A DNA stretch of 63,853 bases, the filler included, from Reticulomyxa filosa (Eukaryota > Protista > Foraminifera), in the NCBI GenBank assembly GCA_000512085.1. It is 16 parts of 16 records of this genome, joined end to end, with 100 filler letters (N's around TTAATTAATTAA, not from the genome) between each part and the next. Parts side by side here need not be neighbours in the genome. Positions count along the whole stretch, not along the records: positions 3,186 to 21,005 come from ASPP01008587.1; 15 more parts are not named here. One strand, given 5' to 3'. This document shows positions 1-63,853 of this stretch, piece after piece (positions within the stretch are counted from its first letter, which is position 1; each line of letters starts with the position of its first letter). The position numbers and the translations under genes were made by a program. The notes under the pieces are model-generated. The model saw only the letters and a list, made by a program, of their open reading frames with translations. It was not told where the DNA came from and did no database searches.

Positions 1-20
1 AAAAAAAAAAAAAAAATTAG

Positions 21-1645
21 ATAACACCGTCGTGTTCAATTCGTTCTTATCAATCTTCTTGTTCCATTCGAATCTATGGAAACCAAGACAGTTTGTTTTT
101 TTTTTTTTATGTCCCCCTTTTCCCCCCTTTTTTTTTTTTTGAAAACTACTTTTCTAATTTGTTGCGGAAAGAGAAAATGTGCACAGTTTTTTCTTGTCCA
201 AAAAAAAAAAAAATAAAAAAATTTCCTTTGCAAATTTTTAAAAAAAAAAAAAAAAAAATTGAACTGTTTGGTGGAGAACGTAACAATGTCAGATAAACTT
301 TGAAAAATACACAAATGGATATTATAGTCTGTGTGGCAGCAGGTGAAATGCCGCTCTCGTCCACGCAAAAGGCACCTGTCATGTGGCAAATTGCAAAGGC
401 GTTTACCGACTTTGCCCGAAGACATCGCTGTTCGTACTACATACATGTTTTTTTTTTTGTGTATATGTATGTAATCCCTCTTGGATGATATGGCGTGAAA
501 AAAAAAAAAAAAAAATAGATACGAACAAATAGGTAAGCACGTGGTGATAGTAGAAGGCTTACCGGTGGAAAATGAGTTGGACAAGGAGATCAAAGAGCTG
601 GCCAAGAAAGAGGGTCTGATGATCGAGCAAGAAGACAATGACAACGAAGAGGCCCATGACAACGGTTACAACGATATCACGATGGATAGTCTCGGGGCGG
701 AAGAAGATGAAGAAGATGAAGAAGATGAAGATGAAGATGAAAATGAAAATGAAAATGAGGACGAGGATCAAGATCAAAGCAAAGATAAAGAAAAAGGTAA
801 AGGTAAAGGCAAAGGCAAAGGCAAAGGCAAAGCGGCACAAAGCACCTCCGATGAAAACCAAACGTCTCCAGCCGGCCCGAAAAAAAACAAACGGAAGAGA
901 CATAAAAATAAAAACAAAAACAAAAACAAAAATAACAACAATGAAGATAAAGACAAAGAAGAAAAGAAAGAAGAAGAGAAAGAAAAAGAGAAAAAAGAAG
1001 AAGAAGAAGAAGAAGAAGAAGAAGACAAAGAGGTAATGGATCCTCAAACAACAGTACGCTATGTCACTTGCTGCGATGAGATTGCACAAAAATTGTATGA
1101 ACTGGGCCACAGACCTATTAAAACTGGCCAAATCATTGGCATGACAGGTTTCTTTTTATTGAATCTTTTGATTGGTTGAAACATCACTACCCCCCCTTTT
1201 TTTATATTGTAAACGAGTTACTAAATGATATATTCATTTCACATATAACTTGTAAGGTGCAATGCTTGCCATGTCCACCACTTTGCCGTGCGATGATCCA
1301 CCATTCACTGGTAATGTTCAAAATGTAGTGTTTGTCTGATCGTTTTCAAATGGATTGGGACGAACATTTCCAAAGTGTGTGACTTGTATATGTTCCTTTT
1401 TTTTGCAATGTACAGCGTTACTGGCCCCCGATCCGGTCAAACTCGTCGATCAAAGGGGCGCGTTGCTTGCCGTCAAACTGTTGCGAGACTTGTTTGAACT
1501 GAAATTCGATATCACCAACTTAGAAAAAGAGGCAGAAAAGATTCAGAAAAAAACCAAAGACGCCATTGCGCAAATCACCGAACAAATTCACAGCCAATTG
1601 GAACACTTGAAACCTGGACCCCCTCCACAACATATGTATATGTGA
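21..1645 (+). CDS. Proteasome assembly chaperone, PAC2/PbaA-PbaB family, 5' partial, with a large acidic/Lys-rich insertion
   Basis: Phase-consistent GT-AG exons 21-90, 328-429, 533-1147, 1257-1310, 1416-1645. They give SIRIYGNQD..GEMP..HVVIVEG..GQIIGMTGAML..ALLAP..VDQRGALLAVKLL..FDITNLEKEAEKI and a C-terminal MYM (HbYX). Confidence 0.75.
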
Positions 1646-2530
1646 TCAAAGTTCAATGACGTTTCTTTTTTTAAAAAAGGAAACATAGAGTCACGTTCTA
1701 GGGTTTCATTGAATTATAGTCAAAGGCTCTGCTTTTCTTTTCCATTTCCCTTCTTTCCTTTTTTTTTTTGTTTTCCCTCAATGGTTTTTATTTCCAATTT
1801 AAAAACTTTTCTTTTAGAGTTTGAATGTGATTTAGATCGTCTTTTGAATAATTTGAAACCTTTACATAGATTTACAAGTAGAACATACAACAACAACAAA
1901 ATATCTCGCAAAAGAGCTTCTTTGTATACTTAAGGCCGTAACTCATAAATCTGCTATTAAAATAGAGTTATATATTTTTTTGAGAGGATTATCATAACCA
2001 ATTGTAAAGTTTATTTTGTTGAAAAATGGTAATCTTAAGAAACAAGAGAAAGAAAGCAACAAGTTTTTTGAAATGATTGAAATATACTGCAAAACATAAA
2101 CAATTACTTTTGAGGCAACGTGTAGGGGTCTTATTTTTCACACAAACATAATTTTTAAAATGAGTTGGGCGACATTTGGCTTTCTTTTTTTTTATAAACA
2201 AAATAAATCAAAGTTAATGCGTGCAAACAAGGGCAAAGTAGAAAAATAAAATCAATAATTTGTGGATGCAAAGATTTAAGAAACTCTTTTCAGCTCTGAA
2301 ACAATTAATATTTAATATTTATAATTTAGAGTTTTTATTCTTTCTTCTAAGTAAGAAGACATTAGGAGCAAAAAACAAAGATTTAAATGGTGAGCATAAT
2401 TTTGGAAGTTTTCAAGTTAAGAAAAAAAAATATTTGGAGTCGATCACCCCCTGAAAAATAGAATTTTAAGACCCTTTGGGGCTCCTAAACAATCTATTAC
2501 TTATTCCCTTGTTTTTTTTTTTTTGATCAG

Positions 2531-3033
2531 ATGGGTAATTTATCAACCACAGAGCCAGAAAAGAAGCAGGAAACCTTCAATAGTAAGGTCAAAGTGGAGC
2601 ATACTTTTGACATTTTTGTTGGTTGGGACTGTACGTAGTGGAAAGTCGACACTTTTGAGAGCAATTCAACTGGTCACGAATGTAGAGACGAAAGCGAAAG
2701 AAGCACGCCAACTTATTTGGATGTTCATGATTAATTCTACTATAACGCTAGCAAGCGATTCACATGTCAAAAAAATCATTAACATGCGTTTTTGCAAATT
2801 TTTTATTATTAGATCTCAAAAAAAAAAAAGATTATTTTTTTGTATATTTATTTTGGACAGTTATCACACGAGACCAATTCTACAAAGGAGTTAAATATGT
2901 CTCAAGTCGAAACGCTGATTTCATTTGTAAATTCAGCAAAGACAGAAATTTTTTCAGAACAACTGAAAAAATTGAGTGATGCAATTTCAAGTTTGTGGTC
3001 TTTGAAATCAATAAAACTTAGTTACAAAAAGAG
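2531..3033 (+). CDS. Divergent heterotrimeric G-protein alpha subunit, N-terminal part (3' truncated by contig end; one homopolymer frameshift near 2605)
   Basis: MGNLS myristoylation-type start, P-loop LLVGTVRSGKSTLLRAI, and helical-domain motif LSDAISSLWSLKSIKLSYKKR in the next exon. Confidence 0.7.
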
Positions 3034-3052
3034 GTTATAAAAAAGAAAAACG

Positions 3053-3085
<33 letters not shown>

Positions 3086-3185
3086 NNNNNNNNNNNNNNN
3101 NNNNNNNNNNNNNNNNNNNNNNNNNNNNNTTAATTAATTAANNNNNNNNNNNNNNNNNNNNNNNNNNNNNNNNNNNNNNNNNNNN
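3086..3185. other. Artificial contig spacer (first of 15)
   Basis: 44 N + TTAATTAATTAA (stops in all frames) + 44 N. Identical 100-nt spacers start at 3086, 21006, 23892, 25528, 28301, 31728, 33283, 35008, 45334, 48817, 52148, 55674, 58196, 60843 and 62043. Confidence 0.99.
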
Positions 3186-4307
3186 GAAAGCTCTGATTAA
3201 AAAAAAAAAAAGGGGCTAAACTGAAGTTCAATAAAACATGGGTGTAACGCGAAATTTTCCCCAACAGACAAGGCATGGCTTGCTTCAATTTGGATTGGTA
3301 AAACTCGTGGACGACAATTGGAGTAAACATGTCATCCTTCAACACTTTATGCACCACCAAAATCAATGAGAGCTCTTCTGGTTGGTTTTCATTCTCACGC
3401 AATGCTGTCATCACACGTCGAACCAATTCCGGCAACAATTGCTTCACATTTACGTCCGTTAAAAAAGCCAATGCCAATTTTCGCCTTGATACAGTGGGTC
3501 ACAAGCATACATATATACACACCATCTCCTACGTAACAACAACTTACATTACGTGCCGTACAAAGAAGGCATTTGTTCCGTACTTGTATTTTTTATTTTT
3601 AGCAGTTTTAAAAAAATTTTATATAAAATATTTAAAAAAATGTCTGGCAAAGTCAAACACGCCACAATTCTTACCAATTGGTTTGTTTCGGCTCTGCTTC
3701 ACTGCATTCGCTTTTCATCGATTCATTCGATACCTTCTTTTCATTACTGCTGTCAACGCTCACTGAGGAGAAATCTTTGCTTGGTTGGACTCTCGAGCTT
3801 GACTCACTGGAGGTGTTGACAACTTCCTTTGACTCGTCCAATGGATCCATCTTTTTTGTTTTTTTAGTTATATTTTTTTTTTGAGTAATAACACAATATA
3901 ATATAATTACAGTTAATATGGATAATAACTACATGTACATATATTTTTTTTAATTAGCAAAATTCAACTAGTTTTCTTTTCAAATCTCTTTTTTTTACGT
4001 GTTGAACACAAACAAACCCATTCGACAAAACTTTTTGGGCATTTTCAATTGATCCTTTTACGACAAATATTTTTAATGACATTCGTTGCTCTTGCTCTGC
4101 ACAACTGAAAGCGTCATCAAAATCAGTTGGGTTGGATATTGTCAACTTGTCCAATTCTTCGTCTTCAAATTGTAAATAATAGGCATTTGATCCTAATTTA
4201 AATGATTTCTCCACAAATGCTAACAAATCATTGTAGCGGTCTTTTGTTGGATAGTGCCATCTTCGTATATCTTTTCCATATATGACTTTGACTTTAATTT
4301 CCGTCAT
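3186..4307 (-). CDS. PB1-domain protein (p62/NBR1-like N-terminus), 3' truncated
   Basis: Exon 1 has the basic IKVK..DIRR motif and the acidic OPCA motif QFEDEELDKLTISNPTDF. Further exons at ~3846-3679 (Ser-rich) and ~3498-3221. Confidence 0.75.
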
Positions 4308-4710
4308 CTCCTTAGTTGTTTTTTTTTTCTCTTGCCTCTAACACGTTTAAAATGTCGTTCAAATTTTTGCTTGTTTGTGAAAAAACAACAAAGTTTTTAC
4401 TTTATGAAACCCCTTGTTCTTGCTCAAATATTTCCAAGTTTTACGACTTAAAGTGTGAAAAGTAGTGTATTATTTCTCTGCAACAAAGCGAGTTCTTTTT
4501 GAAATGTGTTGAATACATGTTTTCATTTTTTAGAAACGATATATGACGATTTTATTTGAAAAAATAAGTCGATACATACTGTAACAACGAATACGTTACT
4601 CCAAAAGAGTTATTTTTTAAAGTTCTTTCGACTCGAATATAATTGTACAACGTCTTTATACAACAATGGTTAAAAAAAAAGACCGTTTTATCTGTCTATT
4701 TTTGATTTGT

Positions 4711-7700
4711 TCACTGTTTGTTCGGTTGTGTGTCCGCTAGTTCCACATGAGCTCCCAAATCTTGCGATGAGATATGTTTCTCGAGCTTGTCTAAAACATT
4801 ATTGTCGGCATTAGCAGAGGGTTGAGGCTGATCATTTTTGTCGTCTTCCTCCTCTTCTTTATTTTCTGATTCCTCATCTGCATTGTCTTCAGAATTTAAG
4901 TTTGGATCATCGGGCACAAGTTGTTTTCTTTCAACTTGGGATAACAACAACTTTGAATTAGCAAAGAAATATGATTCATTCACGTCCTCAGGCTATTCAA
5001 AGCAATATTTATAAAAGCAAACAAGATATTTTTCTTTTTTTTTTTCCCCCTCGTTTATTTCCAATGACAAAATTTTGTTAGCACTTAACATCATATCGCA
5101 ATACTTTGACAACTTGTAAGACCAGGTCGAACAATGGTTGCCAAACGAATAAAGATAACAAGAAGCCAATAAATATGGACATGAGCCAGCGACTAACTGA
5201 TTGTCGGAACGCAAAGCCATCTTTGCTGTTCAAAGTCGAGCTGTCCACACGTTGCAAGTAATCGACCATGGAGCGTTGAGTTTGTTCATACTGCGTTACA
5301 TTTTCGTCATGAATATCGATCTGATTGATGCACATGCTTGTTGTCGCAGGATCATTATACGAGTTAGCCGCGTTTCTCGACATGTCAAATCGAACAACAA
5401 AGATCAGCGTGATAATAGCACAAACGATAGTCCACACGACAGTGAAGCCCCACGCAGCATATTTGCACCAGTGGAACCAGGAATATTGTTTGTCCATGAT
5501 CTTGCGACGAAGGGCGGTAGCGGCCAAGTACTTTTGTTCTGCAGTGATGAGCGCTTCAAGCTCTACGGTATTTGTGTCTCCCGTCTGTGTGCCAGTTTGT
5601 GCACCATCAGTGGTTTGTACTGGCTGTTCGTCGATTGTAGTCTCCAAAATACGTGTCAATGTTTCAATGTCCATGTTTGCAAAATCGGTGGGTTTCCATT
5701 TGGTCGTCAGACGTTTGTCGCGTTCCGTCATTTGGTCCAAAGAGCGCACGCTCAATGCCTTCAGCATGCTCGGTGGGGCAGGACTTGTTCCGGCAGGTCC
5801 ATCGGGTTCATGTTCTGCATTCAACACCATTTTGGCGGAAGGAGATCTTGCCTCGCCCGGAGTAGAGGTATTTGACATCAACGTATACATTTGATCATCT
5901 TCCTCCTCCTCCTCTGCATTTCCATCCTCGATTGCGGCCACTTTAATCTTGTCTGCATTTGCTGAGGCTTGGTTTGCGTCTGTAAATGCGGTTACTTTGA
6001 TATCATTATTGCCAGGTCCGGCGTCGGTTGTGCCAGGGATAGCCTCGCCAGGAGGACCATCATCTTCCTGTTCACCATCGGTCGCACTGTTGGTCGCTTT
6101 CATGTACTCTTGCTCTTGCAATTCGATGACTTTGAGCAGGTTTTGCGTGGCTTGCATTTGAACATCATCGTCCTCCTTTTCGGAGCGCTCTTTGTTTTTG
6201 TATCGCTTGAAGCAGAACTTGATCAAGATCAAAGGCATTTGAATCAAAGAGGCATAAAAGGAAATAACCCAATCATTGCCCCAAGGGTTGGTAGGATTGC
6301 CATAAAATAGACCGTTGGCCGCAGTCAATGTAAACAATTTGGCCAAGAATCCCGCCAATCTGGCTTGTCGACGATAACCAGTGCCTTTGTAACGGAAAAA
6401 TAATCCAATGACCATGTGGTCACATCGGATAGCAATGTACCAGAGTTTCAATACTTTCCACCAGAAAATTTCATTGCTGCGTAATATCTTGGTTTCCAAG
6501 CCGACTCGGAAGTCATACCAATTGGCATCTCGGAAGTGTTGCCACACACCACGACTGTGAGAAACCAGCGGCTTGTCGTTGACGTCTGGAGCAACGTAGA
6601 GCAGGATGCCAAACACGGCAAATGCGACCAAGACCAAAATCCATCCTGCTGGATACTTGGCCAAGTTGGTGGCGTTGATTGCTCGGAACGAGTTAAGCTT
6701 TACGTAGTTAATGTTCGGAGTGAATGTTCTGTGTTTAAGACTGAACGGCGTTGTGTGATTGCATACGCAAATGACCGAATTGTCGGACGTGTTTCGATCT
6801 CGCACATAGCATCCATAGCCATCCCATTCATTCGTGGTTGTGTTGTAAAATACGCAACTCGGATACGAGACAGAGGGATCACTGTAATCCGCCCACTCCT
6901 TGTTTTGGATTTTGATAATGGCAGGATTGCATATATCGGAGAATGACAGACCGTCATTGATGCTAGTGTCTCCATAAGAAAGATTGAAGGCTCGATACAA
7001 TGGAATCGTGACGTTCACGTCGACGACGATGCCCGTGAAGTTGTCATCTTGCTCGTGTCCGGGATTGAATGGATTCACATTGCTGGATATCACACCACAG
7101 TCCACATTCGAGCTGTAATTTTGAAAGGTTTGGAATGCCGAGTTGGGCAAAGCAACAGTGTCACTGCAGCTGGTCGAGTCCGTCACACCCGAAACTTGGT
7201 CCGTGTCGTTGCTCGTTGTGACACGAGTCACGGTCACATTGAGAACAGGCGTTGTCACTGTTACTGTCTCTCCGGTCACAGCGGTGGCGGCTGTCAGCTG
7301 TCCAATGTTTTGGGCGAGATTAACAAATGTTAAGCCCAATGAAGAGGCATTCACCTTTGCACATCCAAAGTTGTTGAGAATATTGCCGACCGTGGCCAGT
7401 CCATTGGTGGCCGTGTCGGTGTCCAATGCGGTTTGCGTTTCTCCTGAGTCGACGATCAACTGGGTTGCAGTCGAGACAAGATTTTGTGTTATGTTGAGAG
7501 CCGATTTGGTGATAAGGACGTGCTGAGGATCTGCTGCGCTGTTCGAAGCGACCGTGCTTGCGCTTTGACCTGTAGTGCTGCCATCAGAATTGGTCAATGG
7601 AATATTATAGCTTTCACACACACTGCCAATGCTGTTGGTGACAGCAGACATCACGGTCAGTGATCCTGTGATGTCGGGCAACGTCTGTGGATTCAAGGCT

Positions 7701-10700
7701 TGAATAGCGTTCAATGCGTATGCCACAATTTGATAGGACAAGTTGACCAATAGCTGCACGTCATTGTTGTTGATGCCGCGGAGCTGCTGCAAGTATGGAG
7801 TCAGCTGTTGCACTGCAAGACTTGCGTTCAGCAAGGCTTCGCTTGCATTCTTCGCGGTTAGATGTGCGTTCGGATTTATGAAACCGGGCACCAAAGTATT
7901 GACGAATGCCTGCGGTTGGATTGTGTTAAATTCCTCGCTCTGACTGACCTGCACCAGCAATTGCGTACACGTGGCCGCGCCATACATGTCGACCACAATG
8001 GCATAAATGGAGGGTGCTCCACCGGACAGACTGGTAGGATACTTTATAATGTGATTGATGGCATCATAGGTGATCTTGGTGCTTTGATTGCCGTAGGAAT
8101 TGTTTCCAGTGGTGGAGAATTTAAAATATTTGGCAGTACTGATAAAGAATCCGTTAATCTCAAAGTTGAAATAAAGGTTCTTTGATTGCGGACTGCTGTC
8201 TCGCCAAGTGTCATTACAATACAAAGTGAACACAGTATCCAAGGCCTGTCCTTGGGTCGGGGAAATGGAACATGATCCATTTTGTGGCGGGGCGTTTCCT
8301 GCAAAGTCAACGAAGTTGTATCCCGCCGACGTAACTTGCGATCCTTGTAATGTTCGATACGTGATTGATGTGGATACTTGCAATTTGTACTTATGTCCGT
8401 TGACGAATAAGCCACTTCCTTGCTTGCAAATGTCTGTTGTGAACCAAGTACTTTGGTCGCTTGAGCCCGAAAACCCGGTCTTTTGATTGAAGCGGAACGT
8501 CTCTTCCACGGCGTAGTAATAGGTGGTACTGGACATCATGCGTCGAGTGGATTGCTGGTTGTTATTGCTTTGGCCTTGTATTCCAATGATACGACGTGAG
8601 TACACTAAGGAATATTGACTGGATAATTGTTGATAATTCTTCAACAGGTTGTATCCTGTTCCCGTGGTCGTGTCGTTCAAGATCCAAGAGGAGATAATGT
8701 CACTGTTTTTGATGCGGGAGTAGTTGGCAATCGAATTGGTCAAATGGGTCGTGACAGTCACTGTGAAATACAAGTTTGTGTTAATGGTCTTGTCCTTGTT
8801 CATTAATGGAATGTCGATGGTTACTGTTATGTCATTCGGCGTTATTGGTGCACTTGTCGGGGCCGAGGTCGGGGCATAGAGTTTGTATTTGTCGTAGGTA
8901 AAGTTTAAGCAAATGGAATTGCAGTCAAATCCATAAGGTCTTGAACTGATATTCTTCTTCAGATCGCAACTAAATTCGTAATAAGGGTCACAATACATTT
9001 TACTGCCCGCGCATTGGAAGGCGTCCTGTTGGCCGTGGTGATAACAGTCCAAATCCACATCTTGCGTACCACGCACAGCATAAAGGGTCAGATTGCCGCA
9101 ACTTCCTCCATAATAGGACTCCTCGGGATCGGGCTGTTGACAGTTGATAGTCGTGGTGTGCACATTGTCATATATGGATTGCGTCATGTCCAACGTCGGC
9201 GAGTACAAAGTCATGCTCGCCATGCATAGGATATTGACAGTCAACTTGAACGTTTGTCGCCTGGCGCAAGTCGAACGTGCTGAATCCGCAACTGTACATA
9301 TCTTCGCATGTTATATTTGCGGTCACTGCATTTGCAATTATTGACAACTCGGGCTCTTGTATTCGCAATTGCCAACAAGAATATCTGGTCAAGCAAGCCA
9401 TGTTCAAAGAGAACCTTGGAGTGATCAAAGTTGCAGCTCCCAACTGCCATCCATAAAAATAAGGTGAAACGGCGAGCACCTGTGCTTCGCTCGCCAGACT
9501 TGCGTCAATGTATGCATATACAAAATCATCAACATAATAGCTCACAATCGATAAAACTGCAGTGGTTGAATTTAATGACGCGGAGATTGTGGAATTCATT
9601 GCGTCGCCACCGAAAAACGCTACCGCGTTTGCTGCAAATCCGATTATTTGTTGTGAATAAGAGACCCCGGCAATGATACGACAATCACTGGCGCGAGAAG
9701 TGTCCAGACATGTGATATGAGCACCGCGATATTTTCCGGGGATATCGGCAACAAAATAGTTGAAACTTGTCATGCCCGACGCATTAAACAGTGGATCGCC
9801 ATTGTATAAGCCATCGCAATAGCTGCACATATAAGTCGGTCCTTCCGATGCATACATCCAGCAATTGTGTTCGTAGATGTTTCCACACCACATTTGAGCG
9901 TCAGAGCATTGTCCTGACTCAGTATTGCAAGTCAAGTTCATTCCGTTGAATCCATTCAATGAGTAAATTTGCATTTGCGAGCAATCGTATCCATCCTGTT
10001 CGTTAAATGGACAGTTAACCTGACAACGACTGGGATCACCGTACACCGAGGCAGCTGTTGGACAGAACACCCGAGCTGATTCGCAAGAATAAAACGAAGG
10101 ACCACACTTCAACTTCAATGATTCCGCATCGCTCACAGCAAAATTGGCTCTATTACAAGACGCTTCTCCATCCCAGCATTCTACTTCGACATGAGTCTCA
10201 TGGGAGGCCAACAGCGAACTGTATGCAAAGGCATAATCGCCCCTCACATTCAACGACATGTGCAATGGCAATTTCATGCGTACTCTTTCCAGCAATTCAT
10301 TGGTATGATTAAAATTCGTATCGTATCCGACAATCGTCATTCCATATCCAGACATGTAACCATCCAACTCGATATGGAGAGTAGACACCGTCAAGGCCTT
10401 TGCGTCTAACACAACACCTTCACAGGCCTCCTGGCCATAGCATTCCAGTCTGCAATGTTTCGCGGAACAATTCAACTGTTTGTACTGACAACTGTAGTCT
10501 CCATGACATAACAGCGTGCAATTGTTGTCATCGGTGCAAGTGGTGACTATTGAAAATACGGTCGGGGCAATGGTAGGACTGGACGTCGGAGCAACCAATA
10601 GCCAATTGGCGTACGAGTAATTAACACATATGCTGTTGGCAGGGGCACAACTATATCCTTCATAATCGATTGTGGGTTCCAACTCGCAGCTCATTTCGTA

Positions 10701-13700
10701 CTGAGGACTGCAAAAGAATTCCGAGTTTTGACAACCGAAATCGTAGTCCAACAATTGACGACGAGTAACTGCAATTCGGTGACAAGTCCAATTCACATCC
10801 TTGCTTCCGTGAATCGCGTACATCGATACATTGTAACAGGAAGGAACATCGTAGAAGCTGTAATATTGACAATCCATTTGAACAGGGGCTCTGTTATCAG
10901 GCAAGGTCTGGTTTATTATCGGTGCAAACAATGTAATATCGGCGCAACTGGCGTTATAGCTTGCACACGTAATGTTCACAATATTGGAGAGCTGGAAGTC
11001 CCATTGACTTGCTGCACAAGCACTATTTTCTAAACACGAAATGTCCACAACCATTTGGTTTTGAATATCTGTCGAGCTCACTTCCAGGTCACTCACCTCC
11101 TGAGTAAAAATTGCAGTATCTGCACACGACCAAGGAGACCAACACAACATATACAACGTTCTTTGTGGCAGCGTGATTGACATGTATCGGAATTGCTCCA
11201 TTGGATAGCCAAATGTTTGCAATGATAGACGTCTGCTAGGCCTTGCTGGGTTTTGAGTTATTAGCACCACGTTTTGTGCATATGCTGCATTTAACTGGGC
11301 TTGGTAAAAGTTTTGAGTACTTAATGCATATAATGAAATGGTTCCAATGTAATTGGCCTCAATGTTCGCCCCATTGACATCACTTGTTTCCGCTCCGTTT
11401 CGAAGACTTGTCACTCCTGCGATGATCATACACTCTTCATTCGATCCGCCATAGCAACGAATAATGGACGTGGCATATTTGAATGGATACTCGGCAATGA
11501 ACCAATTGTATCTCGGAATATTCGAAGGCAAACCCAAATCGACGCCACAAGTGCTGCAATTGTAATCTTGGTTTTCAGACAAATAGCAAAATTGATCAAA
11601 GCTTTTGCCACAATAAATGGATGCATCCGTGCATTGGGAATATACTGGATTACACATCAGATCCATCTTTGTCAATCCACCAATGTTGAATAATTGGATG
11701 TTGTCGCATGTATTGTTGGCCCCAGTGCAATCGATAAGACAGTTGCTGTTATTGTTGTACACTGCTGCTGACACTGGACAAAACACGGTCAAGGAATCAC
11801 AACTGGCGCTCGAACCACAGTTAATCTGTATACGATCTGCTTCCGACGTATAAATAGCAGCATCTGCACATCCTTGCGATGAAATGCAGCTCATACTCAA
11901 GAACAGACCATATGATCCATACACTTCACCTCCTAAAAACGCACGCTCGCCTGCCACAAGTATGTTGACAGTGATATTGTCCCCACGGTCCACACGTGCA
12001 ATCAACTCGTCCGTGTCTTTGACATAAGTCGGCGATCCATAGATCGTCATATCTTTGCCGGCGGCTGTTCCCAACAATTCAATTTCGAGTGTATGCACAG
12101 TGATGCTGTCTGCAATAATTGTAACTGAAGAGCAGGCATGGCTGCCATCACATAACACACGACAATGATGCGCTGTGCAATTCAAAATGGCATCGGAGCA
12201 GCGATAATTGCCCGTACAATTGAAAAAGCAAAAATTGGTAGAGTTGTCACACATGGGCGTAATATGCACACTAGTCGGAATCGTCGTCGGAGCCGAGGTA
12301 GGAGCGATTTCGCGATATTCTTCATACGAGTAGTTCAAGCACAAGGAGCTCGGATCATTTTTGCACGTATATCCAAGACGACTGAAACTGTCGGCTTGAA
12401 TCTCGCAGTCAAACTCGAAAAGAGGAGTGCAGTAAATGGTTGTGTTTATGCAAGCAAAGTCCCCGATCCAAGGCGTTATTTGCGATATCATGCGTCGGGA
12501 AGGTTGAATTATTCTGTCCCAACATCTCAAATTCATGTTCTTGTTTCCTGTTTGTGCGTACAAAGTCATATTCGAGCAAGTGTGGCTCATCGGTCCTGTG
12601 GAGTACTGAGAGCAGTCAATCTTCACTTGTGGGAACAAGGCCGAGTCCGTATCGTTCATGGAAGGGGCAATCAATTTCAGTCCGGTGCAAGTGCTTTCTC
12701 CATTACCACATGTCACGGTGACATTGTCGCTGTCTGTCAAGTTCCAATAACCGTTTCTGCACGCGTAATCTCCTAGACAACTGATATAGCTGTAACCACT
12801 TGAATAGGATATGGACCAAGTGGCATGGAAGTTCAGATCTTGACAACTCTTGGCCGTCTCGCAATACAATTCATACCAATTGGCACTAAGAATTGTGGCA
12901 TGTTCGAAAGTTCTTCTGTTATGTCGGTGATGCGTCTGCGCAATGACTCTCATGCCCTTTGCGAGATGCGCGTCAATATACGAATAAGCAAAGCTTTTTC
13001 TCGAGTGTCCATACAGGTATAATATGATGGGATTGCTAAAAACTGTAATGTTACTGCGAATTGCATCGGGTGTGATGTCGTCGTCCACATATCCATTGAT
13101 TCCAGCAATGACCACACAATTGACAGTGCCCTCGGTATGCCAATCGCAAAAAATATGTTTCTCACTGAATTTGTGTGGATAATCAGCAATATGATAGTTG
13201 TAGTCCGGAGTGTAGCCAGACCATCCGACAGTGGCATAGACATTGACAAAATTTAAATCATATTGGCCGCCACATGGACCAAAGTGCATCTGACAACCCT
13301 CACCGCACGAAAAATTTGCTTTCCAATAAAGCTCCAAGCCCATACCACAATAAAACTCCATTCCTCCACATCTCTCCGGATCACACCACTCATCCACATT
13401 ATCTTGCGCGCCATTGACATTCAAAATGGTCATGTTTGCGCATGATCCTTCATAATTGGTGCAGTACACATAACAGTCATCCGATGTCGGACAATACACC
13501 GTGCTTCCTGCACATTGGTCGCCTTCGGGGTAATAATAGTTCAACAAATTGCGATTGCGACGGAGAGCAGCATATCCACAATACAAGTACAACTGATCAC
13601 TGTTCGCAGTGGCGAAATGGGTATCTATACAAGATCGGTATCCTCCGCATTGCACTCTGACATCAGAATTATAAGTTGCATGAACACGTCCTCCTGCAAA

Positions 13701-16700
13701 CCCTTCGGTATGGGTTATATCAATGTATATGTACAGAGAGTCACGATAATACAAGTCGTCCGTGGTAGTGAAATTTCGATCAAGGCCCCACACGTACATT
13801 CCTGCACCTGCCCGGTTTTGTCGTAATTCGATATACACATTTTGCACGGTGTTGTTTGATGCGTCGACAATTGCATCTTCACATGAGGATGCTCCATGAC
13901 ACAGTATGGTACAATATGGCGTGTTACACACCAGAAGCGCCCCAAAGCATTTATAGCGACCATGACATTTGATGGTGTTACTAGGATACATACTGCTATA
14001 ATACACCATTTGAACTGGAGGCGTGTATTCGCCACATCGTCCTGCGCAGTCGAAGCCGAGTTGATTTCCAAGATCTGGGGTCAGCATACAGCTACTTTGG
14101 AATGATCGCGTGCAATACAGCGTCGCATTGGTGCACGCAAAGGGTGGTGGATAGAACTGACTCGAGGACATCTCTTCCCAACAATTGAATCGCACATCGT
14201 TTAATCCTTGTTCCGCATACACTTTCATGGCATAGCACGCCGGATCCTTGGTTAGACTGTCGTCTGTAAAGCATTGGATGTCCAAGGACTGCAAGCCATT
14301 TTCGGTGGCCGTGTCATTCACGATCGGTGCATAGATTGTGGTCTGTCCGCACGACTGGTTATATGGCCGCATTCGATATTGGCGCGAAAAGCGTAGTCCA
14401 AAGCCCACATGCCTTTGGCACAGGCGTGACGATTATTACACGAGATAAATATAGTGGTGTCGTTGTAATCCTCAAACGTTTCGATCACAGACTCGGCACA
14501 CGCTTCCGGAGTGTTGCAATACATTTCCAACGACGACATTGGAGCATAGATTGTGGTCCTGTGATAAGTTTTGATTTTGCGATAACTGAACATTTGCAGT
14601 CGCTCGACGTGGCCTGCGGAAATGACTGCACGTTGAAATGCGGCTGTGGAAAATCCGTGCAATGTGATGGCGGCGATATGTTCGTTTGCCATAATGCGAA
14701 CCTTCTTTGCATCGGACGAGGTGGACTCCACAAATGAATTGATGCCGCTAATGATGATACACTCATCCTGACAATATCTACAATTCGAGTGACAATGGAT
14801 TCGTTTTCTTCGGTATTTGTTGGGATAATCCGTGATGAAGTAATTCAAGTTGTTAATTGGTGGGATATACGTAGTGTTATACGTGCACAAAGAGCAATCG
14901 TATCCTTGCATTCCACTATCGGACACGACCGTGCATGATGTGTTGAGTCCAAGTCCGCAATGGAACTTCAAGGCGTCGCACGTGCCAAAGCGTGGATCGC
15001 AAGAGAGATCCATTTCATCAATGCTTCCAATGTGGAAAATGGACATGCCTCGACAAGCAAATTCGGTTGAAGTACAATCTACGCTACATAACCATGGCTT
15101 TCTATCCAACAACGCAGACACTGGACAAAACACTGCCGCGTTCAAGCAGCTGTACGATGTGTCATTCTTTCCATCGCTGTCGGTGCAATTGACATACAAA
15201 CTGTCGGCATTGGAAGCCGCAAAACGGGCTAAGGCACACGAGTAACTATCTTTGCAATAGATCGAGGCGGACGAATTATGTCCCACAAAGATCTCACCAT
15301 TCATAAATGATTCACTGGTCTGTGCATTCACATAAATGGACAAGGGCGTATATCGAAGTACGTACGAATCCGCAAAGTCCAGGTCGTATCCCATTACTTG
15401 CAAAAAGGCTCCACTGCGATAGCCATTCAGCCACACGGACATTGTTTGCGTATACTGATACGACACATCCAATTCCGCTCCTTCACATGCGCTTCTTCCT
15501 TGACAGGTCAAATCGCATCGCAGCGACTGACACACCAGCAAGTTGCGCAGACACGCAAAGTCGCCGGTGCAATTGAATCGACAAGTGCCAGTCTCATCGG
15601 CATTGTTGCACACTTGCATTGCTCGGAACGTAGGCGCGGGCGTAGGATGATATGTGGGCGCGCGACTTGGAGTTCGGGTGGGCGAAAAGGTCGGTGCATT
15701 GGTCGGGGAAATGGTCGGAGAACGAGTTGGGGCATTTGTCGGCGGAGTGGGGAATTGCGTTGGAACACGAGAAGGTGTTCTGGATGGAGAGAAGGACGGG
15801 GACGACGTTGGGGCAAACTGTCGATACAATGAAGTCGAGTAATTCGTGCAAAGTTGGGAATCGCAGTCATAGCCAAGGGTTGATATGTTGTCCGCTTGCA
15901 ATATGCATCCAAATTCAAACAAAGGAGTGCAATAGAAATTCAAATCGGTACAGGCAAAGCCAGATAAGGACGATCTTGCATTGGAGCCGTCTTCTGTTGT
16001 CCAACAGGAAATTTGAATATCTTGTGTGCCTCTCGTGGCGTAGACACTGGCATTGTAACACGAGGGAATGCTTAGCGAAGAATTGCTGAAGCAGGTGATA
16101 TTGTTCGGAATTACTCCAACAAGAGCTTGTGTTTGATTCAATTCCGGAATGTAGAGTCGCAGTTTGGAACAGGCGGCTTCATGCGAATGACACTCGACAT
16201 GCACCGAGCCGGTTGTCTCTTTGAAGTTCCATAGTGTATTTTCACAAGCGTATTCATTGCCACACGAAATCCATATGTCCAAGTTGCTATCGACGTGTTG
16301 GCTGCTCTTGCTTTCGATCAACGAACCCAGGCACGAGCCAGGCGTATCGCAATGCATGGTCAATTTCTTGTAGGGCGCAAACAAGGTCATACTACGAAAG
16401 GTCGCAGATTTGTGATAGCTAAACAACGACAGCTCCTCCACCATCGTGGCATCAATAATGACTGACGTAAATACGCCTCTGGAATGTCCGTAGAGAAACA
16501 TGCGCTTCATGGCATTCGAATAAATTATGGCCCCTCTTCCGTCCGGCGTTGGTTTTTGTATGTCATTGGTCGTCCCTGCGATAATATAGCATTCATTACC
16601 TCCCCATGCATTGTCACATGAAATGTTTTTAAACCCATATTTGTGGGCATACTCTGCAATGAAATAGTTCTCATTGGTCACATTTGGCAGACTACTGGTC

Positions 16701-18836
16701 CAGTCCAGATTACATGCGTCACACACATATGTATTCGATCTGAGCGACATCTTGCAGCTCGTTTCCAAACCTTTGCCACAGAATATTGTTATGCCATTGC
16801 AACTTTGTGTGATTTCGTCGCATGCCAAATCCATCGCGTTCAATCCACCGGCGTGGAACACTGTCGTACTCAAACAATTTTCTCCATTGGTCCCACAGTC
16901 AATCAGACATCTCTCTGGCAAAGACAACAACCAGGCGTTAACAGGACAGTAGATCACACTTTGCGCACATGAAAAGGCTTCCAATTGTCCTGCACTCTCC
17001 GGCAGCGCGTCACAAGCAACTTGCAACGATTCGGCGTTTGATGTATACAAATTGCTCAGCAAACACGCATCCGAGGCATTGCAACTCAATGAAACGTCTG
17101 TGAAAAATGAAGCATAAATTTCACCATCCATAAATCCTTGGCTGTCCCTTACTGTCACCAATATTGACATGCTTGTGTTTCTCGCTTCCACGACGGATGC
17201 AGTGCTTGCAAAATTTATATCATAGCCCAACACTTCAAAAACGCACCGCTTCTTTCACCAATCAACATCACCTCAATTGATTCTATCTTTGGATCACTTG
17301 CGTCCAACACGGCCCTCTCACAAGCACTTTGTCCTTCGCAAGTTAAAACACAGTTTGCACTCTGGCATACAAGCCGTTTATTGAAGCAACTGATTTTTTT
17401 ATTTTTTTTTTATGCAAACTTTTTTGTCAAGCCTTCATGACCCCAAAAAAAAAGAAAGGCCTCTCAAAAAACGTACTCCTGCCTTCTTTCAATTTGAGAA
17501 AAACAAAGAGTTCAAAAAAAATCATAATTATAATTATAATTTTGACTATGACTATCAAAAAAAAAAAAAAAACCTGTAATCTCCACTGCAAGGGAAGTAA
17601 CAAGGGTCTGGTGTTGAGCATGTTATGTTATTGCCAGTGTCCAATAAACGACGATTGTGGACCCTTTCAACTGTTCGTTTTTTTTATTCACAGACAGTTT
17701 TTTTTTTTTGTAGTTTATTCGTTTATTTCATTAACTCCTCTTTTGATCTTTCCCCCCTTTTTCCTTATTACAAGCAACCCAATTTAAGTTAAGTTTAATC
17801 TAAAACAAAACCCCCCAAAAAAAAATCTTTTTTCCCCCTTTATGTTTTTGAACGTTCTTGTAACAGTATACCTTGATCTTCAGAGACGTCGTCAAAAATA
17901 TTCTCACATGCATCACAGCTCCAATCATTTGTGTCAAGATTATTTTTAAATAAACATTGTGTTGCAAAGTGTTCCCCACATTTCTATTATTACAAAAAAA
18001 AAAAAATCTATGAAAAAAAAAGAAATGCACACATACATACTTAAAATACAAACCATTGATACTCCTTGACAGCCATTAGTTCCTTGACAAACAATATTTG
18101 CGCCTGACAGTCCTTTTTTGTTCCACACAACAAGATCCTATCAGCAGTTGCGAAGAGCGACATTGGCACACGTATACACAACAAAAAAAAATGAGCAAAA
18201 TTTCTTTTGAATGCGTGCGAAGATCCGCACATACGTAAAAAATATAAACGTTTAAAAAACTGCATACATAAATTATCACAAACTTAAAAAAAAAAAAAAG
18301 GACAAAACTTGGCAAACACCTTCACGGTCCTGACAAGTAACAGTACAATCATTGTCGTACGAAGGACAATAGATTTCAGTGCCTGTGCAGGCATCAACAT
18401 TATTGCATTGCATCCGCAGACTGTCTGCTTTTTTGGCTTCGATTTCAGCGTCTTTGCAACTTGTTTCTGCAGTACATACAACTTGAACACGGTCGTTTTT
18501 ACTGGCACTAATGAATAGATTGTTTGCTGCGTTTGAATTGTTACTGAGGATTATAATGTCGCGGGGTAATGCTGCGCCAATTGACCGGATACTCAAGTCC
18601 ATACCACTCCATTCGCCGTTCAACACTACTTTCACTTCTTTCGCCTCGCGATTGGCAATGCGGTAATTCACTCCTTCACAACTTCTCTCTGCTTCACAAA
18701 TCAACTCGCAACTTTGGCCACTGTTGCAAGTTAATAATTTATCTTTACATTCGCCTGGAGTTTTGCAATTAATCACCTCTCCATGCGTTATTGTTAACGC
18801 CCACAGGGAGGTTAAAACGAGCGTTAAAAGGAACAT
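4711..18836 (-). CDS. Giant polycystin-1/REJ-like membrane receptor (~4,470 aa): signal peptide, Cys-rich repeats, REJ, GAIN/GPS, 5 TM
   Basis: Phase-consistent exons 18836-18309, 18137-18054, 17983-17872, 17670-17574, 17389-5090, 4992-4711. Three frame breaks inside the long exon (~17238, ~14366, ~9225). REJ motif NAPPQNGSCSISPTQGQALDTVFTLYC..WRD; GPS CVFYNTTTNEWDGYGC..CVCNHTTPFS; PKD1-like HMVIGLFFR..YRRQARL..NGLFYG and RWLMSIFIGFLLSLFVWQPL. Confidence 0.85.
8880..17389 (-). repeat. Five tandem ~530-560 aa Cys-rich protein repeats, most separated by APTxxPT mucin-like linkers
   Basis: Each unit starts C..G...C....L.C....C.(L/V).C.G..(A/S)C and ends FYC.P.(F/Y)E..C...G(F/Y).C....C. Approximate units: 17389-15830, 15620-14010, 13990-12320, 12260-10600, 10550-8880. 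A shorter unit is encoded by exons 1-3. Confidence 0.85.
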
Positions 18837-21105
18837 CACTTTGGACAGGGATGATCCCTTTCTTTTGCTTTGAAATGGTTGTTTGCGCTAAAAAAAAAAG
18901 GTATTAAAAAGTCTGTTTGAAAACTTAGCTTTTAAAAAAAACAGACCAAATCATTTATTATAGTATCGATTACTATGTCGTAATCAAAACTAAATGGAGA
19001 CAAGTGTATTATAGAACGATATAATGCAAAGTTAATTATCACTTTACAAAAAACAGTCTTTCATGAATTTGTCAGTCCCTACAAAAATTAACATGATTTG
19101 ATGAGCATCATTTTACACTTTTTTCACTTGTTAGTGGTCACGTTTTACGCTTGCCATCCTTCGTCTTTTGTCAATATCTGGTCTGTCCTTTTTATATATC
19201 ATATCAAATGCCAATGTTTCTGTTTTGGCTCTTGACTGTTCCTGTTTCACAGACGGACATTCTCTTGTTGCTTTACAAATCAATGAACAATGGCAAATCG
19301 AGGAACACAAACCAGAGTTTTTTTTTATGCAAATTTTGATTAAGAAGTTTTTTGTAATAAAGTTTTCAATTAACATATTCAGACGTGCCGAAATCTTAAT
19401 GTGCAAAAAAAAGGTGGGTTGCATCAAAAGAATACATACCAATTTACTAAAAAGCGAATATTCATTAAACGTAAGCAAACAAAAGATTTGACACCACCTT
19501 TAAACCACGAAGCCAATATCAAGGCAACGTGAATGTTTTAATTGAACAAATGGCTTACATTAGTAGCAAATTTTCAATAACGAAACGGTTGTTGGGTGCA
19601 CTTATTTGACGTACACATATTTGCACCGAATTTACTTTAAGCATGCCTTTTTTTTGGGAATAGAGATAATATAAAATAACATACAAAAAAAGTTTTGAAT
19701 GTGAATAAGTTAAATTAAATAATCTAAACTTTACAAGTGTATACAGACTTTCAATTTTATTTTGCTTTCACTGGTTTGACTTGGGACAAAAATGTAATAT
19801 TGCAACTCGCTTGTGGTTTTCTCTTGTTGCATATGAAACATTTAGCAATCCATATACAACGGCCATGTGCAAATTCTAAATGTAAAAAAATGAAAACAAG
19901 TTAAAAAGTGAGGAAATGCGCGACCTGTAAAGAGAAGTTTGCACTGAACTGACAACTTCCTTCTTCCAAACACTTCTTTACTTCTTGTCTCATTTTTGCG
20001 TTTTTTGTTTACAATTTATTAATTTACTCTCTTTTAAAAGAAATATCAAAAGTACATACTTTCGTATTTGCCACACACCGAGTATATGAATTTGTCATTA
20101 GTGCAAACACCAGATTTTAATACGATTTCTAAAAAATTCGCCTTTATTTTCAAAATGTGCTGCTCTTACTTTTCCTTTATACAAATTCAGACAAAAAAAT
20201 TATTTGTGAAACGTACCACTGATACATTTCAGTCTGTAAATATTTTTTTAAAATTTTTGATATTGTAAATTGAGATTTACTACCAATGTGGTATGTTCTA
20301 AATAGGAACTACCAAAAGCAAATAACTGCCAAAAAGAAATTTAAGAATCGGTTCATGATGTTAAAATTCAGTGTTGGCTTTTCTTTAGAGTTTCTCCTTT
20401 TTGTGTAGTAGTTAATTATTACGATGAGCTATATGAAGCAAAACAACATTGTCGTTTAGTCTCAATATGAAGAACCGCCTTATTTTTTAAAAGAACTTGA
20501 GTTTGTGAGTTCTTTCTGGTTTTTTTCGAGTGTCATTTAGTTTTTTTACGAATAAAATGATAGAAGTGTGAGTTTTCCTGCTGCTGAAAGAGGTGCGCAA
20601 ACTGTAATACGAAAGGTTTTTCGCTCTTTTGAGCAATTTAAAACAGAATAGTAATAATTTAAATAAAAGAGAAAATAAACAACAAGATTCAACAAGTGCG
20701 ACAATGTGATAGACTTTGTGATTGGACACATTGTATGCAGAGGTACTTGTTTAGTTTGGTCTCACTAATTTTGAACTTTTGTCAGTTGATTATACAGTAG
20801 GTTGCAAAGAAAACTGAAAGCATAAAACATATCATGATGATAATTGATTTTCTCAATGAAAAATCAACATTTGGACCTAATTTTTTTTAAAAAATATCTA
20901 CAAGTCTTGTAGTTTTTAAATATGATATTGATTTTTAATAAGTATTTTTTTTTGTTGGATGAAATCAACATTCTTTCAAATAATTTTTGAAAATTCTGCG
21001 ATAATNNNNNNNNNNNNNNNNNNNNNNNNNNNNNNNNNNNNNNNNNNNNTTAATTAATTAANNNNNNNNNNNNNNNNNNNNNNNNNNNNNNNNNNNNNNN
21101 NNNNN

Positions 21106-23115
21106 GCTGTTCTCTACACCCAATTCAAACAACAATGCACTGGCTTCAAGCGAGCTTCTGTTTTCATGGTGCGAAGAAGAAGAAGAAGAAGAAGAAGAGA
21201 TGGCCGGTTGTGTAGATGCACTCTCGTTGGCATGCTTCGAGCTCGGATTTTGGCCATTGTCTTGGCCACCATCCTTGTGACGGACAGCGCCGTCTGCATC
21301 CTCGTTGTCGTTGCCTCCACTGCCACTGTGGACAGGATCGTGGCTTGCATCATCGGACGGCAACGAGCGATCAGTACTGCCCAGTTGCTCGCTCCATGTC
21401 TGCTCAATTGATGTGACCGACCGCTTGTGTCTAGCCACATTGCGGTGAATCTGCTCCAATTTCGTGTGCAATGGACTGCCATTGCCAATCGTTTCCAACA
21501 GTCGCGCCAAGTCATTTTCCGCTTTGGTCATCTTCGCTATCGTGCTTCGCAATTCGTATTGGATGTCTACTAAGTAGTTGTGACTCTGAATGGGGTTGAA
21601 CAGGCACACAATGTGTTTTTTTTTATTTGTCGAATGACACATATACATATATACATATATACATATATATATATATATGTATGTATATATATGCAAAAAA
21701 AAAAAAAATGGAATAGATTTTTAAAAAACTCGATTGGACGAAATTTCCGATTGGACATTGGAAGAAGTATTATTTTGTCGGGTGAGCTCGTCGATAATTT
21801 TTTGTTGGGCATTGAATTTGCTTTGCCACTCCAACTGTTGCTTGGAAAACAGCTGGTTTTGCTGAAGGAGATGCGAGTGCAATTCTTCCATTTGTTTTTT
21901 TTGCTCTGTAATCTTCTCCATTATTTCCAGCTTCTTTTGTCGTTTCCGCTCTTCTGACATGCTTTTTGTTTTGTCTACGTCATTACCAATGCTATTGTCA
22001 TTGCCATTGCTATTGTCATTGCCATTGCTATTGCTATTGCTATTGCCATTGCGATGGCTTTGCTTGGACATTGCCATTGCGTTGTTGTCTTTGTGTCTGT
22101 GGGGGTCCATGACCACGTTTTCTGATCTCGTGGTTTCATTTTGCCCTCTTTTTTCTTCTTTTCGCGCTTTGGCTCCTCTCGTAAGCGCTCACTCTTTCGT
22201 TTTTTCAGATCTCTTTTTTTTTTTTTTTTTCAAAATTGTCATTTGCAATATCGATTTGACAATAGATGTTTATATATTTATTTTGATATATACACACATA
22301 TGCATACATTTATACATTTATACATTTACATATAAATGTATGTACTCTTTTTTATCCTCTCCTCTAAACGCAATGATTTCAGGAATGGAAACCAATACAC
22401 GCGAGTCATGGTCGGATGGGTTTGGCGTGAGACTGCTGTGATGGGAAGGATTGACGTACAAGCGGTTGGTGGCATGGATTTGAATAACATGTGGAGAGAA
22501 CGGGGTCATCGGTGACGCAATGTCCAAAGGAGATGTGCCCACTTGGCCATCGCTAAATCTCGTAGCCGGTGTATTGTCCGTCGCGTCATTCGCTTTTTCG
22601 TTGAAATTGAGCGTTGATGTTACTTTCAATTTTTGCTTAGCGCTTGTGACCGCTTCGCGATCCACTTTTGACATGCAAAAGTCGTCCAAGCTTTTTTGCT
22701 TTTTTTTTTTGTTTCTATATTTGACATTGTATTATCCCACCCCCCCCCCTTTTTGTACTTAGACAACTTCAGACTACTCAACTTTTACAAGCAGTTGCTT
22801 GAATGAATGGAGACGTTTTGACTTACGACCTCCAGACGATGCTAAAAATGGACTTTCTATATATTTTATGCTGTCACGCTTTTCAGTCTCTTTTGGAACT
22901 GTCTGTTATATGTATTTTTTTTTTTTTTGTCAGTTGCTTGTTTACTCATTTTCCTCCCTTCGTCAGATCCTTCTACCTCCCTTCCCTTTTATCAAACGCA
23001 TCATCATATATTTTTTACTCTTTTCACCTACCACACTTAAACGAAATTCCAAACTTTTTAATTCTTCTTTAATTTTTTTTTCATCATCTTCATGGCCTCC
23101 GCTCATTTTCATCAT
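21106..23115 (-). CDS. Hypothetical multi-exon protein with coiled-coil and low-complexity segments, 3' truncated
   Basis: Coding-like exons at ~23115-23030, 22689-22345, ~22210-21740 (EERKRQKKLEIMEKITEQKKQMEEL.. coiled coil) and ~21590-21106, separated by AT/TA-repeat introns. Confidence 0.55.
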
Positions 23116-23355
23116 TTTTGGCTTTAAAGAAAAAGATAGAGTCCCCTTTGTAACTGAGCGTACATTGTAAAGGCTATCCCCCAAAAGTTTTAATGTTTCA
23201 AAAACTTTACAAATATTTTTTCTGTGCACTGGAGAAGTTTTCTACAATTACTTATGTGTTAAAACTTGACTAGTATTTTGAAAGTTATTAATTCTTTGGA
23301 GCGGATGTCCCGGTTGAAAAAAAAATTGATGAATCTAAAGTTGAAGTAAAGAATA

Positions 23356-23891
23356 ATGAACTTGCGATTTGTGGTTGGGCCCTTGCTTGAGTCCAAGCTG
23401 TATGCGTTTGTTTTTTGTGTGGCGAAGTGGTCTTGAAACAAATAAGCAAACACCACGTTAAAAAAAAAAAAAAATGTATTTGTACGAACTCGTGATTTTG
23501 AAAAAGAGGGCGTTATTTGGAAGGAGACCTGACGAACAACATAACGCTAACGAGGGCAGGTCTCGAATTTGAAGCAATAAATTTGAGATTGAAAGCAGGA
23601 GCATTGGACGAATTTGGTTTACCAGTAGCAGTAAGGAAAGGCTACCTAAAAAAATTGTACATCAAAATATCTTATGGTGGCTATGTTCAGGTCATTATAT
23701 ATATATTTTTTTTCCTTTCTACCCCCCCCCCCTCTTTTTTTTTATTTATAAAAAAGGGGGAAAGAAGAAATTGAGAAGGAGGAAAGCGGAGGATGCACTA
23801 TGATATGTTTTTACGCATCTCAGATCAAAAAAAAAAAAAGTGTCGTGGACAATGTCTGTTTGTTACAGATCGATGCAAATGGTCTATTTTT
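23356..23891 (+). CDS. VPS13/ATG2-type chorein_N domain protein, N-terminus only (3' truncated)
   Basis: Spliced product MNLRFVVGPLLESKL|GRYLEGDL..INLRLKAGALDEFGLPVAVRKGYLKKLYIKI..Q|IDANGLF matches the chorein_N consensus NL.LK..AL..L.LPV.V..G.L.KL.I.I. Confidence 0.75.
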
Positions 23892-23991
23892 NNNNNNNNN
23901 NNNNNNNNNNNNNNNNNNNNNNNNNNNNNNNNNNNTTAATTAATTAANNNNNNNNNNNNNNNNNNNNNNNNNNNNNNNNNNNNNNNNNNNN

Positions 23992-24270
23992 TTTTAATTG
24001 ATTTTATTCTTGCCCAACAATACATTAATTTCATTGGAATCGGCTTGTAAATGTGTCAGTTGTACAACGCAATGGCCATACAATTCAATAACATTAGGAT
24101 AAGAGCTGATGTATTTGTACCGATTTTTGATAGTGTGGTACGAGTAACAGTTACTAGTTTCAAAGCCTCCACAAAGAAGGATTTGGTCCTTGAATGAAAG
24201 ACATTGCAAAGCCTCCGAAGGCTTGGGTAATTCAGTAAAATTTTGAAAGGCATTGTTGACTGTTAGATGA
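23992..24270 (-). pseudogene. Kelch-repeat family fragment, frameshifted
   Basis: QCLSFKDQILLCGGFETSNCYSYHTIKNRYKYISSYPNVIELYGHCVVQL. The upstream PFK segment is in another frame. Confidence 0.65.
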
Positions 24271-26189
24271 ACTTTTTTTTGAAATGCCCTTTACAACTTT
24301 TTTTTTAGAAACTTAGCTATGAAAGGAAAAAAATTTTGTTATAACAAAGAAAAAGCTTCATTTTTTTTAAATGACATTTTCAAGTATCGAATTCATTAAA
24401 AAAATATCAACACAAAATTTCTCTTTCCTTTTGTACAAAATTGCCGTTTGTAAATTGTTATAATTTTTTTTAACTGCTTCGCGAATGCGCAACTCTAAAA
24501 AGTAAAAAAAAAACACATAATTTTTTTTAACAACAAAAAAATATATGCAACATCTATTATAAAATACTTTAAAATGTATGTCCTTGATAGACACTGAAAA
24601 TAATTGAGGTACCATCAATTTGTTAACATAGTTACCAATTCCAACAAAGAAGGCTTTTTTTTCTACACAAAAGAAATAACTACTTAGTACGATTTACAAG
24701 CTATTAGACATGAACTAACATCTTGCTCTTGTTTATAAAAGCAAAAAATGAAAACAACATTTTTTTTTCATGGGATCATCAAAAAAGCCAACTCGTTTTT
24801 GAACATCACGCTATTTCTAACTTTGAATATCAAGTGAATGATTATCACTAACCTCACAGTTGAGTAACAACAAGTTAATTTTAAAAAATTTAAATAACAT
24901 TCCTTTTTTTCATGTGTTATCTTTATTATTTTATGGATGTTAAAAACAAATTGATAATGTCATGATATTAAGAAGAAAAGCTTGAAACATGGAATTTTAG
25001 TATTAATAAACAGTGTGTATACGTAGTTATTCTTGAAATGATTTGGAGATTTAAACAATAATTACTATTATGGCTTCTAAACGATAACACAATCTAAAAC
25101 TCTTTTTGGAAATAAAATTGTCCAAGCTGTGCTTTGTCAGGATATCGTGAAAACTCGCTGTGTTTTTTTTTTTGAAACAATGAATAATTGAAACAAGGAC
25201 AAAGTAAGACGATAAATTATTTGCAATGAATAACTAACAACATATAAACAGCACTTTAATTGAAAATTTTGCATCACAATTGTTAGTACAACTTAGTCGA
25301 TTAAGATTGGAAAGTTTACTTTTATTTTAATTCAAAAAGATTATCAACTTATACATAATTTCGATGTTTTTATTGTTACGTTTTAATATTATTCAAAATT
25401 GTTGCTTTTGATGATATTTTTAGCATTCTAGTTATACTTTAACATGAAATTAATTATGTTTTCACTTCCTTCGCTATATTAAATTTGTCAGTTGTATAAA
25501 TTACATTTCATCGTGATATTAACACATNNNNNNNNNNNNNNNNNNNNNNNNNNNNNNNNNNNNNNNNNNNNTTAATTAATTAANNNNNNNNNNNNNNNNN
25601 NNNNNNNNNNNNNNNNNNNNNNNNNNNAAAAAATATACACTAGTGATATATTATGACTTTTTATATCGCGATATCGATATCTAATAAAGTTTGAAATGTT
25701 GAATCTAAAAGTAGAAATCGGTGGAAATACGTCCGTGAAATCGAGAAGTTCGGCATTTCCGAAATGAGTTATACAGGGCGTGCAAACTTGTTTGTAATGG
25801 ACTTTACGGTTATAACCAAAGAAGTGATACTTTTCTTTTTTTTTTAAATTTATTGACTTGCTCGGAAAAATAATAGACTGAGCTATTCAAGCGAATAAAG
25901 AAAAGGATGAAATTTACAATGTATTTACTGCTAAGATTATCTTAAAAAGAGAGCTAGAATGAAAATGGTAATATTTCTTTAAAAAAAGTTTAACTGAACA
26001 ATGTAGCGTCAAAACGGACTTGATTTTTGGTCAAAATTTAATTTTGTTTGCTTTACTTTGAGTCAATAAACATATGAACACAAATCAGGACAAGAAATTT
26101 AAATAAATACAACAAAATATTTTTCCTAATTTTGAATTATTTTTATTACTTTTTTGTTTTGTTTTTTTAATTGCTTTTTTTCTCTCTGG

Positions 26190-27715
26190 AGAAGATGCAC
26201 ATTTAGAAGGACATTCAAATGGAGTAAAAGCTGTTAAATGTTCACCAGATGAGACAAAAATAATATCCCATTCTGACAATGAAATTATAATATGGGATTC
26301 ATTATCAAGAAAACAACTCCACATATTGGAAGGTCATCCAGATGCAATAAATTCAGTACATATTTCACCTGATGGATCTAAAATTAGGAAAACAGCTTCA
26401 ATTATTAAAAGGACATCATACAAAGGTGAATGACACAATTTTGGAACTATCAAGTGAAAATTGTGCTTTAGTTTCAAATGATCGTAGCATTCTAATATGG
26501 GACGTATTATCTGGAGAGCAGCTGTCGAAAAAAAATTCAAATTGTGTACATAGTGCACAATTTACATCTAATGGATCAAAAATTGTGTCACATTCCGAGT
26601 ATGGTATTGCAATATGGGATATACTATCAGATCAACAAATTGAAATATCACAATATAAAGACAGGATTAAAGGAGTCCAAGTATCACCGGATGATTCCAA
26701 AATATTGTCATATTCAAGTGATTATATCCAATTATGGGATATGTCTGGAAAAAAAATTCAAGTATTTGAAGGTCATTCAAATCGTGTGAATGGTGCATTT
26801 TTTTCACCAGACGGTTCTAAAATTGTATCCTATTCAAAGGATTGCACAGTCCGAATGTGAGACGTATTATCGGGAAAACAACTTCAATTGTTGGAACATT
26901 CAGAATGGGTTAATAAAGCACGATTTTCATCAAACGCTTCCAAAATCGTGTCATGTTCAAGTGATAATACCATTCGAATATGGGATGTATCATCAGGAAG
27001 ATTAATTCTTTTATTGCGAGAGCATGCTGCGGATATAAAAGATGTTCAATTTTCACCAGATGAGTCTAAAATTTTGTCTTTTGCTGATTTTTTTAACAGT
27101 TCAAATTTGGGATGTGTTATCTGGAAAACAAATTCAAAGATTTAGACATGAAGATTATATAAAGGGAGCACTATTTTCACCGGATGGCTCCAAAGTTGTA
27201 TCATGCTCGGATATGATAATTCAAATCTGGGATATATTATCCGGAAATCAACGTAAAATCCGGCTTTTTCCGGATGGCACTAAAATTATGTCTTGTTCAT
27301 TTGATGAGACGATCCGATTATGGGACTTATTGAGTGGAAAACAAATCCAAGTGTTAAAAGGATATCCCGACAGTGTATTGGCAGCAGAATTTTCATCTGC
27401 TGGCTCTGAAATTATTTCATATTCAAAAGATAAAACTATTCAAATATGCGATTTGTCTTCAAGAAGAAAAATTCAATTAGAAGGACACAATACACAAATT
27501 AATGGTATTCACTTATCACCTGATGATTCAAAGTTAGTATCATACTCTGATGGGACAATTCGGTTATGGGAGTACTGATAATGGTAAAATTGTTGATATA
27601 ACCAAGACTAGTTTCAGTGAAATGTATTTGGGTGAAAGGTAGTATTTGGAAGAATACAACTTGCTTGACAGATCAACAGAAATTGCTTGTGAAACAACGT
27701 GGTGGATTATTTTGA
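26190..27715 (+). pseudogene. WD40-repeat gene (~10 repeats) with several frameshifts and an in-frame TGA
   Basis: Repeated (L/F)EGH..V..(A/V).FSPDGSKIVS.S.D.TI.(I/L)WD units across three frames, TGA replacing a Trp codon at 26858, and a tail GSIWKNTTCLTDQQKLLVKQRGGLF*. Confidence 0.85.
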
Positions 27716-27913
27716 TCTTTTTTTGTTTGTTTGTATTTATCTGTGAATAAAATCCATTCCATTTTTAAGACATTTTGTACAATTTTTTGATGATGTTAAA
27801 TACATTTACTCTCAGCAAAACTAACTCTTTTAGGGATTGCACAAAACAAAATAAAATCGCAATTGACTTTGAGTTGGTAAAAAAAACTCGTTCATCTTTC
27901 CACTAAATGTGTT

Positions 27914-28221
27914 TTAACAGCGCAAAGCTCTAGTGACAATTAGATACCAAGAGCGAGTAGAATCATGCTGTTCAATTAAATACCAATGCTTGGGTATTCT
28001 CCATTTGTTTGTAAGCTCTCCAAGTGTATATGTAATTATAACAACCCCATGCGTATTCGAACGCTCAACAAAATCGATAACATGTTGGGTTATTGTTTCA
28101 CTGTTTTCATTGTTGATATTTATCACATCAAATCGATCGATATTCAAATCCTTACAAAAATTTCCAAGCCAAGAGACATCAGAGCCACTTAAAATCGAGT
28201 CAATGCTTATAAACCGGGCCT
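27914..28221 (-). CDS. Terminal exon of a hypothetical protein
   Basis: About 100 open codons (KARFISIDSIL..WYLIVTRALRC*) after an AG acceptor; no family recognised. Confidence 0.35.
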
Positions 28222-28876
28222 TCTAATGAGCAAAAATAAAACCGCATAATTTTTTTAAATAATATCATAAACTCTGGAATGCGAAAAAAAAAAAAAAAAA
28301 NNNNNNNNNNNNNNNNNNNNNNNNNNNNNNNNNNNNNNNNNNNNTTAATTAATTAANNNNNNNNNNNNNNNNNNNNNNNNNNNNNNNNNNNNNNNNNNNN
28401 CTTCCTTTTTTATTTTAAATAGATTTCGAGCATGTACACGTATACATATATGTATATATACAAATAAATGCATATATATATTATACTGTTCGTAATGCAT
28501 GCAATTGCTTTTGCAGCGCCGCATTTTCTGACTCTAATTCTGCGATGGTAATTTTTTTAGTGTTCAGTTTCTTTGGTATTGATATTGGTAGTGGGTAGTG
28601 GTAGGATCGACAATTGGAGAGGCTTTTGGTAGTATGTAAGTACTCATTGTCGCGACATCTTCACTAATTTCCAACTGGAAAGTAAATATTTTTCTTTCGA
28701 CTAGACGCCGCTGGTGGTGCAGTTGACAATGGTTGTGACGACTGTTCACTTTTGTACTCAGGTATTCGGTCTGCACGCTATCTTGTTGTCGTCTTGATCA
28801 TCAGATAGCAATGCAAATAACGCAGGAAACTCTTTTTCCATCACAATTTAGTTCCTTCTTCTCTTGTCTGCATTAA

Positions 28877-28879
<3 letters not shown>

Positions 28880-28941
<62 letters not shown>
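28880..28941 (+). repeat. (ATT)n microsatellite
   Basis: About 20 perfect ATT units; a similar (TTA)n tract ends the window at 63825-63853. Confidence 0.95.
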
Positions 28942-29479
28942 GCTATTACAAAAGTTTTTTTTTTGATGATTGAAGATCGTATCAAATGTTGTCGATCAAT
29001 ATCTCTAGAAGTGGGAGGCTTTCTCGTTTTCTGTGTTTTTGTTCTCCAGTGCCACTTCAATTGGTACTGGAGATGGTTGCAGGTAATGGTTCTTGATGTT
29101 GAGTGGCGACCGATCCATTTTTTTCTTCTTTATCCCTTTCTCTATCTTTGTCTTTATCTTTATCGCTATTAATCACATTTTCCGTTGCTTTAAGCTGCGC
29201 TGGTTGCTCGTCTTTTTCAGTCCAGCGATGTCTGATATTCCAAATCGCTTGGTAGTTCTATCATTCGTTCAGAAGCAGTCATGTCTTTCAATTGGGACTT
29301 TTTTTAAAAAAAAAATAAAATAAAATGAAATAAAATAAATTACACACGCAAAGGTGCAATCCAGTTTTTTTTTTTTTTTTTTTTTTAAATAAGGTATATA
29401 CGCTATATAAATAAAACATGCATGTCATGTACAAAAAAGTACTTGTCAACAACAGGATCGTTTTGAGTTTTTGTTATTC

Positions 29480-30960
29480 AAATGCGATGTTCTTCATTTG
29501 TGGATGGAATCCAAGACGATTTTTTTCTTTGCGTTATCAGGACTGCAGCATATCTTGTTTTTTTTCCCGATTCGTCCAAGATTGGCATTGCTGTCGACAG
29601 TTTCGGTGCGTTTTTTTTGGTCTGTTGCCATGAAGGTGATAATGCTGCTGAGCACATCATATTCTGCAGATCAGCAAAACTCTCAAAGAGGAGATATAAT
29701 ATCCATCGTCATCGCAGTATTTGGCTGCATTCAAGTGATTCGTATTGTTGCATGTTGTTGCATGTTGTTGCATGTTGTTGACAGGACGATTTTGAGAAGA
29801 GACAAAGGAATCTGGAGCAGACAATTTGAAAGCTGATTTTTTTTTTTTTTGAAACGTTTGTATTACCATTAACATTGACATTAACATTAACATTAGTATT
29901 AGTATTAGCCATTTGCATTTGCATTACTATAATTGTTTCTTTCCTCGTTTCTTGTCTTCAAGATCGTCCAAATCTTATGTTTCATTGGTCACACAGTGTT
30001 GATATCGCCAGTGCGCTATTTGTAGCACTTCTTTGGCGTCGTCGCGTTGATTTTGATCGGTGGTGACAGCCTCGGATCGACACTGGCTTGCCGTGGAACG
30101 CTTCGAAGTATCTTTGGCAAGTGTGGTGAACATTTCAAAGGCACTGTGGACTGCCACTGCTTGAAATCGCCGCACTCGTGTAGAGTTTTCCATTGGGGTG
30201 ATATGTGAAGTTGATCCACGCTCGCGAATGGTGCTTTCAGGTATAAAAAAAAATTCTATAGCAGACTAAACAAAATCAACTGACTAGTTATTTTTTTAAA
30301 AAACAAATTCAAAGTGATATTGCTCGAAATTATCTTCATCATCCTCCTATTCATCTTCTTGCTTCATCATATCTTGGTACTAGTTTCGTACAACTCCTCC
30401 ACCAAATTGACCACTTTCACGTGGAACTATTCTACCGATGTAGTCATTTGCTTGATTTCCACATGAATTGTTTTCTCGACTTCAACTTCTTTGAAGTCCA
30501 GCCGCTGCCACCGTTGAGACACCGCAATGGTGATATTAGGCAAAGTGAAACCAATATCAACACCTTCTTTTCTTCTTGACGAGCTTGCTTTTGTATCGGA
30601 CAGCCCAATGTCCAGATTTTCTGATATTGATCTAGGAGATCTTGCACGACTGTTTCAGTGCCACCATATAACTGCGGCTTTCAACTACGAACTTCATCCA
30701 ATATCGTCGCCCTTGTGATGATTGACATACATATGCTTGAATAATGATCTTTGTTGACGTTCGTATATCGCCATACGCCATCCACATGTTTGATGCGATC
30801 CATGAGTATACCATTTTTCTTTACTTTTCATTATTGGACGATTCTTTCTTGCTTTCTTGATTGCATTGTTCCAATTGCTAAATGTCGATCATGCTTTCTC
30901 CTATCGGCACACTTACAATACAAATCTACAGTTGCGAATACGCGCACGTACAATCAATTC
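29480..30960 (-). pseudogene. Decayed coding relic, possibly retroelement-derived
   Basis: Higher-GC coding-like sequence broken by many stops; only weak Cys/His remnants (PKKCYK, CRI*CAQQHYH). Confidence 0.25.
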
Positions 30961-31899
30961 GATACGATCGATCAGTCTCCTCTAATCGATTGCCCAGCGT
31001 CCAAGTTTTTTTTAAAAAAATCTTTTTTTTCTTTTTTTCACATTGTTCTCTTTTTTATTTTTTTTCTTTTTCATTTTTCAACATTTTTTTAATTTCTTTT
31101 TTATTTTGCATTTTTCATTTTTTTATTTTTTTCAATTTTTCTAAATAAGTTTTTTTCTACTTTCTTTATTCACTTTTTCAATTTTTTTGCCCCCCTTTTC
31201 TAATTTATTTTCACAATTATTTTTCCCATTTTTTACATTCATTTTCCCTTTTTTTCCATTTAATTTTTTCCAATTTTCTTTTACTAATTTTTTCAATCAC
31301 TTTTTCCCTTCTATTTTCTTTCCCCACTCAATTTTCCCTATCAATATAATCTCAAATAAAAATAAATAAACTTTCAAATTTTTTTTGAACATTGAAAAAA
31401 AAAAAATACATATATTTGCTATTGAGCTAAAAGCTCTATTTCCAATCTAACTATAAATTTTTTTTCTTTTGTGACGATGATGGTTCAAAAAAAAATTTTT
31501 GTTGATGGGGGCGTGCCTATTGATAAACATAAACATTTGCTAAAAAAAATAAAAAATAAAAAAAAGATACAAACAATTTCATTTTTTTTGCGACACAGGG
31601 TAGCTTCAACCCCGAAATTGTTCTTTGTTGGCAGTTTGGATTGTGACGTATACAAATTTTTTTTTTGTGGATAGACGGGTTACGGCTGTTAAAACAAATA
31701 CAATCAATTATGTCAAAAAAAATATATNNNNNNNNNNNNNNNNNNNNNNNNNNNNNNNNNNNNNNNNNNNNTTAATTAATTAANNNNNNNNNNNNNNNNN
31801 NNNNNNNNNNNNNNNNNNNNNNNNNNNAACATAAAATTTTTAAATAAGAAGATATGGACTTTCAATTTTTTATGTTTTGAACATCAAGAGTTTTCCTTG

Positions 31900-33120
31900 A
31901 CATGTAGGTAGATCTACAACACATAAACTTTGCCAAAGGAGAAGCTAGCAAGAAAAAAAAACTTTGCTTGTAATAAAACGCTTTTACTAAAACGCAAACT
32001 GGAAAATTGAAAAACGTGAATGGAATGACGTCGACTGGACTGCAAACTATGGCTACGCAGATGGAATATCGTCCGACGAAGAAAGCGACGAAGACAACTT
32101 TGCGTCGCAATTGAGAAGAAATTTGAAGATGACGTCAACAAAGTATCGGCAATACCAATGGACATAATCGCTATGTTGTCTTCAGACAAATCACGAGAAG
32201 CGTCGTAAAGCAATGGATGAGGAGAAGGAGAAGGCAAATCCTCTGGGATCGTCTAAGGACCGCTGTTGCATTACGAAATAGAGCATAAGTACGAATAGAA
32301 GCTGGTCGAGATGAAAAAGTAGCTGATATGATAGCAGCAATAGAACAAAATGTAAATGAGACAGTGAAATCAGTATCGGCAAAGGATGACAATAAAAACG
32401 AGGAAGAAAATACTAACGCCGATGCTAATGCTAATGTTAAGGTGATGCAGATCTACATTCGCTTTAACGAGTTGATAAAATCGACAACACAGAAATTCAG
32501 TGATGGATTAATCAAGTCACTTAACTTTGAGGAGTTGCTGCTGCACATTTTGAAACTGACCAGGTCGACTCACATTTTACGCAGAACGGGACTGGGTGGT
32601 GCAATATGACGTGAGACTGTTGATCTAGATCATGCTGCGGCCGATACTGTTTGAGATGTTCAAACGCATAAAGAAAGACTAGTCATTCGTTATGTGAGCG
32701 CTATATTCCAAAGATCGCGAAATTGGAAGTGATTTTGCAAAGTCGCTGCACAAGTTGAGTCGCATTGTAGACAAGTCGCACATGTACACGCACGAACTCA
32801 AGAAAACGCTTTCAGTTGTGGAGGTGACCTACTTTTTATTTAGCGATATTTGCGCAAGTATTTGCCCAAATAGCAGAAGGACGATATTGACTCCAAACAG
32901 CACTTTTACTTGCTCATTTAAATCATGCGATAGTACAAGGAAAGTATCAATTTTCGGTCCGAATTTGGCGATTTGTTCAATTATTTGGCGGAGCAGTTGA
33001 AATTGCATAAAAGCATATGGATGTGTGTAGACTTTGCAAATGACAAGGTATTGACCAGTTTAATGTCTTTGCTTTACGTACTTTTGGCTGGATGACAAGT
33101 TATTCTGGAAGCTTGCTGGA
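31900..33120 (+). pseudogene. Decayed gene with a TFIIS-N/IWS1-like helical domain
   Basis: LLHILKLTRSTHILRRTGLGGAI followed, in a shifted frame, by ..RSRNWK resembles L..TG(I/L)G..V....WK. Multiple stops and frameshifts. Confidence 0.4.
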
Positions 33121-33193
33121 AAAAACGAGTTAATTTAATTACTTATTTATTTATTTGTATAAGTACATCCAACTATATATACATATAAATGTA

Positions 33194-33275
33194 TAGTAGA
33201 ATGCAAAGTAAAGTTGACACCTAAAAAGGCACATTATATAGATGATTGATTTTTTTCATGAAAAAACAACATTCA
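33194..33275 (+). mobile_element. Left terminal inverted repeat of a Tc1/mariner-type element
   Basis: TA + TAGTAG..AAAGTTGACAC.TAAAA.G.CAC.TTATA.AGATGATTG..CATGAAAAAACAACATT is a near reverse complement of 33748-33828. Confidence 0.7.
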
Positions 33276-33409
33276 GACCTAANNNNNNNNNNNNNNNNNN
33301 NNNNNNNNNNNNNNNNNNNNNNNNNNTTAATTAATTAANNNNNNNNNNNNNNNNNNNNNNNNNNNNNNNNNNNNNNNNNNNNGTTAAAACAAAAAAAATG
33401 AAAAAAATG

Positions 33410-33828
33410 AATTTACTGCAAATTCAACTGATCTAAATAAAATTGAAAATCTTTGGTGGATAGTAAAGACAATGATTCACAAAAAAGGATCATTTAATAC
33501 AACTGAAGAAATTTGGAACTAATTCGAAACATAATGTGGAAAAATGTAAAAAAATATTTTTGAAACCTTAGTAAAGTCGATTCCAAAGAAAATACATACA
33601 GTTAAAAAAGCCAAAGGAGATATAACATGTCGGTAAACATAAATTAAATTTTAAAAACAAATCTTATCATGATCATGAACAACAAAAAATTTTTTTAAAG
33701 TAAATGATTTGTAGATATTTTTTTAAATAAAAAAAAAAATTTTGATTAAATGTTGTTTTTTCATGGAGAAACACAATCATCTCTATAAGGTGGCATTTTA
33801 TGTGTCAACTTTCTTTTTTATCTTACTG
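33410..33828 (+). mobile_element. Tc1/mariner transposase 3' remnant plus right TIR ending ACTG-TA
   Basis: ANSTDLNKIENLWWIVK (SPDLNPIENLW motif)..ETLVKSIPKKIHTVKKAKGDITCR*, with internal stops. The TIR ends at 33828 and is followed by TA. Confidence 0.85.
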
Positions 33829-36491
33829 TATATATAAAGACTACATTAGTATTGTTAGACATTGACTGAAACTATTGATGTACTTTGACGTAAATTGATC
33901 GTTTTGGCACAAATTTAAGCAATCATTACATTGCAATGATATGCCAGCCTTGAGCAAGGAGAAATCATTGAACTAGTCTGTAAAATTGAAATATGTTTTC
34001 TTAATAAAAATTTCTTATTTTCAAAAAATGAATTTTGACAAGTTTATGTTATTTAAATGTAATGAATTGTTTTGTTTATAAAAAATTAAAAAAAAAATTA
34101 GTACATTATATTTAAAGTGTTTTGTTTTTTTTGTTGATAAGGATTGTAAATTTGATTGCTGGCATCGGTGGCGACCACAACAATGTTTTATTTTCTTTTT
34201 TTTTCTAAACTTGTGGGGAGTCTAATGTGAATAGCTACACTAAATGTAATAGGAAAAGGTTTTACTCGAATGAGAGTGACTTTCAGTAAAACAAAGTAAA
34301 TTAAATAATAAATCAAAATGACAAAAAGGAAAGTAAGTAAGAAGTAGTTGGTTGAGGAAGTTTAGCCTACTGAAAATTCCTCAGTTCCATTTGTGTTCAA
34401 GTATTTATAGTAGTGATTGTCCTACAAACTGATGTCTGGATTGCGATTCAATGTTCCACTTTTTATCCACTATGTCGAGATTACGGACATGTTCATCATG
34501 TTCACGTAGGTGGATTGATGTCCTATATCTCAAAGTATCTATCGACTACTAGTTTGAGTTTGTCTTAATGGTGTGATGTTGATTTGATATTTTTTTACTC
34601 AACAGTTAGTATCAATCTAACATTCAGAGATAATATACTTGCTTCTTAAAGCCATACATGGTTTCAGGAAAAAGAATATAGCATTCATTAATAAAAAGAT
34701 ACATTACTTTATTCAAACTAAAGCTGTTACAATAAAAGCAAATTTAATGTTTGCTTTGTCTTCAAATATTTTTTCATTTCCAATATTTGTCTTTGCTTTG
34801 TTGTTGATTTGCCTTACACAATTATTTTCACATATGACAACCTACATCTTCAGTTGTTAGTGACTGTCAGTTATATCTGCGTTTGAATCGCTTTGCTGTC
34901 GATTAATATAGTTGCTTACTTTTATTATTAATTTACCATTTACAGTTTTCGAGCTTTCTACATTAACTGTCAAAGCGCCCACGTTCTTTTTTTTTCTTCC
35001 CCCCCCCNNNNNNNNNNNNNNNNNNNNNNNNNNNNNNNNNNNNNNNNNNNNTTAATTAATTAANNNNNNNNNNNNNNNNNNNNNNNNNNNNNNNNNNNNN
35101 NNNNNNNTTTTTTTAGTGATCCGATTTTGTATAGTTTTTTTCTTTTTTTTTGCTCATGACGCGTTTCTTTTGAGATGTGACTTTAAAACGTTTTTTTGCG
35201 ATCTTTTTTGTTTTGTTTGAGAATCTTAAAACTGTTTGTGTGGAGGGTTATTTCTTTTTTGTCTTTATTCGTTTATTCGTTTCTTGTTCGTTGTTGAAAT
35301 AATGTAAGGGTTCTTTTTCGAAAGTGATGTTTCTTTGTCAAATTTTCAAACTTTTGTTTAATACAAAAAATATTTGAGATTGGACAATTGTGCCAGAGGT
35401 TACAAAAGACATGCCAACAAACAATTTTAATTTTGTTCGAAAAATTTTAATCATACCCTCACGTATTTCAAATACTAATCAAAAAATTCGAGTATTCGCT
35501 GGAAATGGTAAATATATTATATTTGAATAGAGTTTAAAATTGCGTGCTTCTAACAATCTTAATTTTTTTCTATTTTTATTTTCGAAAAAAAATATCTTCG
35601 ATAGTCAGTTTTAGTTGTAGAACTTTGCTTCGTTCACTTTTTAAATCCTTTCTACTAGTACGAAAGAATTTTTTTTTATTGATTGTTTCTTCAGTTTTTT
35701 TTTGAATATTTTTGTTCCAACAAAGAAAAGAACAATGAAAAATTGAAACGTACGTTTATATTTACTTTGTTTTTCTGTTTTTGTTTGAGGATGAAACAGT
35801 ACATTCCTAGTTTCTGACAACAAAGAGATGTCAACCTTTTTTCTGAAAACTTAATGATTTTTGTGATATTTGAGGATAGTGAATCTTTAAAAAATTTAGT
35901 TTTTGGTTGTAAACAGTGCGACTAGTTATGCGAAATCGTATAAAGGTGCAAAAAAAAAAAGTTAATTGGTGTGTTTGAATCATACTTCAAAATGATGACA
36001 AATTATATTTTGATCGAGGTTTACTCAGGAAAAAATTTTTGCACGTCAGTCTGATCTTTTTCCTGGAATATCCTTTTTTTATGTTTATTTTTTTATTAAT
36101 TTTTGTTTGTTTGATTTTGTTTATAGTTTGAGCAAAAGGTCCAGAAAGATTTATGACAAATAAAATTTTTGAAGGACTTATTGTTTTGTTTCAAAAAGTT
36201 GTAATTCAATAATTGAATGTAAATTTAAAACTTTTTTTGCAAAAACATTGACTTCTTGCACTAACAATTCTTGTAGTGTCTATTACAAAAATTTCACTTC
36301 GTGAGGTTAGGCTAAGTTGAAATTCTTACATAATTGTGATCATTAAAAGATAAAGAAATTACTTTTGCAAACTAAATTCACCTTTTTCTTTGTGCAAGAA
36401 AAGTTCGTTTGAATTTATAGGAATTTTATTTACCTGGAATCAGTGAAAAAATTTTTTTTGGACTTTCAAAAATAATATTGTGTACTGAAAA

Positions 36492-37660
36492 ATGAATCCT
36501 ACGTTTGGTATGAACACGCAAACCTTGCCTTATCTGGGAAGCAACTACTCGTATGGTCGGTTGCAACAACCACAGCCTTACGTTGCATCCAATTTTTCTT
36601 ATCCAGCCTCTATGGTGAACACAGCACACAATTTTCATGCAGGAATACCTAACAATGGCTACAATGAAATAGTATCAGTTTCTCAATGTCAATCAGAGAT
36701 ATCAAGGGCATATCAAATGAAACAAGAGCAGCTCTGGATTTCTCATCAAAGAAATGTAGAAGAAATTAATCACATGAACTCATATCCCCACATTCGCCAC
36801 CACTGCGTTATTACCGACCGTTTGGATAAAGACGACAGTCGTTACACAAATTTTACGAAGCAGGTGGAAAACAATGAACGTTTATTTGACGCTAATGACG
36901 ACACATTCGAGGACAGAAATTACATTGCACAAAAAATGAACGCACAGCGGTTGTCAGCTTTAAGTTATTACTATTTTATTTTAATAATGTACAGTACAAC
37001 ATCAACTAAAAAAAAAAAGACATTGAGTCGGGTAACTTGTCGCGTAATTCATCAAGAGAGTCATTTATTCGTGATAATTGCGAGTGTGGTGACGATTCGG
37101 ATGAGGATAGAGCAAACAACGTAAGTGATTACGTATCGACTCCCAGCACGACCAGCAGTGTGTCCAATGATGATTCACTGCCGTTGTGCAATCCTGGAGA
37201 CAATTCAATGTGTGTGACTACTTGTGAAAAAAATGTCACGGATCAAAGAAGGGTTACATGTTTAGGTTTGTTGGAGGACTGGTGTGGACAAATGGATGAA
37301 AGAAACAAACCCAATGAAAAAACTGAGAGTGACAAAGAGCAACAGTTTGTGATTGACTATGCATGGATCAATGAGGAGTTAGACAAATTGGAAACGGCAA
37401 GAGAAGAGAAAGTCGCACAGCATACTTCAACTGATATTATTCCTTCCGTTGTTCATTTGCCTGTTCAAGTGCAACTCGCAGTGCCCATCGATCATCCAGT
37501 ACCATGGATGAACGCTACCTATGCAATGCCTATGCCAATGATACATTTCCCTTTTCAAACTTATATTCCCACTAATGTAGGAATGGGCACTGCTTTCAAT
37601 GTTAATGTTGTCAACAGTAATAATTACTATATCAATGAACAACTTGGATATTTTGCATAA
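36492..37660 (+). CDS. Hypothetical two-exon low-complexity protein
   Basis: Two long ORFs (36492-37124, 37037-37660) joinable by a phase-1 intron ~36964-37019; no domain recognised. Confidence 0.55.
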
Positions 37661-39056
37661 GGGCAAGAGTTTGATTTTTTTTTTTGTAATGTCTTGTTTT
37701 CATCTGTTTTTGTGTCAGTGTTTTTGTATTGTTTGGTCAGATTTTTTTTTTTACAGCCTCTTTCTTTTCGTGTTTTTTTCTTTCTTTCCTTTTTTTTTGT
37801 TCTTTGTTTTGTTGTGGCTTGTTTTGTAAGTTTCAATAGATATTGAATCTAATTTTTTTAATATTTTTAGTGTTGGTCGTATTACAATTGTTGGAGAACA
37901 AAGACAATTTCTCCTTTGTGGAAAAAGAAGTGTAAACCTCTCATTGTTTCATTTTGAATAAATATGTTTTGTTGTGTTTGCTTTGAAAGCTTTTGGGATG
38001 TTGTGTTGGAGGACAATATAAAAATGACTGGAAACCAGGGCACTGAAATAATTACAAAAATAACCTTGAAAGGTTTTGGTGGATTTTCGTGTCTCAGAGA
38101 TGATTCTGTCGACACTTTAAAATTTTTGCTTGTGAAAACACAACATAACCAAAATGAACAAAATAACCACAACATTTTTTATTTATATGCTTTGATTCTC
38201 AACTCTCCTTTGATTTGTTCGTTTTGCTTGTGTTCTTTTTTCTTTTTGTAATTTTATATTATCTGCACTTTTTGTTTTTTTGTTTGCTTTGTTTTGTTTT
38301 TAAGCAATGTTGATGCTGGATGTTGCTGTTTTTACATGGTAAAATATACAGGTATTTATGTTTGCGAAAGGTAGTGAATGGAATAAATGTAGCTTCTATT
38401 AATTAAAGTGTGGCCATTTCTTTCACTTTTTTGTTTTGATATTTTTTCTGTTTATTTGATTTTAATCCAATGCACGTTCATTGTTATTTTGTGTTTGTAT
38501 GCAAAATGTTTGTGGTTCACCGAACAAAAAAAGAGAAAATTAAAAATAAACGGGACATTCTCATTGTGAAATTTTGTTTGCTGCAATGGATTTTTGAAAG
38601 AAAGGGCAACACAATAAAAGAACAAATTGGTTTGTCATGTTGGTTTTTTTTTCCTTGTTTTTTTTTCATTCTTTTATTAGGAAAGTGGATTTCTGTGTTA
38701 CAATAATATAAAGTTTGTTTGTTGTCTTTTGCTTTTTAATGACATAGTTTGTTTGAAAAAGAGATTGCTTGAAGAGTATTACAATTAAAATTTTGTAAGA
38801 CATCCACATCTGTCAGTCGGTAATTCTTAAATGTGTTTATTGTTTCTTTTAACGCGCTTAACCAACATAAAATCATTTGTTATATTGCCAAAATCTTCAA
38901 AAAATGAATTTGAGGCAGTAAAACCATAACCAAAGGTAATTCTCTTGTCCAGTTAATATTGTGTAAAACCGGCTGTAACAACAAAGGAGTACAGTAGGAC
39001 GAAACGTGATAAAAAATTAATATATAAATTTGACATATCTTGAAAGATAAGTCGCA

Positions 39057-41952
39057 ATGCAAAAAAGCATTCAAAGGACGAACACATTGGTACAAATTGA
39101 CAATTTATCTTACTGGAGCGACGAGGAACGACTTCGCGAGAGACTGTCGAAAACAGGAGAAATCGTTGGGATTGTGTACTCTCTTGATAATCCGACCTCC
39201 GCAATGATTCAATTCAAAGAAGAAGCAAGCGCTATTAAATGCGTGGAGCAAATGGAAAATGTGAGTTTGGATGGATCAAGACTTAAGGTTAGACTGGTGC
39301 ATAACCAGAACGTAGATGCATGGGATGGACTTAACAATAAAGATGCGATCCCAAAACTGCAAATGAATATTAATGACTCATTGGAACAAATTGTCACCTA
39401 CAAAGATTTTGACCAGCATTGTAAAATTCTGGCAGAGTTGCTTCAGGTTATTTTTGTTTTTTGCAAATTGCAATAAATTACAAACCACAAAATCACAATA
39501 AAAAGGATGCACCAAACAGAGTAGTAACCGAAGTGCATAGTGGCGAAGGGATAATGACATACGCATTGACAAACAATTTCCAAGAAGTTCAATGCCTGGA
39601 ACAAGACCCTGCCTTGTCCAAGCAGTGCTCGCATAATTTAAGAGTATTGAATCGAATTAATCGAATTAAATTTTTTCCTTATTATAATTTGATTCGCTCT
39701 TTGAAGGAGGATCTCATTTATATTCATCCCACCTTAAAGCACGATCAGTCCACAGTTGGAAGCTTTTCACTACAGCAAGTATTGATTTATTTGTTTCTTT
39801 TTTTCTTACATTTTTTATAATACCAAATTTTTTGAATGTCGTATGTACAAATACAATGGTTTGTGGAAAAGTATTATGAAAAAATTATTGAATGGAAAAA
39901 ACCGCCAGAAAATGGATTGAAAATAATTGCAATTCTGATAAAAAAGGCACCGTCGCTAGTATCAGATGATAATCTAGTAATTCCACTCAATATTATGGAA
40001 TTTGTGAACAGTTTGAAGCATCCATGTTTATGTATTAGCATTGACTACAATAACCATCATTCATTGATGGTGCTGGACTTTGTGCACAATTTTCAAGAAA
40101 TGTTGATACTTATTACCAAAATCCAACAAAAAAAATGTATATTGTCATTTAATAACATTAATATTATTCGCCAAGTTGCACCAAACGACAGTCACCATCA
40201 ACGATATATGAAAACACATCCTTCCCTTTCATATTCCACAAATGTAAAGTTAGAGGAAAAGAATGATGAAAGTGAGGACTCTTATCAAAGCCAGAATCAC
40301 GGTTATGCCAATTGTAATAGCAACGAAGGTAACGAAATAGAAAAAAAAGAAATAAATGTTGACATGCATGAACCAGAAGTAACAAATCTGAATATACAAT
40401 CATCAAATTGCCTAAAATATGACACAATTCCTGTCACTTCCACAAGTGGGAAAAAGAGGACTCAATCACAATTCCAAAATGAAAATTTGTGAACGATGCC
40501 CCTAACTTTTGCAAGTGCCGTTGAAAAACAACAAAAAAATAAGAAAGATGGAGCCCCAAGTACCAACCAATAACAACGAAATGCAATGTATTGGAACAAA
40601 CATTCATCCAATGATTAAAAAATTGATGAATCAAAAGAATTTTCAATTAGTAGACGATTTACAAATATCTGGCTATCGCACATGGATTACGAAACAAGTT
40701 CAAATCAGTCAAAAGAAAACATCAAAGAATGTTACACAAGGACCTCTTCCCTCATTAGATTTATCACATACTTGGACCGATTGCACATGTGGAGAAGAAG
40801 AGGAGATATTCGACAAAATTAATCAAGCGGATGTACTGCCTTCATCATCCCGACAAATGACCATGGATCAAGAGGCGAGCATTGAACATTATGCAAGCGA
40901 TGATTTCTCTTGGTGGTGTGGTATCCATTATGATAATAATTGTCCGCGAATGTTGTTAGTTGGTATTGATTCAAAAATTTATTTGGTGGACGAATCTTTT
41001 AACTTTTTTTTTAATGCCACATTTTCTCAGATGCTTGCAAATATATTGTGTTTTGACAATGACTTCAATACAAAATCTCAAAGCGACCGTGTCACGATTA
41101 TGGACGGAACACTAATGTTTGCCTTGGACGCATCTGATATTTCGAATGAAAAACCAATGGTTTTTAAAATACTGGATTGTTTAGTATGGAAATCAAAGCG
41201 ACTGAAAACTCTTCAAGACCGAATTGAGAAACAAATCAGTTTACACTTTTTTAGCTAATTTTTTCTAAACAGCTTGAAGTTGAGTAGTTTTTTAATTTAT
41301 ATTCATTTGCTTTAATAAAGGGCCCTTTGTCCAGACTTTCGATGATTATGCTCAGTCCATGAAAGATCAGCCTTTTGATAAACGCAATGTTGTTCCATTA
41401 ATATTGGACAAATACTCCATAGTACCAAAATGCAATATAATGCAGCTTCTGAAAGAGATAGATGTATCATTTGAAAATGACAGTCAACAAGTTTACTGTT
41501 ATCATAATGGGTATGCTGTCAATGGTATTTTATGTTTGGCCAACTTTGGCCCCTGTATTATTGACAAACGCCTTGAAAATGGAAAATCTCGAAAATTGTG
41601 GAAATGTAACCTCCACATTTCGCAATGGCAAAAAACGCTTCAAGCAAATAAAATCGACTGGAAGAAAAAGAAAATTGTGAATGATTCTGGCTTCGGCGAA
41701 ATCCAAGTACAAATTAACAAAAGGGATAATATCTTATTAACCAATCGACAATATGTCAATATTGGATCTCGTCCCAACCGAGAAGATTCCAAAACGTTGA
41801 AATTGGTAACTCGATTTCAAGGTGTAACTCAGGACGGAAACCTTTTAAATTGGAAACTTTTATCTAATCAAACATTTATACAACCATCAGTTGTTGGTCA
41901 ATATGTGCCACTAGATAAAATGTTGAGCGGGGCACTTGGTGCTGTTTCTTAA
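39057..41952 (+). CDS. RRM + Tgs1-like methyltransferase-fold + mRNA-capping guanylyltransferase-like fusion (both enzyme domains degenerate)
   Basis: RRM VQIDNL..AMIQF..AIKC..LDGSRLKVRL. Tgs-like VVTEVHSGEG..FQEVQCLEQDP..HNLRV..LKEDLIYIHP. GTase-like RMLL..IYLVDE.F, TIMDGTL, FKILDCL, LQDRI, NGILC, RKLWK. Introns 39447-39505, 39779-39871, ~41239-41320; the join near 40490-40515 is uncertain. Confidence 0.65.
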
Positions 41953-43564
41953 TTACATTTGAAGAATGCAGTCATCTTTTTTACACAAATATTCGAGGCT
42001 AACGCATTTACAAAAGTTGATTCTTTACTTTCAGTATAAGAATTGATTGAAAAAAGTAAATTTTAAATAAGATTTTGCTTGAACGATTTTTCACAAGAAT
42101 ATCTGAAAGAAAAAGGTTTACTTTTTTATGCTGTACAACAACTAATACATTCTTCCTTTTAAACGGAATCTCTTTCTATCTTATATCTTGATATATTGGT
42201 TATGATATTATATGATGAAATTCATTACATTTCTCATTTATTTTCATTTCAATTACTGATGCAATTTCGTCTTCAATCAATTGAAGTATTCTTTCGTTTT
42301 TTCAGAATAATCTAGCAGTTTTGGATATTTTGAAACAATGACACAAACACATCTGATTTTCTTTGATCTTTGCTAAATCTTTACTGTTGATTTCACAAAT
42401 ACAAAAATAACTGATATATTGTCGGATTCATCGATTTGAACTAATTGTTTTGCACTTCCATCTTTTAATGATCTGATGCTTTTGATTATGTATTTTATTT
42501 TTCTCCGAAATTTCTCCTTTTCAATGTTGATGGTTATTGTTTAAATTATAATGATTTCCAGAAGTTCAAATATTCTTTCTTTGTCTGTGCAATAAATCGC
42601 TACATCATAGTTTGTTTTATTTCCAAATGACTTGTTCTAATTGAAATCTTTACAATATTAATCATACATCATGTTATACATTCATGATATCACGCATGTA
42701 GTCTATCAAATAAAATGTGGAACGTTTGCAGATGACACTGCATCATGAACACAAATAAATACAACTAATACAATTTATTATTTAAAACAATTGTTAGGTA
42801 TCATTGGAGTATGCTAATGCTATTTGGTGTTGCTTGCAGCTAGCAAGACTTAATGAATCACATTCAGATATCAGAAAGAGGAAATTCCCAAAAATAAAAA
42901 CAACTTTAGAGGAAAACAAAATGAAACATTGTACAAATCAAACAGAAGGGGAAAACGACCAATTAATAAGCTGAAATTGAAGTGAAATGAAGTTTTGTTG
43001 TATTTTCTTGTGCAAATTATGATTGTGATTTTTTTTTTTAAGCACGCGATGTTCTTAGGATAAGGCAAGCTAACTTAGTATGCAAGATTAGAGTATTTTC
43101 ACGAATCGCTTCTTTTAAAAAATTACCAAAGATTGATTTAACACTACAACAAACATGAAGGGATGTGATCATGTGAGTATCTCGATTGTTTATTGATTAT
43201 CACATGACTTATTACGGACATATTAATTATGTGTATGATAAAGTGAATAGTAGCTTTGGATAGTTGACATAATTATGTTTATATAAAGTATATACAAGCA
43301 TAATATATTACACAATAAAAAAAAATTTTAGTCAAATTCATAATCATTTTTAACTGGACGAAAAGTTATTTCTATAAGAGAATTTGAAGTTTGCACTAGA
43401 TAATAATTTGTGAATATTATTGATGTTTTTTATTGGAAAGGGATGAAAAATCCAAGCAAAGTCTCCACAACATTTGGAAAGCGTTTTCAAACATCTTTAG
43501 TCTATAGGAACACCACTTGCAAATTTTTTATAGATATCGCGGAACATTGATATTTTCAGATATA

Positions 43565-44345
43565 CAGTCGCGGCAAAAAAAATTAGCAACACCTAAAATA
43601 TGAAATTTTTGACATATGAAAGTTTTCAACTAGTAAAAAGATTTTTTATCACGATAAAAAAAAAATTTTACTAGTTAAAAAAAATCTTTTTTTAGTAGTT
43701 TGAAAGTATTTTCTTTGTATCTTTGTCTTTGTTTCTGTTTTCGCCACAATCTTGTTGACGACGAAAATCGTTGTTAATAATCGAAGATTGCAGTATCTAG
43801 TTGTTCTGTTCTTGTCTTCATTCAAAATACAACTTTTTTTCAAAAGTTTATCGATGATGAAGGATTACATTTTTTTTTTGTGAAGAACATTTTAAAATCA
43901 CAGGGTTTAAATGGTCGCATACGTATCAAAAAGCATCGGTTAACTAGCTCGCCAAAAAACACAAATCATGGCCAAAAGTGAGTAGAGAAAAGTTATTTTT
44001 TCCGATGAAACGAAAATAAATCGTTTCGGAGGTGACAGAATAGAATACATTTGGCGAAGACCTAATGAAATGATTTCTGATCGTACTAAGCCTACTGTGA
44101 AAGGTGGTGGAGGAAGCATGATGATTTGGGGATGCTGCCAAAATCACAGGAACTGTTAACTCTCAGTTGTATAAGAGATTATCTCTGACTAAATGTGGAA
44201 CTCTAGTCAATATTGTCTCGAAGAAAAGTATCAGGAGGGCTTTATCTTTCAGCAAGACAATGCATATTGTCACAAGTCAAATTCAACTATGGAATTTTTG
44301 GAGAATAATCGAATAGCGCTCTTAGAACATCATCCGAGAATCTAA
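43565..44345 (+). mobile_element. Tc1-family transposon relic with left TIR
   Basis: TA|CAGTCGCGGCAAAAAAAATTAGCAACACC end; GLNGRIRIKK, VIFSDETKINRFG, PTVKGGGGSMMIWGC, FIFQQDNAYCHKS, with stops between. No right TIR seen. Confidence 0.9.
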
Positions 44346-44639
44346 AGATAAAGATACACCAAAACCATGAGGTTGGTCGATACCAAGAAGAAAATTTTTC
44401 TTTTGATTATTTTTGCATGGATCTTTTAGTTCTTTTAGTTTTGTGTCTTCTCTTTGAGTATTGTGTTCTATATGTGCTATTTTAACTAGAAAGATATAAA
44501 TTTGTGCATGTGGAGAGGCAAAAAGCAGTACAAGTTATGGTTGACACGCCCCAACCAATCAAAAAAAAAAATAAAGTTGATATGCCATTGTGATTTTGGA
44601 ACTTTTTACTCTTGATTCCAATGATGGCATCTGTGTGAT

Positions 44640-45200
44640 TACATTCACAGTGTAGGAAGGAATGTCAAATAACGAAGTTTCTTGATGCTTTGACATCCAA
44701 ATACATTGGCACGTTATTGAATGGTCGTGATGATGGATTTTATTCCAAGTCCAAACATTAAAAAAAAGCAACACCATATCTGTTTATTGCAAGAAGGATT
44801 CAGATCAAAGAAGAAGGAAATCGATTATAATTTTCATCACTGGAGTGAGACAGGAAGATCTGGAATGTTATGTCGAAGATATTTGCATTCATTTCACCAT
44901 CATTCAATAACATGATGATACATTCAATGTATTTGGTTACAAATCGTGTTGGGAAAGAAACTGTTATTTCTATCGAAATTTGCAGTGTAAAACATTCAAT
45001 ATTCAAGCATTCGAAAAAGAATTACAATCTGATATGAAAATGACTGAATATATTGTCGAGGCTGGACAATTGGTATAAAAAAAAAAAATATTATCATCAT
45101 TAACTATCACCGTGAAAAATCGTCAAGATTATATGGAGATCACTTAAAGTAAACTTAGAACAAGTAGATATATCGATATATCAAGTCGTTTCAACACAAC
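44640..45200 (+). mobile_element. Possible LINE apurinic-endonuclease (ORF2 N-terminal) relic
   Basis: HICLLQE..WSETGRSGMLCRR resembles the EN motifs I.LQE and RGG..; heavily disrupted. Confidence 0.4.
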
Positions 45201-45460
45201 AAGAATCTTCAAGTCAAAGTCTGAAAATTTTTTTTTACTAGTAAAATTAATTTTTATAGTTAGTAACCTTGATCATAATATCTGGTTTCAAAAAAAAAAT
45301 TAATATTTATCCACTTCATCATTAATATTAACTNNNNNNNNNNNNNNNNNNNNNNNNNNNNNNNNNNNNNNNNNNNNTTAATTAATTAANNNNNNNNNNN
45401 NNNNNNNNNNNNNNNNNNNNNNNNNNNNNNNNNAAAAAAAAAAAGCAATTTGTAAACAAT

Positions 45461-45980
45461 TCAAAAAAAATTTTTTTTTTTTTGTACCAATTGTGGCATT
45501 TGAATGTCTGGCTCTTGATTTACTTCTTCCTTCTCCTCTAAACGGATACCCTTTTTTTTGCTTTTTGCGCGATCCATTCCTCCATAAAGTCCAATATTCT
45601 CACATGCAAAGCCGTTAGATCCATTGGCGATTTGTATCATCGCTGAGGTATACGTACCTTGCTGGCCATATTCTTTTTTGCCTGCCCTCTCCGACCATTT
45701 CAAGGTACGTATATCTTTCACACCATTTGTCGACCTTGTCGTATATTTTTCTTTGTTGCGTGCCACCTCTTCGTTATTTCTCTGTCCAATTTTTTAAAAA
45801 ATAAATAAATAAATAAAATAGTTGGGAATGGAAGAGAGGAAAGAAAAGGTAAAAAAATAATAACATACTGATCGTGATCTCTCATTACTCTTCTCAGTCT
45901 TGTCTCCATCTTCTTTTGTTTGACTTTCTCTTGCCGTTTCTTTGTCGCTTCGCTCAAAAATAAATGACAGCCAATTGTCT
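45461..45980 (-). CDS. Hypothetical protein fragment with a possible calponin-like repeat
   Basis: Spliced basic ORFs; MIQIANGSNGFA weakly resembles the calponin repeat I.LQ.G.N.FAS. Confidence 0.3.
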
Positions 45981-47038
45981 ATTTTTTTTTATTTTTTTTT
46001 AGACACCTTTCTGCTTTCAAAAAAAAATTAACGTATGGTTGGTGTGATTTACTGGCACCTGGACTGGTTTTGGTTCCCAATTTCTTGCTTTCACTCAGTT
46101 TCACATTAAATACCACTAACTCGTCACAAAACTGACCTTTATTATTTTTATACATGTTACAGGGTAGATTATTGGGAAAAATATGTAAAGAATAACTAGT
46201 GAACGAAACTTTGTGCTGTGTCCTTGTTCATTCTGAACACTATAATTTACTCTTTGTTAGAAAGTTACAAGCTCGAAAAAAATTCTTGGTTCACTGTGCT
46301 AGCACGAAAAATCTTAATTTGATTGCATATATGAAATTATATTTTATGTGCTAAAAAAACGAATATTATGTTTTGCCACTTCTGATTTATTCATGCCTTT
46401 GATTAAGAAAAAGACGTGAGTGTATGTTTGCCTTTAGGTAATTCATTACATGTCGGGCATTGCACGTGCTTAAAACAATATAATAATAAACATTAAATTT
46501 CAAAACTGATATGCAAGAAAAGAAAAATAGAATTATATGTAAATGAATTGATTTGAGCAAAGCAAAAATTAAATCGCAAAATAATAGATTAAAGCAAAGT
46601 ACATATGTAATTTGTTTTTACAGTTTTGTCAATTATTTTATTTTTGTATTTATCTGATTACCAACGCAAAAAGTTAATGAAAAAAATATAGAATAAAAAG
46701 TATAATACACAAACACTATAATATAATACATAAAACCGGAAAATTAATACACAACAAACCAAAAAACAAATTATTATGCTTGCAACAATTAAATGGTATT
46801 CTCAAATTTTTTAGGGCTTGTGGAACTATCTACAAAAAACACTTTTGAGTAAGAACGCTTTTCTTTTAAGAAGCACGTGCCTAAACTCAAACTTAGAAAG
46901 GGGATAATAGATTATATATTCTTTTGCATTTTTTCATTGGCAATTCTATAGTTAACACATGTATTTTGCGCACAGTAACTGCCGTGTATCGAAAAATGCA
47001 ACTAAATAAACTTAATAGGAGCAAAGACAACTCATAAA

Positions 47039-47518
47039 ATGTCCAAAAAAGTAGAACGACCAGACGCGGCAGCACAAGCAGCAGGAAACTTGACGAAATG
47101 GGAAGTGGCTGAATTTAAAGAAGCTTTCGCGTTGTTTGACAGCAAAAAAGACGGCAGTATAGATCCGGACGAGTTGAAAGAAATGATGGGTCACTTGGGT
47201 CAAGAATGCAGTGACGAAGAGATTAAAGACATGATTGACGTAGCAGATGAATTGAGCACAGGACGCATCGATTTTCCGTCCTTTTTGAAGCAATTTCAAC
47301 ACGACGAAAATGAAAATGTTGAACAATTTGTGCAGCAGGCATTTGCGTTAATTGGCAGTGGAGGCGACATTACAGGTGATGCCATTGAGCAGTTCTTTGG
47401 ACAGATTGGCTTGAAACTGATCAGTGACGAAATTAACGAAATTGTTAAAATTGCTGACGAAGACGGGGATGGAAAAATAGGGTTAGAAGATTTTCGAAAG
47501 TTGTACACTAAAAAATAA
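47039..47518 (+). CDS. Calmodulin/centrin-like EF-hand protein (159 aa, intronless)
   Basis: EFKEAFALFDSKKDGSIDPDEL, EIKDMIDVAD..TGRIDF, ADEDGDGKIGLEDF; complete from ATG to TAA. Confidence 0.92.
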   Translation: MSKKVERPDAAAQAAGNLTKWEVAEFKEAFALFDSKKDGSIDPDELKEMMGHLGQECSDEEIKDMIDVADELSTGRIDFPSFLKQFQHDENENVEQFVQQAFALIGSGGDITGDAIEQFFGQIGLKLISDEINEIVKIADEDGDGKIGLEDFRKLYTKK

Positions 47519-47810
47519 TTTATTTTTTTTGAAAAATAAAACCCCATTATTTTGGTCCCCCTTTTTTTTTTTTTTTGAGATGTTGGTTTGATTGCCAGTG
47601 TTTCCATGTTTTGTTGTCTGAATATATAGTTTTTTTTTTGTTTTTTGTTTTTGTTTGTTTTTGTTTTTTGCAATTTTGACATAAATCAATTATATGGATC
47701 AATGGACTTTTACAAATTCAAAAATTCAACACTTTTCACCCTTCAAAAAAGGGAAAGTGTAAAGAGAAGGAGGGAGGGGAAGGGAGGAGTAAGCTGGATG
47801 CACATCAATG

Positions 47811-48778
47811 TTATGACGTATCCGATGGGGGAAAGAGGATTGTGATTTCTTTGTTTCTTGTAGTTTTTTTTAACAAAAAGGATTGGACTAGTTTTTTTAA
47901 CAGCTGAAAACGTTCAGACGCAGCTTTTTTTTGCATTGACTTCATGATCGAGATTAGTGCCCTCTCCAATAAAATTGTGCTAATCTTGGGATGATGGAGA
48001 TGTAAAACGACAAATTGCAAGAAATTGTAATGTTTCTTTTTTTAAAGAAACAGCCACCAAAAATATTCTTATAAAGTAGAACAAAAAAGAAAGCGCAACG
48101 GCTGAAAAAGTAAAAGTGTATATGATATGTGAAATGATCTCCGATGCTTGGAAGAAAACTATCGTCCCAGCCTAAGACAAAAATGCAATTAACTTATAAA
48201 AAAAAAAAAAAGAAGTTGAACCACACCGTTGTCGTTATAAAAAAAAAAAAAAACTTTGTAAAATGTAACTCAGAGCTAACAACAGCAAAAAGAAGTAGTC
48301 CATGACAAAGATGGATGAGTGGCAGGGTCGAAATAATGACAATAATCGTGATGAAAAAAGAAGACAAATTAGATGGGTAGAAAAGAGAGAAAAAGAGAAA
48401 AATGATAATGTGAATGTACTGCATGTAAATCGCGAGCCACGACAATTACGCGATGAAAGGACCATTGGAGGCATACCAAGTGAGTCGAATGCCGCTAAAT
48501 GCCTCCATTCCAGTAAAGAACGACAAGGCGATAATGGGAATAAAAAACAGAATAATTTCAATGGAGATTTGGGTGAGCAAGCCTAAATTGAAGAAACCAA
48601 TTTTAACAATTAAAAACAATGCCATAAATCCATACGAAAATACTAAATAGCAAATCGGGTACACACATTTGAAGTAATATGTACGGTCATTGCCATGAGA
48701 ATAATATTTTCTTAATCGAAGGATGTAAGGAACAAGTGGTAAGCTTAACAAGCCAAAAAAGCTGTACACTCCAATCCA
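47811..48778 (-). CDS. Multi-pass membrane protein, 3' part
   Basis: Successive hydrophobic segments in 48778-48449, ~48420-48260, 48170-48050 and a basic tail at 48020-47811; exon structure uncertain. Confidence 0.4.
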
Positions 48779-48916
48779 CTAGGTGCATAGCCACACCATA
48801 TACGTATACATATATANNNNNNNNNNNNNNNNNNNNNNNNNNNNNNNNNNNNNNNNNNNNTTAATTAATTAANNNNNNNNNNNNNNNNNNNNNNNNNNNN
48901 NNNNNNNNNNNNNNNN

Positions 48917-50570
48917 ATCATTTGGTCGGAGGTGACTTGACAGCCAAGTTGGCCATAATGTAATTGATGGAGATTTTGTAATGCTTTTGGTTTTGCAAAA
49001 TGTGAATACATTGATCGAATGGACAGTAGATGGCACGATAAATGGCCAAAACTTTGGGATTGTCATTTTCGAACTTGACGCTTGGACAGTAGTGCCATGT
49101 GTTGGTGGAGACGTTGAGCGTGTGAATAGTGTCTTCCAAGCCGATGATCACTACGCTGCAATACTCGACACAAAAGAAGATGGGGAAATTGCGAAACGGG
49201 AAAATGGATGGCACTGTGCCAAAGGAGGAAGGTTCAAAATGGAAGATTTCCTCTTCTTTCACTACTTCTCTCTCCTCTCGAGCGTCTTCTTTCACCGACC
49301 GCGGAGACACTTGCTCACTTCTCGGGTCCCTTTTCTCCGTTTTGATATTCAACGTCACGTCTTTCTCATTGTCCTTCTTGTCCGCTTTTCCATAGTCTGT
49401 CTCAATATCACTGTTGTTACTGCTTTGCGATCTTGAAGGAGAACGCTTTTCCAATTATATGTATATAACATATACATATACGTACATATATACATATATG
49501 TATATATGTATACGTATACATGTGTGTATTTGATATGTTTATATATGTATATATATATATAATTATATAAACTGGGTCTGGCATGTCCCCGTCAAATTGA
49601 ACCAAATTGCTTTGTTTTAGGGGGTCATTCATGTCCAAGAACTGAACGAACTTTTGATCGTCAAAGGTGAGAATGTACGAGTAATTTTGGACGAACAACA
49701 AGTAGAGGTACTTTTGGTCGAGACAAAGGTAATAAACAAACTCTGCAATGAGCTGGAAGATGCCATTGTCGACATTTGTCTCGCGCAGCAACTGCTGGAC
49801 AAGTGATCCTTGCTTGATCACGTGGTCCACAAAGTAGCTGTTGTACGCGGGGATGTTGATTGGCACCAAGCCATGGTCGATCCAAAGCAGGGATGCCTTT
49901 GGGCTTGGCAATAGCTTGTCATTGCGATACAACCATTCGTACGATTCCAAATCCAACACATGCAAGCCATTTGGAAATGCTCGTCCTCCAGTTACTAACA
50001 AGATATTATACCCCCGATTTGGTCCGCATACATGATACACGTAGTTTACCTTTTTTTTTTTTTTTTTTTTTTTTTTGGATAGTGCAATACGTATACATAT
50101 ATATGTACATATACGTATTACTGCATGTAACATGTTTATAGCTTCCTTCATTCATTCATACCTTCACTATACACATCGATTGCCAATGAAGGCACCGGCT
50201 CAAATTCCAGAGAGCTCCCGTATTCCTTTGGTTTGATGGCTTGCACTTGTGTTGAATCGAGTGCAGAAGATAACGGCACGCTCAATGAACATATATGCCC
50301 TTCGTAACTCATAAACCTTTCGCCTCCGAGTGATATCAGAGTTATAATGTTCTCCTCCGTTTTCCATTTCGTGTAGTAGTGCGCCACACTATGTCCGTTG
50401 GGCTTAAAGCCCGTCGGGTATTGTGCAAACTGCGTATACGCTCCCGATGCAATGTCGTACTTCAAGCATGTCTGGCCTATTAACCAAACTTCCTTGTCAA
50501 CACTTACTAACTCAAAATCTTTTGCACTCCGTCCTCCTGAAAGTGGAGGACAATTCTCCAAACCGGTCAT
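48917..50570 (-). CDS. Divergent Kelch-repeat protein, multi-exon, 3' truncated
   Basis: EVWLIG..CLKYD..YP..GHSV..ITLISLGG, ILLVTGG..LDLESYEW..DHG, and IHTLNVSTNTW blades; same family as 23992-24270. Confidence 0.65.
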
Positions 50571-52247
50571 TTGTTATTTATTAAACTCTTTGATTACCAA
50601 TTTTTTTTTTTGAAAATAATTTTTTGTCACTGATTATGTCAAGCGAAATTTTTTGCAAGTTCTGTCGTCCTCTCCCCTCTTCAAAAGGAGCACGCTAAAG
50701 CAAATTCAAAATACAAGTGAAAAAGGAAATTAAAAAAAGTATTGGCCAGCTTCAAACTTATTTTCAATGTTAAAAAAAATATCAGTTTCGACAAGATAAA
50801 CTATACATCCAACACTTTATTTTAATCGAATTCATTGCATGTTTAATATCTATCGCTTTATGATTAATCATATGCTAATTTTGACATGAACTTGTTCTAG
50901 CAAAAGAAGATGCATATCTACTTGTTTTTTTGTTTAAGGCAAATATTTGCCTTTTTATTTCGTCCATAGTACATATTACATGAACCGGTCCAACAGTCGG
51001 TAAAACGTTCCTAGGAAACAAACTTTTTTGCTTATGTAATAAATGCTCTTTCATTAATAAATTCTTCAAATTGAAGATAGTTCGAAGTAAAAAAGAATCA
51101 GAAGAAGAAGCAAAATTACAAGAAAAAAACCATTCGCAACTGCAGAGTCAATATATCATACGTTTAGGTTGCAGAAAAAATTGCAATATCATGAAGATGA
51201 TCAATTTTCTCCATAAAAAACGAAACACATTAATCTAATTTTTTAAACTTCACAAATACTTTTTTGTGTAAATTTTTATTTGAATTTATTGTCTACTTTC
51301 CTTGCATTTGTTTTTAATGCCACTTAAATTTAAAATAGTTTTTTATTGCTTTTAAAAAATCAAAATTTGTATCGTAATTTTTGAATGAAAATTGTTGCTC
51401 GTGTCATAAGAAATGAAAACTGAATTTGGAATTTTAAAACATAATAGTTCATAAAAAAGATATAACCAACAATTGGGAAAAAAGTTCAAGTTAAAACACC
51501 AATAAATAGTGCCATCATTAAACAAGACTTCCATGATGCAATACATAATTATTAGCTTCATCATAAGTAAAAATATAGTGTTCAGATTTTGACACATTGA
51601 CATTGTGCAAGAGTATATGTGTCTTCATTCACATACTATAAAATCTCATGTTAAAAAATTCAGCTGCTCTGCTGTCAGGACAAGTTGTTCCACTATACAC
51701 ATTTAAATTATCTCCACAAATTAAAAAATGTAAAGTTTTTATTGTTCAAATAAAAAATAAAAATAAAAGCTAACAACGAAAAAAAAAAATTGTAAAAACT
51801 GATAATGTTCGAATAATTGGCATATAATCTTTTCACATACACATATTAATTGCATTTAAGCTTAATATTTTAGTATCATATAAATTCCAGCACAAACTCA
51901 TCCTACTATCAGTTATACATACCAAGCACGTTGTACTAAATAATAAATATGCTACAATAAATGATCAAATATTCAGCACTGGACATATAAAAATCAATAA
52001 ATAACTTTATAAAAAAAAATTTACATATGAAAAAAAAAAGCAATAAAATTTGAAAGATATTACATCGTTAAAAAAAAAAAATAATAAATCACATTTAGTT
52101 TATAATAATCGTCGTTGTAAAAAAATTAAAGCCAAAGGGCCAAAAGGNNNNNNNNNNNNNNNNNNNNNNNNNNNNNNNNNNNNNNNNNNNNTTAATTAAT
52201 TAANNNNNNNNNNNNNNNNNNNNNNNNNNNNNNNNNNNNNNNNNNNN

Positions 52248-53233
52248 CATTCAATTGCTTTATCGTATTCTTCTTTACAGTCATAAACAAGTCCCAAATT
52301 GTGGTACAAACTATAGATATCATAATGATCAGGTTCTAATTGTTCCAACTTAACTTTTAATGATCTTTTATAATATTCAACTGCTTTATCATATTTCCCT
52401 TTCTTATTATATGTTCTACCTAACCAATCACAAGACTTACTAATATCGATATGAGAACTATGTAATGTTTGCAAGCTAATGCAAAGTGAAAAACGAAATA
52501 ACTCAATTGCTTTGTCCAAATTTTGAATATTGAATGAATCTATTCCTAATTCCATTAACTCCTCTGTGTCAATAGGCCAAGAATAAGTGAAAACAGGATA
52601 ATTGAAATTACAACGAATAACAGAATTATTTGTGTGAATAAGTTGTTGAGTAATATCACAATTTCCAATTGCATCAATAATACAATCAATAGCATAAATA
52701 CATCCATCAATTGTAATATTATCAAATATAATTTTTTTTGAAAAAAAAGAATAAATAGAATATTGTCCAAATGTCGATATTTTTTTCATATGTTTAAGTG
52801 AAGTAATCATCATTGAAAAAGGCATATTTCGTGGAGATAATTGTTCATTTGATTTTGCAACAACAATAATTCCTTGTTGCTTGTTATTGATCATTTCATT
52901 TACCATTTCATGTGCTTTTTTATTTGCTTCATTCCATAAAAGATCTTGATCAATTTCAATATTTATATTTGATTGATGATATGAATGATCTTTATTGTAA
53001 AGAAAAACATGTCGATCACACATTGTGATAACTTGGAAAATTTGTCCAGTCAATGCTTTTTGTTCAATCAATTTTGAAATTGACATTAAATTACTATCCA
53101 ATGATTTTGGCAATTTAATATTTTGTGACATAATATTACAAAAACATTCCGTAAAATAACTTCCCTTTTCAAATATTAATTTTTCAGGAGTTGTTGAAAA
53201 TATTATAAAAGTATCTGATTCATTGTTATACCA

Positions 53234-53265
<32 letters not shown>

Positions 53266-54079
53266 GTTGATATTGTTCATTTCTTCGATATACATTTTTA
53301 ATAAATATTTTTGGTCTATTTAAAAATGTATTTGTGTCATATGTAAATAATTGTTGTATTTTTTTAAATGATATATATTTGTCATTATCTGATGTTATTA
53401 ATATATCTCCTTCTTCTTCTTCTTCTGATATTTTATCACCATGACCACACCATACAAATATTAATGAATCATACTTCTTTTCATTATTGTTTGTGCAATG
53501 CTTCATTGAAAAATGATTTAATTGATTTAATGTCAATAATTCAGTTTCAGGTTTATTTGGATCATAAGTAGAATATACTTCATATCCATATATTTCTTCA
53601 AATAAATTTCGAAACATGATTAAATCTAATTTTACTTCAGGCAAATAATCTAAACTATTATATTTCAAAGCACCAGTTAACAATACTAATGGATTCATAA
53701 TCTTGTAGCGTTCATTTTCTTCTTCTTTTTTTTTTCTTCTGGATATTTCTCTTCGTCATTGTCGTTGTCTATTTTAAATTAAAAAAAAAGTAAATAAGTA
53801 AATGAATAAAAAAAGAGAAACAAAACTGCCAATGGGATAAACAAAAAAGAAAACAGGTTGCATTTCAAATGAAATTTTTAATTGTTGATCATTGATAATT
53901 TCTTGTTTATTATTATCAACAATTTTAAAATGGCGCATAGAGTTTATTGTTTTCTTGTTATCATCTTTGATGTTCACAATCTTTACCACTTCTTCTTCCA
54001 AGCTTTTCAAGTTTAGAGAAGCAAGCGTTAGTTCATGCGCTTTTCCTTCAAAATAAACAAAAACCTTATAAGATGACAT
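52248..54079 (-). CDS. PB1/ubiquitin-like + caspase-like (peptidase C14, catalytic Cys->Tyr) + TPR protein, 3' truncated
   Basis: Exon 1 YKVFVYFEG..FKIVD..IINDQQL. Caspase-like LIFVWCGHG, RPKIFIKNVYRR, DTFIIFSTTP..GSYFTECFC. TPRs LGRTYNKKGKYDKAVEYYKRSLKVK and NLGLVY..YDKAIE. A-run frameshift at ~53730. Confidence 0.8.
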
Positions 54080-54619
54080 TTTTTGTTCAGCTCGTAGTTT
54101 AGTAGTTATTATGAAATAAAAAGTTTTATACTTCGTTTTTTTAAAACCCTTTTTTAGTCTCTTTTCACATTTATATGTTCTTTTAAACTGTAGCAATGTT
54201 TATAATTTGAAAAATTATTTTCAAAATTATTGCTGTGAAGATATACATAACAGCTCAAAAGACCAGAACAAAACAAACTCGTTTGCATATGCTTCAAGCA
54301 CTCGGGGTCAAATCTTTTCATTATTAAAAAGGGGTAGTTTTATTTTTAATGAAACGCGTTTAAAAAAGAAATTACATATATTACTGAGTTTTGTTTTTTT
54401 TGTTAACGCGTTTTTGGTGTTCTCTTTCATTGATCTTGAAAGAAAAAAGTTCAAACATTTTTCATCTTGTATCAGCTAAGACGAACTCAAAAAGAAAAAA
54501 TAAGAATGGCCACCCCCAGAGCAATGAAAAGCAAGCTTTAATACAGTCAGTATTGGTAATCTTTATTTCAGTCTTTCAAAAAAGTAGTCGTACTCATTGT
54601 GTGTTTTATGATTAAACAA

Positions 54620-55115
54620 GTTAGAAGAAGAAGATATCAGAGTGAGTATCTGGAATTGGATTTTGGTGACCGTGTGGGAATCACAGATTTGGCCGAGGAA
54701 GAGGTATGAGTCGAATGGACAATATGAACATGGGAATGGGAATGGGAATGGGAATGGGCATGCGAATGCGTCGATTGCAGATCCCAGAGGAAAGAGTCGA
54801 TCTCCAAAAGAGGGACGTGGCTCAAGACTCGAATAGAGTAACACCAATGATGTTGTCGTCAATGCCACCGTTCCACCAATTGATTCAACTGATGCATCCA
54901 ATATGTCTGCTCCCATTGTTGAAACCGTCACTGCTGCTGATGCACAAATCGAAGGAGAGCAACCAGGCATTGAAACAACAGAGCCCACACAACCCGTCTA
55001 TAAAATATCGGAGACAAAAGGACCTGCGAATAGACATTTGTACAACAGTTGCAATGTCGCTTTTTTTGCAATTTTTGATGCTGGTTTTGTGTCACTCAAA
55101 TGCTCGCAAAGTTGA
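54620..55115 (+). pseudogene. Low-complexity coding fragment with an in-frame TAG
   Basis: Open reading GNGNGNG..SRLE*SNTNDVVVN..SQS*, with a stop at 54834-54836. Confidence 0.3.
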
Positions 55116-57155
55116 GTCACAAACATACGTATACGCTTTGGCTCCATTGCAAAGCGCAGTTTATATCATCTAATTCGAATATATGAGCACTTCCTGTAAA
55201 TTGGTCAAATTGCCAATCTCCAGTAAGTCTTTTTTTTTTTTTTTTTTTTTTTAATTCGTAAACAAAACACAAAGCATCGAAAAGATGTGCAAATTGGATT
55301 TAGATACCAATAGTTTAAACTGATCAAATTTTCAATTGTGTATGGTATAGTATCGGAAAAAAAAAAAAGTTTGTCAAAACAATCTTCTTTATGTTGGCTT
55401 GTTGTTTATATCAACTAATTTCTTTTAAATAATCTCAAAATAATAGTTTCAATTTGTCAAATAAATGAACGATTCACATTCTCTTTTGAAGTTTTGACAG
55501 CTCCACTTCATTTCAGTTAATATGTGAAAAGAAAAGATTTTTTGTCATAAAAACTCAATTTCACTGGCTCGTGTTTGATGTAATTTGAAATTTTACTTAA
55601 TTCGGAAAAACATTGAACTATGTCAGCACACTTCAAAGAATAACTCCCTTCAAGCAAAAAAAAAGTTATAATGNNNNNNNNNNNNNNNNNNNNNNNNNNN
55701 NNNNNNNNNNNNNNNNNTTAATTAATTAANNNNNNNNNNNNNNNNNNNNNNNNNNNNNNNNNNNNNNNNNNNNGATATCGTTTTATGCTTTCAGTTTTCT
55801 TTGCAACCTACTGTATTTCACAACACACCACTTCACACTACATCATACCATACATCATTCACACGCCACTACTACACATAATGTTTTGTGTACATATACA
55901 TGTATGTATATCTGTGATGTACAATATGGAACTGTATTGTAAAGGAATCGACGAAGATTGTAGATCAATTTCAGCAAGTCACAGAGAATGGCAGATTGCA
56001 TCAAAAATATTCAAATGTGTCAACAGCATCATTACATCGTTATATATTAGATTGATTGCATTAAGATTATATAATTCAACAAAACAAAGACATTTAATTT
56101 AATACAATGTAAGCAAAAGAGTGTATTTTACAAACGCAGAAATTTTGAAAAACTGTAGTCCTATTTAGAAAAATCACTTTTTAAATTATTGTATATCTTT
56201 TTGTACAAAAGAATTACTTCGCTGACAAAAATGTTAGAGATATAAACAACTTTTGTAACTTTATGATTAAAACATTAAGAGCATTTTCATCTGTTGAAAA
56301 AAAGAATGTTTTACGTTACTGACTTCTCCAGTATTCGTTGTCTCAACTGTTTTGATTGTCTTATTTGTTTCCACAACATTCTTTATATCAAAATAAGTTT
56401 AATATTTTTAATAGTTTGCATTATTTTTTATTGAACTTTTTTTCATAAATAACCCCTTTTTTTTTAGCACAATTTTTTTATTGTTAAATACTGTTGAACA
56501 AAATTTGATTGTAAAAATTTTAAAAAATTACAATTGAATTTTTGTTGAATTATCATTTAATTTCTCCTTTTGAAGAAAATTTTTTCATAGCAATTTAGTT
56601 ACAAAGATATACATTTGAAAGAATTGTGATGTCAGAAATAGACTTCTCTTGAAACAAAGATAAAACAGGAAATGATTGAAATAATTATAGCTTTGAGTTA
56701 AGTCTAATGTGTTTTATCAATTTCGTTTATTTAAATAAAGACAGATGAAAAAATGGATACTTTTTACAAACATTAAACAAAGATATTACAAAGACAAAAA
56801 TATTTCCATAAACATCCTTGCAAGTTTCTTCATTTTTCTGGCAGAAATTGAGTTCACTAAATAGTGATCTGCTTTGTGTAAAGAAAAGAGAAAAAAATGA
56901 AATTTTGAACAAGCAAAACTACGTCGTGTTAAACTTAGGCGCTCCAAGATGTGAAGCTATCATTGAGCATCGTCAAGCTGGCACTGGACTTGAAAATACA
57001 AAGAAACAATAAACAGATTTCACCAGGCTCAGCACTACCAAAATAATTTTACTTGAAACACAAAAAGAAAAAAAAATTATACAAAGATATTATTTGTATA
57101 ACAATTGAATAAGTAACAAAAAAAGAAAACATGCCCAAAGTATTTTTAAAAAATT

Positions 57156-58132
57156 TTAGGAATCAACAGTATGCAATGTTTTTAAAAATTTATGAATGAT
57201 CGGCCATATTCTTTCGATCCAGTGTTTAAGCTGAACACAATCAATCAAAGAAATGGAATCAAAAATGAACATTGTTTCTTTGTGGACTTGAGAGGGGATA
57301 GCATCTTTGAATTTGTTCATAACAAAAAAAATAATCTCTTTGGCATCAAGAGGGTTAGCATTGTAATCAGGAAAGACTGATAGAAAATTTTTCGATTGCA
57401 AAGCATCTTCAAGTCCATCTACTCGATTAAATAAGACAAGCCATAATTTGCCTTTGGTTAGTTCTGTTTTGTTCACAGTACTTGCAAAAGTGTTCAATGC
57501 TGCAACCATTCCATTTTGATTTTCTTCCGGTGTCAACTCTAAAAAAGAAATTAATGATACAATCCATATAATTACATTTGATTCTGCACCGAAACGAATC
57601 CATTTTTTAATTTCGCTTCGACCACCACCTATTCTTTCGGACCCATAAATATTAACCACGCACACATATGTCTCTCTTTAAACATACACACATGCACAAG
57701 CATGTACAAATATAAATAGCAACACCCACCACAAAGACGCACGTGGTTATATACAACGTTCATATCAAAACGGAATTGCAGCCAACTGCTGACAATGGAA
57801 CGATTTAGCAATCGATCGTTAATATTCCATCGCAGGTCGTTACTGGATGCAAGCAGTCGGTCGATATGTTTCATGAAGTAGAGTAATGAGTCACACACTC
57901 CAATCTGATATCTTTGTTCCAAAAACACCTTTTGCACGAGTTCGTAGTTCCACACACGTTTGCAGTCCTCCACTTTTTCATCTGTCATTACTATTGCCTG
58001 CTTCGACGTTCCCGCGTCCCGAAACGATTGGAGCGTAAGCAATGTTATCTCATCATTTTGAAGGTCCATCAATATATCAGCTTCATAGTCCATAAAGCAC
58101 TTCCAAGTCAATTTGCTAAGTTCACCAATTAT
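57156..58132 (-). CDS. Divergent G-protein alpha subunit, C-terminal two-thirds (5' truncated)
   Basis: KRVWNYELVQKVF, DSLLYFMKHIDRL, IGGGRSEIKKW, IIWIVSL, LVLFNRVD, SVFPDY, ISLID. Confidence 0.85.
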
Positions 58133-58295
58133 CTTTTTTTTTTTTCCCCAATAAAAGAAGAGGAAGGTAAAAAAAAAAAAAAAAAAAAAAAATTTNNNNN
58201 NNNNNNNNNNNNNNNNNNNNNNNNNNNNNNNNNNNNNNNTTAATTAATTAANNNNNNNNNNNNNNNNNNNNNNNNNNNNNNNNNNNNNNNNNNNN

Positions 58296-58510
58296 TAATC
58301 GAATTGAATTATATCGAAATAAACATAGATGAACCGGATTGAACCATATTGAGTATAACCGGGATGAATTGAACAATATTGGATCTAATTGTCTTGTATT
58401 ATATTGAATTGAATTGGATTGACTTGAGGTGGAATGAATTAGATTGAAGTGAGATGAGTGAACTGGATTGGATTGTAATGAACTGAGCTGGATTGAATTG
58501 AGGTGGAGAG
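58296..58510 (+). repeat. Degenerate pentamer array (GAATT/GGATT-type)
   Basis: Clear 5-nt periodicity, e.g. gaatt gaatt ggatt gactt gaggt ggaat gaatt agatt. Confidence 0.75.
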
Positions 58511-58949
58511 ATCAAACATAATTGCTTCGATCATATATTTATTTATTTAATATTTATTTAAATATGGAGCCATACTTGTGGTGATAGTTAATTTACATGG
58601 GCGATGACGGTTGCATGGACTCTTATCATTTCTTATTACAATTATGTTTTTTCTTTCTTTGTTTTTAATTTGGAACATTGATAAATGATGGGGGATGAAG
58701 GACAGGAGTACCTTGCACACAACACATATATAGGTAGTATCATCGTATATCAAATAACACATGATATGTATCAACACAGAAAAAGACTTAAATTTTATAT
58801 TATATTTTGATGTGAGGTTTCCCATCACTTTGCTTTATTACAATATCTTTTACACAAACAACAAACACACAAACTACGTTTGATTGATTTGTTATGTTTA
58901 TAACAGATAAAAAAAAAATATAATGTCGCATATATACTCAAATGGTTTA

Positions 58950-60676
58950 ATAAGGTAAGTATATTATCTGCAAGGTACTCCACTGTCACTTCCTCCCCCT
59001 TTTCAATGTCCACTTATGTCCTTTTTTTTTTTATCATATTATCAAAATATAGGTCTCACTATTCATATTGTCCATTGCAATCCAGTCAATCTGCCTCTTA
59101 TTAACTCATCTACCACTTTCCGGCTCATTATTGTTATTTATTATATATATATATTATCTTATCGAAGTCAATTATATCCAATCTATTCCAAGTCAACTCA
59201 TTCCACTCAGCGCAGCACAATCCAACCCAGCCCAATCTAGCCCAATTCAATCTAACTCACACCAACTATCCTCAACCCAACTCAACACAACATAATACAC
59301 TACACTTCGACACAATATAACTCAACTCAACCAAATTATACTCAACAAAGCCACAACCAGATCCAACTATATCTACTTCAACACAATCCAACCAAACCAA
59401 ACCCAACGCAATCCAAGTCACTCCAATTCGATCCAACCCAACTCGACTTGGTCCACCACAAATCAACTCGACTTTAATCAATACAATGCAATCCAATCAG
59501 ACTAATTTAATCTAACTTGATGCTGTACATAATATATTTATCCATTTGAATATCCTAAATCTCATTAAGTCCAACCAAGCCAGCATCCAACCACTAACGT
59601 ATCATATTGGTAAGCGCATATAGGTTCATATACATTTCTAAGAACAGCTTTTGATCTTCTATATCTTGTTGATGTTGTTCTCTTATTAACTGCCTGCATT
59701 TTCTCCTTTCTTTCTCTGTTGTCTGGTATAGATGCTTGTTCTCTTCGATAGTCTGCTCGATCATTCGAAATTCCTGTTCATCTTGCTGTCGTTTCTGTTC
59801 AAGACGTTGTTGTTCAAGTCGTTGCTGTTCGTCTTGTTGTTGTTCCTGTTGTTTTTGTCCTTCAGGTTGTGGCTGTTCTTCGGGTTGCTGTCGTTGTTCA
59901 GGTTGTGGTTGTTCATGTTGTGGTTGTTCTTCTGGTTGTTGTTGTTCATCTTCGTCGTGACGCTGGATTTGTTGGAGCTGTTCGTCGAAGCGCATCTATT
60001 GATACATATTTATATTCAAATATTGATGGTATTATTATAAGATGACGATGAACATTGTAATATACACATCTTACAAAACTTTTCTCTTAATGCAACCAAT
60101 CATATTCTCCCAATAACTTCCCAACGTGCTCGCCATATCGACAATACGCGTGTGCAAGTTTGAGCAAATTTGACTAATCTATTTTTATTTTTAACAATAT
60201 TGAATCCATTAATTATGTAATGTGTATACGTGTATGTATGAGTTTGTGTATTTTAAAACAAAATAAAAAAAAGAAGTAACTCTTGATCGTTTTGGAGATG
60301 GTCCATTTTCAAGATTGTGACCTTCATCATCATTTATTTCTCGAAGAGATCTTTTAGTTGTGGCTCGTGGTTGTTGTTGGCCTTGTGGTTGCTCTTGTTG
60401 GAGGTGATATTCTTCTTGGACTTGGCCTATATCTCGTTTCAGCTCCGAATCTTCATGCACTTGCAACAGTATTTGATCTTGCACTTGCGCTGGTGCTTGC
60501 AATAGTTTTGGTTGCACTTGTTGTTGCACTTCTGATGATACTTGCTGCGCTTGTGCTGGCGCTTCATGTGCATGTGATAGCGCTTGCTGATGCTGTTGGA
60601 GTGGCGGGGTTTGTTGGACTTGCACTTGTGAGTCTTGTTGGGTTTGTACTTGTGGGCCTTGTTGGGATTGCTGCAT
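58950..60676 (-). CDS. Gln/Glu-rich protein, possibly with a SET-domain C-terminal fragment
   Basis: Q-rich ORFs 60676-60209 and 59995-59594; a downstream exon reads DIEKGEEVTVEY. Confidence 0.4.
59150..59593 (-). repeat. Degenerate pentamer array in the opposite orientation (CAATC/CAACT/CAACC on +)
   Basis: 5-nt periodicity, e.g. caatc caacc aaacc aaacc caacg caatc caagt cactc caatt cgatc. Confidence 0.8.
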
Positions 60677-60942
60677 TTGATCTTGTGCTTGGCCTCCTAC
60701 GTCGTGTTGATGATCGCCCTCCTGTTCATCATTCGTCTATGTCCAGCACATTAATTATTTTTAAAATATCAATTGTATTATCATAATATATATATATGTA
60801 TATCATTGAAATAAGTTAATAATTTTTGACAAAGATAAACTTNNNNNNNNNNNNNNNNNNNNNNNNNNNNNNNNNNNNNNNNNNNNTTAATTAATTAANN
60901 NNNNNNNNNNNNNNNNNNNNNNNNNNNNNNNNNNNNNNNNNN

Positions 60943-60982
60943 AAGCCCTAAGCCCTAAGCCCTAAGCCCTAAGCCCTAAGCC
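60943..60982 (+). repeat. Candidate telomeric repeat (CCCTAAG)n, i.e. (TTAGGGC)n on the G strand
   Basis: 5.7 perfect 7-nt units starting at the first base of the contig, C-rich strand 5'. Confidence 0.7.
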
Positions 60983-61127
60983 ATTCGATTTCTCGAATAG
61001 ATTATTGTCTGGTTAAGTTGGAAAAATTTGTTTTGAATAAAAATTAGTTTTGTTTTTACACTGCAAACAATACGAAGAAGGATATTCTACTTTAATTGAT
61101 TTTGATTAATTGTTTAACAATTGAACA

Positions 61128-61337
61128 ATGTTTTCTGGCTCCATATTGAAAGTTATTGGAAATGTAACAAATCACAGTCTTTAGATCTTAGCTCTAATAT
61201 GTTAAGTTTGATTTTTTTTTGTAAAATAGATATAATTTTTTTTTCAATAAAGTTTGACAGTTTGACAGTGACAATATGAACTAAATTGGAAATTTGATTC
61301 AATTATAATATTTGGATTTGAGTCAAAATTGGTTAAC
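61128..61337 (+). pseudogene. Decayed plant-type (24-aa) leucine-rich-repeat gene, about one repeat per exon
   Basis: FSGSILKVIGNVTN/QSLDLSSNML, then LTVTI*T/IGNLIQL*YLDLSQNWL, matching LSG.IP..IGNL..L..LDLS.N.L; stops and frameshifts. Confidence 0.7.
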
Positions 61338-62490
61338 TTTATTTTTGCTTCTTCCCCGTCAACTTTTTAGATAATTTTTTGCTGTAGATTTCAAATAACA
61401 CGCGAATATATGTATATTACAAGGGGAATGTATTTGTTTCAATTCTTTTAAATTTAATTTTGACTCCTTTGTTTAAAAAAAAAAGCAAAATAAGAGATTT
61501 TGCTTGTAACATCAGTTTTGAACTGATTTCAACTTTATACATTTGTATAATTTAAAATCCTTGTTCTAAGGATCTATCATCACAAGTAATTTTGTTGTTA
61601 TGTCAAACAGTTGACATTTTCCCAAATGCAGCAAAAAAAAATGAAGTGTGTTTTAATTTTTTAAAAATACTATTCTAAACGTTTTCAAATTGTTTTTGCA
61701 TATTCCTCCAAAGAATGACAAATATGCAATGTTCCTTGAATGCATTGAAATGTAGGAGTACAACTTTGTTGAAAGAGACATAATTTAATCCGATTTGTTT
61801 GATTCATAAAAAAACCCATAAACGATCTATGGAGGTACGGGTCACATTTATTTTTTTTGTAAAAAGAAATGCATTTGATTATATATTTTATGCATAATTG
61901 TTTTGATTAAAATGAAATCTATTTTAACCTGGATTTGATGTTTTTCAAAAACACATGTACATGAATTCAAATAAAATAAAGAATAAATAATTGACAAATT
62001 GATTTACATATTTAGAATAATTTACTTTTTTTTTCTCAAAGTNNNNNNNNNNNNNNNNNNNNNNNNNNNNNNNNNNNNNNNNNNNNTTAATTAATTAANN
62101 NNNNNNNNNNNNNNNNNNNNNNNNNNNNNNNNNNNNNNNNNNCAATTTATTTTTTTTCATTTTTTGTGGACAGCACAAACCCAAATTTCAACCAGCACTT
62201 TCAAAAGAATAGAAGACTAGCCGCAATGGTGATATGCATTTTTGAAAATGGAAGAAAATTCAACTTGAAAAGGTTGTAAGAACATATTCAAAAGGTTATT
62301 TCACTAAAAAAGGTGTTCTTAATGTTTTGGAAAGGACAAAGTGCAGCAAATTGCACTTGTTTATTAGCACATTGGTTTTATTAATCAATACATCGGAAAA
62401 CAAAAATATTTCAGTTTATCAATTGGCCCAATCGTGACATAACAAATTACATTAGCGGTTGTCCAGGAAAGGGAGAGAAGCAGTATAAAG

Positions 62491-63620
62491 CTAGCCAACA
62501 ACATGGAACTCTTTGATTGTTTGAGTATGATTTTTTGTGTCTTCTCTTTCTTTAAGTTCAAATGGCCACAAATACTTTTGATAGAATTGTTTGAGTGAAT
62601 GTTTGGCACTCTCCATGTCGCAAGACACGTCATAGCAGGATAGACAACGATGGACTTCAGCCCATCGATTCAAGTTCTCCAAAGCGTTAACGGTCTCAAA
62701 GCCGCCATATTTTTTGACTTCGACCCACAACTGATAAAAATCCAAAGGAGCATTTCCAATTCTAATGGATTTGAAGTCCTCCACATTGTTATTGAGTTTG
62801 GCATTTTCAGGTCGGTTATAAAACATTTGCAACTTTGCATAAAAATTTTCCCTTTCTTTGATCCAGTTTTCATCCTCGCGTTCCGCCACTGTCAGTGTTT
62901 GTTCCTCATTCGCATCATACGCCTCTTCCTTTTTTTCACACGCATTGTGCAAAGGATCCCATAGGTTTAGTTCACAATACCAGGCTTTTTCTCCTTTTTT
63001 TTATTTATATTTATATTTTTGGTTTTGTTTGACAATCTCAAGTTAATAACAACACATAAATAATCATTATTGTTATTTATGTTTAAAAATAGTCAAAACA
63101 CACCTAGTTCTTCATCAGACACAGTATTTGGTATTCTTCTCCACTTGAAGCATCGATCGCATTGGATCCATTTGAGCGTGTCAAAAGTACTTAGTCCGAC
63201 GGCATGTGGATTTCCATCGTTGTGCATTCCTTTACTCGCATTGCTGTCAAGAACGTGGCTGGGCAGTTCGATTTCTTCGTCGCCCATGCCTCCACGAGGG
63301 TTTCCACTGTTCTGCGAATTCAAACCACCACCCACGGCATCGGCCCGCAGCTCGTCATCATTCATGCGTGGACGGCCTTTCACTTTGCCTTGCAGATGGT
63401 GTTGCTGTTGATGTTGATACGAATATTGTTGTTGCTGATGTTGTTGATGTTGCTGCTGATGTTGTTGTTGTTGTTGTTGATGCTGTTGGTGTTGTTGTTG
63501 CTGCAGCTGTGGCGGCTTCAGCGGATAATTGTCATCATCGTCCTCATCCATCCCCTTGAAGTTGGTTCGAGCTTTATTCGTGTTCCGAGCGCTTCTTCGT
63601 CGTTCTGTCACAAAATTATT
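62491..63620 (-). CDS. PolyQ + CW-type zinc finger + ARID/BRIGHT chromatin protein (partial)
   Basis: WIQCDRCFKWRRIP..|..WYCELNLWDPLHNACEKKEE (zf-CW split by an intron ~63103-62995), then FYAKLQMFY..IGNAPLDFYQLWVEVKKYGGF..WAEV..LKQFYQKYLWPFE (ARID). Confidence 0.88.
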
Positions 63621-63821
63621 GTTTCTCACATGCAACATGCAACATGCAACATGCAATACAACACACACACATTATATAAGACAAACCAGTTTCAACCGGC
63701 TCATTTGATTTGTTTGCAAGATAACGAGCAGACAATACGTTATCACTGTCGTAGTTGTCATTGTCAGCTGTTACTTTTGCCGTTTTAATTTTGCTTGGTT
63801 TATTGTTGTTATTGTTCGCAC

Positions 63822-63853
<32 letters not shown>

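What the first reader, a model, noticed from the sequence alone, without database searches (positions are those of the whole stretch)
4711..18836. Giant polycystin-1-like receptor with REJ, GPS and TM1-5 but no PLAT domain and no TRPP channel module
Seen: a REJ motif (~8300-8200), GPS (~6860-6740), and five TMs with PKD1-like signatures (H..GLF.R..YRRQAR..NGLFYG; WLMS..FLLSLFVWQPL). TM1 is followed by only ~85 residues before TM2, the TM3-4 loop is long and acidic, and the protein ends soon after TM5. Known: animal PC1 has PLAT after TM1 and six more channel-like TMs. Inference: a stand-alone adhesion/mechanosensory receptor representing the PC1 N-terminal TM module with a wholly different ectodomain, perhaps on reticulopodia and coupled to divergent G-alphas.
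Basis: partly seen in the sequence, partly recalled or inferred. Interest (0 to 1): 0.8.

Follow-up and report, generated by a model that had tools for sequence, protein, structure and literature searches.

The report
Polycystin-1-like receptor without its channel
A foraminiferan (Reticulomyxa filosa) locus encodes a very large surface receptor that has the REJ domain, the GPS cleavage motif and the first five membrane helices of the kidney-disease protein polycystin-1, but lacks its PLAT domain and ion-channel half. It belongs to a large, undescribed foraminiferal family with this layout, although the assembled gene is broken by three single-base frame shifts.

Summary
The piece is the whole R. 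filosa contig ASPP01008587.1. On the minus strand, Pfam finds REJ (7922-8542, E 1e-11) and GPS (6737-6862, E 6e-9). Five membrane helices follow, then a 97-nt intron and a 93-residue acidic tail ending at 4711. The next gene is a PB1-domain gene.

A 51-sequence profile of the membrane module has human polycystin-1 as its best PDB hit (E 1e-7). A template-free AlphaFold model has polycystin-1 residues 3063-3610 (TM1-5) as the lone outlier among 48,161 chains (Z 14.2; next 6.0). The TM1-TM2 loop is helical, not a PLAT sandwich.

The exhaustive search gave 178 relatives. Of 30 sampled, every labelled one is foraminiferal, including transcriptome proteins. All 12 relatives scanned have GPS and none has PLAT or PKD_channel; their ectodomains differ.

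The ectodomain here is a signal peptide, one short unit and five ~570-residue cysteine-rich units predicted as parallel beta-helices.

Caveat: the ~4,467-residue protein needs three one-base frame corrections (17233, ~14365, ~9230). NCBI annotates four separate genes. No reads could be obtained. Function is inferred only.

The parts
18309..18836 (-). Exon 1. The ATG at 18836 is preceded by an in-frame stop. A signal-peptide-like N-terminus (about 19 residues) is followed by a short first cysteine-rich unit.
   Evidence: Sequence and translation. tblastn of a repeat unit matches 18776-18312.
18054..18137 (-). Exon 2 (28 codons, GT-AG flanks), continuing the short first unit.
   Evidence: Read. 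The phase and the cysteine pattern fit the unit alignment A3. Inferred; there is no RNA evidence.
17872..17983 (-). Exon 3 (112 nt).
   Evidence: The cysteine pattern fits A3. Inferred.
17574..17670 (-). Exon 4 (97 nt), the start of full unit 1.
   Evidence: match at 17602-17573. Inferred.
5090..17389 (-). Giant exon 5 (12.3 kb). It encodes beta-helix units 1-5, the PT linkers, REJ, GPS and TM1-TM5. It is interrupted by three single-base frame breaks.
   Evidence: ORFs 14318-17233, 9168-14408 and 5078-9244; junction sequences.
17231..17235 (-). Frame break 1. One base is missing at AAG|TG, between ...SGAFLK and VLGYD....
   Evidence: compared with the other units in A3.
14361..14368 (-). Frame break 2. 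One base is missing between ...ANIECG and YNQSC....
   Evidence: The C-x6-C spacing of the other units leaves no room for an intron.
9227..9236 (-). Frame break 3. One base is extra between ...VQVDC and CMASMTLYSP. It sits at the same position of the repeat unit as break 2.
10593..12305 (-). Cysteine-rich unit 4 (571 residues), the unit that was modelled. The other units are about 17602-15815, 15661-14030, 14021-12306 and 10592-8876.
   Evidence: Self-BLAST and alignment A3. The AlphaFold model has pLDDT 83 and pTM 0.85, with periodic short strands. It gives only generic parallel beta-helix matches, Z 8-12.5.
15659..15814 (-). Pro/Thr/Ser-rich linker between units 1 and 2. Shorter APTS linkers separate the other units and precede REJ.
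   Evidence: Translation. Pfam PT E 0.002, which is below the cut-off.
7922..8542 (-). REJ domain.
   Evidence: Pfam PF02010, E 1e-11, 44.6 bits (cut-off 25), profile positions 237-420 of 452.
6737..6862 (-). GPS motif (end of the GAIN domain). The cleavage triad reads H-T-T (6749-6757) instead of the usual H-L-T.
   Evidence: Pfam PF01825, E 6.2e-9. phmmer hits to adhesion-GPCR GPS regions. UniRef name 'GAIN-B domain-containing protein'. Family tally: HLT 33, HTT 10 of 53.
6593..6649 (-). TM1.
   Evidence: Hydropathy 2.58; model helix 20-38; coordinates.
6371..6592 (-). Cytosolic TM1-TM2 loop, 74 residues, all-helical in the model. It ends in the pre-TM2 motif H-x3-G-L-F-F-R...Y-R-R-Q-A-R. 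There is no PLAT.
   Evidence: Model pLDDT above 90, helices only. No PLAT hit at E up to 10. The motif aligns to polycystin-1.
6305..6370 (-). TM2.
6203..6286 (-). TM3.
5471..6202 (-). Cytosolic TM3-TM4 loop, 244 residues. It is acidic and mostly disordered, with a conserved helical segment just before TM4.
   Evidence: D+E 47 against K+R 24; pLDDT below 50 for model residues 216-323; conservation in A1 and A2.
5372..5470 (-). TM4.
5201..5371 (-). Extracellular TM4-TM5 loop (57 residues) with a nearly invariant cysteine.
5096..5200 (-). TM5, carrying the W-L-(M/L)-S...W-Q-P-L motif.
   Evidence: It aligns to polycystin-1 TM5.
4993..5089 (-). Last intron (97 nt, GT-AG).
   Evidence: The NCBI model P0001 is reproduced exactly, and the downstream peptide is conserved in the paralogues.
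4711..4992 (-). Last exon: a 93-residue acidic cytosolic tail and the TGA stop.

Best explanation
The locus encodes a cell-surface receptor of about 4,467 residues. This length holds only if the three one-base frame breaks are assembly errors.

Domain order:
- signal peptide
- one short and five full cysteine-rich parallel beta-helix units, joined by Pro/Thr/Ser linkers
- REJ domain
- GAIN/GPS
- a five-helix membrane bundle homologous to the N-terminal membrane domain (TM1-TM5) of polycystin-1
- an acidic cytosolic tail

A compact helical loop sits where polycystin-1 has PLAT. The protein stops where polycystin-1 continues into its six-helix TRP-like channel half. It belongs to a large family, so far labelled only in Foraminifera. 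In that family GPS plus this 5-TM bundle is the constant core, and the ectodomain is swapped (beta-helix plus REJ here; Kelch, or LRR plus LNR, in others).

Likely mechanism (inferred, not shown): the long ectodomain binds a surface, a glycan or another cell. Force or ligand binding acts on the GAIN/GPS-stalk region, which may be uncleaved or poorly cleaved in the R. filosa clade because the triad reads H-T-T. The 5-TM bundle then relays a conformational change to the conserved cytosolic elements: the helical TM1-2 loop, the helix before TM4, and the acidic loop and tail. These would engage a partner that is not yet identified.
For: Shown:
- REJ and GPS score above the Pfam cut-offs.
- There are five helices with an N-out/C-in topology.
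- The 51-sequence family profile has polycystin-1 as its top PDB hit, E 1e-7, with two colinear matches at pre-TM2/TM2 and TM5.
- The template-free model has polycystin-1 residues 3063-3610 as the single outlier among 48,161 chains: Z 14.2, rmsd 3.9 A, 190 residues aligned, next best Z 6.0.
- The ESM Atlas fold search has a 'PKD1-like 2' cluster on top, TM 0.40 with 308 residues aligned, against 0.19 or less for the rest.
- No PLAT or PKD_channel hit was found at permissive E-values, and the TM1-2 loop is helical.
- The stop at 4711 is followed by a PB1 gene.
- Three paralogues end in the same way.
- The exhaustive search gave 178 relatives.
- Relatives from Nonionella and Bolivina transcriptomes have the same GPS-5TM layout. 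None has extra TM helices, PLAT or PKD_channel.
- Paralogue P0004 carries three beta-helix units, the region homologous to this gene's REJ-GAIN stretch (46% identity; Pfam itself reports only GPS there) and TM1-3 in one gene model.
- The ORF that holds REJ-GPS-TM begins in the middle of a repeat unit and has no signal peptide. A working protein therefore needs the upstream frames.
Against: - Three frame breaks interrupt the assembled gene. Two of them fall at the same position of the repeat unit, which is odd for random errors.
- No sequencing run could be listed, so neither the frame breaks nor expression of this gene could be checked.
- The GPS triad is H-T-T rather than H-L-T.
- Foldseek alone found nothing, and single-sequence or 3-sequence searches did not reach polycystin-1.
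- No functional data exist for any family member.
Confidence: 0.72

Rival explanations
1. This copy is a young pseudogene. The three frame breaks are real mutations and no full-length protein is made, although the family as a whole is functional.
For: There are three frame breaks in 12.3 kb. A paralogous locus also has a frame break, inside its GAIN region. R. filosa holds at least five paralogous loci, so redundancy is plausible.
Against: Outside the three single-base breaks, the frames stay open for 971, 1746 and 1388 codons with no internal stop. The cysteine pattern of all units is intact. The membrane module is 50-56% identical to its paralogues, with invariant motifs. Each break can be explained by a one-base miscount in a short run. 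From memory, unverified here, the assembly is fragmentary and partly based on pyrosequencing.
Confidence: 0.2
2. The protein is one half of a split polycystin. The GPS-5TM receptor would pair in trans with a separately encoded TRPP/PKD2-like channel, and so reproduce the polycystin-1/polycystin-2 arrangement without covalent fusion. This concerns the mechanism and does not exclude the best explanation.
For: In the solved complex, polycystin-1 TM1-5 is a distinct domain beside the channel half, and this module matches it alone. The family conserves cytosolic and membrane surfaces whose partner is unknown.
Against: No TRPP-like gene lies on this contig. The genome could not be searched for PF08016. 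There are no co-occurrence or interaction data.
Confidence: 0.25
3. The locus is four independent genes, as NCBI annotates it (439, 950, 1686 and 1396 residues).
For: The NCBI gene calls.
Against: The three downstream models start at internal Met codons in the middle of repeat units. They lack signal peptides, although they encode cysteine-rich, REJ and GAIN ectodomains. The ORFs overlap, and homology continues straight across each junction. Paralogue P0004 is contiguous over the equivalent region.
Confidence: 0.03
4. The gene model is incomplete. It would really be a canonical 11-TM polycystin-1, or a 7-TM adhesion GPCR, whose remaining helices were missed.
For: GPS occurs in both of those families. 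The assembly is fragmentary.
Against: An in-frame stop lies at 4711, followed by AT-rich sequence and a PB1 gene. The same end is seen in three paralogues and in transcriptome-derived relatives, which have only 0-460 non-membrane residues after TM5. There is no 7tm or PKD_channel hit at E up to 10. The best adhesion-GPCR fold match has Z 4.2 and covers only a few helices.
Confidence: 0.03

Closest known systems
Polycystin-1 (human PKD1; structures 6A70, 8Z6B): N-terminal membrane domain TM1-TM5 with REJ and GAIN/GPS
   Same: Both have REJ, then GPS, then a five-helix bundle. The pre-TM2/TM2 and TM5 motifs align (E 1e-7). The predicted fold superposes on residues 3063-3610 (Z 14.2). Both have a long cytosolic TM3-TM4 loop.
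   Different: It has no PLAT between TM1 and TM2; a 74-residue helical loop stands there instead. It has no TM6-TM11 channel half or TOP domain, and no Pfam hit to PKD repeats, LRR or C-lectin. Its ectodomain is made of cysteine-rich beta-helix units. Its GPS triad is H-T-T. Sequence similarity is detectable only with a family profile.
Sea urchin REJ proteins and mammalian PKDREJ (sperm receptors for egg jelly)
   Same: Both are REJ plus GPS ectodomains on a membrane anchor and belong to the polycystin-1 relatives. From memory, some sea urchin members have fewer than 11 TM helices, which would show that truncated layouts exist.
   Different: Those are animal proteins with C-lectin or other modules. 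No 5-TM-only member lacking PLAT was found in the papers searched. They were not compared by sequence here.
Ectocarpus Esi0130_0068 (brown alga, male-gamete specific)
   Same: It is a protist protein with an extracellular REJ and GPS followed by a short multi-pass membrane region. The paper (PMC4700764) reports 1427 residues and 6-7 predicted TM helices.
   Different: It comes from a different supergroup branch. Its relation to this 5-TM module was not tested, because no sequence was in hand. It has no beta-helix repeats.
Adhesion GPCRs (class B2)
   Same: Both have a GAIN/GPS immediately before the first membrane helix and a conserved stalk after the cleavage site. Both are large families with modular, swappable adhesive ectodomains.
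   Different: The membrane domain here has five helices of the polycystin-1 type, not a 7-TM secretin-like fold.

Membership tests
Polycystin-1 family (PKD1, PKD1L1-3, PKDREJ) | REJ domain in the ectodomain | tested here: met
   PF02010, E 1e-11, 44.6 bits, above the cut-off.
Polycystin-1 family (PKD1, PKD1L1-3, PKDREJ) | GAIN/GPS directly before TM1 | tested here: met
   PF01825, E 6.2e-9. TM1 starts about 30 residues after the triad. The triad is H-T-T, not H-L-T. Cleavage itself was not tested.
Polycystin-1 family (PKD1, PKD1L1-3, PKDREJ) | TM1-TM5 bundle with the conserved pre-TM2 and TM5 motifs | tested here: met
   Profile against PDB: polycystin-1 E 1e-7, two colinear stretches. Fold Z 14.2 against 6.0 for the next chain. 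The Atlas top cluster is PKD1L2.
Polycystin-1 family (PKD1, PKD1L1-3, PKDREJ) | PLAT domain in the TM1-TM2 cytosolic loop | tested here: not met
   No PF01477 hit at E up to 10. The loop has 74 residues and is all-helical at pLDDT above 90. PLAT is also absent from the 12 relatives scanned.
Polycystin-1 family (PKD1, PKD1L1-3, PKDREJ) | C-terminal six-helix TRP-like channel domain with TOP/polycystin domain (PKD_channel) | tested here: not met
   No PF08016 hit. The protein stops 95 residues after TM5 and a PB1 gene follows. The same holds in paralogues and transcriptome relatives.
Adhesion GPCR (class B2) | Seven-helix secretin-like membrane domain after the GAIN domain | tested here: not met
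   There are five helices. No 7tm family was hit at E up to 10. The best adhesion-GPCR structural match has Z 4.2.
Adhesion GPCR (class B2) | Autoproteolysis at H-L|T/S in the GPS | not testable with these tools
   The motif is present with Thr at position -1. Cleavage needs an experiment.
Foraminiferal GPS-5TM family (defined here) | GPS followed by two conserved blocks (TM1-loop-TM2-TM3, and pre-TM4 helix-TM4-loop-TM5), with no further TM helices | tested here: met
   178 relatives at E up to 1e-3. Block structure and tails, hydropathy, Pfam on 12 members. The labelled members are Reticulomyxa, Nonionella and Bolivina.

The most novel reading that the evidence does not exclude
The GAIN-plus-five-helix module of polycystin-1 is an autonomous, ancient receptor unit that still exists free-standing and has expanded in Foraminifera. 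Animal polycystin-1 would then have arisen by inserting PLAT and fusing this receptor to a TRPP channel. The foraminiferal proteins would be a natural minimal system in which stalk/GAIN-to-TM1-5 signalling can be studied without the channel. The alternative, which is not excluded, is secondary loss of PLAT and the channel in this lineage.
Probability: 0.3. Interest if true: 0.78.

Novelty: new variant of a known kind. Interest (0 to 1): 0.62.

Why it matters
Polycystin-1 is the main gene mutated in human polycystic kidney disease. The role of its TM1-TM5 domain, and how the GAIN/stalk region signals through it, are still debated. This finding is a whole protist family in which that domain stands alone, with neither PLAT nor the channel, under many different ectodomains. 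That suggests the module can work as a self-contained receptor core. It bears on how polycystin-1 was assembled in evolution, and it offers smaller natural proteins for structural and signalling studies. For foraminiferal biology it points to a large, unannotated repertoire of surface receptors. In the databases these are currently named 'hypothetical', 'transcriptional regulator' or 'germination protein'.

Tried and rejected
- Own-genome search for PKD_channel and PLAT: no genome is held.
- Single-sequence phmmer and the 3-paralogue profile against PDB: only GPS hits or noise, and no polycystin-1. The 51-sequence profile was needed.
- Foldseek against PDB for both models: nothing significant.
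- Protein-atlas feature search: scores below 0.9, so uninformative.
- Word-indexed search with the family alignment: only R. filosa paralogues, so no help on taxonomic range.
- Sequencing runs: none was listed.
- The R. filosa genome paper is not held. The statement about its sequencing chemistry is from memory.
- Reading the ORF overlaps as introns: rejected. Homology with the other repeat units continues straight across each junction, and no GT-AG interval of the required length fits.
- Reading the membrane part as a 7-TM adhesion GPCR or an incomplete 11-TM polycystin: rejected.
- A joined, frame-corrected protein was not built or searched. All searches used the separate ORFs or the database proteins by reference.


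Full report
**Where the piece comes from.** The piece (window 3186-21005) is the entire 17,820-bp contig ASPP01008587.1 of the Reticulomyxa filosa assembly GCA_000512085.1. Coding sequence has about 45-49% G+C, and the flanks and introns 31-37%. All of the finding lies on the minus strand.

**Gene structure.**
- Three very long ORFs lie head to tail: 17233-14318, 14408-9168 and 9244-5078.
- Upstream, an ATG at 18836 is preceded by an in-frame stop. It opens a signal-peptide-like sequence followed by cysteine-rich sequence.
- Reading against the repeat-unit alignment gives four short GT-AG introns with consistent phases. The exons are 18836-18309, 18137-18054, 17983-17872 and 17670-17574, followed by a 12.3-kb exon from 17389 to 5090.
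- At the 3' end, a 97-nt GT-AG intron (5089-4993) joins ...VLRYD to PEDVNE.... The frame then stops at 4711. This reproduces NCBI's model RFI_11770 (P0001) exactly. The downstream peptide (Y-F-F-A-N..L-L-L) is conserved in two paralogues.
- Beyond the stop come AT-rich sequence and a separate 117-residue PB1-domain gene at 4307-3954.

**Frame breaks.** The three long ORFs overlap and are out of frame with one another. These junctions are not introns.
- At 17233 one base is missing: ...SGAFLK | VLGYD....
- At about 14365 one base is missing: ...ANIECG | YNQSC....
- Within 9227-9236 one base is extra: ...VQVDC | CMASMTLYSP....

Homology with the other repeat units runs straight across each junction. 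With these three corrections the coding length is 13,401 nt, or 4,467 codons (my arithmetic from the coordinates above).

NCBI instead annotates four genes of 439, 950, 1686 and 1396 residues. The three downstream models start at internal Met codons in the middle of repeat units. They also lack signal peptides, which makes no sense for cysteine-rich, REJ and GAIN ectodomains.

Paralogue P0004 (2710 residues, cut off by a contig end) holds three units, the region homologous to this gene's REJ-GAIN stretch (46% identity) and TM1-3 in one model. Pfam itself reports only GPS in it.

Another paralogous locus (L003) also has a frame break, inside its GAIN region.

I judge assembly indel errors more likely than pseudogenisation. 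This could not be tested, because no sequencing run was listed. One thing remains unexplained: breaks 2 and 3 fall at the same position of the ~570-residue unit.

**Ectodomain.** After the signal peptide come one short unit and five full units of about 570 residues. The units are 26-32% identical to one another and share an invariant cysteine framework. They are separated by Pro/Thr/Ser linkers.
- Pfam finds nothing in the units.
- AlphaFold on unit 4, with a 9-row alignment, gives pLDDT 83 and pTM 0.85 with a regular series of short strands.
- Foldseek finds nothing significant for this model.
- The exhaustive structural search gives only generic parallel beta-helix proteins at Z 8-12.5: glucanases, PL6 lyases, tailspikes and adhesins.

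I therefore call the unit a disulfide-rich parallel beta-helix of no assignable family. After the last linker come REJ (PF02010, E 1e-11; 7922-8542) and GPS (PF01825, E 6.2e-9; 6737-6862).

**GPS triad.** The triad reads H-T-T. In 53 family members it is H-L-T in 33 and H-T-T in 10, the R. filosa clade and its nearest relatives. Autoproteolysis may therefore be weak or absent in this clade. That is an inference.

**Membrane module.**
- Hydropathy and the model give five helices, consistent with an N-out/C-in topology and the positive-inside rule.
- The AlphaFold model (P0001 765-1396, 51-row alignment, no templates) has pTM 0.68, and 235 residues have pLDDT of 90 or more.
- The 74-residue TM1-TM2 loop is a confident helical bundle. 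The TM3-TM4 loop is disordered for about 110 residues and acidic.

**Is it polycystin-1-like?**
- Single-sequence and three-paralogue searches of PDB sequences did not reach polycystin-1.
- The exhaustive HMMER search of 1.84 billion representatives gave 178 relatives.
- A 51-sequence profile built from them puts polycystin-1 (6A70_B, 8Z6F_A, 8Z6B_A) on top, at E 1e-7. It gives two colinear matches: one at the pre-TM2 motif plus TM2, and one at TM5.
- Foldseek found nothing for the model.
- The search that aligns the model to each of 48,161 representative chains gives 8Z6B chain A (polycystin-1) as the lone outlier. It has Z 14.2, rmsd 3.9 A and 190 residues aligned, with model residues 1-529 against polycystin-1 residues 3063-3610. 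The next chain scores Z 6.0.
- The ESM Atlas shape search independently puts a chordate 'PKD1-like 2' cluster first, at TM 0.40 with 308 residues aligned. All other rows are at 0.19 or less.

Sequence and fold thus agree that this is the polycystin-1 TM1-TM5 domain.

**What is missing.** PLAT and PKD_channel give no hit at E up to 10. The loop where PLAT would sit is helical, and the protein ends 95 residues after TM5. This is a property of the family, not an artefact of this model.
- All three full paralogues end in the same way.
- Of 30 relatives looked up, all 13 that carry an organism label are foraminiferal (Reticulomyxa, Nonionella stella, Bolivina argentea). The Nonionella and Bolivina entries are EukProt transcriptome proteins.
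- No relative has extra hydrophobic segments after TM5.
- All 12 relatives scanned with Pfam have GPS, and none has PLAT or PKD_channel.
- Their ectodomains differ (Kelch; LRR plus LNR plus PT), and one has a SAP-domain tail.
- The remaining relatives come from unlabelled environmental assemblies. One lies as a single 6-kb exon on a eukaryotic contig beside V-ATPase-H and anoctamin genes.

**Mechanism.** Nothing functional is shown. By analogy with polycystin-1 and the adhesion GPCRs, I propose that the ectodomain senses adhesion, glycan binding or force. The GAIN/stalk region would pass this to the 5-TM bundle. The conserved cytosolic elements would then engage a partner. That partner could be a separately encoded TRPP-like channel (a 'split polycystin'), but this could not be searched for. 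REJ proteins of brown-algal and Cryptosporidium male gametes (PMC4700764; bioRxiv 10.64898/2026.10.13.757955) raise the possibility of a role in gamete recognition. That is speculation.

**Novelty.** The protein is in public databases as 'hypothetical' or 'GAIN-B domain-containing'. I found no paper that describes polycystin-1 TM1-5-only proteins or this foraminiferal family. It fails two defining features of the polycystin-1 family, PLAT and the channel half. I therefore file it as a new variant of a known kind, not as a member.

All searches used the separate ORFs or the database proteins by reference.

Noticed in passing
window 3954-4307 (-): A separate 117-residue PB1-domain gene lies immediately downstream of the receptor's stop. 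A further small gene (141 residues in the NCBI calls) lies towards the contig end.
   Followed up: partly
window 14361-14368 and 9227-9236: Two of the three frame breaks fall at the same position of the ~570-residue repeat unit, the loop between the paired cysteines after V-x-V-x-C. The chance of this is roughly 2% if errors are random. In the last unit this loop is also three residues shorter than in the others. No explanation was found.
   Followed up: partly
L003:3035-3513 (R. filosa contig ASPP01042897.1): The paralogue annotated as 'transcriptional regulator' has a frame break at about 3127, inside its GAIN/GPS region. The NCBI protein therefore carries about 20 out-of-frame residues there, and Pfam misses its GPS.
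   Followed up: yes
window 6749-6760: In the R. filosa paralogues the GPS reads C-N-H-T-T. This puts an N-x-T glycosylation sequon right on the would-be cleavage site.
   Followed up: no
P0003, P0004 (database names): Paralogues of this receptor are named 'transcriptional regulator' and 'germination protein, partial' in NCBI. Both names look like annotation errors.
   Followed up: no
L002:351-6335 (ENA ERZ893790 contig k147_4856086): An environmental relative of 1994 residues is encoded as one intron-less 6-kb ORF on a gene-dense eukaryotic contig with V-ATPase subunit H and anoctamin genes. The organism is unknown.
   Followed up: no
P0070 residues 1830-1990: A Bolivina family member carries SAP domains in its cytosolic tail. 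SAP is normally a DNA- or chromatin-binding motif, which is unexpected for a surface receptor.
   Followed up: no

What the first reader, a model, noticed from the sequence alone, without database searches (positions are those of the whole stretch)
52248..54079. PB1-like + pseudo-caspase + TPR protein: NLR/immune-receptor-like architecture in a protist
Seen: a caspase-fold domain with both p20-like (GHG, PKIFI) and p10-like (D..IIFST..GSYF..C) motifs, joined by a polyQ linker. It is preceded by a small PB1/ubiquitin-like domain and followed by kinesin-light-chain-type TPRs. Known: the PKIFI/GS.F motifs are closer to true caspases/paracaspases than to metacaspases; caspase-family + TPR fusions act in bacterial defence; PB1 domains polymerise. 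Inference: an oligomerising sensor-protease of a protist innate-immune or cell-death system, with this copy a catalytically dead regulator (cFLIP-like).
Basis: partly seen in the sequence, partly recalled or inferred. Interest (0 to 1): 0.8.

Follow-up and report, generated by a model that had tools for sequence, protein, structure and literature searches.

The report
PB1-like pseudo-caspase TPR protein, Reticulomyxa
This is a real gene of the foraminiferan Reticulomyxa filosa encoding a PB1-like domain, a caspase-like domain that has lost its catalytic cysteine, an unclassified middle domain and TPR repeats; it is one of about a hundred paralogues, most of them also catalytically dead, whose nearest outside relatives are bacterial caspases linked to NACHT, WD40 or ankyrin modules.

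Summary
The piece is a 3,426-bp Reticulomyxa filosa contig, and the minus-strand gene is RFI_03718 (partial).

- **Caspase domain:** Pfam Peptidase_C14, E 4e-15. His is kept (CGHG); the catalytic Cys is Tyr (KNVYRR).
- **TPRs:** TPR_12-type repeats run off the piece's edge.
- **N-terminal exon:** it folds (pLDDT 85) as a beta-grasp. Its best structural matches are PB1 domains (MEKK3, MEK5, NBR1, Par6, p62, Bem1; Z 8.7-9.9). Sequence support is only marginal.
- **Splicing:** joining of this exon to the caspase exon is supported by a homologous intron in the closest paralogue and by the same domain order in dozens of paralogues. No RNA data were available.
- **Middle domain:** the roughly 130 residues between caspase and TPRs match no solved or predicted fold.
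- **Family:** 606 representatives at E<=1e-3. Only 12 of 63 scorable Reticulomyxa-type caspase domains keep the His/Cys dyad.
- **Affinities:** animal caspases are the best PDB and Atlas matches, not metacaspases. The closest outside sequences are metagenomic, some in bacterial gene context, with intact dyads and fused or adjacent to NACHT, WD40, ankyrin, Kelch or TPR.

No STAND NTPase is present, so "NLR-like" is only an analogy. A non-catalytic, oligomerising regulator or sensor is the best reading, but it is untested. Caspase-like proteins in Reticulomyxa were already published (Klim 2018); the architecture and the dominance of pseudo-enzymes were not mentioned in the papers I could search.

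The parts
53827..54079 (-). Exon 1: start codon (54079) and the PB1-like beta-grasp domain (about 84 aa)
   Evidence: AF2 model with an 18-paralogue alignment: pLDDT 85, topology b-b-a-b-a-b. VIA-align top hits are PB1 domains: MEKK3 Z 9.9, MEK5/MEKK2 9.6, NBR1 9.4, Par6 9.1, p62 8.8, Bem1 8.7. 7 of the top 10 Foldseek hits are PB1. 7 of 10 Atlas structure neighbours are PB1 proteins. The domain is conserved at the N-terminus of paralogues.
53725..53826 (-). Intron as in the NCBI model (GT at 53826-25, AG at 53726-25; 102 nt). The homologous short intron would be 53769-53826 (58 nt)
   Evidence: The paralogue locus L001 has the same donor (A|GTTTTG) and an acceptor (AAAATAG|AC) followed by in-frame NNDNDEKKYPEDKKKK. 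In this copy that segment is 53 nt against 54 nt, which puts it out of frame within an A-run. P0001, the NCBI model, skips it. P0002's locus shows the same long-intron solution.
53050..53724 (-). Caspase-like Peptidase_C14 domain, p20-like and p10-like halves joined by a Q-rich linker; His kept, catalytic Cys replaced by Tyr
   Evidence: Pfam PF00656 E 4.3e-15. Family profile against the PDB: Dronc 2.2e-6, caspase-3 4e-5. Dyad columns extracted; codons TAT and CAT.
52600..53049 (-). Family-specific middle (MID) domain: a long helix, an alpha/beta part and a short beta-helix-like part; no known fold (limits approximate)
   Evidence: AF2 pLDDT 75. Foldseek PDB best E 0.57. VIA-align best Z 4.3. 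Atlas TM by the model at most 0.41. No Pfam hit. In every paralogue I scanned it is followed by TPR arrays.
52248..52599 (-). Start of the KLC/NPHP3-type TPR array, cut off by the piece's edge
   Evidence: TPR_12 E 2.5e-11, plus TPR_1, TPR_2, TPR_10 and TPR_NPHP3. Full-length paralogues carry 3 to 11 TPR_12 stretches.

Best explanation
The gene (RFI_03718) encodes a non-catalytic member of a very large, apparently Reticulomyxa-specific family. The domain order is a PB1-like beta-grasp 'prodomain', a caspase-like C14 domain, an orphan middle domain and a KLC-type TPR array.

**Shown**
- The domain identities.
- Retention of His and loss of the nucleophile Cys (Tyr) in this copy.
- Purifying selection since the split from its closest paralogue.
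- A minority of paralogues with intact dyads.
- A PB1-like domain placed directly before the caspase domain in two separate Reticulomyxa subfamilies.

**Inferred**
- The TPR array binds a ligand or partner.
- The PB1-like domain makes head-to-tail homo- or hetero-oligomers with other family members. It would play the part that CARD or DED prodomains play in animal initiator caspases.
- The dead caspase domain acts as a scaffold, decoy or heterodimer partner that tunes the few active paralogues, as a cFLIP-like or pseudo-enzyme regulator.
- The size of the family, its variable repeats and swapped modules, and its kinship to bacterial NACHT-associated caspases point to a conflict, cell-death or self/non-self function rather than housekeeping.
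For: - **Domains:**
- **Dyad survey:** of 63 Reticulomyxa-type representatives with both columns aligned, 12 are H/C, 15 Y/Y and 13 H/Y (this copy is H/Y); the rest carry other substitutions. Of 22 environmental relatives, 20 are H/C.
- **Selection:** dN/dS against the closest paralogue locus is 0.29 over caspase plus MID (304 codons) and 0.46 over the PB1-like exon.
- **ORF:** a 483-codon open frame in 26% GC DNA.
- **PB1-like features across 83 N-domains:** beta1 Lys in 61%, and an acidic loop D-x-N/D-G-x-D/E-I-E-x-D-E. This copy has K5, D55, E60 and D64.
- **PB1-like domain directly upstream of intact caspases:** P0147, P0153, P0159 and P0067.
- **Family size:** 606 representatives at E<=1e-3 and 105 at E<=1e-30. 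There are modular variants (N-MID-TPR without a caspase; MID-TPR-PB1-CASP) and variable TPR number.
- **Outside relatives:** fused to NACHT (P0101), WD40, ankyrin, Kelch or TPR, or sitting immediately upstream of a NACHT-WD40 gene.
- **Tree:** the main Reticulomyxa family lies on one side of a branch with SH-aLRT 96. This copy is sister to P0006, in a subclade that also holds intact members (P0002, P0008, P0014, P0019).
Against: - There is no expression, interaction or phenotype evidence. No RNA run was listed.
- PB1 assignment rests on predicted structure. Sequence support is marginal (E 0.062 and 0.17), and CIDE-N and ubiquitin-like folds score only 1-2.5 Z lower.
- No NTPase switch is present, so the way such a protein would be activated is unknown.
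- With the homologous short intron, the linker between exon 1 and the caspase exon is 1 nt out of frame. The gene is intact only with the longer intron of the NCBI model or if the A-run is miscalled.
- KLC-type TPRs would equally fit a cytoskeletal adaptor.
- dN/dS of 0.29-0.46 is only moderate constraint.
- Not every 'Reticulomyxa-type' representative was checked by name. 34 were.
Confidence: 0.45

Rival explanations
1. It is a cytoskeletal or transport adaptor. The KLC-type TPR array binds motor cargo in Reticulomyxa's very active microtubule network, the PB1-like domain acts as a scaffold, and the dead caspase domain is merely a protein-binding module. The family would then have expanded for transport rather than conflict.
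For: TPR_12, TPR_10 and TPR_NPHP3 are the kinesin-light-chain type of repeat. One paralogue is named 'Kinesin light chain' by NCBI (P0015). Many paralogues lack the caspase domain altogether and are N-MID-TPR.
Against: No kinesin-light-chain heptad or heavy-chain-binding region turned up in Pfam. The same TPR type is common in STAND and NLR-like proteins. The caspase domain's closest outside relatives sit with NACHT, WD40 or ankyrin modules. Intact-dyad paralogues persist.
Confidence: 0.2
2. This particular copy is a decaying pseudogene of the family. It has lost its nucleophile and carries a frameshift in the linker after exon 1.
For: Cys is replaced by Tyr. With the intron position that is homologous in the closest paralogue, the A-rich linker is 53 nt instead of 54 nt and reads out of frame. 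No RNA evidence was available.
Against: The 483-codon frame is open to the piece's edge (chance about 2e-21). dN/dS against the nearest paralogue is 0.29. A later acceptor restores the frame, and the same solution applies to P0002, which has an intact dyad. The break lies in a run of A's, where a base-calling error is plausible; this last point is my inference, and I could not check the sequencing platform.
Confidence: 0.15
3. It is still an active peptidase that uses another nucleophile or a neighbouring Cys. For example, the conserved Cys of the WCGHG motif would compensate for the lost QACRG-type Cys.
For: His is kept, and a Cys two residues before it (WCGHG) is nearly invariant in the family.
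Against: No precedent is known to me in clan CD. Many paralogues also lose the His (32 of 63 have Tyr), which argues for relaxed selection on catalysis. His to Tyr and Cys to Tyr are each single transitions towards A/T in an AT-rich genome.
Confidence: 0.05

Closest known systems
Animal caspases (MEROPS C14A), especially prodomain-bearing initiators, and the pseudo-caspase cFLIP
   Same: The p20/p10-type C14 fold. The motifs (S/G)HG, KPK-hydrophobic-F-I...(A)C(R)G and GS(W/Y)F. The best PDB and Atlas matches are caspases. An N-terminal homotypic-interaction-type domain precedes the protease domain. Dead paralogues sit beside active ones, as cFLIP does beside caspase-8.
   Different: The prodomain is a beta-grasp (PB1-like), not a death fold. 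The catalytic Cys is Tyr. In the alignment, the caspase Gln of QACRG is Asn and the Arg before GSWF is not conserved. A long C-terminal MID-TPR extension is present. The closest sequences outside Reticulomyxa are bacterial-context proteins, not animal ones.
Bacterial caspase-like effectors of STAND/NACHT conflict systems, and fungal NLR-like proteins with C14 domains
   Same: The caspase domains share motifs with this family (NPLVLLxGA.KY...LPGV, YDxLIF..GHG, TSD, KPKIF.K.ACRG). They are combined with repeat sensors (TPR, WD40, ankyrin, Kelch).
   Different: Those proteins keep the dyad (20 of 22). They are fused to, or lie next to, a NACHT NTPase (P0101; L008). The Reticulomyxa family has no NTPase, and it adds the PB1-like and MID domains.
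PB1 domains (p62, NBR1, Par6, aPKC, MEKK2/3, MEK5, Bem1, Cdc24)
   Same: The fold and topology, with Z 8.2-9.9 and rmsd 2.0-2.6 over 71-77 residues. A Lys on beta1 and an acidic loop where the OPCA motif sits.
   Different: There is no significant sequence match. The acidic loop is about two residues shorter than OPCA as I recall it, and in this copy several of its positions are Asn or Gln. I know of no other PB1 domain fused to a caspase. CIDE-N domains score almost as well (Z 7.5-8.2).
TPR-CHAT (Csx29, 'Craspase') of type III-E CRISPR systems
   Same: A caspase-fold peptidase joined to a TPR domain in a defence context.
   Different: It belongs to a different clan-CD family (CHAT), has the opposite domain order, is RNA-guided and is catalytically active. 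This comparison is from general knowledge and was not tested here.

Membership tests
Peptidase C14 (Pfam PF00656, caspase fold) | Significant match to the family profile above the gathering score | tested here: met
   56.5 bits against a cut-off of 21.4, E 4.3e-15, profile positions 5-213 of 233.
Peptidase C14 (active enzyme) | His-Cys catalytic dyad | tested here: not met
   His is present (CGHG). The Cys column holds Tyr (KNVYRR, codon TAT), as shown by the alignment to caspase-3 and Dronc and by the family alignment.
True caspases (C14A) as opposed to metacaspases and paracaspases | Closer in sequence and structure to C14A than to C14B | tested here: met
   All 60 PDB sequences found at E<0.01 are caspases-3, -7 or Dronc. 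Atlas feature neighbours score 0.94 to caspase-7/-1/-3-like clusters, and structure neighbours reach TM 0.77-0.81 to caspase-6/-8/-4/-10-like clusters. Klim 2018 reports 92-95% bootstrap support. I did not build a tree that includes reference caspases.
True caspases (C14A) | Asp-specific S1 pocket (the Gln of QACRG and the Arg before GSWF) | tested here: not met
   In the HMMER alignment to caspase-3 the Gln position is Asn or Ile in the family, and the SWRN Arg aligns to a non-basic residue. The roles of these residues come from established caspase literature.
PB1 domain (PF00564) | Significant profile match | tested here: not met
   This copy gets no hit. The best among 7 paralogues is E 0.062. 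The Bem1 PB1 structures score E 0.17-0.25 against the family profile.
PB1 domain (PF00564) | PB1-type beta-grasp fold | tested here: met
   AF2 pLDDT 85. PB1 domains head both the VIA-align list (Z 9.9-8.7) and the Foldseek list. The independent Atlas (ESM) model gives PB1 proteins for 7 of 10 neighbours.
PB1 domain (PF00564) | Interaction surfaces: basic Lys on beta1 (type B) and/or an acidic OPCA motif (type A) | tested here: inconclusive
   K5 is present (61% Lys across 83 domains). The acidic loop is conserved as D75%, D/E40%, E49%, D79%, but it is shorter than OPCA. This copy has D55, E60 and D64 only.
KLC/NPHP3-type TPR repeats | TPR_12 or TPR_10 profile matches above the cut-off | tested here: met
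   TPR_12 at 44 bits against a cut-off of 30.1 in the piece. Full-length paralogues have 3-11 stretches.
NLR / STAND immune receptors | Central NACHT or NB-ARC P-loop NTPase between the effector and the repeats | tested here: not met
   No NTPase family appears in Pfam. No Walker A motif is found in six members, while the control P0101 has one. The MID model matches no NTPase.

The most novel reading that the evidence does not exclude
Reticulomyxa has built a STAND-less repertoire of about a hundred genes for innate immunity, cell death or allorecognition. A PB1-like beta-grasp replaces the death-fold prodomain. Most members are pseudo-caspase sensors or regulators carrying variable TPR arrays, and a few PB1-bearing active caspases are the executioners. 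The protease module shares recent ancestry with NACHT-associated caspases of bacteria that may be protist-associated.
Probability: 0.25. Interest if true: 0.8.

Novelty: new variant of a known kind. Interest (0 to 1): 0.6.

Why it matters
Caspase-like proteins that resemble animal caspases are rare outside animals. Reticulomyxa's have been used as an outgroup, and as an argument that caspases are ancient in eukaryotes (PMC5982838, PMC10959488, PMC10565124).

This analysis adds four points:
- These proteins are multi-domain.
- Four in five have lost catalytic residues.
- They carry a PB1-like prodomain in place of a death fold.
- Their closest outside relatives are bacterial-context caspases tied to NACHT or repeat modules.

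Together these bear on two questions: whether the Reticulomyxa genes reflect ancestry or transfer, and how homotypic-oligomerisation prodomains were recruited to caspases more than once. The family also provides a natural series of active and dead paralogues for studying pseudo-protease regulation in a giant syncytial protist.

Tried and rejected
- **Word-index search with the N-domain region of P0002:** it found only the query, which is uninformative.
- **RNA evidence:** The look-up of sequencing runs listed no run, so read laying was not used and splicing could not be tested.
- **MID domain:** Foldseek against the PDB, VIA-align wide and the Atlas shape search gave no convincing match. Partial similarity of its last 55 residues or so to beta-helix fragments (Z 3.4-4.2) is too weak to name.
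- **GTDB genome scans:** the broad caspase alignment had no searchable block. P0101 alone found nothing. A narrower alignment found two short MAG contigs. They are binned to different phyla from one sample, so I do not trust the phylum labels. The RuvX and endonuclease III neighbours on L005 do show a bacterial context.
- **Bacterial contamination as the source of the window's gene:** rejected, because the gene has spliceosomal-type introns that are homologous among paralogues, sits in 26% GC DNA, and belongs to about a hundred paralogues on Reticulomyxa contigs.
- **The rest of the piece (54080-55673):** no Pfam or Rfam match.
- **The Reticulomyxa genome paper:** not held in the library.
- The exons were searched by reference, and the NCBI model P0001 was used as returned by the tool. 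The alternative model (58-nt intron plus a frame correction) was not built.
- **Tree:** this is the quick IQ-TREE result, because the careful search did not finish. It contains no reference caspases or metacaspases and is rooted at the midpoint only.

Full report
**What is there.** The piece (52248-55673) is a whole 3,426-bp contig of the freshwater foraminiferan Reticulomyxa filosa. The word search returned a 100%-identical NCBI protein, RFI_03718 (partial, 541 aa, P0001), from a contig of exactly that length.

The gene lies on the minus strand. The ATG is at 54079. A first exon encodes about 84 residues. A second ORF runs from 53698 to the edge at 52248 and stays open for 483 codons. In DNA of 26% GC the chance of such a stop-free frame is about 2e-21.

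- Pfam gives Peptidase_C14 (56.5 bits, cut-off 21.4, E 4.3e-15) over residues 6-213 of the long ORF.
- Pfam also gives TPR_12, TPR_1, TPR_2, TPR_10 and TPR_NPHP3 over residues 390-483. There the piece ends, so the TPR array is truncated by the edge.
- A profile of 16 paralogous caspase domains (A4) aligned to caspase-3 and Dronc puts GHG on the caspase SHG. It puts the family's Tyr on the Cys of QACRG.
- In this copy the His codon is CAT and the Cys position is TAT, Tyr. So His is kept and the nucleophile is lost: a pseudo-caspase.

**The N-terminal exon.**
- By sequence it is nearly silent. This copy gets no Pfam hit, one of seven paralogues gets PB1 at E 0.062, and the Bem1 PB1 structures score E 0.17-0.25 against the family profile.
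- An AlphaFold2 model built on 18 paralogous N-domains is confident (pLDDT 85) and has the order beta-beta-alpha-beta-alpha-beta.
- Foldseek's best hits are PB1 domains: NBR1, p40phox, PKC-iota/Par6, MEK5 and Bem1, with TM 0.55-0.69. Their E-values are only 4.5e-3 or weaker.
- VIA-align against 48,161 chains puts PB1 domains at the top: MEKK3 Z 9.9 (rmsd 2.0, 72 aligned), MEK5/MEKK2 9.6, NBR1 9.4, Par6 9.1, p62 8.8 and Bem1 8.7. CIDE-N domains follow at 7.5-8.2 and generic ubiquitin-like domains at about 7.3-8.
- The ESM Atlas's own, independent model of P0001 gives PB1 proteins for 7 of its 10 nearest structural clusters, with TM 0.68-0.75.
- Across 83 N-domains of the family, the beta1 Lys is present in 61%. 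The loop corresponding to the PB1 OPCA motif is acidic (D 75%, D/E 40%, E 49%, D 79%). This copy has K5, D55, E60 and D64.

I therefore accept "PB1-like beta-grasp" at fold level. I do not file the domain as a Pfam PB1 member, and its oligomerisation remains an inference.

**Is exon 1 part of the same gene?**
- The same N-domain precedes the caspase domain in dozens of paralogues.
- In the closest paralogue's locus (L001, RFI_22788) the DNA shows a homologous intron. Its donor is A|GTTTTG and its acceptor AAAATAG|AC, and in-frame NNDNDEKKYPEDKKKK then leads into the caspase domain.
- In the window the same donor (53826) and acceptor (53770-69) exist. However, the following A-rich stretch is 53 nt instead of 54 nt, so it runs out of frame.
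- The NCBI model instead uses a later acceptor (AG at 53726-25, a 102-nt intron), which restores the frame. The intact-dyad paralogue RFI_27043 needs the same long-intron solution.
- Either reading joins the two domains. No RNA run was listed that could decide between them.
The exons were searched by reference, and P0001 was used as the tool returned it.

Between the caspase domain and the TPRs lie about 130-150 residues (MID) that are conserved in the family.
- The model (pLDDT 75) shows a long helix, an alpha/beta part and a run of short strands.
- Nothing convincing matches it: Foldseek E>=0.57, VIA-align best Z 4.3 and Atlas TM<=0.41.
- It has no Walker A motif, whereas the NACHT control P0101 does.
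- It is followed by a TPR array in every paralogue I scanned.
- There is therefore no STAND NTPase, and "NLR-like" describes only the layout.

**The family.**
- A profile of N + caspase + MID, searched against 1.84 billion representatives, found 606 proteins at E<=1e-3 and 105 at E<=1e-30.
- Every hit carrying the N or MID domain whose source I checked is from Reticulomyxa (34 checked by name).
- The architectures are modular: N-CASP-MID-TPR, N-MID-TPR without a caspase, MID-TPR-N-CASP (P0067) and Kelch-N-CASP (P0159). TPR number is variable.
- Of 63 Reticulomyxa-type caspase domains with both catalytic columns aligned, 12 are His/Cys, 15 Tyr/Tyr and 13 His/Tyr (as here). The rest carry other substitutions.
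- His to Tyr and Cys to Tyr are each single transitions towards A/T.
- In a quick maximum-likelihood tree the main family lies on one side of a branch with SH-aLRT 96. This copy is sister to RFI_22788, within a subclade that also holds intact members.
- Against that sister, dN/dS is 0.29 over caspase plus MID and 0.46 over the N-domain. This argues for a constrained, non-catalytic function rather than decay.

**Affinities of the caspase domain.**
- At E<0.01 the family profile hits only animal caspases in the PDB.
- Atlas feature and structure neighbours are caspase-3/-6/-7/-8-like clusters. Bacterial 'EACC1-associated' and nSTAND1-linked caspases are a little further away, and no metacaspase cluster was listed.
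- This agrees with Klim et al. 2018, who reported caspase-like proteins in Reticulomyxa grouping with animal caspases (PMC5982838). One of these proteins has since been used as an outgroup (PMC10959488).
- The Asp-pocket residues are not conserved in the alignment, so these are caspase-like proteins, not demonstrably Asp-specific caspases.
- The nearest sequences outside Reticulomyxa are metagenomic proteins with intact dyads. They share the motifs NPLVLLxGA.KY, LPGV, YDxLIF..GHG, TSD and KPKIF.K.ACRG.
- Those proteins are fused to WD40, ankyrin, NACHT, Kelch or TPR.
- Some of them sit in bacterial gene context: RuvX and endonuclease III on L005, RecA and ankyrin genes on L007, and a caspase gene directly upstream of a NACHT-WD40 gene on L008.
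- L007 even carries a Cys-to-Tyr caspase-TPR protein (P0143).
- The direction of any transfer is undetermined.

**Interpretation.** The best-supported reading is a non-catalytic scaffold or regulator.
- The TPRs would act as the binding or sensing part.
- The PB1-like domain would act as a homotypic recruitment module, the role CARD and DED play for initiator caspases.
- The dead caspase domain would act as a partner or decoy for the few active, PB1-bearing paralogues.
- The family's size, modularity and bacterial NACHT-linked kin favour a conflict, cell-death or self/non-self role.

All of this is inference; I put it at about 0.45. The rivals are a cytoskeletal adaptor (0.2), a pseudogene copy (0.15) and residual activity through another nucleophile (0.05).

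**Novelty.** Caspase-like genes in Reticulomyxa are published. The PB1-like prodomain, the orphan MID domain, the TPR fusion, the predominance of pseudo-enzymes and the bacterial STAND-associated kin are not mentioned in the papers I could search. The genome paper itself was not available. I rate this a new variant of a known kind, namely caspase-fold effector plus repeat-sensor proteins.

Noticed in passing
window 54500-55150: A GC-richer island (0.43, against 0.26-0.27 around it) holds a hexanucleotide microsatellite (GGGAAT-type units, about 54727-54770) that would read as (MG)n in one frame. The ORFs here have no Pfam match and the stretch has no Rfam match.
   Followed up: partly
L001 4001-6539 (ASPP01019946.1): The closest paralogue is annotated as two genes: RFI_22788 (421 aa, ending inside MID), and a 384-aa product that starts inside MID and continues into TPRs. 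They look like one PB1-CASP-MID-TPR gene split by the annotation or by a short intron or frameshift.
   Followed up: partly
P0013 and P0015 (Reticulomyxa proteins): The NCBI names 'ABC transporter' (P0013) and 'Kinesin light chain' (P0015) are attached to members of this PB1-caspase-MID-TPR family. By domain content the names look wrong.
   Followed up: partly
L008 7718-12618 (ENA ctg335059): In a compact, bacterial-looking contig, a caspase gene with an intact dyad (P0104) lies immediately upstream of a 1193-aa NACHT-WD40 gene. The arrangement looks like an effector plus STAND-sensor pair.
   Followed up: no
L007 5129-8582 (ENA ctg230364): A bacterial-context contig (RecA and ankyrin-repeat genes) carries a caspase-TPR protein with Cys replaced by Tyr (P0143) and a second dead fragment (P0145). 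Loss of the nucleophile to Tyr is therefore not confined to Reticulomyxa.
   Followed up: no
L004 and L005 (GTDB MAG contigs JBCCHO010000269.1, JBCCFU010000119.1): Two short contigs from one sample (P01_B01) both encode caspase-ankyrin proteins, yet they are binned to Chlamydiota and Bacteroidota. At least one bin assignment is doubtful. L005's neighbours (RuvX, endonuclease III) are bacterial.
   Followed up: partly
P0147, P0153, P0159, P0067 (Reticulomyxa): A second Reticulomyxa subfamily has the PB1-like domain directly before a caspase domain with an intact dyad (ICGHGE / DACRG). In some members this pair sits at the C-terminal end, after Kelch or MID-TPR modules. In the quick tree P0147 and P0153, the two members included, fall among the environmental sequences rather than with the main family.
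   Followed up: partly
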